64,000 bases of DNA from contig OX597821.1 of the NCBI GenBank assembly GCA_951406725.2, positions 34,472,001 through 34,536,000 on the forward strand. Direction: 5' to 3'. The notes beneath the pieces are model-generated. The model was not told the DNA's origin. It worked only from the letters and a program-made list of their open reading frames with translations, and made no database searches. Below, piece after piece: positions 1-64,000 of this stretch (positions within the stretch are counted from its first letter, which is position 1; each line of letters opens with the position of its first letter). Source of the stretch: Octopus vulgaris (taxonomy: Eukaryota). The position numbers were made by a program, and so were the translations under genes.

Positions 1-161
1 AAATATATTTCTATGTACCATACATATACACTCATATACAGAGATATTCATTTGCACATGTGTGTAGGAATATGAAAGTGTACCTGTGTGTATGGGTATT
101 AAAGGTTATATGACCTCTAGGATTCAGTTGTTCAAATGCCTGTTTCTGCAGCAGATAGCAT

Positions 162-194
<33 letters not shown>

Positions 195-317
195 CGCATG
201 GACACATGCACTCATATCTCATCAGTTGGAATGCTGTTATCTCGGCTGCTAAACATTTGTCTTCTCTTCGTTTCAGATATTTTGGGCTGGAATTCTTTCT
301 TTATCTTTATGATTTCA

Positions 318-532
318 CTAGAACCAATGAAGGAGCCTCTATGTGGTTGCTTGACCTGCTAGAAAATAACTGCAAAGTGTCCTTCAAATCTCAAACTACT
401 GTTTTCAAATGCAAGAGAAGACACATAATACGTAGTCCAAGATACCTGTATGAAAGCTGGAATGGTAATAGCTAGATTGTCTTTGATTGTAGAACTGATT
501 GATTATGGTTTACTTGAGGGCTAAACAACAAT
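318..532 (+). mobile_element. Old ~210-bp interspersed repeat (family J) with HDV-like ribozyme-shaped 5' end and (CAA)n tail
   Basis: Core 'gagcctctatgtggttgcttgacctgctagaaa' recurs in more than 12 diverged copies in the window; ends in gggctaaacaacaa. Confidence 0.65.
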
Positions 533-846
533 GATCACCGTGATCACCGTGACCGACCAGGCCATCAGATGTTGCTACACATCGCTGGTCACAATGCGCT
601 TTGCATTGTTTTAGCCTTCAAATGACACCACCCTGCTGGCTAAGCAAACAGGCCAACAGAAGAAAGAGTGAGAGAAAGTTATGGCGAAAGAGTACAGTAG
701 GGATCGCCACCACCCCCTGCCGGAGCCGTGTAGAGCTTTAGGTGTTTTTGCTCAATAAACACTCACAACGCCCAGTCTGGGAATCGAAACCACGACCCTA
801 CGACCGTGACGCTGCTGCCCTAACCACTGGGCCATTGCGCCTCCAC
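533..846 (-). mobile_element. tRNA-derived SINE family C, full length
   Basis: Minus strand has A box tggcccagtgg and B box ggtttcgattcc; tail cacggtgat x2; 10-bp TSD aaacaacaat (523-532/847-856); second copy at 29563-29879. Confidence 0.9.
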
Positions 847-1396
847 AAACAACAATAATTATAGCATGTAAATATTGTGTTGAAAAAATCTTTCTTGATA
901 GAATAAGTGGGATGCTCCCCACAGAACTCTGTTTCATATAAAAATTATTTCCCATTCTCTGAAAAGTTTATAAATTCTTGTGGCATCAACAATATAAGTT
1001 CTTGCTAGTAAGAGTAGTTTCGAAAAATGGATGGAGAAATTTAGAAGTACTAAATACTAATTTACTTTACCAGTCTCATCATTAGTGATGAGTATGATGG
1101 CAGAATCTGTAGAGCACCAAACAAACTGCTTTGTGCTATTTAGTTATGCTTGTTCACATACACAGGGTTCAATCCCCCATTATTCTCGTGAGAATTTAAT
1201 TGGTAAAATAGTGGCATAAAAAAGTTGGATTGGTCTGGCCAAATTGTCTGTCCAGATGATGCTGATGATGAAGACCAAAGAGCGTATCAAGCTTGACTTC
1301 CTTCAATTTATATCACTGAAAATTCAAGAGAAAGGCATGAATGTCTAATCTTATACTTGCTTCATTGCAAGAGTTCTCAAAGTTCATGATAGTATA

Positions 1397-1607
1397 TATT
1401 TCTTTCCTACCCACAAGGGGCTAAACATAGAGGGGATAAACAAGGACAGACAAACGGATTAAGCCGATTACATCGACCCCAGTGTGAAACTGGTACTTTA
1501 TTTATCGACCCCGAAAGGATGAAAGGCAAGGTCGACCTCGGCGGAATTTGAACTCAGAACGTAACGGCAGACGAAATACCGCAAAGCATTTCGTCCGGCG
1601 GTGCTAA
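1397..1607 (-). mobile_element. tRNA-derived SINE family A (5'-truncated)
   Basis: Matches copies at 3529, 8684, 19104, 38790; central gcctttcatcctttcggggtcgataaa motif. Confidence 0.9.
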
Positions 1608-1699
1608 TAGACAAATCATTTCTTCCAAATTAGAGCAGAATAAATAGCATAATTGATGGAGTGTTGGTGCTTTACTGAGTTCGGTTCTTGGCCGTTCTT

Positions 1700-2012
1700 T
1701 AACTTTTTTTTTTTTCATTTCCATTTTTTTCTCTTATTGAACTTTCATCTTTTTCTTCTTTCTTCCTTCTCTTTTTTTTTTCTTTCCTGTTTACCATCTC
1801 TCTTCTTTCATCGTCTCATTTTCTTTTCTCTTTTTTCTCTTTTTCTCCTTTTTATTCTATTTCCTCTATTCTCTCTCTTCACCATTCCCTCTTTCTTCCT
1901 TCCTTTTATTTCTATTTCCTTTGTTCTCTTTTTTTTTCCTCTCCTTTTCTCCTTCTCCCCACCCTTCTCTTACCCAGCTCTTATTTCCTTTCTTTTCTCT
2001 CTTCTCCTTTTC
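1700..2012. repeat. Polypyrimidine (C/T) low-complexity tract
   Basis: Almost entirely C/T. Confidence 0.9.
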
Positions 2013-2800
2013 ACAAAACAATCAATTCATGTCTATTTAAATCCAAGGACTTTAAAGAAAAAAAAACTTTTTAAAATTAGAACCTTATCAGTTTAATGGC
2101 TTCTTAATACTGGTGTGTCATGTGACTTGTGAGTATGTGTGTGAGCCAGTGTGACTGTATGCACGTGTGACTGTATGCACGTGTGTCTGTGACTGTATAA
2201 GACGGTGTATATGTATCTGTTTATGTCACTCTATGTGTATGTGATATTACTCTGCGAGTGTCCTTCGTATGTATGTGTCCTGTGACTCTATGTATGTGTG
2301 TGTCCTGTGAATCTGTATGTGTTTGTATGTATATGTATATGTAAAACAATTCCTCCAAGCTAATTAATTGATTTTTGTCATTGCTTATATAACAAGAATA
2401 AGTTAAAAGTAGAAGATCAATACTTACCGGGAAGGTGGGGGAGATGCTGATAGCGAACTGCGAAAATGGTACAATGTTCTGAGTGCTTTCTTTGATACAC
2501 ATTGTAATAGGTACTTTATTCTGTTTTTTTTTGTTTTGTTATTTTACGTTGTTGTTGTTGTTTTTTTTTCTTCCTTTTTTTCTTTCTTTTCTTACTTCTT
2601 TTCTTACTGCTTTCTACTGTTGAAGGTGTTGGTGCAAGATTGAACTCTTAACGATCTTGTTGAATCAGAAGCTGGTATAGTTGGTGACGGGGGGAATTTA
2701 CGTTTTTAACACTAGTTGAAGTTAAGCATATTTAATATTAGTGAACGTTAAATACTGAGCTTAGAAATACGTATGTGGCTGAGTGAAAGATAACACCAGC

Positions 2801-2881
2801 CCATCATGATCCATCATCATCATCATCATCACAATCATCATCATCATCATCATCAGCATCACTATCATCATCATCATCACT

Positions 2882-2931
<50 letters not shown>

Positions 2932-2945
2932 TCATCATCATCACT

Positions 2946-2982
<37 letters not shown>
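2801..2982. repeat. (CAT)n microsatellite abutting an old RTE-type 3' tail
   Basis: Direct CAT repeats followed by aatgtccattttccatg...ctggatgccccttcc. Confidence 0.9.
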
Positions 2983-3528
2983 CTGAATGTCCATTTTCCA
3001 TGGTGGCATGGAATGGATGAAATATTTGTTGAGGTGGATTTTTCTACAGCTGGATGCCCCTTCCTGTTGCTAACCCTTGCCTATTTCCAAGTAAAGTGAC
3101 CAGACGTGTTTCCATGGAAAAAAATTGGAAATGAAGGACACTGCTTGTATGATGGTGACTTTCATTTACAACTATCACATGATGTGAAAACTTGGTTACA
3201 GTAACAACATATACACATGCGTGCACACACACATACACGTGCACACATGCACATGCACACATGCACGTGCACACATGCATGCACACAAATCTTGGCCCAT
3301 GTTGTTTTATTAAATCATCTTACCATCATCATGGTGGACTTCCAAGTGGCCTTTACTGGAACTCTTGGTACCATTTGGAAACTGCATGGGCCCATCCCTT
3401 GTTTGTGAATCTTACAAAATGCCCAATCCAGCAGAACCTGTGTTTTCAGCATTCTTTGATCCTGTTAGCTACTATGAAGAGGGGAGGAATATGAGTGGCT
3501 ATGGCACAAAGGGTATGGAAACATCCTG

Positions 3529-3755
3529 TTTCTTTATTACCCACAAGGGGCTAAACATAGAGGGGACAAACAAGGACAGACATAGGTATTAAGTCGATTA
3601 CATCGACCCCAGTGCGTAACTGGTACTTAATTTATCGATCCCGAAAGGATGAAAGGCGAAGTCGACCTCGGTGGAATTTGAACTCAGAACGTAACAGCAG
3701 ACGAAATACCGCTAAGCATTTCGCCCGGCGTGCTAACATTTCTGCCAGCTCGCCG
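3529..3755 (-). mobile_element. SINE family A, full length
   Basis: Minus strand head ggcgagctggcagaa, B box gagttcaaattcc, tail gccccttgtggg. Confidence 0.92.
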
Positions 3756-3989
3756 TTAGGAATGTCATTACCAGAGCATATCCAAAATGGGGTGATTCAA
3801 AACTGAGGCAAAATAAACAGGTTTATCTTATTTAAATTTTTGATTATGCCTTCAATTTCATTCCATAGTGTTTTTTTTATTTCCATAGTTTCAAGGTTTT
3901 CCAAAGTATAACATTCAAATTTGTTAAAACACATTGCTCCCTTGTTAAGCATGTGTAAAACATAACCCTCAAAATTGGTTCATTATATT

Positions 3990-4187
3990 ACCCTTTTACC
4001 CTTTTACTTGTTTCAGTCATTTGACTGCGGCCATGCTGGAGCACCGTCTTTAGTCGAGCAAATCGACCCCGGGACTTATTCTTTGTAAGCCCAGTACTTA
4101 TTCTATCGGTCTCTTTTGCCAAACCGCTAGGTGACGGGGACGTAAACACACCAGCATCGGTTGTCAAGCAATGCTAGGGGGACAAAC

Positions 4188-4220
<33 letters not shown>

Positions 4221-4394
4221 CATACATATATATGACAGGCTTCTTTCAGTTTCCGTCTATCAAATCCACTCACAAGGCATTGGTCGGCCCAGGGCTATAG
4301 CAGAAGACACTTGCCCAAGATGCCACGCAGTGGGACTGAACCCGGAACTATGTGGTTGGTTAGTAAACTACTTACCTCACAGCCACTCCTGTGC
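3990..4394 (-). mobile_element. tRNA-derived SINE family B with internal (TA)/(TG) microsatellite
   Basis: Head gcacaggagtggctgtg, gggttcagtccc, CORE-like cttgggcaagt, tail actgaaacaagtaaaag; near-identical to 27415-27828. Confidence 0.92.
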
Positions 4395-5841
4395 ATTCAA
4401 ATTTTGGCAAAAGGCCAACAATTTAGTGGGAGGGGTCAGTTGATTGCATCAACTCCAGCGTTCAGCTGATGCTTATTTTATCGACTCTGAAAGCTTGAAA
4501 AGCAGAGTCAACCTCAGCAGAATTTGAACTCAGAACATAAAGACAGACAAAATGCTGCTGTGTATTTTTTGTCCAGTGTGCAAATGATTCTGTCAACTCA
4601 CCACCTTAAAATTGTTTCATTATATTAACGGCTCTATTGATGCCATCAGTTTCTTCTTTTTTTTTTTTGTAATAATTATGGTTATTTAAACACATTGGAA
4701 CTTGTTCCATTTTTTTCAATGTTCTGATTGCCTTCAATGTTGTTCTATGACAGTTAAGGTAATAAAAGTATAACACTTGAAAACACTATATGAAACAGAA
4801 GAATATTACAGATTATTTCATTCCTGTTTGGTAAATATGGGAGACAACTCCTGACATATTTCAGACTTAACCTCTTCAGAAAGGGATAAACTATTTCACC
4901 TTAGTTACCTTAATAGTGATAAGATAACCACTAAATAAATACTACAATTTTGTATATGAGTATGAGTAGGCTTGGACAGATTAAAGGATCATACCTAGGA
5001 AATGATTTGAACTCAGTTCTTGTAAATTAATGAAGTGCCTTTTTGTCCCACCCTGGATCCTTGAACTGTTCTTCACTGCCATGTCTGTTCTCTCTTTCTT
5101 TGTTTTCTTCTTTTTATTTGATGAGACATTGGGACGAGCCATTGGAAACTTAAGTACAATGATATACCGAAATACCAGTGATTATCTTTTCAGTTAGACT
5201 AGGCTAATTGCCTGCCAAGTGGGCAGTGTTGCAGTGCTAGAAGCTGATTCTTTGGAATTGCTCATGACCATGATGATGATGGCGATGGTTGCAGAGCCAG
5301 CAGCAGCAACAATAACTGTGGTAGTGATGATGATGATGATGATGATGATAAGTGAAGATGGTGCTGGTGGTGGTAGTGGTGTTAGTGTTGGTGGTACTGG
5401 TGGTGGTGGTAGTGACGGTGATGATGACGATGATGCTGAGTGGTGATGATAGTGGGGATGACAGGAATGATCAGTATAGTGGTGGTGCTAGTGGTGGTGG
5501 TGGTGGTGCTGCTGCTGCTGATGATGACAGCATGGCATATAAATTTAGTAAAATCTTGCTAATTCTCCCTTATTGCAACTGAGGCCTTGTGAGTTTTTTT
5601 TTTTAAAAAAAAGGTGCGAAAACAGCTGTTTTTTATATCTCGCTCTTCTACTTAAAATTCAAAGAACATTGTAAGTGAAAGGTGTGAACTGTATCTATCA
5701 GACAAGTTGTTTCAGTAACAGAGCAACAAAACAACCAAACAAGCTTAGGCGTAAGTGTATTTCCGATGTGAATCACTCAACATCAGAAGTCTATTCTAAT
5801 TAATTCAGTAAGAATATTTTGTTTCTTTGTTTGTTGTTGTT

Positions 5842-6300
5842 GGCGTAGGCATGACTATGTGGTATGAACTTTGCTTCCCAACCGCAAGGTACTGAGATCA
5901 GCGCTATTGTATGGTACCTCAGGCAAGTGCTTTCTGTTATATATTTCTTTACTACCCACAAGGGGCTAAACACAGAGGGGACCAACAAGGACAGACAAAG
6001 GGATTAAGTCAATTACATCAACCCCAGTGCATAACTGGTACTTAATTTATCGACCCCGAAAGGATGAAAGGCAAAGTCGACCTCAGTGTAATTTGAACTC
6101 AGAACGTAATGGCAGACAAAATACCTCTAAGCATTTCACCCGGTGTGCTAACGTTTCTGCCAGCTCACCGCCCTATTGCCTTCTGTTATAGCCCCAGGTC
6201 AACCAACCAAACCCTTGTGAGTTGATTTGGTAGACAGAAACTGAAAGAAACTTGTTGTTGTGTTTGTGTGCATACATGCATGCATTTGTGTGTGTGCATG
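5842..6300 (+). mobile_element. Old SINE B interrupted by SINE A (5943-6172, minus strand)
   Basis: SINE B head resumes after the insertion; ttctgttat is duplicated at the two junctions. Confidence 0.8.
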
Positions 6301-6661
6301 TATGTGTAAAGTGGCTGGCATTAGGAATGGTACCCAGGTGTAGAAAGCATTCCAAGGTTGACAACGTTTGGTGCAGTCCTCTGGCTTGCCAGCCCTTGTC
6401 GAACCACCCAACCCATACCGGCATGGAAAACAGATGTTAAATGATGATGAGGAGGATGATGATGTTAGAAAGTGGAGGAGAATGATTGGTACTGAGCTGA
6501 TTTATTAATTGATCCATTATGAAATTAGGAATTTCCGAAGTACACATTTGTATCTATTGGTTTGTTTCATTGGGAACAGGACAGTATATGTTTTAGTGAA
6601 AAGGAAGGTTGTGGTTGCTTAAGCCCCCAAGTAAAACCTCACTGAGTAGACTTCTGATTAA

Positions 6662-6882
6662 CCCTTTTGTTACTGAATTTATTTTGAGATGCTCTGTGCT
6701 TCTTTCAATTGATTTTAAATATAACAAAGAATTTAGTAAAATAATTTAGTTATCATTAAGCTAGTGTTAGGAACATAAATTGTGACTAACATTTGGTGGC
6801 AGATTTTAATTCAAAACTTATGAAAACAAGACATTTGTACTCAGAGCCAGAGCCGGTTTCAACCGGGTTGGTAACGAAAGGG
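6662..6882. mobile_element. piggyBac-type MITE (family H)
   Basis: TTAA on both sides; TIR cccttt(t/c)gttac...gtaacgaaaggg; second copy at 26786-27006. Confidence 0.88.
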
Positions 6883-6974
6883 TTAAAGGCATTCTGCTCA
6901 TGACCATCCCATCCAATCCCATCTTTTCCTTATCTGCAGAGAACTGGGACTGCATTATCCAAAATATTTGTTTT

Positions 6975-7190
6975 AATCCTGTAGTATTCTGTCAAGAGCA
7001 ATGCTTGTTTATTCACCTTATTTTGTATTAATCCTGCATTATCTTGAAGCTTCAAGATTTTGCTTATGTAATGGTTTATTTTTAGAATAATATTGTAGGA
7101 TAAATGTAAGAGGCCAGATCTGGCCAGTTTGGACATAAAAGAGGCAGAATATTTGGGCAGGATGTGACCGGGTTAATTACTCAAGGGTTA
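6975..7190 (-). mobile_element. piggyBac-type MITE (family I), degraded
   Basis: Reverse complement of 39691-39910; ends aagggtta. Confidence 0.7.
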
Positions 7191-7816
7191 TGGCAGAGTA
7201 TGATTTGAGGGATATCTGGCTGTTGTTTTTAGCAGATTGAGTGACTGTGTAGAGGTTCACTCATTGGCTCATTCCAGGAATATAGTGGGATGTAGTGAAT
7301 TTAATGCTTTTGATGAAGTATTAAGTACCGTTTACTTGTTTTAGTCATTGGATTACAGCCATGCTAGGACATCTTCAAGGGTTTAATGAAACAAATTGAC
7401 CTCTGTATTTATTTGCCAAGAGGCTGGTACTTATTCTGTTGGTGTCTTTTGCTGAACTGCTAAGTTATGGGGATAAAGAAACCGGCACTGGCTGTCTAGC
7501 AGTGTGTGGCAAGGTTAACAGTTATAAACACAAACATGCACACATGCACACACGCATGTACATGCATGCGTGCATGTGCGCACACACACACACAATGGGC
7601 TTCTACACAATTTCTGTTTTCCTAAATTCACTCACGAAACATTGGTCCGTCTGGGGCTATAGTAGAAAAAACTTGCTTAAGGGGTGCTGCAGTGTGGAAC
7701 TGAACCCCAAACCACATGGCTATAAAGCAAGTTTCTTCAATTAGTTGGCTTTCTGTTAGAGTACTGTTCACCACATACATTGGTCAGTACAGTAACAACA
7801 CTTAAAAGCATAAACC

Positions 7817-8503
7817 AATGGTTCTAACCATTTTTTGCCCATGGATCCCTTTGATTATTATTTTATTCTGGTGGACCCTCATTGCCATTCTACTCTTTTA
7901 TTTGTTTCAGTCATTTGACTGCTGCCATGCTGGAGCACTACCTTTAGTCAAGCAAATCGACCCCGGGACTTATTCTTTGTAAGTCCAGTACTTATTCTAT
8001 CGGTCTCTTTTTTCCGAACCGCTAAGTGACGGGGGACGTAAACACACCAGCATCGGTTGTCAAGCGATGGTGGGGTGACAAACACAGACACACAAACATA
8101 TACGCATACATACATATATACGACAGGCTTCTTTCAGTTTCCGTCTACCAAATCCACTCACAAGGCATTGGTCGGCCTGAGGCTATAGCAGAAGACACTT
8201 GCCCAAGATGCCACGCAGTGGGACTGAACCCGGAACCATGTGGCTGGTAAGGAAGCTACTTACCACACAGCCACTCCTTCACCTCAATATTTAAAAATTA
8301 ATTACATAGAAACTTCTTTCAAAATTCCTATTTTGTTTACCACACATTCCTTCGTATAGGCTGAACTATGTAAAATGAATGACAAAAAACCTGTTTCTTG
8401 CATTACATACATCTAAAGCAAAAACTTTTCATGGACCCATAAAATGCTATTTGTGGACCCCTAAAAATTTTATATGGATTTCAAAGGGCCATCAGAACCA
8501 CTG
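7817..8503. mobile_element. hAT (Charlie-like) MITE interrupted by SINE B (7892-8278, minus strand)
   Basis: Ends caatggttct...agaaccactg; internal sequence homologous to 35049-35356. Confidence 0.72.
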
Positions 8504-8683
8504 TGCAAGACCAATGGTTCTCTATCAGTTAAATACCAGTCTCTTCTTACCTGTTACTAAAACGTGTTCCCTTTTACCATTAATAAGAAAACAAAGTAAA
8601 CCTTGCTTCCATCTAGTTCTTCAGCATTGTCTGAGACAACTTTACTGGTTTAAGACTGTCTTAATTGTTTTGAAGATGGTATA

Positions 8684-8915
8684 AGGTGGCGAGCTGGCAG
8701 AAACGTTAGCACGCCGGGTGAAATGCTTAGCGGTATTTCGTCTGCCGTTACGTTGTGAGTTCAAATTCTGCCAAGGTTGACTTTGCCTTTCATCCTTTCG
8801 GGGTCGATAAATTAAGTACCAGTTATGCACTGGGGTCGATGTAATCGACTTAATACCTATGTCTGTCCTTGTTTGTCCCCTCTGTGTTTAGCCCCTTGTG
8901 GGTAATAAAGAAATA
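8684..8915 (+). mobile_element. SINE family A, full length
   Basis: ggtggcgagctggcagaaacgttagc...gccccttgtgggtaataaagaaat. Confidence 0.92.
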
Positions 8916-10039
8916 GGTATTTGGTCCATCCCCTTTTTTAATCCTCTCAGCCTCATGGGAAACACTATTCTAGACCACATAAAAAAATGCCATTCACCTA
9001 ACATATACTAAACCTAGGATAGCTCATATCTGTACTGCTTCTTTTCTCTACATCTTCTTCTGTAGCTTTTTTTAAAATATATTTACTAGAGCTTAATCAA
9101 AATATGAAAAAATTGTACCAATGATATTTTCATCAATCTCTCTCTGACACTATTGGAAGAAGGTGGGAACATTCACGATAGTCTCTGACCTGATCCAAAC
9201 ACATGCCACAGAGTGGAAAGTGCTGGCGTTAAACCTGGCAATAAATTGAGTTGCCATCCGAAGGCCTCTGCTCATTTGATATACCCTAGCTAACAGTATA
9301 AATTATCCAGTCTAGTAGATCAGATACACATTCCTCTTTCCCTTCCATGATTCCTTGAACTTTATGAAAGGCAGCCAATGACAGATTCATTCTACTACCT
9401 GTGGCCTCTGCTCCACTGATGCATCTAACTAGCAGCATACTTCATTCATCATCCAGTCTAGTACACCTGATACACATTTCTTTTCTCTTTTCATCATCCC
9501 TACGATGTCATACACTCAGACACTGCAAAAAGAAAAAAAATAAACAACAGAAAACAAAAGTAAAAACAGCTTGTTCAGTGATCCCTTCCCCTAAACTGCA
9601 TCAGTTTAGGATTCCCTTCCTACTTCTGTTTTTCTGCAGATATCGATCTACAGAAGTTCACACTAAATGTCAACCCTATTAATCCCACTATACTCATTGT
9701 GAGAACAAAGGTCATGAATGTTGCCCCCCACCACTCCCAACCTTAAGGTAATTAATCAAAGAAAGAAAATTGAGAATTCAAAGAATTGAAGTTAACTTCA
9801 ATAGGACCTTACTATCATCTTCTTGATCATAATGGTCATAACGATGATGATAATGATGATGATGATGGCAAAGATGATGATGGCAATGATGATGGTGGTG
9901 ATGATGTTTATGATGACAATGCTGTGGTTCTGTGTCTTCTCTCCTCTTCTTTCTACTACAATGATTTCTTCTCACTGTGTGTCCTTTCTTATTTCATCCC
10001 AATTGATTTACTGATCTCCCTTCTTATCCATATTCCCCA

Positions 10040-10395
10040 TCAGGTAAAGCCTTTAAAGCTTCCTTTTAGTCATGAATGACAATAGGATTGCACCTAGGAA
10101 GTTCCCCACCGAGACACAACCCCTTGCAGAGTTGTTTGTGGAAAACCAGCAGTCGCCTGTGCGTACCAACTTCCCCTCTCCACACCACTGATGTCATCCA
10201 AGGGAAAGGCTAAAGCCAATATAGCTTGGCACCAGCGACATCACAACTCATTTCTACAGCTGAATGAACTGGAGCAACATGAAATAAAGTGTCTTGCTCA
10301 AGAACGCATCACATACAGCCTGGTCTAGGAATCAATCTCACTATCTCCTGATTGTGATCCCGATGCTCTAACCACTGAGCCATGCACCTTCACCA
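10040..10395 (-). mobile_element. tRNA-derived SINE family D
   Basis: Reverse complement of 19352-19710 and 39936-40275. Confidence 0.8.
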
Positions 10396-11838
10396 TATAT
10401 TCTCCATCAACCATATAGGAAGCACTCTGCCCAGTTCTTGCTTGGACATTAAAGTATCAGGAACCCTGTCCCCAAATTTTCTCTGCAAGAATCAACCCAA
10501 TCTCCATAGTCTGAGAGAACCTGTAATGACTATAGGACTTTTTGGTGGATGAGCATTAAATGGTTTAGAAAATATCTTCCTTTCTCTTTTTGCAAAAACA
10601 TGCATTTAACTGGACAAATAATGTCTGTAAGAAGCAATAAGGCAATATTAGGGGTCCCCAATATTGACAAGTCTCGTAACCCTTTTGGAGATGCTGGGGC
10701 ACTGCAGCCATGCAGCATATCAAGGAGGAGAAAGCCTGGTGGAGCCCATCCCTCTCCAGGCTAAACTCATTTCTACAGTTGAGTGGACTGGAGCAATGTG
10801 AAATGAAGTGTTTTGCTCAAGAACACAATGTGTCACACTGTCCAGGAATCAAAACCACAATCTTACGCTCATAAGTCCAACAACCTAACCACCAAGCTAT
10901 GCACTTCCATGATACCAAGTGACAAACCAGTACCAGGCCATGGTTCATTTGGTCCCAAACCACACAGAAAGAATATATTTTGAAATTTTATTTCTATTTT
11001 ATTGACTGTCACAGTCTGCAGGGTGCTTTTTGCATTATATATGTATTGTCTAAGTCACCATTAAATTATATATTATGCATTTTATTGTTATTCACGTGAT
11101 CCCCGAATCCATGGAACTGGGCTGCGGTTCAAAAAGCGGTTGGTAATTGCTGTTCTACAGGGTTGTTCGCTCTGGTAGAAACAATAGTCAACCCTCTCCC
11201 AAATCATATCCCACCAGCTTAAAAGAAACTGGAAGGACACATTAGGATAATTTAGTGTTTGATATGTGATGAAAAAGAAATGAAAAAAAGATAAATATAT
11301 ATGGAATGGTCATGTCTGTACTGACTTTGTTCATGTCCTGCTCCCTCGTGATTGACATTAAGGGCTTGCACAGCTACAACAACCATACCTGTACAAACTG
11401 ATGTTCCTTACATTCTCTCTTCAGAGGGGTTACTGTGACATCAAAGATTTTTCAGAAGCTCTTTTGTTAAAGTATAAAATTGCTCTGAAAATAAGTTACA
11501 AAGGAATAAGTAACGCACTGCCTTGGCCTCCTCTTGGCCATTCTTCCTTGTGTACAATTCTCTGTGACTAAACCTCCTCAGAATGCCAAATAAAATAGCA
11601 AATCAACAATCCAACCGGCCAGCCGACCGACCAACCAACAAACACAATGACTATATCATCATGCCTGTAGTGATCTCTTTGATATTGCGATGCACTTACT
11701 GTTGCAGTGTTCAACTAACTACACAACAGTTCTGTTGCAGTATTTTATTCAACTACATTGCAGTTTTGTTCGTTTTTAAAAGGTTTACAGTTTGAATCAC
11801 ATGTTACGATGATGTCATAAGGAATGCACCGACACCAG

Positions 11839-11883
<45 letters not shown>

Positions 11884-11899
11884 TATTGTTATTACTTTG

Positions 11900-11938
<39 letters not shown>

Positions 11939-12017
11939 ATGGCAGCAAGCAGGTAAATAACCAACAACAGCAATGCAGCTGCTGCTAGGAATTAAAAAAG
12001 AAAGAAAAAAAAAAGGA

Positions 12018-12059
<42 letters not shown>

Positions 12060-12377
12060 AAAACACTGTTATCGTTGTTGTCATTGACATCGTTATTATC
12101 ATCATCAACAACAACAGCAGCAACAACAACAACTATAGCAAAAGCAACAACAAAATGTATAAGTATTGATTTTTAACAAGAATAAACACAATAATTCAAC
12201 ATCCTAAAAATTGAAAGAGAACATACTCTTGCTGTAGATATAATATACATAATCACCATCATCATCATCGTCGTCGTCGTCATCATCATCATCATCATCA
12301 CTACCATCATCATCATCATCATCATCATCATCATTGCTGTCATCATCATCTTTGTCACCATCATCATTGTCATCATC

Positions 12378-12423
<46 letters not shown>

Positions 12424-12426
12424 CCA

Positions 12427-12457
<31 letters not shown>

Positions 12458-12627
12458 CATCATCATCATCATCATCATCATCATTGCTGTCATCATCATC
12501 ATCATCATCATCATTGCTGTCATCATCATCATCATCATCATCATTGCTGTCATCATCATCATCATCATCATCATTGCTGTCATCATCATCATTGCTGTCA
12601 TCATCATCATCATCATCATCATTGCTG

Positions 12628-12659
<32 letters not shown>

Positions 12660-12937
12660 GGCATCATCATCATCATCATCAGTCACCATTACCTATTACT
12701 ACTACTAACCACCACCACCACCACCACCACCACCATTGGCATCGTTGTCGCTGGCAGTTGTAGTAACAGCTACTGCTACCACTAACACAACCTCCGTGAC
12801 ATCACGGTGACTACAACAACCGTGCAACAGTTACAATACGACGACCGAGGAGTCTGGGCGTGTGAGAGAGAACAGACGACTGCAACAGTGACAACACTTC
12901 CCTACTATTAATGCTGCTGCTGCTGCTGCTACTCCTG

Positions 12938-12972
<35 letters not shown>

Positions 12973-13200
12973 GCGAATACCATCACAGCCACTACTACTA
13001 CTACTACTGCTACTACTACTCCTACTACTACTACTAACACGACTGCCACTACCGCCACCACGATCACTACTACTACTACTACAACTACTACTGCTACCAC
13101 CACCACTGCTGCCACCGACACCACCACCACCACCACTACTACTACTACTACTACAACTACTACTGCTACCACCACCACTGCCGCCGCCACCACCACCACC

Positions 13201-13268
<68 letters not shown>

Positions 13269-13375
13269 CATTACTACTACTACTGCAAATACCATCACAA
13301 CTGCCACCACTACCAGACTGCTTTCGTTACTATTGTCTCATCGTCATCGTTGTCGTTATTGTCATCGTCTTCATT

Positions 13376-13406
<31 letters not shown>

Positions 13407-13410
13407 GCAT
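11839..13410. repeat. Compound microsatellite field: (CAT)n, (CTTT)n, (CAA)n, (CTA)n/(CCA)n
   Basis: Direct inspection; produces the poly-M/D/S/V/L ORFs. Confidence 0.95.
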
Positions 13411-14029
13411 CTGAAGCAACAATAAGTGTATTGCCATCAATATTGAATGGGCAGAATTATGGTGAATGGGGCAGGGAAGGATGAGGGAACACGCATACAA
13501 GAGCAAGGGTTAATGTGTGTGTGTGTGTGCATGTGTGTGTGCATGTGCATATGTGTGTGTGTGCGTGTGTGCATATGTGTGCATGTGTGTGTGTTGGTGA
13601 GTGCAGTGTTTGGTTGCTCTCCCAGTTCACAGCTGTTGGTATAAAACTGATGATATATCACATGACATCTATTTGTCCTGATGATACACTTTTAGACTGG
13701 AGGGTGGTGGGGAAGAAGGGATGAGGATGAGGACGAGGATGAAGAGGAACGTTGTGATGTCATGATTGACTTTGTGAGTTTGAAGAACAGCGATAGACAG
13801 ATAGACAGACAGATAGAGAGAGAGAGAGAGGAAGAAAATGTGAGAGAGAGATGTAGTATGTTCTAAATTGAAAGATACACACACACACACACACACACAC
13901 ATACACACACACATTGTGACATATTGATATGAAGATTTGATAGTAGAGGTTTAGCGCCGTAGTAATTAGAAGTAAGAACAACCATAAAATAAATTCCTAA
14001 AAATGCTTAGCATGTTCTGTAGAATTTAG

Positions 14030-14520
14030 TTGAGAGCTTTCGTTACCTAGGTGACTGAATTAGCAGTGGTTGAGAGTTCCATAAGCATAGCAGTTGCCAG
14101 AGTGAGAACAGGGTGGATAAATTTCAGGAAGTTGTTACCTCGGCTGACACCATGGTGATTCTCTCACCGAGTGAAGGGTAGAATGGTTGATGCTTGTAGC
14201 AAAGTGCCATGCAGTGTGAGGGCAAAATGTGGGGGTTTTTTGAATACAGAGGATGCGGAAAGCATGGAAAGGAATCGGTAAGTCCTGGGTGTGTAATGTG
14301 AATGTGTCTGAATTGCAGAACACAAATGAACTGAGAAGAAAATTGGGTTAGAGAGGAATCAGCTATGGTGTGCAAGGGAAAAGACCTGTACTGGCACAGT
14401 GGTACCGATATGTGGTGTGTGCAGAGGAAGACAGATTGCAAAGAAGGGTCAAATGATCCAAATTGAAGCTACATGTGAAAAAGAAAGACCTAGAAAGACA
14501 TGGTAAGAAGTCATGAAGGC
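14030..14520 (+). pseudogene. Degraded RTE LINE RT C-terminal fragment
   Basis: ttcgttacctaggtgac (FRYLGD), VARVRTGWINFRKLLP, SHRVKGR; homologous to the 45254-46011 ORF with stops and frameshifts. Confidence 0.8.
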
Positions 14521-15039
14521 TAATTTGTTTCTTTACTAACTACAAGGGGCTAAACATAGAGGAGACAAACAAGGACAGACAAAGGGATTAAGTTGATTAC
14601 ATCGACCCCAGTGCGTAACTGGTACTTAATTTATTGACCCCGAAAGGATGAAGTGACTGAACCTGACCCTCAGGAAGGGGACAAGAAAAGGATATAAGTA
14701 GCAAGACACAGATGTATAACAAAACTTGTCCAACCCATGCAATCCATGATGTTAATGATGTTGAGGGAGATGGATAAATAGATAGGACATTGATTTAAAT
14801 AGTAATTATGTTGAATTAGAGAGCTGTTTGTTGATGTAGATAGTTAATGATTTTATATAATTAGACAGACACCCTTGCCTTGCCAACCATTTTAGCAAAT
14901 CTACCCTCACTAGAATGCCAGCCCTCTTGGACACCTTCCCCTTTCATGTTTTTTTTTGTGTTGTTGTTGTTGCTGTTGTTTTGGTTGATACGGCAGCTGC
15001 TGCAGGCTTTGAGTTGCACATAGTTGTGTACTCTAAACA

Positions 15040-15917
15040 TACGTGGTCTGATCAATAAGTATCCGGACTGTTGCCATAGTAACAAAGCTAAATCACACAA
15101 AGTGAAGCCACTTGGTACAGATTGATCTTGAACTCTGCTGTGCATGTGCACTAAGCTTTAACGTTCTAGCTCACTTTCTCTGTTTACAGCAGTGCCTGGA
15201 AGGAAGTTGTGTAGCGTGTGATCATCGCATTGACAATGACAGAAAAAGTTGAGCAGAGGATCGGCATCAAATTTTTGCCAAAAGCTTGGCAATACCTGCT
15301 CAGAGGCCTACGCAAAGTTATCAAAAAGGTTTCCATCATTTTCGACACAATCAAGGAGATCTTGTGTAACTGAAACCCAAATGTCTTTTTGTTCAGCTGA
15401 AAGCAGTTTTTGTACAAACTTGGCACTCATGCATCTCATACTCAAATCCTCAGTAATAATGGACTGAACTCAACTGCAACTAATCTGCACATCATCTGAT
15501 GACTCACGGATGGTGATTTGATGATTTCCCCTCTCAGCTGCATGCACATCTGTGGGGTTTTTTGCTCAGTTCTGTTGGTTGTAGGTTTCCTAGAACACTT
15601 GTCAATATCAATATTTTTTGGCCATCTTGGAAATGTCTGCACCACTGTATGACTCATACACTTTCTGCAACTTTGCATAGGCCTCTGTGTAGGTATCACC
15701 ATGACAACTTTTTTTGTCGTGGTCAATGCGACAATCACACACTACACACCTTCCTTCCAAGCACTGCTGTAAACAGCAGAAGTGAACTAGAACTTTAAAA
15801 CTTTAATGTGCATTCACAGCAGAGTTCAAAATCAATCTTTGCCAAGTGGCTTCACACTGCACAGTTTAGCTTTGTTACTATGGCAACAGTCCGGATACTT
15901 ATTGATCAGCTCTTGTA
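15040..15917 (-). mobile_element. Mariner-derived non-autonomous element with long inverted ends and transposase N-terminal remnant
   Basis: TA flanks; TIR ctgatcaataagtatccggactgttgccatagtaac at both ends; remnants MTEKVEQRIGIKF..KLGNTCSEAY (+) and ITEDLSMRCMSAKFVQKLLSAEQK (-). Confidence 0.9.
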
Positions 15918-16045
15918 CACATCTAATACACCAGACTCTGATGAGCCCATGAAGGGGAAGAATGATGCAAACAGACATATTCTCTGGACTATGTCTTAAG
16001 TGAAGCAAACTTTCTGTGTGTGTATATGTGTGTGTGTTTAGATAG

Positions 16046-16092
<47 letters not shown>

Positions 16093-16383
16093 TATCATTC
16101 AACATCTGTTTTCCATGCTGGCATGGGTTGGATGGTTTGACAAGAGCTGACCAGCTGAAGAGCTGGTTGGGCTCCATCTGTTTTGGCAAGGTTTCTACAG
16201 TTGGATGCCCTTCCTATAATCAAAAATACTGATAGATATATGTGGAAATAGGAAAAATATTAATTCAGTACAAAATATTTTTGTTTATTCCCCACCTCAT
16301 AGAATGACAAAGGAACGAAAAGGAGAAAAGAATAACCACACTCTTTTGTCTCAGAAAGAGAGAAAACATACATTTAAATAATG

Positions 16384-16807
16384 GGATCTTTTCGGTTTGA
16401 ACGGCAGTTTTTAACATAATTTCTAGGTAACTAAAAAATTTTAAACTTCGTATACTGGTAGAATGTGTTTATAAAACAACTTTTTCTCTTGGCTTTATTG
16501 AGAAAATTCTATAGTTTGTAAGATATTTGTTGTTTTTTTTTCTTCCATTTCTGCAATTTCAAACAACCGGTGACGTCTGTTGGGTTAAAAAGCATTCTGT
16601 GCCGTATGAATATGTCCCTCGTTTAAGAAACAGATTGGGTTTATTTACATTTGTGAAGAAAAAAAGATACCCTTCCCCCCACCCCTAACCCTAACCCTAA
16701 CCCTAAAAGAGATTGAAATGCAATAGATCGATACTAGGGTCATAATTATGGGTGACAATTTCATATGACACCGCTAGAAAAAACTGCCGTTCAAACCGGA
16801 AAGATCC
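16384..16807. mobile_element. MITE family G: ~28-bp TIRs, 8-bp TSD, internal (CCCTAA)n
   Basis: TIR ggatcttttcggtttgaacggcagttttt; TSD aaataatg on both sides. Confidence 0.92.
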
Positions 16808-17914
16808 AAATAATGTAATCCAAGGTGACCCCTAAAAATATGAAGTGACCACCGTTGTAATGTGTTTGAACTATATTTCAGCTTATTTAGAACTGACTTG
16901 ATGCTGAACAAGCATAGAGTTTCTCAGCACCACGACCATAGCAACAACAACAACTACCATTATTATCACTACCACCACTACCACTACCACATTTTCCCGC
17001 CGGGAAAAATGCATAGGCCTATTTCGTCTGCCGTTACGTTCTGAGTTCAAATTTGGCCGAGGTCGACTTAGCCTTTCATCCTTTCGGGGTCGATTAAATA
17101 AGTACCAGTTACGCACTGGAGTCGATATAATCGACTTAATCTGCTGAGGGCTCTGAGACATGAGTTTGCATTTAGGGATATTTACTTATCCTTCTCCATT
17201 ATGACCTTGGCCATGAGATCTATAGCCCGAGCTAAAGAACAAAGCCGGAAGAGGAAAATTTTGTGAAATTCAATAATTTTTTGAAATTATTCTCTTTTTT
17301 CTTTGAAGGGCTCTAACAGTTACTGTCAAGTTTTGGCTTTCTTTCTCCAAATAAAAGGCATAATTCATTTTTTTATTTTTGTTTTTGTTTTTGTTTTTGC
17401 ATAAAACATTCAGTATGCTCCCATCTACCTGAATTATCGAAATTCTTGCCATTGGCCCTTTTCAGTTATTTCCCTTAGCTCACATATTGTAATTATGCAA
17501 GTTATACTGGCTAAAAGAATATTCATTATTTTTCTTTTTCCCCACTTCTAAAAAGTTTATACCCAGTGATTTAACTAGGCTTAAGAAAGATTATACTTTA
17601 CTAATAAGGTCTAATAAGACAGAAACATGTCTTGTTGTTATCTTTCCTGCTACAAAGATCAGGTTTGTCCTCTCATGCATAAAAATTCAATTCTCAGTGA
17701 ACTTAATTCTTACTTTCATAAAATTACCTCCCCTTTTCTTTGAGGGTTGTTAACGGTTGTTGTTTGTTTTTAGTTTTCTTACCCTACTAAGAGGTGAATT
17801 TCATTTCTATCATAAAGTGTGTGCATCCATCATTCAGTATCTTATCACTCACCTGAATCGTCCAGTCATAACATTAACTTACTTCAGTTATCTTCCTCTT
17901 TCTCTCTTTTTCCT

Positions 17915-18311
17915 CTTTTTACTTGTTTCAGTCATTTTGACTACGGCCATGCTGGTGCACCACCTTTAATTGAGCAACTCAACCCCGGGACTTATTCTTT
18001 GTAAGCCCAGTACGTATTCTATCGGTCTCTTTTGCCGAACCGCTAAGTGATGGGGACATAAACACACCAGCATCGGTTCTCAAGCAATGCTAGGGGGACA
18101 AACACAGACACACAAACATACATACACATACATATATATACATATATACGATGGGCTTCTTTCAGTTTCCGTCTCCCAAATCCACTCACAAGGCTTTGGT
18201 CGACCCGAGGCTACAGTAGAAGACACTTGCCCAAGGTGCCACTCAGTGGGACTGAACCCGGAACCATGTGGTTGGTAAACAAGCTACTTACCACACAGCC
18301 ACTCCTGCGCA
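17915..18311 (-). mobile_element. SINE family B, full length
   Basis: Homology to the other B copies. Confidence 0.92.
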
Positions 18312-18762
18312 TTTTTTATTTTATTTCATTTTATCTAGTTTCAGCTCATGAGCTGTGGCCATGCTAGGGCACCGCCATTCACCACCTTTGCTCACATCTT
18401 ATAATTAAAGAACCAAAGAACACGACACATTCCTTAAAAGAGGACAAAAATCTCCATGAGTGACCTTATAGGTTTTGGAGAAGAAAAAGCTCTGTCTCTC
18501 TTTCTCTCTCTCTCTCTCCCTCTCCATCCCTCCCTCCTTTACTCTGTCTGTCTGTCTCTCTCTTTCTCTCTTCCTTTCCCATTCCAGCAAATCCTCTTTC
18601 TGTACTACTTAGGTGAATGAGATGTTTTCTGGTGTTTAGTATTGCAATGCTTATAGTAGCTATGAGAGTGGTGGTGGTGATGGTGGTGGTGGTGGTGATG
18701 GTGGTGGTGGTGGTGGTGGTGGTGGCAGTAGTGATGGTAGTTTATAGAGTATGTTTTAGCAG

Positions 18763-18814
<52 letters not shown>

Positions 18815-19103
18815 AAGTGCTTTACTGTAGTCATTAGTTGTTACTAATGGTACAATAATATATGAAGGAAAAAGATGGTCATTTCCTAATAGAAGCCATT
18901 AGTGGATGGTTACAATTTCTGGAAATTTGCCTCAGAGCCTGCTCCATTAGAAAAGAGGTATGGGTGATAAATACACACACAAGCACCTCCCCACCATACA
19001 CACACATTCATGAACACACCTGTAAATAAACACATGCATCCATATAAATATACATTCACATGGTACATATATAATACCTTTATATATGCATATATATATG
19101 CAT

Positions 19104-19335
19104 AAGGCGGCGAGCTGGCAGAAACGTTAGCACGCCGGGCGAAATGCTTAGCGGTATCTCGTCTGTCACTACGTTCTGAGTTCAAATTCCGCCGAGGTCG
19201 ACTTTGCCTTTCATCCTTTCGGGGTCGATAAATTAAGTACCAGTCATGCACTGGGGTCGATGTAATCGACTTAATACCTATGTCTGTCCTTGTTTGTCCC
19301 CTCTGTGTTTAGCCCCTTGTGGGTAATAAAGAAAT
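19104..19335 (+). mobile_element. SINE family A, full length
   Basis: Homology to the other A copies. Confidence 0.92.
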
Positions 19336-19351
19336 AATATATGTATGCATA

Positions 19352-19710
19352 TGGTGAAGGTGCATGGCTCAGTGGTTAGAGCTTCCGACTCACAATCATG
19401 AGGTGGTGATTTTGATTCCCAGACCAGGCTGTGTGCTGTGTTCTTGAGCAAGACACTATTTCACATTGCTCCAGTCCACTCAGCTGTAGAAATGCGTTGT
19501 GATGTCACTGGTGCCAAGCTCTCTCAGCCTTTTGCCTTTCCCTTGGACAACATCGGTGACATGGAGAGGGGAGGCTAGTATGCATGAGGGACTACTGGTC
19601 TTCTATAAATAGCTTTGCCCAGACTTGTACCTTGGAGGGTAATTTTCTAGGTGCAATCCCATGGTCATTCATGACCAAAGTGGGCGGTGGGGGGGGTCTT
19701 TACCCTTTTT
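19352..19710 (+). mobile_element. SINE family D
   Basis: A box tggctcagtgg, degenerate B box ttttgattccc, cttgagcaagacact core. Confidence 0.85.
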
Positions 19711-20019
19711 TCATATGTATTCAAACGACACTTACTGAACAGTAGAGAAAGAAATGTATACATCAATGTGCAATAAAAAAAAAAATGACAAATTGGAGCA
19801 GTCTAATTCAAAGCATGTAAAGCAATAAGGAATAGTGTGTAAATATTTTTTATTTTTTAACCATTTGGATAGCAAAAAGTAGGAGGCACCCTTCAACTTT
19901 GTCTATTCAATATTTACACACTATTAGTTATAGCTTTATGTGCTTCAAGTTAAACCAGTCCAAAGTGAATTTTATATATATATCTTCATCATTACTTTTT
20001 CATGATGGCATAGAATGTA

Positions 20020-20055
<36 letters not shown>

Positions 20056-20077
20056 TGTATGTATGTATGTATGTATG

Positions 20078-20395
20078 TCACTCCATCAGTTAAAACGACA
20101 AGGGTTCTAGTTGATCTGATCAACAGAACAGCCTGCTCATGAAATTATCATGCAAGTGGCTGAGTACTCCACAGATATGTGTACCCCTAACGTAGTTCTC
20201 CGGGAGATTTAGCATGACAAAGAATGTGACAAGGCTGGCCCTTTGAAACACTGGTATTACTCATTTTTGCCAGCTGAGTGGACTGGAGCAATGTGAAATA
20301 AAGTGTCTTGCTCAAGGACACAGTGTATCACCAGGAATCGAACTTGTGACTTTACTATTGTTAGCTGTATGCTCTAACCACTATGCCACTCACAT
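20078..20395 (-). mobile_element. tRNA-derived SINE family E
   Basis: Minus-strand B box agttcgattcc, cttgagcaagacact core; second copy at 30978-31292, older copy ~23040-23310. Confidence 0.82.
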
Positions 20396-20528
20396 TCACT
20401 TGTGTGTGTGTGTGTTTGTGTGTGTGAATATATGCTTACATACATGCAGTATATCTGTAGGCATATATACAGTATACATACATAAACATACATGTAAACA
20501 TGTACTTTGAGAGTACGTTGTCAGCAGA

Positions 20529-20700
20529 ACACACACACACAGACACACAAACACACACAAACACACACACACACATACAAACACACACATACACACGCAC
20601 AAACACGCACACACACAAACACGCACACCCACATAAACACAGACACAGACACAGGCACACACACACACACAAACACACCCACACAAACACACACAAACAA

Positions 20701-20750
<50 letters not shown>
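20529..20750. repeat. Imperfect (CA)n microsatellite
   Basis: Direct inspection. Confidence 0.95.
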
Positions 20751-20753
<3 letters not shown>

Positions 20754-21181
20754 GATGGTCATTTCTAATATGTAGGTTGCTGTTGAAAGGCTTCTGGTTT
20801 TAATGTTGTTATAAACGATGTAGGAACACTTTGTGCATGTGTGGTCATTAAATCAATTGACCATTTATTGACTTTATCCATCACAGAGTTTTCTGGTTCT
20901 GAAGGCTTTCCTCAGACTGGCTGTTATTGAATTTCAGAGAAATAAGAATTCCATGCTTTTGATGTGGAATTCTTGGTCCTCTGTTGCTATTTCTTGTTAC
21001 TTTTTTTTTACACTCAGCTGTAATGTCACTCTGTTATCACATTCTTTTGCTCTTTTAATCTGTCACTCTTTCACCGTTTCCTGTTTCATGCTGTTACCAT
21101 AGTATTCTGCTGCTATTCCACACTGTTGCTATTGCAAACTGCTGCCAGTGCACTCTGTTTGGTAAATATACAGTTGGTAGA

Positions 21182-21268
21182 TCTCCGTGGAGTAGTGGTA
21201 TCATAGTCGTCTGGTATATAGCAGATGTATGGTTCGATCCCCGCTGGACTTGAACCATATTTTTTTTC
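21182..21268 (+). pseudogene. tRNA-like Pol III unit (A box, B box, T-run), degenerate
   Basis: tggagtagtgg ... ggttcgatccc at tRNA-like spacing, followed by a T8 run; cloverleaf stems pair poorly. Confidence 0.35.
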
Positions 21269-21732
21269 TTCCATCTAAAGAATATTTTCACCTGTTATAT
21301 CTCTCCGATCTATCAATTAAGGCTCCATTTGCATTTGAACAACTTCTTTGAAGACTTTTATTCAATAAGGTTTGGGTTAGTAGTTTGAAAAACTATAATT
21401 ATAAAGAACTATGTGTCGTTTATTATTTCTTTCTGCAATAGCTGGCCTCGTTCCTCCTCCTCCCCCTCCACCTCCATCTTCACCACCTCCTCCTCCCCTC
21501 CTTCCTCCCCTCCCCTCCTTCCTCCTTTCTCCTCCCCTCCTTCTTCCTTCCCCTCCTTCCTCCTTCCCCTCCTTCCTCCTTCCCCTCCTCTCTCCTCCTC
21601 CAGTAGGTGTAGTTGTCTCAGTAGAAATTACACCTGTCTCAGTAGAATTTGCTGTTGCCCCTCTAGCAGCTGTGGTTATTCACATTGAAGATATTGTTCT
21701 CGTGGCTGCCCTAATAGAAATTGTCGTTGTTA

Positions 21733-21965
21733 AGGTGGCGAGCTGGCAGAAACGTTAGCACGCCAGGCGAAATGCTTAGCGGCATTTCGTCTGTCGCTAC
21801 TTTCTGAGTTCAAATTCCGCCGAGGTTGACTTAGCCTTTCATCTTTTCGGGGTCGATTCAATAAGTACCAGTTAGGCACTGGGGTCGATGTAATCGACTT
21901 AATTCCTTTGTCTGTCCTTGTTTTGTCCCCTCTATGTTTAGCCCCTTGTGGGCAATAAAGAAATA
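21733..21965 (+). mobile_element. SINE family A, full length
   Basis: Homology; gaaattg(t/c)cgtt duplicated in the flanks. Confidence 0.92.
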
Positions 21966-22237
21966 TGAAATTGCCGTTCGTTACTCAACAGCAGCTCAGT
22001 GTTGTTAATTCAGTTTCAAGTAACAGAATGGCTTCAACTCAAATTAATTTGAGCTTTGAAAACTGGAGAGAACTTAGCCTACTGTTTCTTTAGCAACTTT
22101 GGTTCAGTAATTTTCATTCAGTTCAGAAGACTCCTTTCATATTGAAAACCCCCTCCACCTCCACTTGAAGTGATATCCACAAGAGATAGTTAGTGGGTGT
22201 GTATCTCTCTTTCCAAGTTCATCTTAGAATTTTTGCT

Positions 22238-22275
<38 letters not shown>

Positions 22276-23310
22276 TTAGCTAATGTACCTAACTAAATGA
22301 AAATCAAGCTAAAATAGAAATTCCTGTTTTACTTAAATACATCTGCTATCGATTTATTTTATTGCATCATCTAATGTTTTATATTTTTACTCAAGTTATA
22401 TAACATATATATTTATTTATTTATTTATTTATTTATTTATTGTGAAGTTACAAATTGGCATTTTATTCAAACATTCGAATGTTTTCTTTTTGGCTCATGT
22501 CAAAATTATTCAGAACTGTTTTGCTGCTACAAATAAATCTTCTAAATACAGTATTTCCGTTCAAATTCCATCCCTATTATCTTTCAGTTTCTTTCTTTCT
22601 TCCTCTTTCCCTCTTTCTCCCCACTACAACCACATATAGATGCATGCACACAGACACATATTCTGTATGTGTGTATGTAAACACGTGGGTTTGTGCATAT
22701 GATTTGTATGTATGTATGTATGTATGAATGTATATATCTATGTATGTATATATCTATGTATGTATGTATATGTGTGTTGTTTTATACGCACACACACACA
22801 CACACACACATATATGATGGGCTTCTTTCAGTTTCTGTTTACCATATCCACTCACAAGGCTTTGGTCAACCTGAGGCTATAGTAGAAGACACTTGCCCAA
22901 GGTGCCACACAGTGGGACTGAACCCGGAACCATGTGTTTGGGAACCAACCTTCTTACCACACAGTCACTCCTGCACCTAATATATATATATATATATACA
23001 CACATGCACATGCACACATTTGATGAAATCTCCTGTTGAAGACGATATATGAGTGTTCAGCATTTGGTGAATGACCTGTACAAATGATTTGTATGTAGTG
23101 ATGCAATGCATGTACTGAGCATTAGTTCACTCCATCAGATTAACACTGCCTTAACAGGTGCACAGTGTAGAATATGTCAGGTGTCACAGTGATCGTAGAG
23201 GAATGTGAAATGAAGCGTTTTGTTCCAGAACGCGACACACCACCCAATCCAAGAATTAATGCCACGACCTTGCAACGATGAGTGCAACACTCTAGGCCAC
23301 TAGGTCATGC

Positions 23311-23361
<51 letters not shown>

Positions 23362-23372
23362 GTACACACTCA

Positions 23373-23417
<45 letters not shown>

Positions 23418-23789
23418 GGGTGCAAGAATGGCTGTGTGGTTAAGAAGCTCATTTTGCAACCACAGGATTTACAGTTCAATCTCATTGCATGATGTCTCCT
23501 TGTGTGTGGATTTGGTAGATTGGAACTTTGTAGAAGCCTATTGTGTGTGTGTGTGTGTGTGTGTGTGAAAGTGCATGGCCTTATGGCTAGGGCATTGCAC
23601 TCACCATTGTAAGATGCTGGTTTTGATTTCTGGACTGGATGGTGCTTTGTGTGCTTGTGTAAATACTTAATTTCACATTGCACATTTGAAGGTTATTTCG
23701 CTGCTACTTCTAGCTGGGCAAATGACCACAAGAAGCTTCCTATGTTATTGTTGTTTAATCTCAGGTCAGTTCTGACACTTAAACCCATT

Positions 23790-24680
23790 AGGATGCTACT
23801 GCATAACTTGACACTAAAACTAGATGATCCCTTTACGTTGCTTAGGAATCTTGATCCCTCTCACCTGTGTAATGGAACTCGCTTAATTGTTACTTCCATG
23901 AAGCCCCATGTCCTACAGGCAAGAATCATAACAGGTAGTTACAGAGGAGAAAATATCTTTATTCCAAAAATTCCTGTCATATCTTTTGAATTTAAGATGC
24001 TTCAGTTTCCAGTTAAACTAAGTTTTGGTATTTCAATTAACAAATCTCAGGGTCAATCCCTAAAGGTAGTTGCACTTGATCTCTCTGCTACATGCCTCTT
24101 CTATGACTAACTCTATGTTGCTTTCTCATGACTTGGAAGCAGCAACAATTTATTCATTTTGATACCATCGTAAAATTGCACAATGAATATTGTTTATTCA
24201 ACATTGACCGTTGCCAGCGCCACCCTGACTGGCCTCCGTGCTGGTGGCACATAAAAACCACCATCTGATCATGGCCATTGCCAGCCTCTCCATGCTGGTG
24301 GCATGTAAAAAGCACCATCCGATCATGGCCGTTTGCCAGCCTCATCTGGCACGTAAAAAACACCCACTACACTCACGCAGTGGTTGGCGTTAGGAAGGGC
24401 ATCCAGCCGTAGAAACATTGCCAGATCAGACTGGGCCTGGTGCAGCCTTCTGGCTTCCCAGACCCCAGTTAAATCGTCCAACCATGGAAAGCAGACGCTA
24501 AACAATGATGATGATGATGACAGATTTTCAGTTTGAAATTCTATTATCGTTACGATTTGGATATTTTTTGATAAAATATAGATATTTTGAAATAATTATG
24601 AGAATATATCTTTATATTTATTGTTTACTAATCTGAATAAGGACAGCAGTAAGCCGGGCAATGCTGGGTAGTTCATCTAG
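23790..24680 (+). mobile_element. Helitron 3' portion: PIF1-like helicase C-terminus plus 3' terminus, interrupted by an RTE tail (24205-24520)
   Basis: LLRNLDPSHLCNGTRL...QFPVKLSFGISINKSQGQSL...LYVAFS; subterminal gccgggcaatgctggg followed by CTAG|t. Confidence 0.9.
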
Positions 24681-26374
24681 TCTAATATATTCTTTTCTTA
24701 TTAAAAGCTGTAGGGAATCGAAGGGTATTTGGCTACCATTATTAGCAAGTTGATCAAACAAGAGTCGCCCTACAGGAGTTGTTGCTGTTTCAAGCTGCAT
24801 TGACCAAATCAGACCTTATATAGCAGCAGAGCTATCTGTAGTCAATAGCATGTTCTGCGTTCAATAAGTGCCACTCATTGTTATTACAGGAAGAGAACAT
24901 GGTTTTCTAATTAAACCAGGAAATTAGGCTGTTTTGTACCAAATGTAGTTTATTTCTAGTATAGAACATTATTTTAGCTGTTGCAGCTGCTATTGCGTTG
25001 CTGTTGTTGTTGTTGCTGTTGTTCATATTGATGCTGCAATTGCTATTGTTATCGGTGTTTCAGGTTTTGTTGTTGTTATTGTTTAGCCCCAGGTCAGCTG
25101 TTATCGAACAGGGCTGTGATCAAAAGGCTTCTGGATCTAATCAGATTGTCTTTTTCCAATGTGCAAAGAACACAGGACCACATCATCTAATGTACCCTTT
25201 TCTTTTCTTTTTTTGCCGGTGTTACATAACTGGCACTCATGCTGGTGGTACATAAAATGCACCCACTACACACTTGGAGTGGTTGGCATTTGGAAGGGCA
25301 TCAAGCTGTAGAAACAATGCCAAATCAGATTGGAATCTGGTGCAGCTCCCCAGCTTACCAGTTTTCAGTCAAACCATCCAATTCATACCAGCTTGGAAAA
25401 TGAACATTAAATGATGATAATTATGATGATGATGATGATGATGATGTTAAATGGCACATTTTAATTTGGGGAAAATTTGGTTACTTTTTCTAGCAGGTTG
25501 ATCTCAGGTGTTGTTGTTCATAGTACTGATGACTTTTAATTTTAATGTTAATTCTAGAAACATTTTAGGTTGGAGTGTCATCATCATTATTGTTGTTGTT
25601 GTTGTTGTTGTTGCTGTGGTTGTTGTTCCTGTGCTGACGACGACAATATGTATTCAAGCTACAATAAATGTATACCACCTTCAAAATTCACAACAGTACC
25701 AAGTCAATAAGTTGGTTTCCATGTGGTCACTCAGCCTGCTAGAAATAGCACACATAGGATGACTATATCAATTGTACCCTTTTCAAAGGCACTAGGATGT
25801 ATTCTGAAGGAGTTTGACTGTTACGTCAGGTTGATCAACCATGAAGATGCTCTGTTGTAGGCATGTGCTCCTTTGCTGGAGGTGACACTAGTAGTACTTG
25901 TGTTGGTATTATGTTAGGAGTTGCAGTAGTACTTGCCTTTAATAATGATGATGATGATAACGATAATCATGTAATTGTTGTTGGAGTTATAGGTAGTGGT
26001 GTTTGCGTTGGTACAGGAGGTTGTCAGCTTTTAAAGTAGCCATGATGTTTATGCTTGTTGTGGTGTTGGTAGTGGTGGTAGTGGTAATCATTGGTAGCGA
26101 TAATGCTTGTGTTGACACTAGCTGTAGTCACGGTGGTGGTACTAACAGTGACAGTCATAGTGGTGGTGGTTATGTAGTTGACCATTAATTAAGTCCACAG
26201 TGCGCCTGATTCAATTGTTAATGTAAAGAGACTTTGTCTGATTGATTCTCGCACAGCACATAAACACTGCATTGTATTGATGCAACAATGTAATATTAGA
26301 CTGACACAGATCAATTGTTCAATAATATTGGTTAATTGATTGCTTGATTGGCGAGCGAATTAATTGATTTAATT

Positions 26375-26750
26375 AAAGTTCAGGCATTTTACCCATGCTG
26401 GCATCTACAAAGGGTTTCTCAGTCAGAATGGAGGGCAGATCGTGCAATGTTTGTGTATGAAGGTGCAATGTTGCATGGTTGGTGAAAGACGGACATTGTG
26501 TGTGGCAGATGTGTGAAAGCTGGATAGAAATGAGAATAAGATGAGCATGCACCACTGGATATGTGAGGTCAGTGTGCATGAATAACTGGACACAAATGAA
26601 CTGAGATGAAAAGGTAAAAATATGGTTATAAGAGAAAGTAACTGTAGTGGGTAAAACAGAAAACTGAACTGGTTTGGACACACGTTGTGGGTGACAGAGG
26701 AAAAGTTTAAAATGATGAGGACAGGTTGATTGCAGGAAGGCATGATTGTG
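26375..26750 (+). pseudogene. Highly degraded RTE RT C-terminal fragment
   Basis: Collinear similarity to 14120-14420 and to the 45254-46011 ORF. Confidence 0.6.
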
Positions 26751-26770
26751 TATGAATCATCATCTTTTAA

Positions 26771-27844
26771 CCTTTTAGCATTTAACCCTTTCATTACCGT
26801 ATTTATTTTGAGATGCTCTGTGTTTCTTTCAATTACTTTAAATATGACAAAGAATTTAGTAAAATAACTTAGTTATCATTAAGCTAGTGTTAGGAACATA
26901 AATTGTGACTAAGGTTTGGTGAAAGATTTTAATTCAAAACTTATGGAAACAAGACATTTGTACTAAAAAGCCTGAGCCGGTTTCAGCCGGGTTAGTAACG
27001 AAAGGGTTAAATTAGTCATATCTGGCTCAAATATTCTTTCTGTTGCTTGATTAAACTGACCAGATCCAACCTCTCACACCTATCCTATAATGTCATTCTA
27101 AAAAGAAACAAACACATCATTGAAATCTTGAAACTACAAGATAATGCATCATTAATTCAAAACAATGTGAATAAACTAGCATTATATTTGACAGAGCAAA
27201 GGCGGTGTGAGCTGGCAGAATTGTTAGCGGTATTTTGCCTGACATAATGTTCAGAGTTCAAATTCCACCGAGGTCGACTTTGCCTTTCATGCTTTCAGGG
27301 TTAATAAAATAAGTACCAGTTGAACACTGGGGTCGATGTAATCAACTTATCCCCACCTTCCCCAAGCTGCCCTTGTGGCAAAAATTTGAACTAATTATAT
27401 TAGACAGAGCAATAGGCGCAGGAGTGGCTGTGTGGTAAGTAGCTTGCTAACCAACCACATGGTTCCGGGTTCAGTCCCACTGTGTGGCAACTTGGGCAAG
27501 TGTCTTCTACTATAGCCTCGGGCCGACCAAAGCCTTGTAAGTGGATTTGGTAGATGGAAACTGAAAGAAGCCTGTCGTATATATGTATATATATATATAT
27601 GTGTGTGTGTTTGTGTTTGTGTGTCTGTGTTTGTCTCCCTAGCATTGCTTGACAACCGATGCTGGTGTGTTTATGTCCCCGTCACTTAGCGGTTCGGCAA
27701 AAGAGACCGATAGAATAAGTACTAGGCTTACAAAGAATAAGTCCCGGGGTCGATTTGCTCGACTAAAGGCGGTGCTCCAGCATGGCCGCAGTCAAATGAC
27801 TGAAACAAGTAAAGGAGTAAAAGAGTAATCTAAATGCTAAAAGA
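26771..27844 (+). mobile_element. piggyBac-type MITE I with three nested insertions (MITE H 26786-27006, SINE A ~27200-27393, SINE B 27415-27828)
   Basis: TTAA flanks; host sequence resumes after each insertion; attatatt(t/a)gacagagcaa duplicated. Confidence 0.85.
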
Positions 27845-27919
27845 TTAAATATCTTTGATGACATATGACCAATTAATTATCGTTTTATTTGTTTCACAGA
27901 ACATAAAAATATTCGTATC

Positions 27920-28302
27920 CACCCGATGGACAGAAAGACAGTTTCTATGACACCCTACTGCAGACCACCTCATTGACGAACGACAGGGACCTTCTCTTTG
28001 TGGCTGGTGATTTCAATGGGCACGTTGGACGTCATGCTGGGGGCTTCCATGGCGTACATGGAGGCTACGGTTGTGTCGGTGGCACATAAAAACACCATCC
28101 AGCGTGGCGGTTCACCAGCCTCATCTGGCACCTGTGTCGGTGGCACATAAAATCACCCACTACACTCTCGGAGTGGTTGGCGTTAGGAAGGGCATCCAGC
28201 TGTAGAAACACTGCCAGATCTGACTGGCCTGGTGCAGCCTTCGGGCTCCCCAGACCCTAGTTGAACCGTCCAACCCATGCTAGCATGGAAAGCGGACGTT
28301 AA

Positions 28303-28336
<34 letters not shown>
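27920..28336 (+). mobile_element. RTE LINE remnant: APE endonuclease fragment joined directly to the 3' UTR and (GAT)n tail
   Basis: PDGQKDSFYDTLLQTTSLTNDRDLLFVAGDFNGHVGRHAGGFHGVHGGYG then ttggcgttaggaagggcatccagc...ggacgttaaatgatgat. Confidence 0.85.
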
Positions 28337-28337
<1 letters not shown>

Positions 28338-29504
28338 CTTTGTTAAATTGTTGTCCTAATTGAGGGTGTTGGTGGTGGTGGTGTTGATGGCAGTGCTTCT
28401 GTGACGACATCATAGATTCTCCAACAGTCTTGTTGTCCCTGCTTCAACAGATGCTCACTTTTGATCAGAAGTAGTGGATCACATTAATATATTTGATTTG
28501 TTCTGTCTTGAGTGTGTTACTGGACATGGTTTCATCAGATTTAGTTAATTTTGTGATCGTTTCCATTGATACATAACAACTAAATTGTTGTTGTTGTTGT
28601 TGTTGTTGTCGTTTAGCTTCAGTGAATCTTGATTGAGCTGACCATTGATTAAAGACATCCCGCTTACAATCATCACGATCTTTCATTCAAGTACAAGAGT
28701 ATCATGGACTACATTATTCAATGTGTCATTCTTTTTTAAAGCTTGTTCAGTGTAAGTTTCATTGAAACCATACATTAATGTCTTAGAATAAGAAGACACA
28801 TTGGTCAGTGTAGTCCCTGATATACTAATCACTGAAATGGTTACTACTAGAATACTTTTGATCATAGTTTTTACCTGGGTTAAACAACTACAACTAAAAC
28901 AAAATGGGGGAACCATTACACCAGAGAGTTCTCAACTGGGGTCCTTCCCTTTGCCAACCCTCACCTGTTTTCAGGTATGGTAATATTTGCCCATGACCAG
29001 ACATGTTTTCCTGGTGACATTTATTTTTACGGCTATCACTCAAAAGTCAAAAGCAAGAAGGCAGTAACAAGCATACCATCCACACAGACACATACCTCCA
29101 TCCATCCATCCATCCAGGTGCAGGTATGGCTGTGTGGTAAGAAGCTTGCTTCCCAACCACGTGGTTCCAGGTTCAGTTCCACTGCATGGACTTTCAGCAA
29201 GTGCCTTCTACTATAGCCTCAGGCCATCCAAAGCCTTGTGAGTGGCTTTGGTAGGCAAAAACTGAAGAAGTTCGTCACATATATATATATGTTTATATAT
29301 CTGTGTGTGTGTCTGCGCTTTACATCTGGTGTTGGTGTGTTTGCATCCCCGTAACTTAGCGGTTCAGCAAAAGGAACTGATAGAATAAGTGTCAGGCTAA
29401 GAAGGAAAGCCCTGGGGTTGATTCATTTGACTAAAAATTCAAGGTGGTACTCCAGCATGACCGTAGTTAAATGACTGAAACAAGTAAAAAGATTTAAAAA
29501 ATTG

Positions 29505-29553
<49 letters not shown>

Positions 29554-29562
29554 GTATGTATG

Positions 29563-29879
29563 TGGAGGCGCAATTGCCCAGTGGTTAGGGCAGCGGACTC
29601 GCGGTTGTAGGATCGCGGTTTTGATTCCAAGACCGGGCGTTGTGAGTGTTTATTGAGCAAAAATACCTAAAGCTCCACAAGGCTCCAGCAGGTGGTGGTG
29701 GTGATCCCTGCTGTACTCTTTCGCCACAACTTTCTCTCACTCCTTCTTCTGTTGGCCCGCCCCGCTTAGCCAGCGGGGTGGCGTCATTTGAAGGCTAAAA
29801 CAATGTGAAGCGCATTGTGACCAATGACGTGTAGCAACATCTGATAGCCTGGGCGGTCATGGTGACGTATCACGGTGAT
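29563..29879 (+). mobile_element. SINE family C
   Basis: Homologous to 533-846. Confidence 0.9.
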
Positions 29880-30856
29880 ATGTATGTATGACAGACTTCT
29901 TTCTGTTTTTATCTACCAAATTCGCTGTCAAGGCTTTGGTCAAGATGCACTGTAGTGAGACCGAACCTGAAATTTTATGGTTTGGAAGCAAGCTTCTTAC
30001 CACACAGCCATACCTGCACCTATATACAGTGTTGTATTTAACAAAGTATTATCAAGTATGAATTTACAACTGGTTGACTCATATGAAGAATCTCTACACC
30101 TTGGCAGTGATAAAAATATAATGTTTATGTTGGTGTTGTGAGAATACTATTGCAAGGTCTGTCAGCCACTCATCCATGATAAGGAAATAATCTAGGAAAC
30201 AGCTACCATTATAAGACTCGTCACAGAAAGAAAAAAATGAGTATGAAATGAAAGAGAAGTTTGGTCTCGACTGCCAATCAGGATGGAACCTGCGATGCAA
30301 ATATTCAAATCATTACACATTTACCAGCTAAACACCTAAACATTCCTATCGTGTAGATATTGATTTCTTTCACAGATGTAAGGCTTCCTGCTTGCAGTGA
30401 GACGGGTAATGAAAGGGTAATGAGATTGTGTGGCATGCATGGCTTTCCTTACGGTATCAGCAAAGTAAATAAAGGAAGGAAATAACTGGAATTGTAAATC
30501 AAAACCAGGTCATGGAGTGTTTATCAGGAGCCTATCTTTAGCTCCAGGTTCCTTACTATAGCTCTCACGGAAATATTATGTTTGATATTAGTCAGAGAAT
30601 TAATTTTAAAAAATGTCAGATCCATTTTTAAACAAGTCTCAGGTTCTTTCTTTCCTTCCTTCATTTTCATCTTTCATTTCCTTCTTTCTTACATGTCAGT
30701 TCCACTTCTCCAAATACAATTCCAGTAAAGGTCATTAGACGTGTATTCACTTAAAATAATGGTAAATTTACAATTTTGGATTTGGCAAAATGCTTTTCAA
30801 ATCAATCCTTATTTCCTTGAGTGATATTCATAGACATACATACATACATACATACA

Positions 30857-30888
<32 letters not shown>

Positions 30889-30977
30889 AATATATGAATG
30901 CACACACACGCACACACTCACACATATACATACATATAGATACATACACACACATGCATGAATATGCATAGGCTGGG

Positions 30978-31292
30978 CACACCATTGATTACGAGTGTTC
31001 CAGTTGATCCAATCAATGGAACAGCCTGCTTGTGAAATTATCATGCAAGTGGCTGAGTACTCCACAGACACATGTACCCTTAATGTAGTTCTTGGGGGAC
31101 ATTCAGTGTGACACAGTGTGGGACAAGGCTGGCCCATTGAACTACAATTACAACTCATTCTCGCCAGGTGAATGGAATGGGACAATGAGAAATAAAGTGT
31201 CTTGCTCAAGGATACAATGCATAGATGGTTATCAAACCCATGACCTTACAATCAAGAGCTGAATGCATTAACCACCGAGTTATATGCCTTCA
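30978..31292 (-). mobile_element. SINE family E
   Basis: Homologous to 20078-20395. Confidence 0.8.
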
Positions 31293-31713
31293 CTACATAC
31301 ATACATATACATATATATATATCATCATCATCATTGGATGGTTTGACCAGGGCTGGTAAGCTGAGGGTTGCACCAGACTCTAGTCTTATTTGGCATGGTT
31401 TCTAAGGCTGGATGACCTTCCTGGTGTCAGCCCCTCTGAGAGTGTAATGGGTGCTTTTACTTGCCATCAGCACTGGGGCAAGTTTGCATTACACCAGTAT
31501 CTGCCATGACTACAATTTCACTTGGCTTGATGGGTCTTCTTCTCAAGCACTGCATATTGCCAAAGGTCTTGGTCATTTGACATTGCCTCTGTAAGGCCCA
31601 GTGCTTGAAAGGTACTTTTACATGCCTCTGTCACGGGTGCTAGTTATGTAACACCAACATTTGTAAATTAATTTTGAAAATAAGTAAGATTTTGTAAAGA
31701 TCTAATAAAATGA

Positions 31714-32139
31714 GGATCTTTTCGGTTTGAATGGCAGTTTTTTCTAGCGGTGTCATAATTATGACCCTAGTATTGATTTATTGCATTTCATTCTGTTTTA
31801 GGGTTAGGGTTAGTTAGGGTTAGGGTTAGGGTTGGGGTTAGGGGTGGGGGAAGGGTATCTTTTTTTCTTCAAAAATGTAAATAAACCCAATCTGTTTCTT
31901 AAACGAGGGACATATTCATACGGCACAGAATGTTTTTTACCTCAATGGATGTCAGTGATTGGTTGAAATTGCAGAAATTGAAGAAATAAAACAACAAATA
32001 TCTTACAAACTATAGAATTTTCTCAATAAAGCCAAGAGAAAAAGATGTTTTATAAACACATTCTACCAGTATAGGAAGTTTAAAATTTTTTAGTTACTTA
32101 GAAATTATTTAAAAACTGTCCTTCAAACCAAAAAGATCC
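31714..32139. mobile_element. MITE family G with (TTAGGG)n
   Basis: TIRs; exact 8-bp TSD taaaatga. Confidence 0.92.
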
Positions 32140-32457
32140 TAAAATGATACTACTGAGGTTTACGTTGTTAATCTGGTATGTGCAATATATAAGATTATGA
32201 TGAAAGGTTTTAGTGTGTATACAAACCCAGATGTTTGCTTTGAAGTTACATGGTAGGGTTTGATTACATTATGTGGCATCTTAGTCATGTACTTTGGGCT
32301 AATTAATAAATGCAGTGTGAGAAGAATTGATAGACAGAAACTGTTTGGAAGCCTTGGCGTGTGTGTGTGTGTTTGTGGACTCTGCATGCTTTCATGTTTA
32401 AGCACAAATGGTGTTTCATCATTCAACAGATGAGGAACAGTGAAATAAAAATACCTT

Positions 32458-33035
32458 TGTAAGAATTAACACTTCCTTCTCTAAGCTTAGATTCGAACCT
32501 GAATCCAAGAATTCTCAGTCGTCCAAACCACGACGATCAACAGGTGCGAAAAAAGGTTTCTTTGTCCTGTCGAAAATTGATTGATCATCTCCCTTTGACC
32601 TGGGACCTTAGCATGTCAGGCGAAGTTCAACTGGACAAGCGCTGACCTATTTAGGTACTAACTCTGCTGCAGTATGTCTGTCTTTCTAGCTGCCACTTTT
32701 TATTATAAATACAAGGGTGAAACAGAAAGGCAGGCAGACAATCGCAGCAGACATACAAGATAGATCTATCGACGACCCAAGTTTTTGGCAGATGACAGAG
32801 ACAGAGAGAAATGTTCAAAGTGCCGATAGACTACTTTTTCGAATGAAACACGCACACACGCACACACACAAACATATTCATTCCTAATATGACTTCCACG
32901 AATGTACTATGTATTTCTAGCAACTTGTAGCAGTTGCCTACATTTGTATGTAGTGTACCTATAACCTTGTAAATAAATTCCTTTCAATCATGAATCGGTT
33001 TACGTATTTGTTTACATACACACCTAACCACTACA
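32458..33035 (+). mobile_element. Solo LTR (Ty3/Gypsy-like)
   Basis: TGTAA...CTACA termini, 4-bp TSD cctt, TATAAATA ~32704, AATAAA ~32972; interrupts an old RTE-tail repeat. Confidence 0.8.
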
Positions 33036-33275
33036 CCTTGCTTGGAAAACGAGGGTTGGCAACAGGAAGAGCATCTGGCCAAAGATAAACTGCCTCACTA
33101 AGTTTTATCTAGCCCATACCAGTGTGGAAAAAAATTAACGAGAAATGGCGACGGGCAATGCTGCTGCTGCTGCTGATGATGATGATTATGAATGCTTTAA
33201 CATTAATGGTTTGTTTATTGTAACATCAGAGAGGTCTGGAACGGGTTGATATCAAGAGAATTTAATATGTGACAA

Positions 33276-33308
<33 letters not shown>

Positions 33309-33566
33309 CTGGAATATTCATCTCTCTTTATATCTGTACTCTGAGGTATATTTACTTTGTACTAATACTGATGAAAGTGTTTGGCACTGTGTGATTAGTT
33401 TCAATGGTGTTGGTTGGTGGTGTCGGTGGTGGTGGTGGTGGTGGTGGTTTTCCTCTATGTTTACAACACTGAGAAACGCTGGTTATTAGTCGGACCAGTG
33501 TATTGTTGCTAGCATGAGAGTTAATAATGTTATTAGTACTTATCTCGTAATTGCTTATTCATTAGT

Positions 33567-33937
33567 GTTGCTGTTGCCTAGCTCCTGTTAACCCTCATCA
33601 AACAGACCTATGCTCTAAAGCGTTCCAGTTTTGAACATCCTGTCTATTTTTACAGACATATCTAGAATTACAATGTTTATTTCGTGTTTTTTTTGGTTTT
33701 TTTTCAAAAGCAGTAGGATGGAATTTGATAGAGACTTTGCTGCTATTTCTAGCAGGCCAAATAACCCTGTTGAAGCATTCTTGTTGGCTTGATTTTGTTG
33801 TTAGCATTGTCTCATTACCATGTAGGATTATACTATCCAAATGCATCATTTCCTTTTTTTAAGACAGCTGGGTTTAACTTGAAGGAGATTTTGGTTGCTA
33901 TTTCCAGCAGGTTGAGTGACCACTTAGAGGGATCCTT
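33567..33937 (-). mobile_element. Two adjacent family J repeats
   Basis: ctgctatttctagcag (perfect GAAA hairpin on the minus strand) and ttgctatttccagcaggttgagtgaccac. Confidence 0.65.
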
Positions 33938-34399
33938 ATTGTTGTGGCTGGTGGTGGTGGTGGTGGTAGTGGTGGTTATTCTAATACTATTGCTAACATT
34001 ACTGGTTTAGTCATGGTGATTGTCTTTATTGATGTTTGGAGCTGATAATGATGTTTTTACGATGATCTTCAAATTCCATTTTGTTTTTGTATCTATTTCT
34101 TTTTTATTTATTGTTATTCATTTTTATCTGAAATAATAACATGTCTACTCACTATAACTGTTTGCTGAGAATTCAGTTTATATAATTTTGTTTCTCTCTC
34201 TCTCTCTCTCTCTTTTCCAAACACCTCCCGCGGGTCCTCACAGTCTGTTTCCTCTCTGTCTATTTATCTACCTGTCTACCTGTTTCTGTCTCTTCCTTCT
34301 TCCCTGACCTAGTCTCATCTACTGCAGTAAATTTATAGTATTGGTTTATGTGACAATATTTCATTGTTGTAAATACATGATGTTTACTAATGAATCTTG

Positions 34400-35560
34400 A
34401 TGTCCAAATCTTCCCAGAGTCAACTTTGCCTTTTGTCCTTTTGAGGGAGATCAAATAATGTACCAGTCAAGTACTGGGGGTCGATATATCAACTAAACCC
34501 TTCCCTCAAAATTTCTGGATTTTCACTTTAATTAGAAATAGCAATTATTATTACTATTGCAAAAAAGGCAGCGGGCTGGCAGAATCGTTAGCGCACTGGG
34601 CAAAATGTTTAGCAGTATTTCTACCATCTTTATTTTCTGAGTTCAAGTTCTGCTGAGGTTGACTTTGCCTTTTATCCTTTTGAGATTGATAACTTAAGTA
34701 CCAGTTGCATACTGGGGGATGTTGATGGGATCGACTTTTTCCCTCTCCCAAAATTTCAGCCCTTGTGCCTATAGTAGAAAGGATTATTATTATTGTAAAA
34801 AAATGCAGTGATCTGGCAGAATAGTTAGCACACCAGGCAAGGCGCTTAGTGGCATTTCGTTTGTCTTTATGTTCTGAGTTCAAATTCTGCTGAGGTGAAC
34901 TTTGCTGTTCATCCTTTCAGGGTCAATAAAATAAGTATGAGTTGTGCACTGGGGGTCAATGTAATCAACTATTCCTCTACCCCAAAATTTCAGACCTTGT
35001 GCCTATAACAGGAAGGATTATTACTATTGTAAATATTATTTGGTAGAACAGGAGTTCTCAACCACTTTGATTACTATTTTATTCTGGTAGACCCCTTAGC
35101 CATTCAGTGTTTAAAAACTAGTTTTATAGGAACTTCTTTCAAAATTCCTCTTCTTTTTTACACATTAACTTGTGTAGGTTGAACTATGTAAAACATTAGA
35201 GAAAGAAGCCTAGCTGTTTCTTGCAATACATACCAATGCATACCCTTAAAGCAGAATCTTTTCAAAGGCCCTTAAAATACTATTGTGGAACCCCATTTTA
35301 CTATTTTGTTTTGTGAACCCCTAAAATCTTATATGGACCCTGGTTGAGAACCCCTATGTTAGAACGTCAGACAAAATACTTTGTAGCATTTAGTTACAGT
35401 TATAGTCCTTTATGATGTGAGATCAAATCTTGCTGAGGGCAACTTTGAATTTTATTCCTCTGGGGGCTTGATAAAATAAAGTACCAGTCTAAAATCGGGG
35501 TCAATTTAATTAACTATGCTCCTCATTTGGAAATCTGTGGCTTTGTGCTTATTGGGAGAA
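34400..35560 (+). mobile_element. Head-to-tail array of about four older SINE A-like copies
   Basis: Units begin near 34400 (partial), 34565, 34805 and 35040, separated by attattattgtaaa-like tails. Confidence 0.75.
35049..35356. mobile_element. hAT (Charlie-like) MITE
   Basis: caggagttctcaacc...ggttgagaaccccta; 8-bp TSD tggtagaa/tgttagaa. Confidence 0.85.
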
Positions 35561-36288
35561 TTTTTTATTATCTGAAATGTATGTGATTTGAATAAATGGT
35601 CCAACTTTCAGTATGCACATCTGAACAGGAGAATACAGCTGGGAGAGGGCACTTGCCTTTAGCAATAAGGACAGTCTAATAATCTGTGGGGTTTGCAGAT
35701 TGGCCACAGGGATATTTCATTTCACTTCTGATATGTTCTTGTTTTTCAAACCCATTCTCTTGTACTAGATTCCATGTAAACCCTCACTGTTTCCGAGCAC
35801 TGGGATCGGTGTAGTCGACTAACCTCCTGTTGCAAAATTTTAGACCTTATACCTATAGTAGAAAGAATTGGTACTGTTGCGTTGTTCCTACTGCTGTCAT
35901 TGTCACCATCATCATCATCATTATCATCATGAAAACCATCATCATCATCAGCAGCAGCAGCAGTAGTGGAACTAGTAGTATTAGAATTATGGAATGATTC
36001 TTGTAGTAGCATTTTGTTTTATGTTTGTACTACTTAGTTTTGAACGGATAGATTGATATCTAACGGGACGGAAATGTTCTTTTATTGTCAATTCACATGT
36101 CAAAAACACATCTCTTTTTGTAGATTGTTATGTATATATATATCTCACCCCTACACAGTTCTTCTTACTTCCTTACACATGAAATTACCATTTTCTCATT
36201 CCTTCTGCCATTATTAATGTTGTTTCTTTCTTAGAAACTCTAAAGACAATGGTGGCAGCCATGGTGGTAGTGGTGTTGGTGGTGGTGT

Positions 36289-36319
<31 letters not shown>

Positions 36320-36799
36320 GATTGTTGTTTCCAACATAGAAACAAGGCAAGAAATTTTGGGGGAGGTGGTTAGTTAATTCCATTGACTTCAATCCTTGAC
36401 TTGAACTTTATTTTATCAATGCCAAAAAGATGAAAGGCGAATTGATCCTTGACTGGATTTGAAGTTAGAACATAAAGGGCCAGAGAAATGTTGTTAAGGC
36501 ATTTGCTTCTGACACTAAACAATTCTGCCAATTCATTGACCGGGTATCAATTCTTTCTAATATTTGGCAAAAAAAAAAAGAAAAAGTAATTAATTATGGA
36601 GGAAATGGGAAGTTGATTACTTCGATTTCAATCCCAGATCCCAACTAATATTCATTTTATTGACCCTGAAAGGATGAAAGGCAAGCTCAGCCACATCAGC
36701 ATTTGAACTCAGAACCTCAAGAGCTAGAAGAAATGCTGCAAAGTATTTCGTCTAGTGCTTTAACAATTCTGCCAGCTTACTAGCTGACAGTGTATTGAG

Positions 36800-37660
36800 A
36801 TGTTAGCTGAGTGTGTGACTCTGAAATAATAGGAGAGCAATATGAACTCAAACCAGAGGCTGTGACAGGGAATAAGAATTGTAGGATCTTATGGGACCTC
36901 CCCATAAAGACTGACTGTACTTTTGAATTAAGAAGCCCAGGTATAATTATAGAAGACAGAATAAAGAAATAGTGTAAAATCATAGACTTTGTAATTTTCT
37001 GTAATAACACCAAAGAAAATGGAAAAAAAAAAAAAAAACTGCGAAATATCCGGACCTAGCCAGAGAATGGAAGAAACTGTTGAAGACTAAGACAGCAATT
37101 ATTCCTGTGGTAATTAATGTACATGGCACAACACCCAAAATGTTATCTAATGTTATCAAAATGTTAGGCGCAGGAGTGGCTGTGTGGTAAGTAGCTTGAT
37201 TACCAACCACATGGTTTCGGGTTCAGTCCCACTGCATGGCACCTTGGGCAAGTGTCTTCTACTATAGCGTCAGGCCGACCAAAGCCTTGTGAGTGGATTT
37301 GGTAGACGGAAACTGAAAGAAGCCCGTCGTATATATGTATGTGTGTATGTTTGTGTATCTGTGTTTGTCCCCCCAACATCGCTTGACAACTGATGCTGGT
37401 GTACTTGCGTCCCCGTAACTTAGCGGTTCGGCAAAAGAGACCGATAGAATAAGTACTAGGCTTACACAGAATAAGTTCTGGGGTCGATTTGCTCGACTAA
37501 AGGCGGTGCTCCAGCATGGCCGCAGTCAAATGACTGAAACAAGTAAAAGAGTAAGAGACTGCAAGAGATTGGAATTGAGACCTGTGTTGTTGACCACAGA
37601 AGAATACCATCCTATATTCTACAAGAATTCTAAGGAAGATTCTTGAGATTTGAGGAGACT
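36800..37660 (+). pseudogene. R4/Dong-like LINE restriction-like endonuclease C-terminus, split by SINE B (37166-37556)
   Basis: CRILWDLPIKTD..RSPGIIIEDR..CKIIDF..KYPDLAREWKKL..IIPVVINVHGTTPK ... ILYSTRILRKILEI*. Confidence 0.8.
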
Positions 37661-38196
37661 TGTTGTCATCAAGCCTCAAGATAACATTCTTGCTAGTTGA
37701 ATTGCAGAAGCAACAACAACCAGTGGTTTCACATTGTGGCACAGGGACAGCAGTTTTTGCGGGGAAAGAGGAAGCTGGTTACATCAAACCCAGTACTTGA
37801 TTGGTACCTATTTTATTGACCCTGAAAGAATGTAAGGCAAAGTTTCCCTTGGTGGAATTTGAACTTTACATTCTGAGTTCAAATTCCATTGAAGTTGACT
37901 TTGTGGTTCAACCTTTCAGGGGAGATAAATTCTTGTACCCTTATAGAGTACTGGAGTTGAGGTAATCGACTTGCACTCCCTCTCTTAAAATTTTAGGACT
38001 CATGCCTATAGTAGAAAGGATTATTATCATTACTTGTAGTAGTAGTAGTAGTAGAAGTAGTGGTGGTGGTGGTGGTGGTGGTAGTGGTAGTAGTTATAGT
38101 AGTAGTAGTAGAGTTATCAAATACCATTTTCCATTGCTTATAAGATACATTTCCTCTTGAGAAAAAGTCCTAAAAAAAATCACTACGACTCTTAAA

Positions 38197-38496
38197 CCTT
38201 TTAGCATTTAAACTGGCCATATCAGGCCAAAATATTCTACTTATATTTTGTTCAAACCAGTCAGATCTGACCTCTCACACCTACCTTACAATGTCATTGT
38301 AAAAGTAAACAATCACATCATCACAATCTTGAAGCCATGAGTAGCTGTGTGGTAAGCAGCTTGCTTACCAACCACATAGTTCTGGGTTCAGTCCCACTGC
38401 ATGGCACCTTGAGTAAGTGCCTTCTACTACAGCCTCGGGCTGACCAAAGCCTTGTGAGTGGATTTGGAAGATGGAAACTGAAAGAAGCCTGTCGTG

Positions 38497-38541
<45 letters not shown>

Positions 38542-38756
38542 CATTTTGTACCCCCTACATCGCTTGACAACTGATGCTGGTATGCTTTTGTCCCTGTAAC
38601 TTAGCAATTCAGCAAAAGAGACTGATAGAATAAGGACTAGGCTTACAAAAAATAAGTCCTGGGGTTGATTTGTTCAACTAAAGGCAGTCAAATGACTGAT
38701 ACAAATAAAAGAGTAATAAGCATTACATTTGACAGAGTAATCTGAATGCTTAAGGG
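38197..38756 (+). mobile_element. MITE I interrupted by SINE B (~38340-38715)
   Basis: ccttttagcatttaaac...tctgaatgcttaagggttaa. Confidence 0.8.
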
Positions 38757-38789
38757 TTAATCACTAAAAGATCTCAACTTTAAATATAT

Positions 38790-39019
38790 ATTTCTTTACT
38801 ACCCACAAGGGGCTAAACATAGAGGGGACAAACAAGGACAGACAAAGGGATTAAGTCGATTACATCGACCCCAGTGTGAAACTGGTACTTTATTTATTGA
38901 CCCCGAAAGGATGAAAGGTAAAGTCGACCTCGGCAGAATTTGAACTTAGAACGTAACGACAGACGAAATACCGCTAAGCATTTCGCCCGGCGTGCTAACG
39001 TTTCTGCCAGCTCGCCGCC
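38790..39019 (-). mobile_element. SINE family A, full length, with TSD
   Basis: ctcaactt(t/a)aaatata on both flanks. Confidence 0.92.
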
Positions 39020-39690
39020 CTCAACTTAAAATATAGTTTGACAGCTAAGTCCAGTCCTTCCTGGAGTCCCCAGTCTAGGAAGGTAAGCCTAATTTATATG
39101 AGCTTGAGGTGATCTTAGGTGGATTTTCCCAGTTTGAAATGACTCAGGTAATCCTTTCTACAGAGCTGTTGAAACTTTAGAAAAGTCTCTAAAAACAAGT
39201 TTTTTCACAAACACATGGGGCTTCCAAATCTTCAATTATTCAACTATTGATGAATGCAACACATGCATCAGACGTTTGCTTGTAGCTGCACATGTAGGAT
39301 CAATGAATGACAGAACTTGCATGATGTGACTATTATTAGACTGAAACCCAACCCAAGGTCACCCATAAACAGTATTGCTGACATAAGCATGTTGCACCAG
39401 CTGGCCAGAGGGCTGATCTAAAAGTTTAGTTTATTTGTGTGTGTGTGTGTGCTTTTGTATGTGCATGTGTGTGATGTGTGTTTACGTATAAATAAATGTT
39501 TGTGTGTGTGTATATATGTGTGTGTGTTTGTGTGTGCATGTGTGCATGCGTGCACACACACACATATGCACATACAAATTACTTATGTTAACAGTGTTTT
39601 ACCTGAATGCTATATTTGTGCTATTGAATATATTTATAGACATTTAACCAGCATTGTATGTATAGACAGATGTAACCACCTTGTCTTTAA

Positions 39691-39910
39691 CCCTTTAGTG
39701 TTTAAACCGGCCATACCCGGCCAAAATATTCTACCTATTTTATGTTCAAACTAGTCAGATATGGTCATTCATAGCTACCTTATTGTGTCATTTTAAAAAT
39801 AAACAATCACATCATTGAAATCTCAAAGCTATGAAATGATGCAAGATTAATTTTACATGGTGTGAATACATAAGCTTTACATTTGACAGAATAATCTGAA
39901 TGCTAAAGGG
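39691..39910 (+). mobile_element. piggyBac-type MITE I
   Basis: ttaa-ccctttag...ctaaaggg-ttaa; other copies ~40872-41103 and ~46441-46660. Confidence 0.88.
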
Positions 39911-39935
39911 TTAAAGGAAATATCATTATGGGATT

Positions 39936-40275
39936 GTGAAGGCACATAGTGCAATGCTTAGAGTGTTGGGCTTACAATCATAAAGTTGTGAGTTTGATTC
40001 CCCAACCGGGCTGTGTGTTGTGTTCTTGAGCAAGATGCTTTTTTTCACATTGCTCCAGTTCACTCAGCTGTAGAAACGAGTTGTGACATCACTGGTGCCA
40101 AGCTGTATCATCCTTTGCCTTTCCCTTGGATAACATCAGTGATGTGGAGAGGGGAGGCCGATATGCATGGGCGACTGCTGATCTTCCATAAAACAACCTT
40201 GCCTGGACTTGTGCCACAGAGGGGAACTTTCTAGGTGCAATCCCATGGTCATTCATGGCTGAAGGGGCTCTTTAC
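39936..40275 (+). mobile_element. SINE family D
   Basis: Homologous to 19352-19710. Confidence 0.82.
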
Positions 40276-40442
40276 GTATTATGGGATTGAAACTAGTTTA
40301 GCTCATCCTTTGTATAATCCAGTCATTATATACACTGATAAATGTGTTAAATTATATGATACAAGGACAAGGCTTGACTGATACTCATATTAAATTTTTT
40401 GATAATACCTCATCTAAGACCTCGTATTATGGTGTTCATATA

Positions 40443-40864
40443 CTCTTTACTCTTTTACTCTTTTACTTGTTTCAGTCATTTGATTGCGGCCATTCTGGAG
40501 CACCGCCTTTTAATCAAGCAACTCGACCCCGGGACTTATTCTTTTTTGTAAGCCCAGTACTTATTCGATCGGTCTCTTTTGCCGAACCGCTAAGTGACGG
40601 GGACATAAACACACCAGCATCGGTTGTCAAGCAATGCTAGGGGGACAAACACAGACGCACAAACATACATGCACACACTTATATATATATATACATATAT
40701 ACGACGGGCTTCTTTCAGTTTCCGTCTACTAAATCCACTCACAAGGCTTTGGTCGGCCCGAGTCTATAGTAGAAGACACTTGCCCAAGGTGCCACGCAGC
40801 GGGACTGAACCCGGAACCATGTGGTTGGTAAGCAAGCTACTTACCACACAGCCACTCCTGCGCC
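40443..40864 (-). mobile_element. SINE family B, full length
   Basis: Homology; CpGs largely retained, so relatively young. Confidence 0.92.
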
Positions 40865-41651
40865 TATCTAACCCTTTAGCATTTAATGACACTATATCCA
40901 GCCCAAATATCCTACCTTTTTTATGTTCAAAAGAACCCGATCTGACCTCTCGTAAGTCCCTTACAATGCAATTTTAAAAACAAAACAAGGCGACTACGTT
41001 ATTGATATCGCAAAGCTACAAGATAGTGAATGCATGATTAATTCCAAACCATGTAAATGTGAATAAGCATTACATTTGACAGAGTAATCTGAATGCTAAA
41101 GGGTTAAATTGAAATCCTTTACCAAACTTCAAATTTATTAACATCTTTGTAAATAAATGTTTTACCAAAAGAAACTAATAGAATAAGTACTGGTTTAAAA
41201 ACCAAGTCCTGGGGTTGATTTACTCAAACCCTTCAAGGTGGTGCTCCAGCATGGTCACAGTTAAATGACTGAAACAAGTAAAAGAATATACATAAACACT
41301 TATGTATGTATGTATGTTTGTATGTATGGATGTATGTATGTATGTTTGTATGTATGGATGTATGTATGTATATATCTATCTATCTTTGTATCTATCTATC
41401 TATATATATATATATTATATATTAAATTAGAGATAAAACCACTATTAGGCAAATCATACAGTGAAAATCATAAGCCAATACATAGAAATAAAATTAATTA
41501 AAAAATATATAAGAAATATAAAATATAAAATATAAAAATCAAATTAAAATATTTAAATTAAAGTTAAAATTTTAAAAAATTATTTAAATTAATAATTTAA
41601 ACTTATAAATTATAAATGTATATATATTTTTATTATTATTAATAATAATAG

Positions 41652-41790
<139 letters not shown>

Positions 41791-42572
41791 AATATATATA
41801 TATTTGTGCATATTATATATATATATGGATCAGATGAAATTCACTGAGGCAGATTTCCCTTGCCTGGGTGACTTCCCTGTCACCAACCCTCACTTGTTTC
41901 CAAGCGAGAAAATATTTCGCAAACGACTGGAAATGAAGAACATTGCCTGTATGGCCATGATGTTCATTCACATCTTCATGACATCCAGTTCAGAAAACAA
42001 AACTCTGTTGCTCGTCATTTTCACTCTGTAGACCACACAACACAGCACAACATCTCACAATGTTTGGCTTGGCATGAGAAATACGAGGTCCCTTATTTTG
42101 AAAACAAGATAAATGCTAAAGATATGAAGAGGGCATCCAAGTATAAAACAATGCCTCAAATTGGATATAAAAATGAAGAAACGATACTCACACATGTGTG
42201 GATGTGTTTATAATTATGTTAACACTGGTCTTGGTACAGGTGTGTTTATATTGTACACCTTTTACGTACGCAAATTAACCACGCAGCACATAGAGATCAA
42301 TAACAGATACCAGACAGAAATACTTCCTGGGTTTTATAAGGTCAACTAAAACACTTTGAGATGGTGCAGCATCTTGGCTGCAGTCCAATGGCCATCGAAA
42401 GAATAATTGTATTGTATTGGAAATATATGGTCAAGGAAGGGTTAAATGAAATATCTGGACATCCTGTTATGCACCATCTTATCATTTTACCATTCTTTTG
42501 TGTTTCTTTAATAATAGCTCTTCATCTCATGTGCGCGTGTGCATGTGTGTGTGTGTGTGTGTGTATGTGTGC

Positions 42573-42631
<59 letters not shown>

Positions 42632-43267
42632 GCTTCAGAAGCTGTGTGACATCATTGTCTGGCTGGCCAATACAAACAAAGGTCATGAGTCATGCTACTA
42701 TTTGCAAATCTTCGGCTGCTGCCTCATCTGGTTTGTGTACTTTGGTAAGCGCCGAGTTCAATTTCTATTTGAGGGATTGATTTTGTTGTCTTCTGTTCAA
42801 TGTCTTTGACTTTTATTAAGTACTTTTGTGTTGTTCTGCAACAACATCCTTGCTTAGTTTCACAAAATGTGTATATGTGTATAGATATATATATGAATGC
42901 CTGTGTGTGTGTGTGTATTTATATATGTGTGAATATTTATATATACACCACACACACATATAGATATATATGTATATATTTGTGTATGTGGTTATATATG
43001 TGTGCACACACACACACACATGCACATATACACATACATATACATGTGTGTGTGTGTGTATGTATATATATATATATGTATAAAGAACAAATTAAAAAGG
43101 GTCGCTTATTAGCAATTGGAACCTAAAGGCAAAATTAACAGAGGTCACGAAAGTGACAGGGTACTGATTAGCACCACTTTTGCTAAAAATAAGAGTTAAA
43201 ACGACTCAAAAAGCCACAAAAGCACTGTCTTAATGACTGACAAAGGGAGGTAAGTCCCCATAGAAAA

Positions 43268-43326
43268 CAATCGGATCGCGATTTCAGATTTTGATGTAGA
43301 TCATCTTAATCCTCATCAGTAACTCT
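43268..43326 (-). ncRNA. Candidate minimal type I hammerhead ribozyme (Penelope-type)
   Basis: Minus strand CUGAUGA-GGAUU/GAUG..CAUC/AAUCU-GAAA-UCGCGA-UC; stem I weak. Confidence 0.55.
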
Positions 43327-43437
43327 TAACACCAACTGTTGAAAGCATGTGCTGGCTTTTTGAGCAGTTTTAAACTCTTATTGCATAAATGCATGCATGC
43401 ATGCATACATACATACATACATACATACATACATACA

Positions 43438-43470
<33 letters not shown>

Positions 43471-44527
43471 GCATGCATGCATGCATGCATGCACACATAC
43501 ATGCATACATATACACACACTCAAGGCAGTGAGCTGGCAGAGACGTTAGCACGCTGGGCAAAGTTGTCCTTGCATGCAGATATGTGCCCTGCATCCCTCT
43601 TCAGCTGAGCGATCCTAACCCTGTGAGCTCATGGGTGCTGGTGCCATATAAAAAGCACCGGTGCCAGTGTCCCATAAAAGCAACCGGAACACTCTATAAA
43701 GTGGTTGGTGATAGGAAGGGCTTCTAGCTGTAGAAACCATGCAAAAACAAACATGGAGCCCAGGCAACTTTTCAGCTGACCAGCTCCTGTTAAACCGTCC
43801 AACCCATGCCAGTATGGAGAATGGATGTTAAATGATGATGACCAAAATGATGGTTGTGTGTGTGTGTGTGTGTCTAAACACACAGATACAGCTGTGTGAT
43901 TAAGAAGCTCACCTCCTGACCATTTGGTTTCAAGTTCAGTCTCACTGCCTTATATCTTGAGCTGGTGTCTTCTGTCATAGCCTTGAGCCAATCAAAAACT
44001 TGTGAGCAGATTTAATTGTGTGTGTATATATGTATGTCTACATTTATGTGTGTGTATATCTGTGGGATTGCATTTTTAATTCTCCCAAAATTGCTCAGCT
44101 ATGGGCAATGACATTGTTGTCATTTCCCCCATCAATGGGTCATCTGCTTACTTTGCACTTTCAAAGATCATTAACCTTTTTATACAATGCATTTGTAGTG
44201 GTGGTCATCCTAACAGAAAAAAAACACTCAGCAATCTCCATGATACTAAGTAAGAGGGCATTTGTTTAACTACCAAGAGGAAGCATTGTAAGGGCTATTG
44301 GTTTATGTCATCAAGGACAAAGAGCTATTATATTAATTATGACTGGACTTGCATTTTATGTGAAGTTGGTCAACAGAATTGCTTAGCAAAACAGCTATTA
44401 GTGCCAATGTTCCTTTGTACCAAAAATACAATACAAACGTGTTTAAGTAGATCTAGTCGCCATGATAGATTGTTAGCCACTACACACATTTTTTTTCTCT
44501 CCTTGTTTCTCTTCTTGTTTTTTCTGT

Positions 44528-44569
44528 GTCCCTTTCTGTAGAAGAGCATAGGCTCGAAAAGTAAAAGAC
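44528..44569 (+). ncRNA. Candidate degenerate minimal hammerhead ribozyme (Penelope-type)
   Basis: gtcccttt-CTGTAGAA-GAGC-atag-GCTC-GAAA-agta-aaagac; two deviations from the core consensus. Confidence 0.45.
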
Positions 44570-44658
44570 TTTTTCTATTCCTGAGCATAATACTAATACA
44601 TCTGTTTGTTTTGTACACCACCTGTCTTCGTCTTTTGTTCTTTTTCGTAACTCTCGCT

Positions 44659-46011
44659 ATCATCATCATCATCATCGTTTAGCGTCCGTTTTCCATGCTA
44701 GCATGGGTTGGACGGTTCTACTGGGGTCTGTGAAGCCAGAAGGCTTCATCAGGCCCAGTCAAATCTGGCAGTGTTTCTACGGCTGGATGCCCTTCCTAAC
44801 GCCAACCACTCCGTGAGTGTAGTGGGTGCTTTTTACGTGCCACCCGCACTGGTGCCAGACAGAGCTGGCAAACGGCCACGAACGGATGGTGCTTTTTATG
44901 TGCCACCGGCACGAGGGCCAGGCGAGGCTGGCAACGGACACGAAACGGGGCGGTGCTGGCAACGGTCGCGAAACGGAAAGTTCTCTTACATGCCACCGGC
45001 ACTGGTAACACATCTGCAATTTCCATTGATCGATTTCGATTCTGATCCTCACTTGCCTCAACGGGTCTTCACAAGTAGAGTTTCGACATGCCACCGGCAC
45101 TGGTAACACATCCGCAATTTCCATTGATCGATTTCGATTCTGATCCTCACTTGCCTCAACACGTCTTCACAAGTAGAGTTTTGTGTCCCATGAAGGGAAG
45201 GTATGCATACGTAGGCTGGCTCCATCCCATGTAGAAGGCCACGCGTTATGAACTCACTTGTCCTGCCGGGTCTTCTCGCGCACAGCACACTTCCAGAGGT
45301 CTCGGTCTCTAGTCATTTCCTCAGTGAGACCTAAAGAGCGAAGGTCGTGCTTCACCACCTCGTCCCAGGTTTTCCTGGGTCTGCCTCTTCCACAGGTTCC
45401 CTCAACCGCTAGGGTGTGGCACTTTTTCACACAACTATCTTCATCCATTCTCGCCACATGACCATACCAGCGCAAACGTCTCTCTTGCACACCACAACTG
45501 ATGCTTCTTAGGTCCAGCTTTTCTCTCAAGGTACTTACACTCTGCCGAGTGTGAGTACCGGCATTACACATCCATCGGAGCATACTGGCTTCATTTCTAG
45601 CGAGCTTACACATATCCTCAGCAGTCACGGCCCATGTTTCACTGCCATGTAGCATGGCTGTTCGTACACACGCATCATACAGTCTGCCTTTCACTCTGTG
45701 CGAGAGGCCTTTTGTCACCAGCAGAGGTAATAGCTCTCTGAACTTTGCCCAAGCTATTCTTACTCTAGCAGTTACACTTTCAGCACACCCGCCCCCGCTG
45801 CTGACTTGGTCACCTAGGTAACGGAAACTATCAACTATTTCTAGTTTTTCTCCCTGGAAAGTGACGGAAGTTGGTCTCAGAGCATTTTCAGTGTTTATTG
45901 TTCCTGAGCATCTGCCACATACAAAAACCATCTTCCTAGTTAGCCTTCCTTTGACATTGCTGCATCTCTTATGTGTCCATAGCTTACACTTGGTGCATCT
46001 TATAGAGTTTC
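44659..46011 (-). mobile_element. 5'-truncated RTE-clade LINE (3' 1.35 kb) with (GAT)n tail
   Basis: Open RT C-terminal ORF, repeat-containing 3' UTR, tail ggacgctaaacgatgatgat. Confidence 0.95.
45254..46011 (-). CDS. RTE retrotransposon polyprotein C-terminus (partial; Cys/His finger plus RT thumb region)
   Basis: CTKCKLWTHKRC..FVCGRC, VDSFRYLGD, AMLHGSETW, RRLRWYGHVARM, GRGRPRKTW; the ORF track's N-terminus is (TA)n-derived. Confidence 0.9.
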
Positions 46012-46020
46012 TATAAGCTA

Positions 46021-46089
<69 letters not shown>

Positions 46090-46409
46090 AAACAAATGCA
46101 CACACATAAATACACACAAACAACAATGCACATCTAAAAGTGCAGTAATGTTTGATGTTGTTCAAAAGGTTTTTTTACTAAACTGAAAAGCTTGATGCCA
46201 TTCAAAGTGGATAAAAGATCTATTTGTTTATTTATTTATTTTGGATTGGATTGGCTAAACAGGATGTGTCCAGTTGTTCTCACTGGCTGTTTGAGGCCAA
46301 TGACCAATGTGGTCAGTGACAGCAATGCAGATGTTCTTCGTGGATAATTGCAATTTGACCAGAGCAAGAAAAAACATTGGTAGGGAGGAAATCCCAGAGG
46401 GCTAACATA

Positions 46410-47056
46410 CTACAGGAGGCTAAAAATGTCCTGGCTTTCACCCTTTAGTTTTTAAACTGACCATATCCAGCCAAAATATTCTATTTGTTTTATGTTCAAA
46501 CTGGTCAAATACAATCCCTCACACCTACTCTACAATATCATACTAAGAGTAAACAAACCCATAATTGAAATCTCAAAGTTACAAGATAATGCATGATTAA
46601 TTAAAAGCAGTGTGAATAAATAAGCATCGAATTTGACAGAATAATCTGAATGCTAAAGGATTAAGGGTATCATGAAAGACCTTCCAAGTTCTTTTACGGG
46701 GCTTAGCAAAACTGAAGGATAGCTGCGATAAGTTTGGGAATCTGAGAGGGAAATATGTTGAATAAAATCATAATTAACTGATCCTCCTGTATCTTCTTTT
46801 GCCTAAAGCCAGTAACTTTTCAATACTCCTTTGTATATATGTATTCAAGTGGGTGCTGAAAAGTTCCTGGAATTAAGGGTGTCATGAAAAGCCTGGTTGG
46901 AGGTCTAACGTTCCAAGTTCTTCTACAGGGCCTAGAAAAACTGAAGGACTACTGCAAAAAGTGTGTGAATCTGAGAGGGGAATATGTTGAATAAATAATC
47001 TGATTTTCCTGTATTTTCTTTAACTCGAAGTCAGAAACTTTTCAGCACCTCCTCAT
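46410..47056 (+). mobile_element. Two adjacent mariner MITEs, the first interrupted by MITE I
   Basis: TIR ggtgctgaaaagttcctgg...gaaacttttcagcacc; both carry a mariner C-terminal remnant (second copy FFYR.LEKLKDYCKKCVNLRGEYVE*). Confidence 0.82.
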
Positions 47057-47984
47057 AGTTGATAGTGCAGAGTATTGGGGAGGTACAATATAGGCCACAA
47101 GCAGAGAGATGAGTGCATCAGGAGTGACTGAGTGGAGGTCATATCAAAGCAAGCACCTCTGAGGAGTGAAGGCCACTGTAGAAGAAGAAGAAGGAAGAGA
47201 AGTAGTAGCAGTAGCACATTTGTGAACCAGATGTTGGAGTATATTGGAGAGTAACTTTATACCTGTCATTTAATCTTGTAGCACCTATTGTAAATAACAC
47301 TTATTGATAATTTTTAGTGTCACAGATTCCCTATATTATGGGAAAAAACTCCCATCAAAATCGAAAGTTTGGACAAGTAAAAATTATTTATACTTGAACT
47401 CCGTTACATATAAGCAATTATGTCTCCTGGTTGTTGCAAGTTTTTCAATGATGCGTTTTGATTTGCTTAATAATTTTTTTCCCTTGTATATTAATTAGTA
47501 AATTTAGGTGTTATAGGATTAAACCATTGATTACTTATTGTATTTTATTCATCCCTATTGTGAACACACACACACACACTCTGTATGACTGGCTTTCACA
47601 CAGTTCTTGCCTACCAAATTAACTCACGAAGGCATTGGACTATGATAGATTCATAGAAGAAGACAATCAACATTGTCATGCAGTAGGATTGAAACCACAA
47701 CCATGACGTTTTCAAGCAAACTTCTTAACCACACAACTATGCCTCTATGTTAAGGTTTCTCAGTTTCTAAAAAACGTTTTTTGATAAAAGCTCTGATTAA
47801 GTTGGTTTGTTGTTCTTTGTTGTTTAACCCCAAGTCAACCCTGATTGAGTAGGCCTATGATTAAAGGCATTTTAAGCCTGAACTGACCATCCTGTCTTTT
47901 TCTTTATCTTGTGCCATATCGTATAATGTGTCCTTCCTTTCACAAGAGTGTGATTTTAAGATTTTGTTGTTATTAACAAGCGTA

Positions 47985-48225
47985 AATTGGCACATTTCGG
48001 TCATATTATGCGGAGAGAATCCCTGGAGAAGGACATAATGCTCAGAATAGTCAGTGGCAAGAGAGGAAGAGGCCGACCAAGAACCCGCTGGCTTGACACC
48101 ATCAGGAGTGATACCGGAATGGACATGGCCAGTCTGAAGGAAGCGGCCCAGGATAGAACTGACTGGAGGACACTGATCCAACGAGTGACCGAGAGTCAAC
48201 TTCGACTGAGCGGATAGAGAGAGAG
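47985..48225 (+). pseudogene. 3' end of a second RTE lineage (BovB-like C-terminus)
   Basis: FGHIMRRESLEKDIMLRIVSGKRGRGRPRTRWLD..AAQDRTDWRTLIQRVTESQLRLSG* then (GA)n. Confidence 0.85.
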
Positions 48226-49048
48226 TTATTAACATGTTGAGAGACCATATCTGAGACTTCTTTGTTGAGTTGTGTTGTTTTAGTCGAGACCAGTGTCAGA
48301 ACAGATCTTTTGTTAGTTGGCATTATAAAGATTATAAAGTGTTGATTGTTGTTGTTGTTGTTGTTGTTGTTGAATAACTTTTATCATGGGTATTTGTGCT
48401 AGTGCCACATTAAAAGCACCCAGCACACTCTGTTAAGTGGTTGGCATTAGGAAGGGCATCCAGCTGTAGAAACCAAGCTTAACCAGACTGGAAACTGGTG
48501 CATCACTCCTACTGGCCAACACTGATCAAACCATCTAACCCATGACAACATGGAAAAATAGACGTTAAAGGATGATGATGATGATGACGATGATAATGAT
48601 GATGATTCCAGCTATCACAACCTCATTTGTTTTTTTTTAAGACATAATGTACACCTAAGAACAAAAACCAGTGTGCCCTTTCCAAACAGGGTAAGATGTA
48701 GTTTGAGAAAGATCAAGCTGCTATTTCTAGCAGGTTGATTCAGCATGCTGTTGTTCTCTCCTTGGCTCTCAAAAATAAAGCAGGGGGCAGACTGCTCTGG
48801 TGTTGATGGTAGTATAACTTGTTAAGTTGTGAAAAGATGGCTAGGTGTTTTAGAAAAATCTGGTTGGTATTTCTAGCAGGTTTATTCAGCTTATGCTGGT
48901 TCTTTTGCTTTGCTAAAACAAAACAAAAAAAAAAAGTGTTTGGAGTTGCAGTAATAGTTGTATGGTTGTTGAGTTGTGATAAGATAAATGAGCAGCTGCT
49001 AACACAATCCTCATGTAATTAATTATATGTCAAGTTCCCTTCGGAACC

Positions 49049-49239
49049 ACTACTCTACATCATCACCACCACCACCACCACTACCATCATCATCATCATC
49101 ATCCTCATCATCACCATCATCATCATCACCATCATCACCACCATCACCACACCACCACACCACCATCACCACCATCATCATCATCATCACCATCATCATC
49201 ACCACCACCATCACAACCACCACCATCACCACCACCACC

Positions 49240-49285
<46 letters not shown>

Positions 49286-49325
49286 ACGACAACAGTAACT
49301 ACAACAACAACAAGCAACTACAACA
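49049..49325. repeat. (CAT/CAC/CAA)n compound microsatellite
   Basis: Direct inspection. Confidence 0.95.
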
Positions 49326-49869
49326 GGAAGAATAATACATAAATGTGTATTTAATATTTAAAATCTGACTGTTTGTTGATCGCCAGTAATTCAAGATGAA
49401 AAGATGAAGATTAAACCACATATGAAGATCACTGAATAATTCCCGTTTCCCAGTGTCTAGTTGAGACAGCAATAACAACGAATTAATGATGGAGTCTGTA
49501 TGTTGTTTGTTGATTGCTTGACCTGCAACAAATAGTAGATAGATATCCCTCAAAAAATTACACAATACCATCTTGTAAAAATGGAAAAGCAACAACAAAA
49601 AGAAAATACTAGATAAAGTAATCATAGAGTCCTAGATATGTTTTGTCTGAGAATAAGTTGGGATAGCCTTGAAATGAATTTCACTGAGCTGGAGCTAAAC
49701 AGAAAGAGAATTTAATTGCAAATCTACCAGATAGATGGAAGAGCATTGCAGAAAATGAAGGAGAGTATATTTTAGATTAAAAAAGAACTCTGTTTATCTT
49801 AATTTTGAAAAAAAGAAGTTTTAAAAAGCCACATTATTTATGGGATGACCCAATATGTAGCAATATATA

Positions 49870-50190
49870 ACCTTACAGATATTTTATTAATCCCTGCCTT
49901 CAAAATATTGGTAATATTGAAAATTAATTGAAACACAGTTAGTATGTTCACTAGAAGCATAGTCACAAAAGGGTTTATTGATTACTAAGATACCCTCCAA
50001 AATATTGACAATATTGAAAACTAATTGAAACATAATCAGAATGCTCATTAGAAATATGGTCACGAAAGGCTAATAATGACACAGTTATTGATTTTACTTA
50101 AATCCTTTCCAAATTCTTGATTGTTCTCATAATTAATCGGAACTCATAAGCAGTGTATTTCATTAGAAATATGGCTGCAAAAGAGTTAAT
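49870..50190. repeat. About three degenerate tandem 90-110-bp units
   Basis: Repeated aaaatattg..aatattgaaaa.taattgaaac..ttagaaatatgg.c.c.aaag. Confidence 0.6.
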
Positions 50191-50639
50191 TGATGAATTT
50201 ATAGATCACAGGAAAAGACTTGATGTATTTCCATTTAATGATCTGACTGAAGGAGTACTGACATGAAGGTCATCACTTTTGGACTCTCTCAGTAGAATGG
50301 TCAGGTTAAACAGAGCCCAGTAACAATTAGTGAACCAACAATTAGTGAACCAACAATTAGTGAACTAACAGTTAATAAACTAGTAATTATTGTTGCTCTG
50401 CTAATTAGACCGTTTAGTTAATGAGTGTGCACCTGTTGCGAGCATTTGAACCAGCTCACCCATTTGCTGATAACTTGAGACCATTGCATTTTCTTCCTAC
50501 CACAGACAGACCTGATGCCCCTAGAAATAGCAACCTGATGTCCCTCAATTTGCATCTTAACCTTACTGTCTTAAAAATATAGGAATATATTGGATAATAT
50601 AATCCAGAACAAAGCACAAGCACAAAAAAAAACATAAAA

Positions 50640-51048
50640 TGTGGCTGTGGGTTAAGAAACTTGCTTTCCAACCACATCATTCTGGGTTCAATCCCACTGC
50701 ATGGCTCTTTGGGCAAATGTCTTCTACTAAAGCTTCTGGCTGACCAAAGCTTTGTGAGTGGAATTGGTAGGTGGAAACTGAAAGAAGCCTGTCATATATA
50801 TGTATATATGTATGTATGTGTGTGTGTGTCTTTGCGTCCATGTTTGTCCCCCACCACTGCTTGGCAACTGGTGCTGGCGTGTTTACGTCCCTGTAACTTA
50901 GTGGTTCGGCATAGGGACTGATAGAATAAGTACCAAGCTTAACACTCAAAAAAAAGGTACCGGGGACATTTCATTCAACCAAAAGTTCTTCAAGGTGGTG
51001 CCCCAGCATGGCCACAGTCTAATGACTAAAACAAATAAAAGATAAAAA
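50640..51048 (+). mobile_element. SINE family B (older subfamily)
   Basis: Homology. Confidence 0.85.
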
Positions 51049-52890
51049 GTGACCATGATTTGTAAGTCACAGACCATCGGTCTCCTCCTTCATAACTAAC
51101 CTAGAAATAAACACCAACAACTGACCCATGAGCCTTGGTTTCTTCCCCTCTTTCTCACCACCAGTCTTGGAAACATTATTAAAAATCCCAACACTTCCTT
51201 TTCTCCTTCCTAGAAATAGAATTGGTGAGCTTCTATGTGGTAACTCACTCAACTAAAAATAGCAACCAAATGTCCCTTAAATTTCATCTTAACTTTACTG
51301 TTTCTTCCCAAATCTGTCTCTGTCAAACTCTCAACTTTGACCAGTTTGAAATATTTTCAAGAGAAAGTTTTGCGACTCTGGTTGTGGATAAAGAAGACAG
51401 TGGGAATAAATTTAGCAATTTTTGGCAAAATATATGCCCTTTTGCCAAGTTATAACAAAAAGTTAGTGAAATATTTAAAATGTTTACAGTTGGATAGATA
51501 GACAAATATAACAAAATAATTTGACAAAAAAATGTGAATTTTTAATTATTTTCTGAGATTTTACAAAAACAACAAAAATATTATTAAAAAAAACCCAAAA
51601 ATATTTTAAAATTTTGGAAATTAGTATCAGTGGTTGCAGGTATGGCCATATAGTTCAGGGTTTCACTGACTAACCACCTGGTTCTTGGTAACCATCACAC
51701 TGTCTAGCACTTAGGGTCTATGTTTTCTACAGCAGTTCCAAAGTGCTCAGTATTTTGTCAGGAAAATTTTATGTTTGGGAGACAGAAACTATACAAAGCC
51801 CTGTCTTGTGCATGTGTGTGTGTGTGTGTGTGCATATCTATTGCCAATGTACATTGCTGAAATTTGGGTACTTGGAGAAAACTGGATTAACCAGTGCTCT
51901 ATGAAAGAAGTTACTTGAGGTATTTGTTCTGCATTGAGTCAGACACTGATCCTTTCTCATTCTTGTCATCAGAAATGCAGAGAACTTGCGATTGGCTGGT
52001 TGGACCCATTTAATCAACAATGCTTTTGTTCAGTAAAAATTAACAACACCATTATCTGCACTGAATGCAAAACATGCGACAGGCGTTCCACAATATGGCT
52101 GTGTGTGTGTGTGTGTGTGTGTGTCTACAGCAAAACACCTGTATCTAACTCTAACTCACTGTCATGGTTTAACCTCTCATCACCTGGCACTAAGCCACCT
52201 CCTTCAATACTACTCCCCTTCTCATTTAAGAGGGATTTTTTGGTGCCATGAAAAAAGCACCCAGTACACTCTGTAAAGCTGTACAAAAATCATGCCAAAG
52301 CTAACGAAAGACCTCCTCGGCACAGTCCTCTGGCTTGCCAGCACCTGTCAAAACGTCCGACCTGTGCCAGCATGGTGTTGGTGGTTGTGTGTGTGTGTGT
52401 GTGTGTGTGTTTTACCTTGTGTACATGCATTCAGTATACTCATAGCAACCAATGAGGCCAGCGCTGTTTGCTTGCTTCCTGGTTATTCAGGAATCAGGAC
52501 GAAAGATTTGATTGTTGTTAAAAAAAAAAACAAAAACAAACTAAGCTGTCAAATCTTTTTCAAATCATACCTTATCATCATTAAACAATATGGAAAGGTA
52601 TACTGGATAGTGATAATCTGCAAACAATTCAAAAGTGGAATAAATCAGTTTGCTGATTTAGAAGTAAAAAATAAAAGTAAACCCTATTGTTTATCCTCAG
52701 AGAGGATACCATTTTCTTCTGAGAAAGACCTTATTCTCAAATGAGTTTTGCTGTCTAAAACTTCAAACCTTTCTTCTTTCCTGTAGTAAAATTCACTTTC
52801 GAATTGTTTGTACTCAGTAATTGCCTATACAAGCCATCACTAGTTTACACTAGTTTCCATGGGTCTTACTGTTTACTTTATAGGATAATG

Positions 52891-53306
52891 GGATCTTTTC
52901 GCTTTGAACGGCAGTTTTTTCTAGCGGTGTCATATGAAATTGTCACCCATTATTATGACCCTAGAATCGATCTATTGCATTTCAATCTCTTTTAGGGTTA
53001 GGGTTAGGGGTGGGGGGAAGGGTATCTTTTTTCTTCACAAATGTGAATAAACCCAATCTGTTTCTTAAACGAGGGACATATTCATACGGCACAGAATGTT
53101 GTTTAACTCAATAGACGTCACTGATTGGTTGAAATTGCAGAAATTGAAGAAAAAAAACAACAAATATCTTACAAACTATAGAATTTTCTCAATAAAGCCA
53201 AGAGAAAAAGATGTTTTATAAACACATTCTACCAGTATACGAAGTTTAAAATTTTTTAGTTACCTAGAAATTATGTTAAAAACTGCCATTCAAACCGAAA
53301 AGATCC
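52891..53306. mobile_element. MITE family G with (TTAGGG)3
   Basis: TIRs; TSD ggataatg/ggataacg. Confidence 0.92.
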
Positions 53307-53521
53307 GGATAACGTAATGTAAGATAAACTTATTCTAAAATCTCAGGATGGTGATGGTAGCAGGCATGACCGTGTGTTTGTTTAAGAAGTTCACTTTTCA
53401 GCTACATGGTTGCTGTATGGTACCTAGGGCAAGTATTTTCTACTATCGCCCAGGGCCAACCAATACTTTGTGAGTGCATTTGGTAAATAGAAACTGTGTG
53501 AAAACCCATTGTGTGTGTGTT

Positions 53522-53733
53522 TATGTTTTCATAACTTCTTTTGAAGTTAGTGGCTGGAGGGTAAAAATATTTTGTGAAGGATTGTAAATTCAACCAGACT
53601 AAAGCAAAAATGTGGCATGGGACACTCTTCTTGCAGCAGAGTGAATGTTTCCTAATCAATTCATATTCCTGTCTGGTCAATAAATCTATTTAGTTTTGAC
53701 AAACTATATCGACCTCTGTAAAATGTATATAGA
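53522..53733 (+). mobile_element. ~210-bp repeat inserted in an old SINE B; inverted copy at 55624-55836
   Basis: Reverse-complement match over its length; short imperfect terminal inverted repeat. Confidence 0.75.
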
Positions 53734-54113
53734 CTGTGTGTTGGTTTGTTTATGTCCCTTTAGCTTTGTGGTTTGGTAAAAGTGATCAATAGAATAAACT
53801 CCAGATTTAACAATGATTTGTTTTACTAAACCCTTCAAGGTGGTACCCTAGCATTGCTGTTGTCCAATGACTGAAACAAAATATGTGACTTAGAAGTAGT
53901 GAAGAATTATAAATCTGAAATAAAGAAAAACATGGAATTGTAATTAGAAGGGTTTTATATAACTTTTCCACATGTCAGTAAAACAGTTTATCTCTGTAAC
54001 AAGCTTATCAACAGCCATGAAATGTAGATATATGAGGTTTTAATTTTGACATGAAGGATAAAAACAGAAAATGCGCACTGTATTTTCCAGCGTACTAGTG
54101 GAATTTTTCAGAC

Positions 54114-54575
54114 TGTAGTGACACTACTGTGTAAGTTTCAGCACGCATGCACAGAATTGGATTACTTCCGGTTGGCCACCAGAAGTTTTCATCATGCGCA
54201 TGCGCAGGAACTGCAACCTGAGAGCGGCCCCGTTAAAATCGGTCTTTTTGGAAGAGCAGCGCTAGCGAGCGGACATGGCTAAGACCTCTCTCGAGGAAAA
54301 CCCTATGCACAGAGAAGCTCTCTCTTCGAAGTAGGAATGAACACCGTATCTTCTTGGCTCACCCGAGTGAACATTTGTGTAAACAGTCCTGTGGATTTAG
54401 CTGCTGGTTTGCCCTTAAGAAATATATATGTATATATTTCACCTGTGAACCCGAAGAATAAACTACTATTTATTATTGAAGACAGCCGGATTTTGGGTTC
54501 CTTTTCTTCGACTTGTATGTGACAAGATAAGACCAGACACCCACTCCAGTGTTCCTGAACTCTCATCTTGTTACA
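54114..54575 (+). mobile_element. Solo LTR (Ty3/Gypsy-like), CpG-rich
   Basis: TGTAG...TTACA termini, 4-bp TSD agac, AATAAA ~54456. Confidence 0.82.
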
Positions 54576-56524
54576 AGACCATAATTTACTGTCAAAAAAA
54601 GTTAGGTCAATTTATACACCAAGATGACTTAGGAGGACCAAAACTTCCTTGTGAAATGCAACAAGATTTGGAAAGATAGTGATGACGTTTGAATATTGAC
54701 ACTACTTACTATGTTGACTTTTATCTCAAAATACGGTATGTTGGATATACTTGAAAAATGTGAATATCTTGTTTCTGTGAGTTTATATTGTTGCAGTTAT
54801 TTGTTGCGACTAATTAGTACTTTCACCGTGCTGATCAGTCCACTATTATCTAGTACTGTTTGGGGGCTACATTGACTGGGACCACCACTCTAGACTGCAC
54901 ATCTTCCAACTGCTGCAAATAACTGTTGGTTGGAAACTCCTTTCCTTTTAAGCCATTCTTGTAAAGCCCTGTTGAGCCTACCTACCTCAGCAACCAAAGG
55001 TGCGGTACCAGATTGCAGCGTTTTAGTCAATGCAACAAAAAGTTCCAGTAGTCATAGTGCTGCTGGCTGTGATCTTGGCAGAAATAGTCACAACTTATTA
55101 AGTAGCAATTGGCACCTTACCAACCATAAAATTATCAATTTGGATACAGCTTTTACCAGCACCTCGGATACTGCTATACAGTACTGTGACCAGCTTGACA
55201 AACATGCTGCCTATTAGAACTGCAGTCAATTCACTCAGGAACTACCATGAACTCATCAGATTTTCTTTTATCAACATCTGAGATTATTGGCCTTTCCCTG
55301 ACCAACAATTTCCACCAGTGGTGCTAAACTTTTCTACCACCTTGTTTACTTTCTTGCTCACAGATTCTCTCTTTATAGACATTTATTTGTATATATTCAA
55401 CAGTGCTACCTTAGCACGACTTGATCTGGGATAGGATTAATGTTATGATTAGGGTCAGAGTTAAGAGTTAGGGTTAGAGATTAGGATAGACCACATACTA
55501 AAGTGGTACCCTATATTCACTCCTTTTCACTATATTTGTAACATTTATCTTTTTAGGATGTCGGTAGCATGCTTCCTTTTTTTGTTATTTTTCTTGTAAA
55601 AAAAAAAGATGAAGCCTCATATTCTATACACATTTTATAGTGGTTGATATAATTTGCCAAAACTAAATAAATTTATTGACCAGACATGAATATGAATTGA
55701 TTAAGCAGCATTTGCTCTGTTGCAAGAAAAATGTATCATGCCACATTTTTGTTTCAGTCTGGTTGAATTTACAATCCTTCACAAGTCATTTTTACCCTGC
55801 AGCCACTAACTTCAAAAGAAGTTATGAAAATGCATAAGCACTCGCTCTATTGACAAAACAAGGAAATACATAAGATGTCATGTCTGATTGGAGACATTCT
55901 AACTTTGACTACACTATCTTTTTTCCTAGTTCCCAGGAACACTTCAGCCATGTAATTTCTCTTTTTAAGGAAGTACATGTAGGATCTGATTTGACTAAGA
56001 TTTGGTTCTATTTCTAACAGGTAAATTGGTAGCTTCCTCAGATTAAGCCCTACTTCTAGCAAACTGAGCATAAGACAAACCAAACACTTTGTAATATTTC
56101 TTTTGGCTTTTGCTGCTCAGAATTTAGATCTGGCGGGGATAAACTTTGCTGTCCATCATTCAGGGCAATGAATTGGCACAAATGTTTGCTGAGATACCTT
56201 ACAGCGTTTGTTCTGGCTCTTAGCATTCTTGCCTGGTTTTAGCACCAATACCTGGTCCTGAGCAGGGTTTCCTCAAGACAAGTGCAACCTTTTTTGAGAT
56301 ATGGGCCACTTGAGACATAGCTCATTATCAAGCAGGTTGCACTACTAAAAATACCCAAGATGATTTTTCATGGGATGTGCCATTGAGAAAATGCCACAGG
56401 CTGCAGTTTAGCTGTGACTGGCTTACACAGTTGTAGGTATTTGGTTTGGGGTTACCTCCCACCTCTCTGCATAACAGCCTCAGGGGACTTTAAAAAAAGG
56501 TATTGTGAATGCTGTTCTTTCGTA

Positions 56525-57025
56525 TCATCATCATCATCATCATCGTTTAACGTCCGTTTTCCGTGCTAGCACGGGTTGGACGGTTCGACCAGGGTCTGGG
56601 AAGCCAGGAGGCTGCACCAGGCCCAGTCTGATCTGGTGGTGTTTCTACAGCTGGATGCCCTTCCTAACGCCAACCACTCCGTGAGTGTAGTGGGTGCTTT
56701 TTACGTGCCACCGGCACAGGTGCCAGGGGTGTCTGGTAGTGGCCACGATCATTTGGTGCTTTTTTACGTGCCACCAGCATGGAAGCCAGTCAAGGCAGTG
56801 CTGGCATCGGCCACGTTCGGATGGTGCTTTTTACATGCCACCAGCACAGAAGCCAGTCAAGGCGACGCTGGCATCGGCCACGTTCGGATAGTGCTTTTTA
56901 CGTGCCACCAGCACAGAAGCCAGTCAAGGCAGCGCTGGCATCTGTCACGTTCGGATGATGCTTTTTACGTGCCACCGACACAGGTATCACAACTACTATT
57001 TGCATTGATATTTATTTCGATGTTC
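56525..57025 (-). mobile_element. RTE 3' UTR fragment with ~60-bp tandem units
   Basis: Same tail as 44659; repeated ggtgctttttacgtgccacc(a/g)gcac units. Confidence 0.9.
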
Positions 57026-57329
57026 ATGTATGTGAATAGTAAAGATTAAAGATCAAGGGAGCTCATGGAGTTTCCTTTGTTGCTCAAAATTGTGGAGTAT
57101 ATGCTTGAGGTTAACTTTATTAGTCAGTATAGCATGCATAGGACGAGCAGTTGAGCATCTGGTAGACAACAACACAAAACCAATAACAAGAAGTATGAAA
57201 ATGGATGAAAGGAATTTAGAAGAATGAAAATGGATGAAAATTTAAAAAGAAGGGGGGAAAAAAAAACAAATAACTTTAGTGGTGATTGATTATTGCTAAA
57301 CAAGTAGTCAGTGCTGTGACAAGCTAATA

Positions 57330-57545
57330 ATCCTTTCTAGTTAAGGCACAAGGCCTGAAATTTAGGGGAAGGGGATGAGCCGATTACATCAACCCTAGTG
57401 TGTAACTGGTACTTAATTTATCAACCCCGAAAGGATGAAAGGCAAAGTCAACTCCGGCAGCATTCGAGCTCAGAACATGAGGACAGTTGAAATACCGCTT
57501 AGCGTTTCGCTCCACATACTAATGTTTCCGCCAGCTCACCGCCTT
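57330..57545 (-). mobile_element. SINE family A variant
   Basis: Homology. Confidence 0.85.
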
Positions 57546-58044
57546 TGTAAGAAGCCAATAATGCAGCATCCAATAATGGAGCTTGGGAACTTTTTCATTT
57601 TTGGTAAGCAGGGCAGGGAATCACAAGTTTTTCTGCACTTTGACTCCAGTTGTACCATTAAGTACACAAGAATGTGTAGAGCCACGTCTGCTCTGAGAGA
57701 AATGACCATCACATTATTTAAAAAATTAATAATGAATTAACTAGATGGTTATAATACTTAGGATACCTCTATGGTGTATTGGAAGCAACCTCTTCTTAGT
57801 AAATAGAGAGTTAGAGGCTTAAGTAATTTTGTTTCCTGTTTTTCGTATGATTTAAGGGAGAACTTCATCAGTGAGTAGACCCTATTGTAGAAATCAGATT
57901 ATCCACTTAAAACTGTGGAAAGCAGTTTTATATAAGAATCTGTTGTTTGTTGGCAAAAATGTCATGTTTGAAACTACTTTTTGTTGAGATATGTCAAGTT
58001 TATTGAGGCAACATGACTTGCAGAAAATACCAATTCTATTCTTC

Positions 58045-58346
58045 AGTGCCGGTGGCACATAAGAGGACCATCCGAACGTGGCCGTTGCCAGCACCGCCCC
58101 GACTGGCCTCCGTGCCGGTGGCACGTAAAAAGCACTATCTGATCGTGGCACGTAAAAAGCACTATCTGATCTTGGCCGTACCCAGCCTCGTCTGGCACGT
58201 AAAAGGCACCCACTACACTCATGGAGTGGTTGGCGTTAGGAAGGGCATCCAGCTGTAGAAACACTGCCAGATCAGACTGGGCCTGGTGCAGCCTTCTGGC
58301 TTCCCAGACCCCAGTTGAACCGTCCAACCCATGCTAGCATGGAAAG
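58045..58346 (+). mobile_element. RTE 3' UTR fragment
   Basis: ttggcgttaggaagggcatccagc...ggacgttaaatgatgatg. Confidence 0.9.
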
Positions 58347-58800
58347 TGGACGTTAAATGATGATGATTTTTTGGTAGATATTTAGCACCATTACTGGAAT
58401 AACCATGAAATTTAATTTCACTGTTAAAGGGATAAATTTTGATGAGGGCGAAATTTTCCATGGGACTGAGGATTTCCACATCCTGACGTTTGACTTATTA
58501 GAAATAGCAACAAAGTTACTCATGTCACACCTCACCATCTTCAGAAAAAGAAGGAAAGGACATATCTAGATGATAGTTTCAAATTTTGGCACAGGGCCAG
58601 CAGTTTTTGGGGAGAAGGGGCAAATCCTTTAACAGCAACCCTAGTACTTGAATAATATTTATTTTTATCGACCCCAACAGAATGAAAGGCAAGATTGAAC
58701 TCGTTGGAATTTTGAACTCAGAACATAAAGACGGACGAAATGTCACTAAGCATTTTGTCCGATGTGCTTGCTGCCTTTAGTACATATTTAAATAATGCAA

Positions 58801-59232
58801 GGACCTTTTCGGTTTGAACGGCAGTTTTTTCTAGCGGTGTCATATGAAATTGTCACCCATAATTATAACCCTAGTATCGATCTATTGCATTTCAATCTGT
58901 TTTAGGGTTAGGGTTAGTTAGGTTAGGGGTGGGGGGAAGGGTATCTTTTTTTTCTTCACAAATGTAAATAAACCCAATCTGTTTCTTAAACGAGGGACAT
59001 ATTCATACGACACAGAATGTTTTTTTTTACCTCAATAGACGTCAGTGATTGGTTGAAATTGCTGAAATTGAAGAAAAAAAAAACAACAGATATCTTACAA
59101 ACTATAGAATTTTCTCAATAAAGCCAAGAGAAAAAGATGTTTTATAAACACATTCTACCAATATACGAAGTTTAAAATTTTTTAGTTACCTAGAAATTAG
59201 GTTAAAAACTGCCGTTCAAACCGAAAAGATCC
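58801..59232. mobile_element. MITE family G with TTAGGG repeats
   Basis: TIRs match the other copies; no TSD recognisable here. Confidence 0.88.
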
Positions 59233-59477
59233 CATACTTGGACTATTTACGATCATAGGGCTACTCGCTCAAAGTTGACTTGGGGACTTAACAACGACGA
59301 CCCACGATAGAGTACTAAGATAATCTTAGCACAAGGCTGCGGTTGTGTTAATTGAAATGAAGCCGTTACATAGCTGTTGGTAAGTTTATTGACTACGCTG
59401 AGGAATCGAACTGATAATGTGAAGAGCTGAAATGAAATGCTGAAAGGTATTGAGTTCATTATTAACTGTTCTCCTCC

Positions 59478-59631
59478 TCCAACTAGGCAGCCTCCATGTG
59501 ATTTACTTTATCTGCAAGAAATTGCAGTCACAGTTTCCTTTACATCAAAGACTACTCCTCTGAGAAAGGAAGGACACATGAAGTAAACATGAGGCAGATA
59601 ATTAAAGCTGAATGAAGCTAAACAACTACAA
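59478..59631 (+). mobile_element. Family J repeat copy
   Basis: gcagcctccatgtg...ctgcaagaaattgcag...gctaaacaactacaa. Confidence 0.6.
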
Positions 59632-59699
59632 GTGCATAGATGTCATGATGCCTCTGTTCCACACGTATGTTGTGTGACAGACTGTGTGCGTGTGTGTGT

Positions 59700-60105
59700 A
59701 TGAGAGAGGGAGAGAAAGATAGATAGCTAGATAGAGAGAGAGTGACAGTGGGAGAGAAAGAAAGATAGATAGAAAGAGAAAGATAGCTAGCTAGATAGAG
59801 AGAGTGGGAGAGAAAGAAAGATAGATAGAAAAATAGACAGATAAATAGAGAGATAGAGAGAAAAATAGATAGATAAATAGAGAGAGAGACAGAGAGAGTG
59901 GGAGAGAAAGAAAGATAGATAGAAAGAGAGAAAGATAGAGAGAAAAATAGATAGATAAATAGAGAGAGAGTGGGAGAGAAAGAAAGATAGATAGAAAGAG
60001 AGAGAAAGATAAATAGAGAGAAAAATAGATAGATAAATAGACAGAGAGAAAGAAAGATAGATAGAAAGAGAGAAAAATAGATAAATAGAGAGAGAGAGAG
60101 AGAAG
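59700..60105. repeat. Purine-rich (GA)/(GATA) satellite with higher-order units
   Basis: Direct inspection. Confidence 0.95.
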
Positions 60106-60517
60106 GGAAGAACAGAAGTTCCCCATGAGATAATTAAATTAGAAATTTGACGAACCTAAACTAAACATGATTCTTATCGAAAACAAAATAATAAAAATAC
60201 ATGAATTAAAAAAAAAAAAATAACCATTCTCTTCTATATAACTTTTGACATTTTCCTCATCTGTATGAAGCAAAGAATATATAGATTTAAGAATGTAATA
60301 ATAATTGAAGGAAAAGACTACTAATACAGTAACAATCGCTTATTGTCGCGGGCTGAGACGGAACCTTTTTGATAACAATAACCGGCTGGTGACATTAAGC
60401 GGAAAATATAACAATAGCTCGAACTTTTTGGGGGACTCACTGATTTTGCATTTGATAAAAACTCGCGATTGTAGTGAGTGAGTTCCATTGCGTAATGTGT
60501 GTGTGTATATAACATAA

Positions 60518-60924
60518 ATACATACATACATATATGCATACATACATACATACATACATCATACATACATACATACGCACATACATACATACATACATAC
60601 ATCATACATACATACATACATACATACATACATACATACATACATACATACATACGCACATACATACATACATACATCATACATACATACATACATACAT
60701 ACATACATACATACATACATCCATACATACATACATACATCCATCCATCCATACATACATACATACATACATACATACATCATACATACATACATACATA
60801 CATACATCCATACATACATACATACATACATACATACATCCATACATACATACATACATCCATACATACATACATACATACATACATACATACATACATA
60901 CATACATACATACATACATACATA
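60518..60924. repeat. (CATA)n microsatellite
   Basis: Direct inspection. Confidence 0.95.
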
Positions 60925-61191
60925 CGTGTGTGTGTAATTGTTTTTTTAGTTAATAAGTACTGGAGTATATTTTATAAAAACATAATAAAGCAAGATTTAG
61001 GCTGGGAAAACTAAATGTACTCATACGGTTTACAAGGAATATTATTATTCTTAACGGAAGAAAAAAAAATATTCAACTGAAAGAACACATCTTTTAATAA
61101 CAGAATAAGATAAAAGAAGAGAGAGATAAACAAATGGAAAAATAATACAAGCCACAAAAAGAAAAAAAAGGTCAAAGACCCAGAATTCCAT

Positions 61192-61232
<41 letters not shown>

Positions 61233-61384
61233 ATGCACACCATATCACACGTACGCACACATATTACACAGACACGCACATACACACCATATCACTCGCA
61301 CGCACGCACGCACACACACACCGTATACAAACACAAGCACGCATATACACACGCATACATCGTATTATACGGATACAGACACAC

Positions 61385-61661
61385 ACTCGTTGCGCGCGCG
61401 CACACCGTGTTTTCCAAAGACTGCGCTTGTTTTTAGGTGCAGCCTTAAGAATAAAACAGTTGCAATAACAGACACGAGCGATTTTGAATGTGATTTTTGG
61501 AAATACAGAGTGTGTGTATGTGTGCGTGTCAAGCCTTGTTATTTCTCCAGTGAAAAATACCATTTCGGATTTATATATATATACACATATATACATATAT
61601 ACATAATTAAATAACCGAGGTTAATTAATAGCAGACCGCCTTTTTTCTCACTTTGGTAAGT
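61385..61661 (+). promoter_or_regulatory. Candidate CpG-rich promoter / non-coding first exon ending at a G|GTAAGT donor
   Basis: tgcgcgcgcgca and retained CpGs in a zone without young SINEs; consensus donor tttg|gtaagt at ~61655. Confidence 0.3.
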
Positions 61662-61706
61662 TGTCGATTTCATATTGTTTTAATTGAAATAGCATTGTTA
61701 TTGTTG

Positions 61707-61741
<35 letters not shown>

Positions 61742-62342
61742 GTTGTTGTTATTATTATTGTTATTATTATTATTATTATTGTTGTTGTCGTTGTTGTTGT
61801 TGTTGTTATTTCTATAAGCCTTATCCTCTGTCCACAACAAGGAACTGAGTGAGTGCGTGTATTTTGATATTTCTGTCTATTTCTTTGAGATTAATATTTA
61901 TTTATCTGTCTCTGTCTCTCTCTCTCTCTCTTTGAGATTGGTTTTTGTCTGCTACTGTGGTATGTGTTTTTTGTTGTTTTTTTTTTACTTCTGTGCCTGT
62001 GCGTGTATAATAATAATAATAATAATAATAATGATGATAATAATAATAATAATAATGATGATCATGATGATGATTTCGGTACTTGTTTTATTTTTTTGTT
62101 AGTTTTCGTGCGAGTGTTTGGATGGAATCTTAGAATGCGTATATAGATAGATAGATGTCATTGTGCCTACCTATACCTCTGTATGTGTGTATATGTATTT
62201 GTTATGTTATTGTATGCCTGTATATATATCTGTGTATATGTGTGTGTGTGCATACATATTATATATATATATATATATATATCTACTAGTATGTATGTAT
62301 CTATGTTATTGTCATTGTGTATATATATACACACGTATTGTC

Positions 62343-62379
<37 letters not shown>

Positions 62380-62463
62380 TAGTATGTATGTATATATGTT
62401 ATTGTCATTGTGTATATATATACACGTATTGTCATTGTATATGTATATTGTCATTATATATTG

Positions 62464-62496
<33 letters not shown>

Positions 62497-62516
62497 ATAT
62501 ATATATATACATACAC

Positions 62517-62560
<44 letters not shown>

Positions 62561-62589
62561 TAGTGTGTATGTATCTTTGTTATTGTGTC

Positions 62590-62623
<34 letters not shown>

Positions 62624-63103
62624 TTGTGTGGCAGTGTGTAAAGAATTTTACGAGAATCTTTGTCTGGTTTGAGCGCATTGTCGTATGGCAGCGAATATTA
62701 TTATATGTAAGGATTTTTATGTCTGGCTTGGCGGATATTGGGAGAAAGAGAAAGAGCGAAAACATGTTATATGTGTGTGTGTGTGTGAACAAATACAGTT
62801 TATATCGCACTGGAGATTACCATAATTACAACAACAACAACGACAATAATACACACAGATATCAAAGAGGGAAAGACATGGTTAATATTTGGATTTCAGA
62901 TTATTCCTGAAATTTCATGTCTTAAATCCTTACGAAAAACACTTAACTATTGCCATTGTCAGATGTGTGCTGGTAGTTTATTATTTCCATATTGAGGGCT
63001 TCTCTCTATTTGTACAGTGTGTGTGTGTTTGTGTTTGTGTTCATCTTATGTATCTATCGGTAGATTGATGTGTGTGTGTGTTTATAGATGTATAAGCGCG
63101 CCC

Positions 63104-63104
<1 letters not shown>

Positions 63105-63138
<34 letters not shown>

Positions 63139-63240
63139 GTATAAATTTGTGTGTATATATATATCCCTAAGCGAGTGTGTATATGTATGTATATATATAT
63201 GTATGTATATATGTATATATATGTATATACACACACACAC

Positions 63241-63279
<39 letters not shown>

Positions 63280-63381
63280 GTATAAATTTGTGTGTATATA
63301 TATATCCCTAAGCGAGTGTGTATATGTATGTATATATATATGTATGTATATATGTATATATATGTATATACACACACACAC

Positions 63382-63430
<49 letters not shown>

Positions 63431-63548
63431 TGTACAGATGTATATAAATATATACAAACATCTGTACAGATGTATATAAATATATACACGCATCTGTACA
63501 GATACAGATGTATATGTATATACACACACATATATATATATATACACT

Positions 63549-63632
<84 letters not shown>

Positions 63633-63694
63633 CGTGTTTGTGTGTATATATGTATAAGCGTGTGTGTGTATGTGTATATCTGTGCATAGGCGTG

Positions 63695-63730
<36 letters not shown>
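63105..63730. repeat. (TA)/(CA) microsatellite field with a ~140-bp tandem duplication
   Basis: aatgtataaatttgtgtgtatatatatatccctaagcgagtgtg occurs at ~63136 and ~63277. Confidence 0.9.
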
Positions 63731-63733
<3 letters not shown>

Positions 63734-63968
63734 AGGGCGTTTAGCAAAATCTTTCTAGAATGATCTCTTGTATGATAATAGAATTTACAATTTTTCACCC
63801 TTTCTCTCCCTCCCCCCCAAAACACCAACAGAAATATCCACTATAAATAATTTTAAAACTAATTCAAAAACTGTGTACATGTGTCAGGAGTGTCAACTCA
63901 GACACAGACGAACTCAATAATACAAATAATGTGAGTGATGCTGTAGTATTTTTTATCTTGAGTCGCGA

Positions 63969-64000
<32 letters not shown>

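Follow-up and report, generated by a model that had tools for sequence, protein, structure and literature searches.

A dead, high-copy retroposon family whose reconstructed 5′ head follows the helix order of HDV-like ribozymes

Introduction

Ribozymes of the HDV/CPEB3 type share a core ordered P1-P2-P3-L3-P1.1-P4-J4/2, with an L3 loop that starts with U and ends with CGU and a C-N-A-A junction; in the strict form, P1 has 7 bp and begins with G+1. Related folds head several kinds of retrotransposon. Ribozyme-headed short partners have been described for ingi LINEs in trypanosomes (PMC3185411) and for R2 in flies (PMC6765202), and Ingi is among the clades with 5′ ribozymes and bipartite derivatives (Kojima 2018, PMC5786205). 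In the active L1Tc ribozyme the first base is a C opposite G, and P1 is followed by U instead of G (from primers; PMC3185411, PMC4748587); its P1.1 has one or two pairs, and it cuts at the element +1. Pr77 is a promoter and a ribozyme with the same +1, and degenerate Pr77 signatures are present in trypanosome SIDERs (PMC3383444). The P1 of R2 ribozymes has 6–7 pairs, a quarter of them having top mismatches, and one is active with 4; in an Anopheles funestus ribozyme, loss of activity was blamed on a C-C mismatch in P1 (PMC3774820).

The family described here was followed through a 64-kb stretch of AT-rich, CpG-depleted DNA (observed/expected 0.41) with many microsatellites, called the window below, and through the genome from which the window comes (G000; 2.8 Gb, 227 contigs), which its repeat content suggests to be octopus-type. 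It is a real, old and very abundant non-coding retroposon of ~215 bases. Its head resembles CPEB3/HDV in helix order, in the start and end of L3 and perhaps in the C-N-A-A junction, but it has C+1 in place of G+1, a shorter P1, a U-A instead of a C-G P1.1 and no Rfam match; moreover, it belongs to a mobile element and not to one conserved locus.

The closest likeness is to NARTc, RIME and SIDER with the Pr77/L1TcRz hallmark (PMC3185411, PMC3383444, PMC4035085), which, as our family appears to be, are short non-coding partners of ingi-clade LINEs. Shared with the Pr77-type elements are an HDV-like fold in the first ~70 nt, a (here predicted) cut site at the element +1, a C+1 paired to G, a single-pair non-GG P1.1 and tandem copies. 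Unlike these trypanosomatid elements, the family occupies an animal genome in about 10^5 copies, ends in an (AAC)n tail, has a P1 of 5 pairs plus a C-C mismatch and a body for which no sequence partner was found, and its cleavage is only predicted. The R2 SIDEs and R2/R1 hybrid SIDEs of Drosophila (PMC3414825, PMC6765202) are likewise ribozyme-headed, non-autonomous and read-through-dependent, as the family is proposed to have been, but the family is dispersed genome-wide rather than rDNA-specific and has a small head with a 3-nt J1/2. With the bipartite RTE, Ingi and Vingi LINEs (PMC5786205) it shares a LINE-type 5′ end, a microsatellite tail and the lack of a Pol III head; its tail and head point to an ingi-like element, not RTE, and a bipartite body is only a candidate.

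Results

A first profile for the 215-bp family, made from 30 genome matches, gave 76 matches in 654 kb and none in a reversed control. With the refined profile, 26 matches at E ≤ 1e-3 were obtained within the window, and these overlapped all 13 positions at which a sequence-only reading of the window had listed more than 12 diverged copies. On the forward strand, the profile matched a 5′-truncated copy (11154–11392), a head fragment (25697–25750), two other fragments (50521–50607 and 58487–58573), a head (51214–51291), a copy with a double change within P4 (59475–59579) and a full-length copy missing from the earlier list (49475–49706). On the reverse strand it matched a head (7190–7281), a head fragment (23684–23741), a further fragment (24677–24757), a copy at 48603–48769 and two head-to-tail copies at 33556–33941, which consist of 33941–33818 and a full-length 33795–33556. 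At 28593–28915, two 5′-truncated copies lie back to back on opposite strands, with the junction at ~28755. The window also holds RTE-like reverse-transcriptase fragments at 47972–48214 (+) and 45344–45868 (−).

In 49 regularly spaced 10-kb loci of G000 there were 46 family matches, which extrapolates to ~2.6×10^5 detectable fragments in the genome; the density in the window is ~4 times that of this sample. A 16-mer of the family tail had 986 exact genome matches, compared with 1 for a control. Identity to the consensus, with CpG sites excluded, had a median of 71% and reached 85% at best (76 copies). The Jukes–Cantor divergence of 0.37, combined with the octopus substitution rate that PMC13282606 quotes, 0.0036 per Myr, gives an age of roughly 100 Myr, a rough figure. 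No young subfamily was found, as 16 copies with CpG-intact cores had decayed elsewhere as much as other copies.

The family unit is ~215 bp with a sharp 5′ edge at C+1, a base that occurs as CG, TG or CA, the decay states of CpG. No base was conserved in the 20 nt upstream of 60 copies, and ARAGORN found 0 tRNAs in the consensus and Rfam none, bearing out the earlier claim that there is no tRNA head. The terminal sequence of full copies is GGGGCTAAAC(AAC)n, as had also been read. The 3′ end was reached by 86 of 150 matches and the 5′ end by 51, with 25 reaching both, and the excess of 3′-end copies is the polarity expected from target-primed reverse transcription. The flanks of 37 full copies matched each other better than shuffled pairs did (6.59 vs 6.22 for 10-mers; sd 0.13), giving p values of 0–0.04 for four lengths (k = 8–14), although some of these copies are related; the target-site duplications are a weak signal. 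Among 27 cases of neighbouring copies within 100 bp, 22 had both copies in one orientation, and 13 of them were tail-to-new-copy. At locus L025, 787–1300, four tandem head-only fragments are followed by a longer copy.

The family is non-coding and dispersed, and carries marks of target-primed reverse transcription in its 5′ truncation, its repeat tail and its weak duplication signal. Its sharp 5′ edge, (AAC)n tail and 3′-anchored copies agree with the proposed non-autonomous retroposon without a tRNA head, and we regard its being a retroposon as nearly certain. Helitron and MITE readings were rejected on inspection, as there are no terminal inverted repeats, the AAC tail is variable and the copies are 3′-anchored. 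No hammerhead or twister cores were seen by eye, and viral contigs held no relative.

The reference copy, which had been placed at 318, starts at window position 320 on the forward strand; this base, the consensus C+1, is position +1 of the element and the site of the predicted cut. Its decayed HDV-type head (320–385, consensus positions 1–65) keeps 3 of 5 pairs in P1, all 6 in P2, all 3 in P3 and 4 of 6 in P4, and the P1.1 pair is intact. The 5′ strand of P1 (consensus CGAGC plus the mismatched C) occupies 320–325, and that of P2 329–334, with its partner at 380–385; TGAAGGA at 328–334 does pair with TCCTTCA at 380–386, as had been read. P3 and its loop lie at 335–347, where 335–337 pairs with 345–347 through a first G-U pair and L3 (consensus UCUACGU) fills 338–344, so that TCTATGT is indeed enclosed by GCC/GGT in this copy. 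The 3′ strand of P1 (348–353) is followed by A354, the predicted P1.1 partner of U340, and by C355. The P4 hairpin (356–372), which has a GAAA-type loop, is clean in the consensus as claimed but damaged here, with one extra A and two changes. The J4/2 region (373–379, consensus C53 C54 A A A) keeps C53 at 373 and has lost C54.

Beyond the head, the body at 386–517 consists of a CTACCG-type motif and an A run, in the order in which ingi-derived heads of G000 have them, then ~110 bp of unmatched sequence, and the 3′ end GGGCTAAAC(AAC) lies at 518–532. The tail resumes at 847–856, after a younger tRNA-type SINE (533–846, minus strand) inserted within it, which carries words resembling A and B boxes among its first 70 nt and has a 10-bp target duplication at 523–532 and 847–856. 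A contig of another organism (E) spans 206–514 and 847–1000 as one piece. The copy at 320 therefore predates the split from E, and the SINE, which is absent from that contig, is younger than the split.

The head was modelled on the CpG-restored consensus, positions 1–65. P1 pairs 1–5 with 30–34 and has C6 opposite C29, giving 5 pairs with a top C-C mismatch. J1/2 is AAC. P2 pairs 10–15 with 60–65, and a seventh pair is possible. P3 pairs 16–18 with 26–28, the first pair being G-U, around an L3 of UCUACGU, and P1.1 is the single pair U21-A35, which 28 of the 34 heads aligned keep. P4 has 6 pairs and a GAAA loop. Either of the two cytosines of J4/2, C53 C54 A A A before P2, is a candidate for the catalytic base. 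The core is one base short, having either a 6-position P1 with C-C and a P3 that opens with G-U or a P3 of 2 pairs, and the distance from C53/C54 to the strong P2 register is 5–6 nt. The first ~65 nt of the restored consensus fit, from +1, the delta-ribozyme helix order that had been proposed, and a head descended from an HDV-like ribozyme is in our judgement very likely.

A relaxed HDV-type descriptor matched the consensus once, from position 1, and had no match on the opposite strand or in the 3′ part. Dinucleotide shuffles fitted it in 0 of 50,000 cases, and its topology alone in 0 of 20,000 (25 of 5,000 for a loose version). These counts flatter the head, as the descriptor was relaxed afterwards to admit it; the agreement between the predicted cut site and the element edge was not built into the descriptor. 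The nested minimum-energy fold (−21.0) keeps P2 and P4 but places a small hairpin over the 3′ strands of P3 and P1, compared with −18.3 for P2+P3+P4, where pseudoknots lie outside the scoring. All helices were intact in only 4 of 89 near-complete heads. The best-conserved block had been assigned to the 5′ end; this holds for P4 (83% vs 68–75%), perhaps through detection bias, but the head is otherwise not clearly better conserved.

Covariation, on which the sequence-only reading had counted, was absent among copies: 0 of 22 proposed pairs rose above background in 295 copies (lowest p 0.044), and the score of 34 aligned heads was reached by 28 of 500 shuffles. This absence is what neutral decay predicts, and so is evidence neither way. 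With no covariation among copies, the double change of the copy at 59478, cited as support for P4, is not evidence; it is one of 3 at that pair among 200 copies, which is not significant. Rfam gave no match in the 20 best heads, and in the window only microsatellite-driven matches among the 150 of 236 listed. The Rfam blank carries little weight, since the clear folds of two outside LINEs described below (L337 and L401) are missed likewise.

Could the fold be a coincidence? The family would then be a truncated tRNA-derived or ordinary SINE with chance complementarity in its restored consensus. Besides the empty Rfam and covariation results and the afterwards-tuned descriptor, this account can point to a B-box-like word at +30 to +38. 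It has to contend with the rarity of the topology in shuffles (25 of 5,000 in loose and 0 of 20,000 in strict form), with a match that begins exactly at +1, with the blank ARAGORN result and unconserved upstream sequence, and with the fact that Rfam misses clear folds too. We consider it very improbable.

Several details of the head depart from what had been proposed for it. Instead of the strict 7-bp P1 with G+1, the head has 5 pairs, a C-C mismatch and a C+1-G pair; the short P1 noted earlier stands at 5 pairs, but its C+1 start and top mismatch go beyond the GAGC/GCTC that had been read. Nor is the strict P1.1 of L3 CC with J1/4 GG present: the ancestral bases are A35 C36 (A in 91 of 118), so the GG gives way to one U-A pair, the only one possible. 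An ancestral L3 of TCCACGT is contradicted by the 69 copies, out of 94 unbiased ones, that have T and so give TCTACGT, and by 1 exact genome match for the TCCACGT form as against 16 for the TCTACGT core. The L1Tc/ingi (Pr77) type is hence a better model than CPEB3. The P1 falls within the range of retrotransposon ribozymes (6–7 positions, top mismatch allowed; PMC3774820), and the head has the one P1.1 pair that is the least found in the L1Tc form. Given the deviations of L1Tc and R2, the family head lies inside the known ribozyme envelope, but near its edge in view of the C-C precedent.

Five outside loci that bear a 2A-like motif were compared. Two of them, L337 and L401, have a complete HDV-type fold at the 5′ end; in L321 and L332 no such fold was found upstream of 2A. 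L336 opens with a 12-nt identity to the family core, but the locus is cut off, and L323, L332 and L336 end in (AAC)n. L337, a marine-metagenome LINE that is intact and ingi-like, has a clean fold at 342–429 with a P1.1 of U-A plus C-G, and has in common with the family C+1, a J1/2 of AAC, an L3 starting UCUACG and the U-A P1.1 pair; the same stretch holds an AT-rich false fold of equal score. The L401 fold, at 548–625, likewise heads an ingi-like LINE, and its L3 is interrupted by a hairpin (20-nt loop); the L401 contig, within a bacterial MAG, is probably eukaryotic contamination. Alignment to the family head was significant for neither (p 0.16 for L337 and 0.61 for L401), and covariance model R1 left the heads of the outside ingi-like loci undetected.

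Searches of G000 for a partner LINE by endonuclease and reverse transcriptase gave mainly CR1 and RTE. Neither family end was common to the RTE and CR1 elements of G000 (8 RTE segments compared), and the tails of sampled RTE families were GATA-, GAT- or CAT-type repeats. Searching by RNase H recovered low-copy remains of single-frame LINEs; they fall into three families that have RNase H plus a zinc knuckle, all of which end in (AAC)n and two of which have a 2A-like motif. The motif, GD(V/I)ExNPGP, is typical of ingi among other clades (PMC3708506) and occurs at 3 places in G000, two of which led to the 5′ end of one LINE family (L468, L470). A DNA search gave 9 related heads, four LINE-type and five from a younger short element; the four LINE-type heads and four short deleted copies are HDV-type from the first base. 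In a 15-row tree of the RT region, which held no named ingi and not the third family (L236), two of the G000 families grouped with 2A- and RNase H-bearing metagenome LINEs, away from RTE and CR1 (support 88/90). The ingi label that we provisionally give these LINEs rests on such features.

The near full-length but broken L286/L468 (C10:3419802-3424480) has an HDV-type head, the 2A-like motif, PHD-like fingers, endonuclease, RT, RNase H and an (AAC)n tail. The ingi-like L237 (C11:30770250-30771250), L472 and L473 have inverted 5′ parts, which suggests twin-priming-type insertions in this clade. The L237 family is also 56% identical to pipefish protein P0001, with which it grouped at full support; a horizontal transfer is possible.

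The G000 ingi-like heads have a 7-position P1, a P3 of ACC/GGT and a C-G P1.1. In a hand alignment, the outer three pairs of their P2 are those of the family and the inner three are compensated. A CTACCG-type motif follows these heads, with an A run in the short element, as in the family. Aligned globally with seven of these heads, the family head gave p values of 0.005–0.07; among 1,960 random windows, one had as high a score. The end GCTAAACAAC is common to the family, the ingi-like LINEs and the short element; the shared 3′ sequence of the family and the LINEs, GCTAAAC plus (AAC)n, amounts to ~10 nt plus repeat. The body (about 95–205) matched none of the LINEs found, among which the top candidates of each own-genome search were scored; a GWNAFD-like likeness to L236 was rejected as not significant (E 0.96). 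By these comparisons, the ingi-like heads appear to be relatives of the family, not its parent. The exact partner, a LINE sharing both ends, was not found; the ingi-like LINEs recovered have an apparently related head and the GCTAAACAAC end.

An ingi-like partner is nonetheless probable, and the AAC tail and related head make it likelier than R2 or RTE. A working HDV-like ribozyme might have owed its mobility to an RTE, or another LINE, that is now extinct, or an ingi head might have been joined to an unrelated body in a chimera like the R2/R1 hybrid SIDEs. RTE elements do carry HDV-like ribozymes and form bipartite derivatives (PMC5786205), and the body matches no LINE among the candidates scored. 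But the sampled RTE families end in other repeats, and the AAC tail, the GCTAAAC end and the related head are common to ingi-like LINEs only; we think such a mobiliser or chimera improbable.

The younger short element bears on whether the head cut at all. It is a low-copy, internally deleted derivative of ~280–300 bp in which the first ~210 bp of the LINE are joined to its last ~70 bp (L475–L479, at C20:13818541, C6:28572428, C19:358297, C28:1511503 and C6:130105392; L475 is interrupted and L479 is without the 5′ part). Its P1 is a perfect 7 bp, compensated against the LINE, and those copies whose 5′ end is intact begin at P1, with ~3 independent 5′ junctions. The J4/2 cytosine, kept in the four LINE-type heads, is A in all five copies of the derivative; the old family, unlike the derivative, keeps both J4/2 cytosines. 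If the derivative spread without cutting, an exact 5′ edge is no proof of cleavage, which makes a Pr77-like promoter the main rival.

In that rival account, the family has ingi-type ancestry but its head no longer cut, and served as a Pr77-like internal Pol II promoter from +1 or as a protein-binding fold that protects the end, the HDV shape being a residue. The joint promoter and ribozyme of Pr77 at one +1, the core that is one base short with its competing hairpin, the five derivative copies starting at P1 without the catalytic C and the degenerate Pr77 signatures of the trypanosome SIDERs all suit it. It sits less well with a master sequence that keeps all helices, the single P1.1 pair, the U..CG of L3 and two J4/2 cytosines, since a promoter alone would not maintain 6–7 perfect P2 pairs, or with the ~3 independent 5′ junctions of the derivative. 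This account is a serious one but in our view doubtful. That the source element did cut seems reasonably probable.

Discussion

The reading that we favour, with modest confidence, is that the family is a dead high-copy retroposon whose source likely had a working HDV-like head of the L1Tc/Pr77 type and probably relied on an ingi-like LINE for its copying. In this model, the head would fold into a double pseudoknot within host read-through transcripts, and C53 or C54 would cut 5′ of C+1, releasing a unit-length RNA whose 5′ end is protected. Its 3′ end would be bound by the ingi protein, which would reverse-transcribe it at A/AAC-rich nicks; these would often lie in the tail of an older copy, yielding head-to-tail pairs. 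Amplification would have ended roughly 100 Myr ago, after which the copies decayed neutrally, so that nearly all present copies would be inactive.

A bolder form of this reading supposes that a non-canonical 65-nt ribozyme (C+1, 5-pair P1, U-A P1.1) drove an ingi-dependent retroposon to ~10^5 copies in an animal genome, with a few percent, those that keep all helices, still cutting host pre-mRNAs and sense intronic copies purged by selection. As it stands, we hold this to be unlikely.

We found no published account of a family of this kind from an octopus-type genome, or with so many copies; Repbase, Dfam and Ruminski 2011 lay outside this comparison. The supplement of PMC13282606 has no mention of ribozyme or Ingi, and the family may already carry a name in the external consensus library of that paper.

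If the favoured reading is true, it explains a major unclassified repeat that lacks a Pol III head. It would widen the sequence space of HDV-like ribozymes, since Rfam misses such folds, and would imply that animal ingi-like LINEs generally begin with an HDV-type fold. If the non-canonical ribozyme reading were true, the family would be among the largest ribozyme families of any genome. A LINE head with the C, a short derivative without it and an ancient family would also form a series within one genome in which cleavage can be set against promoter activity as the setter of the 5′ end.
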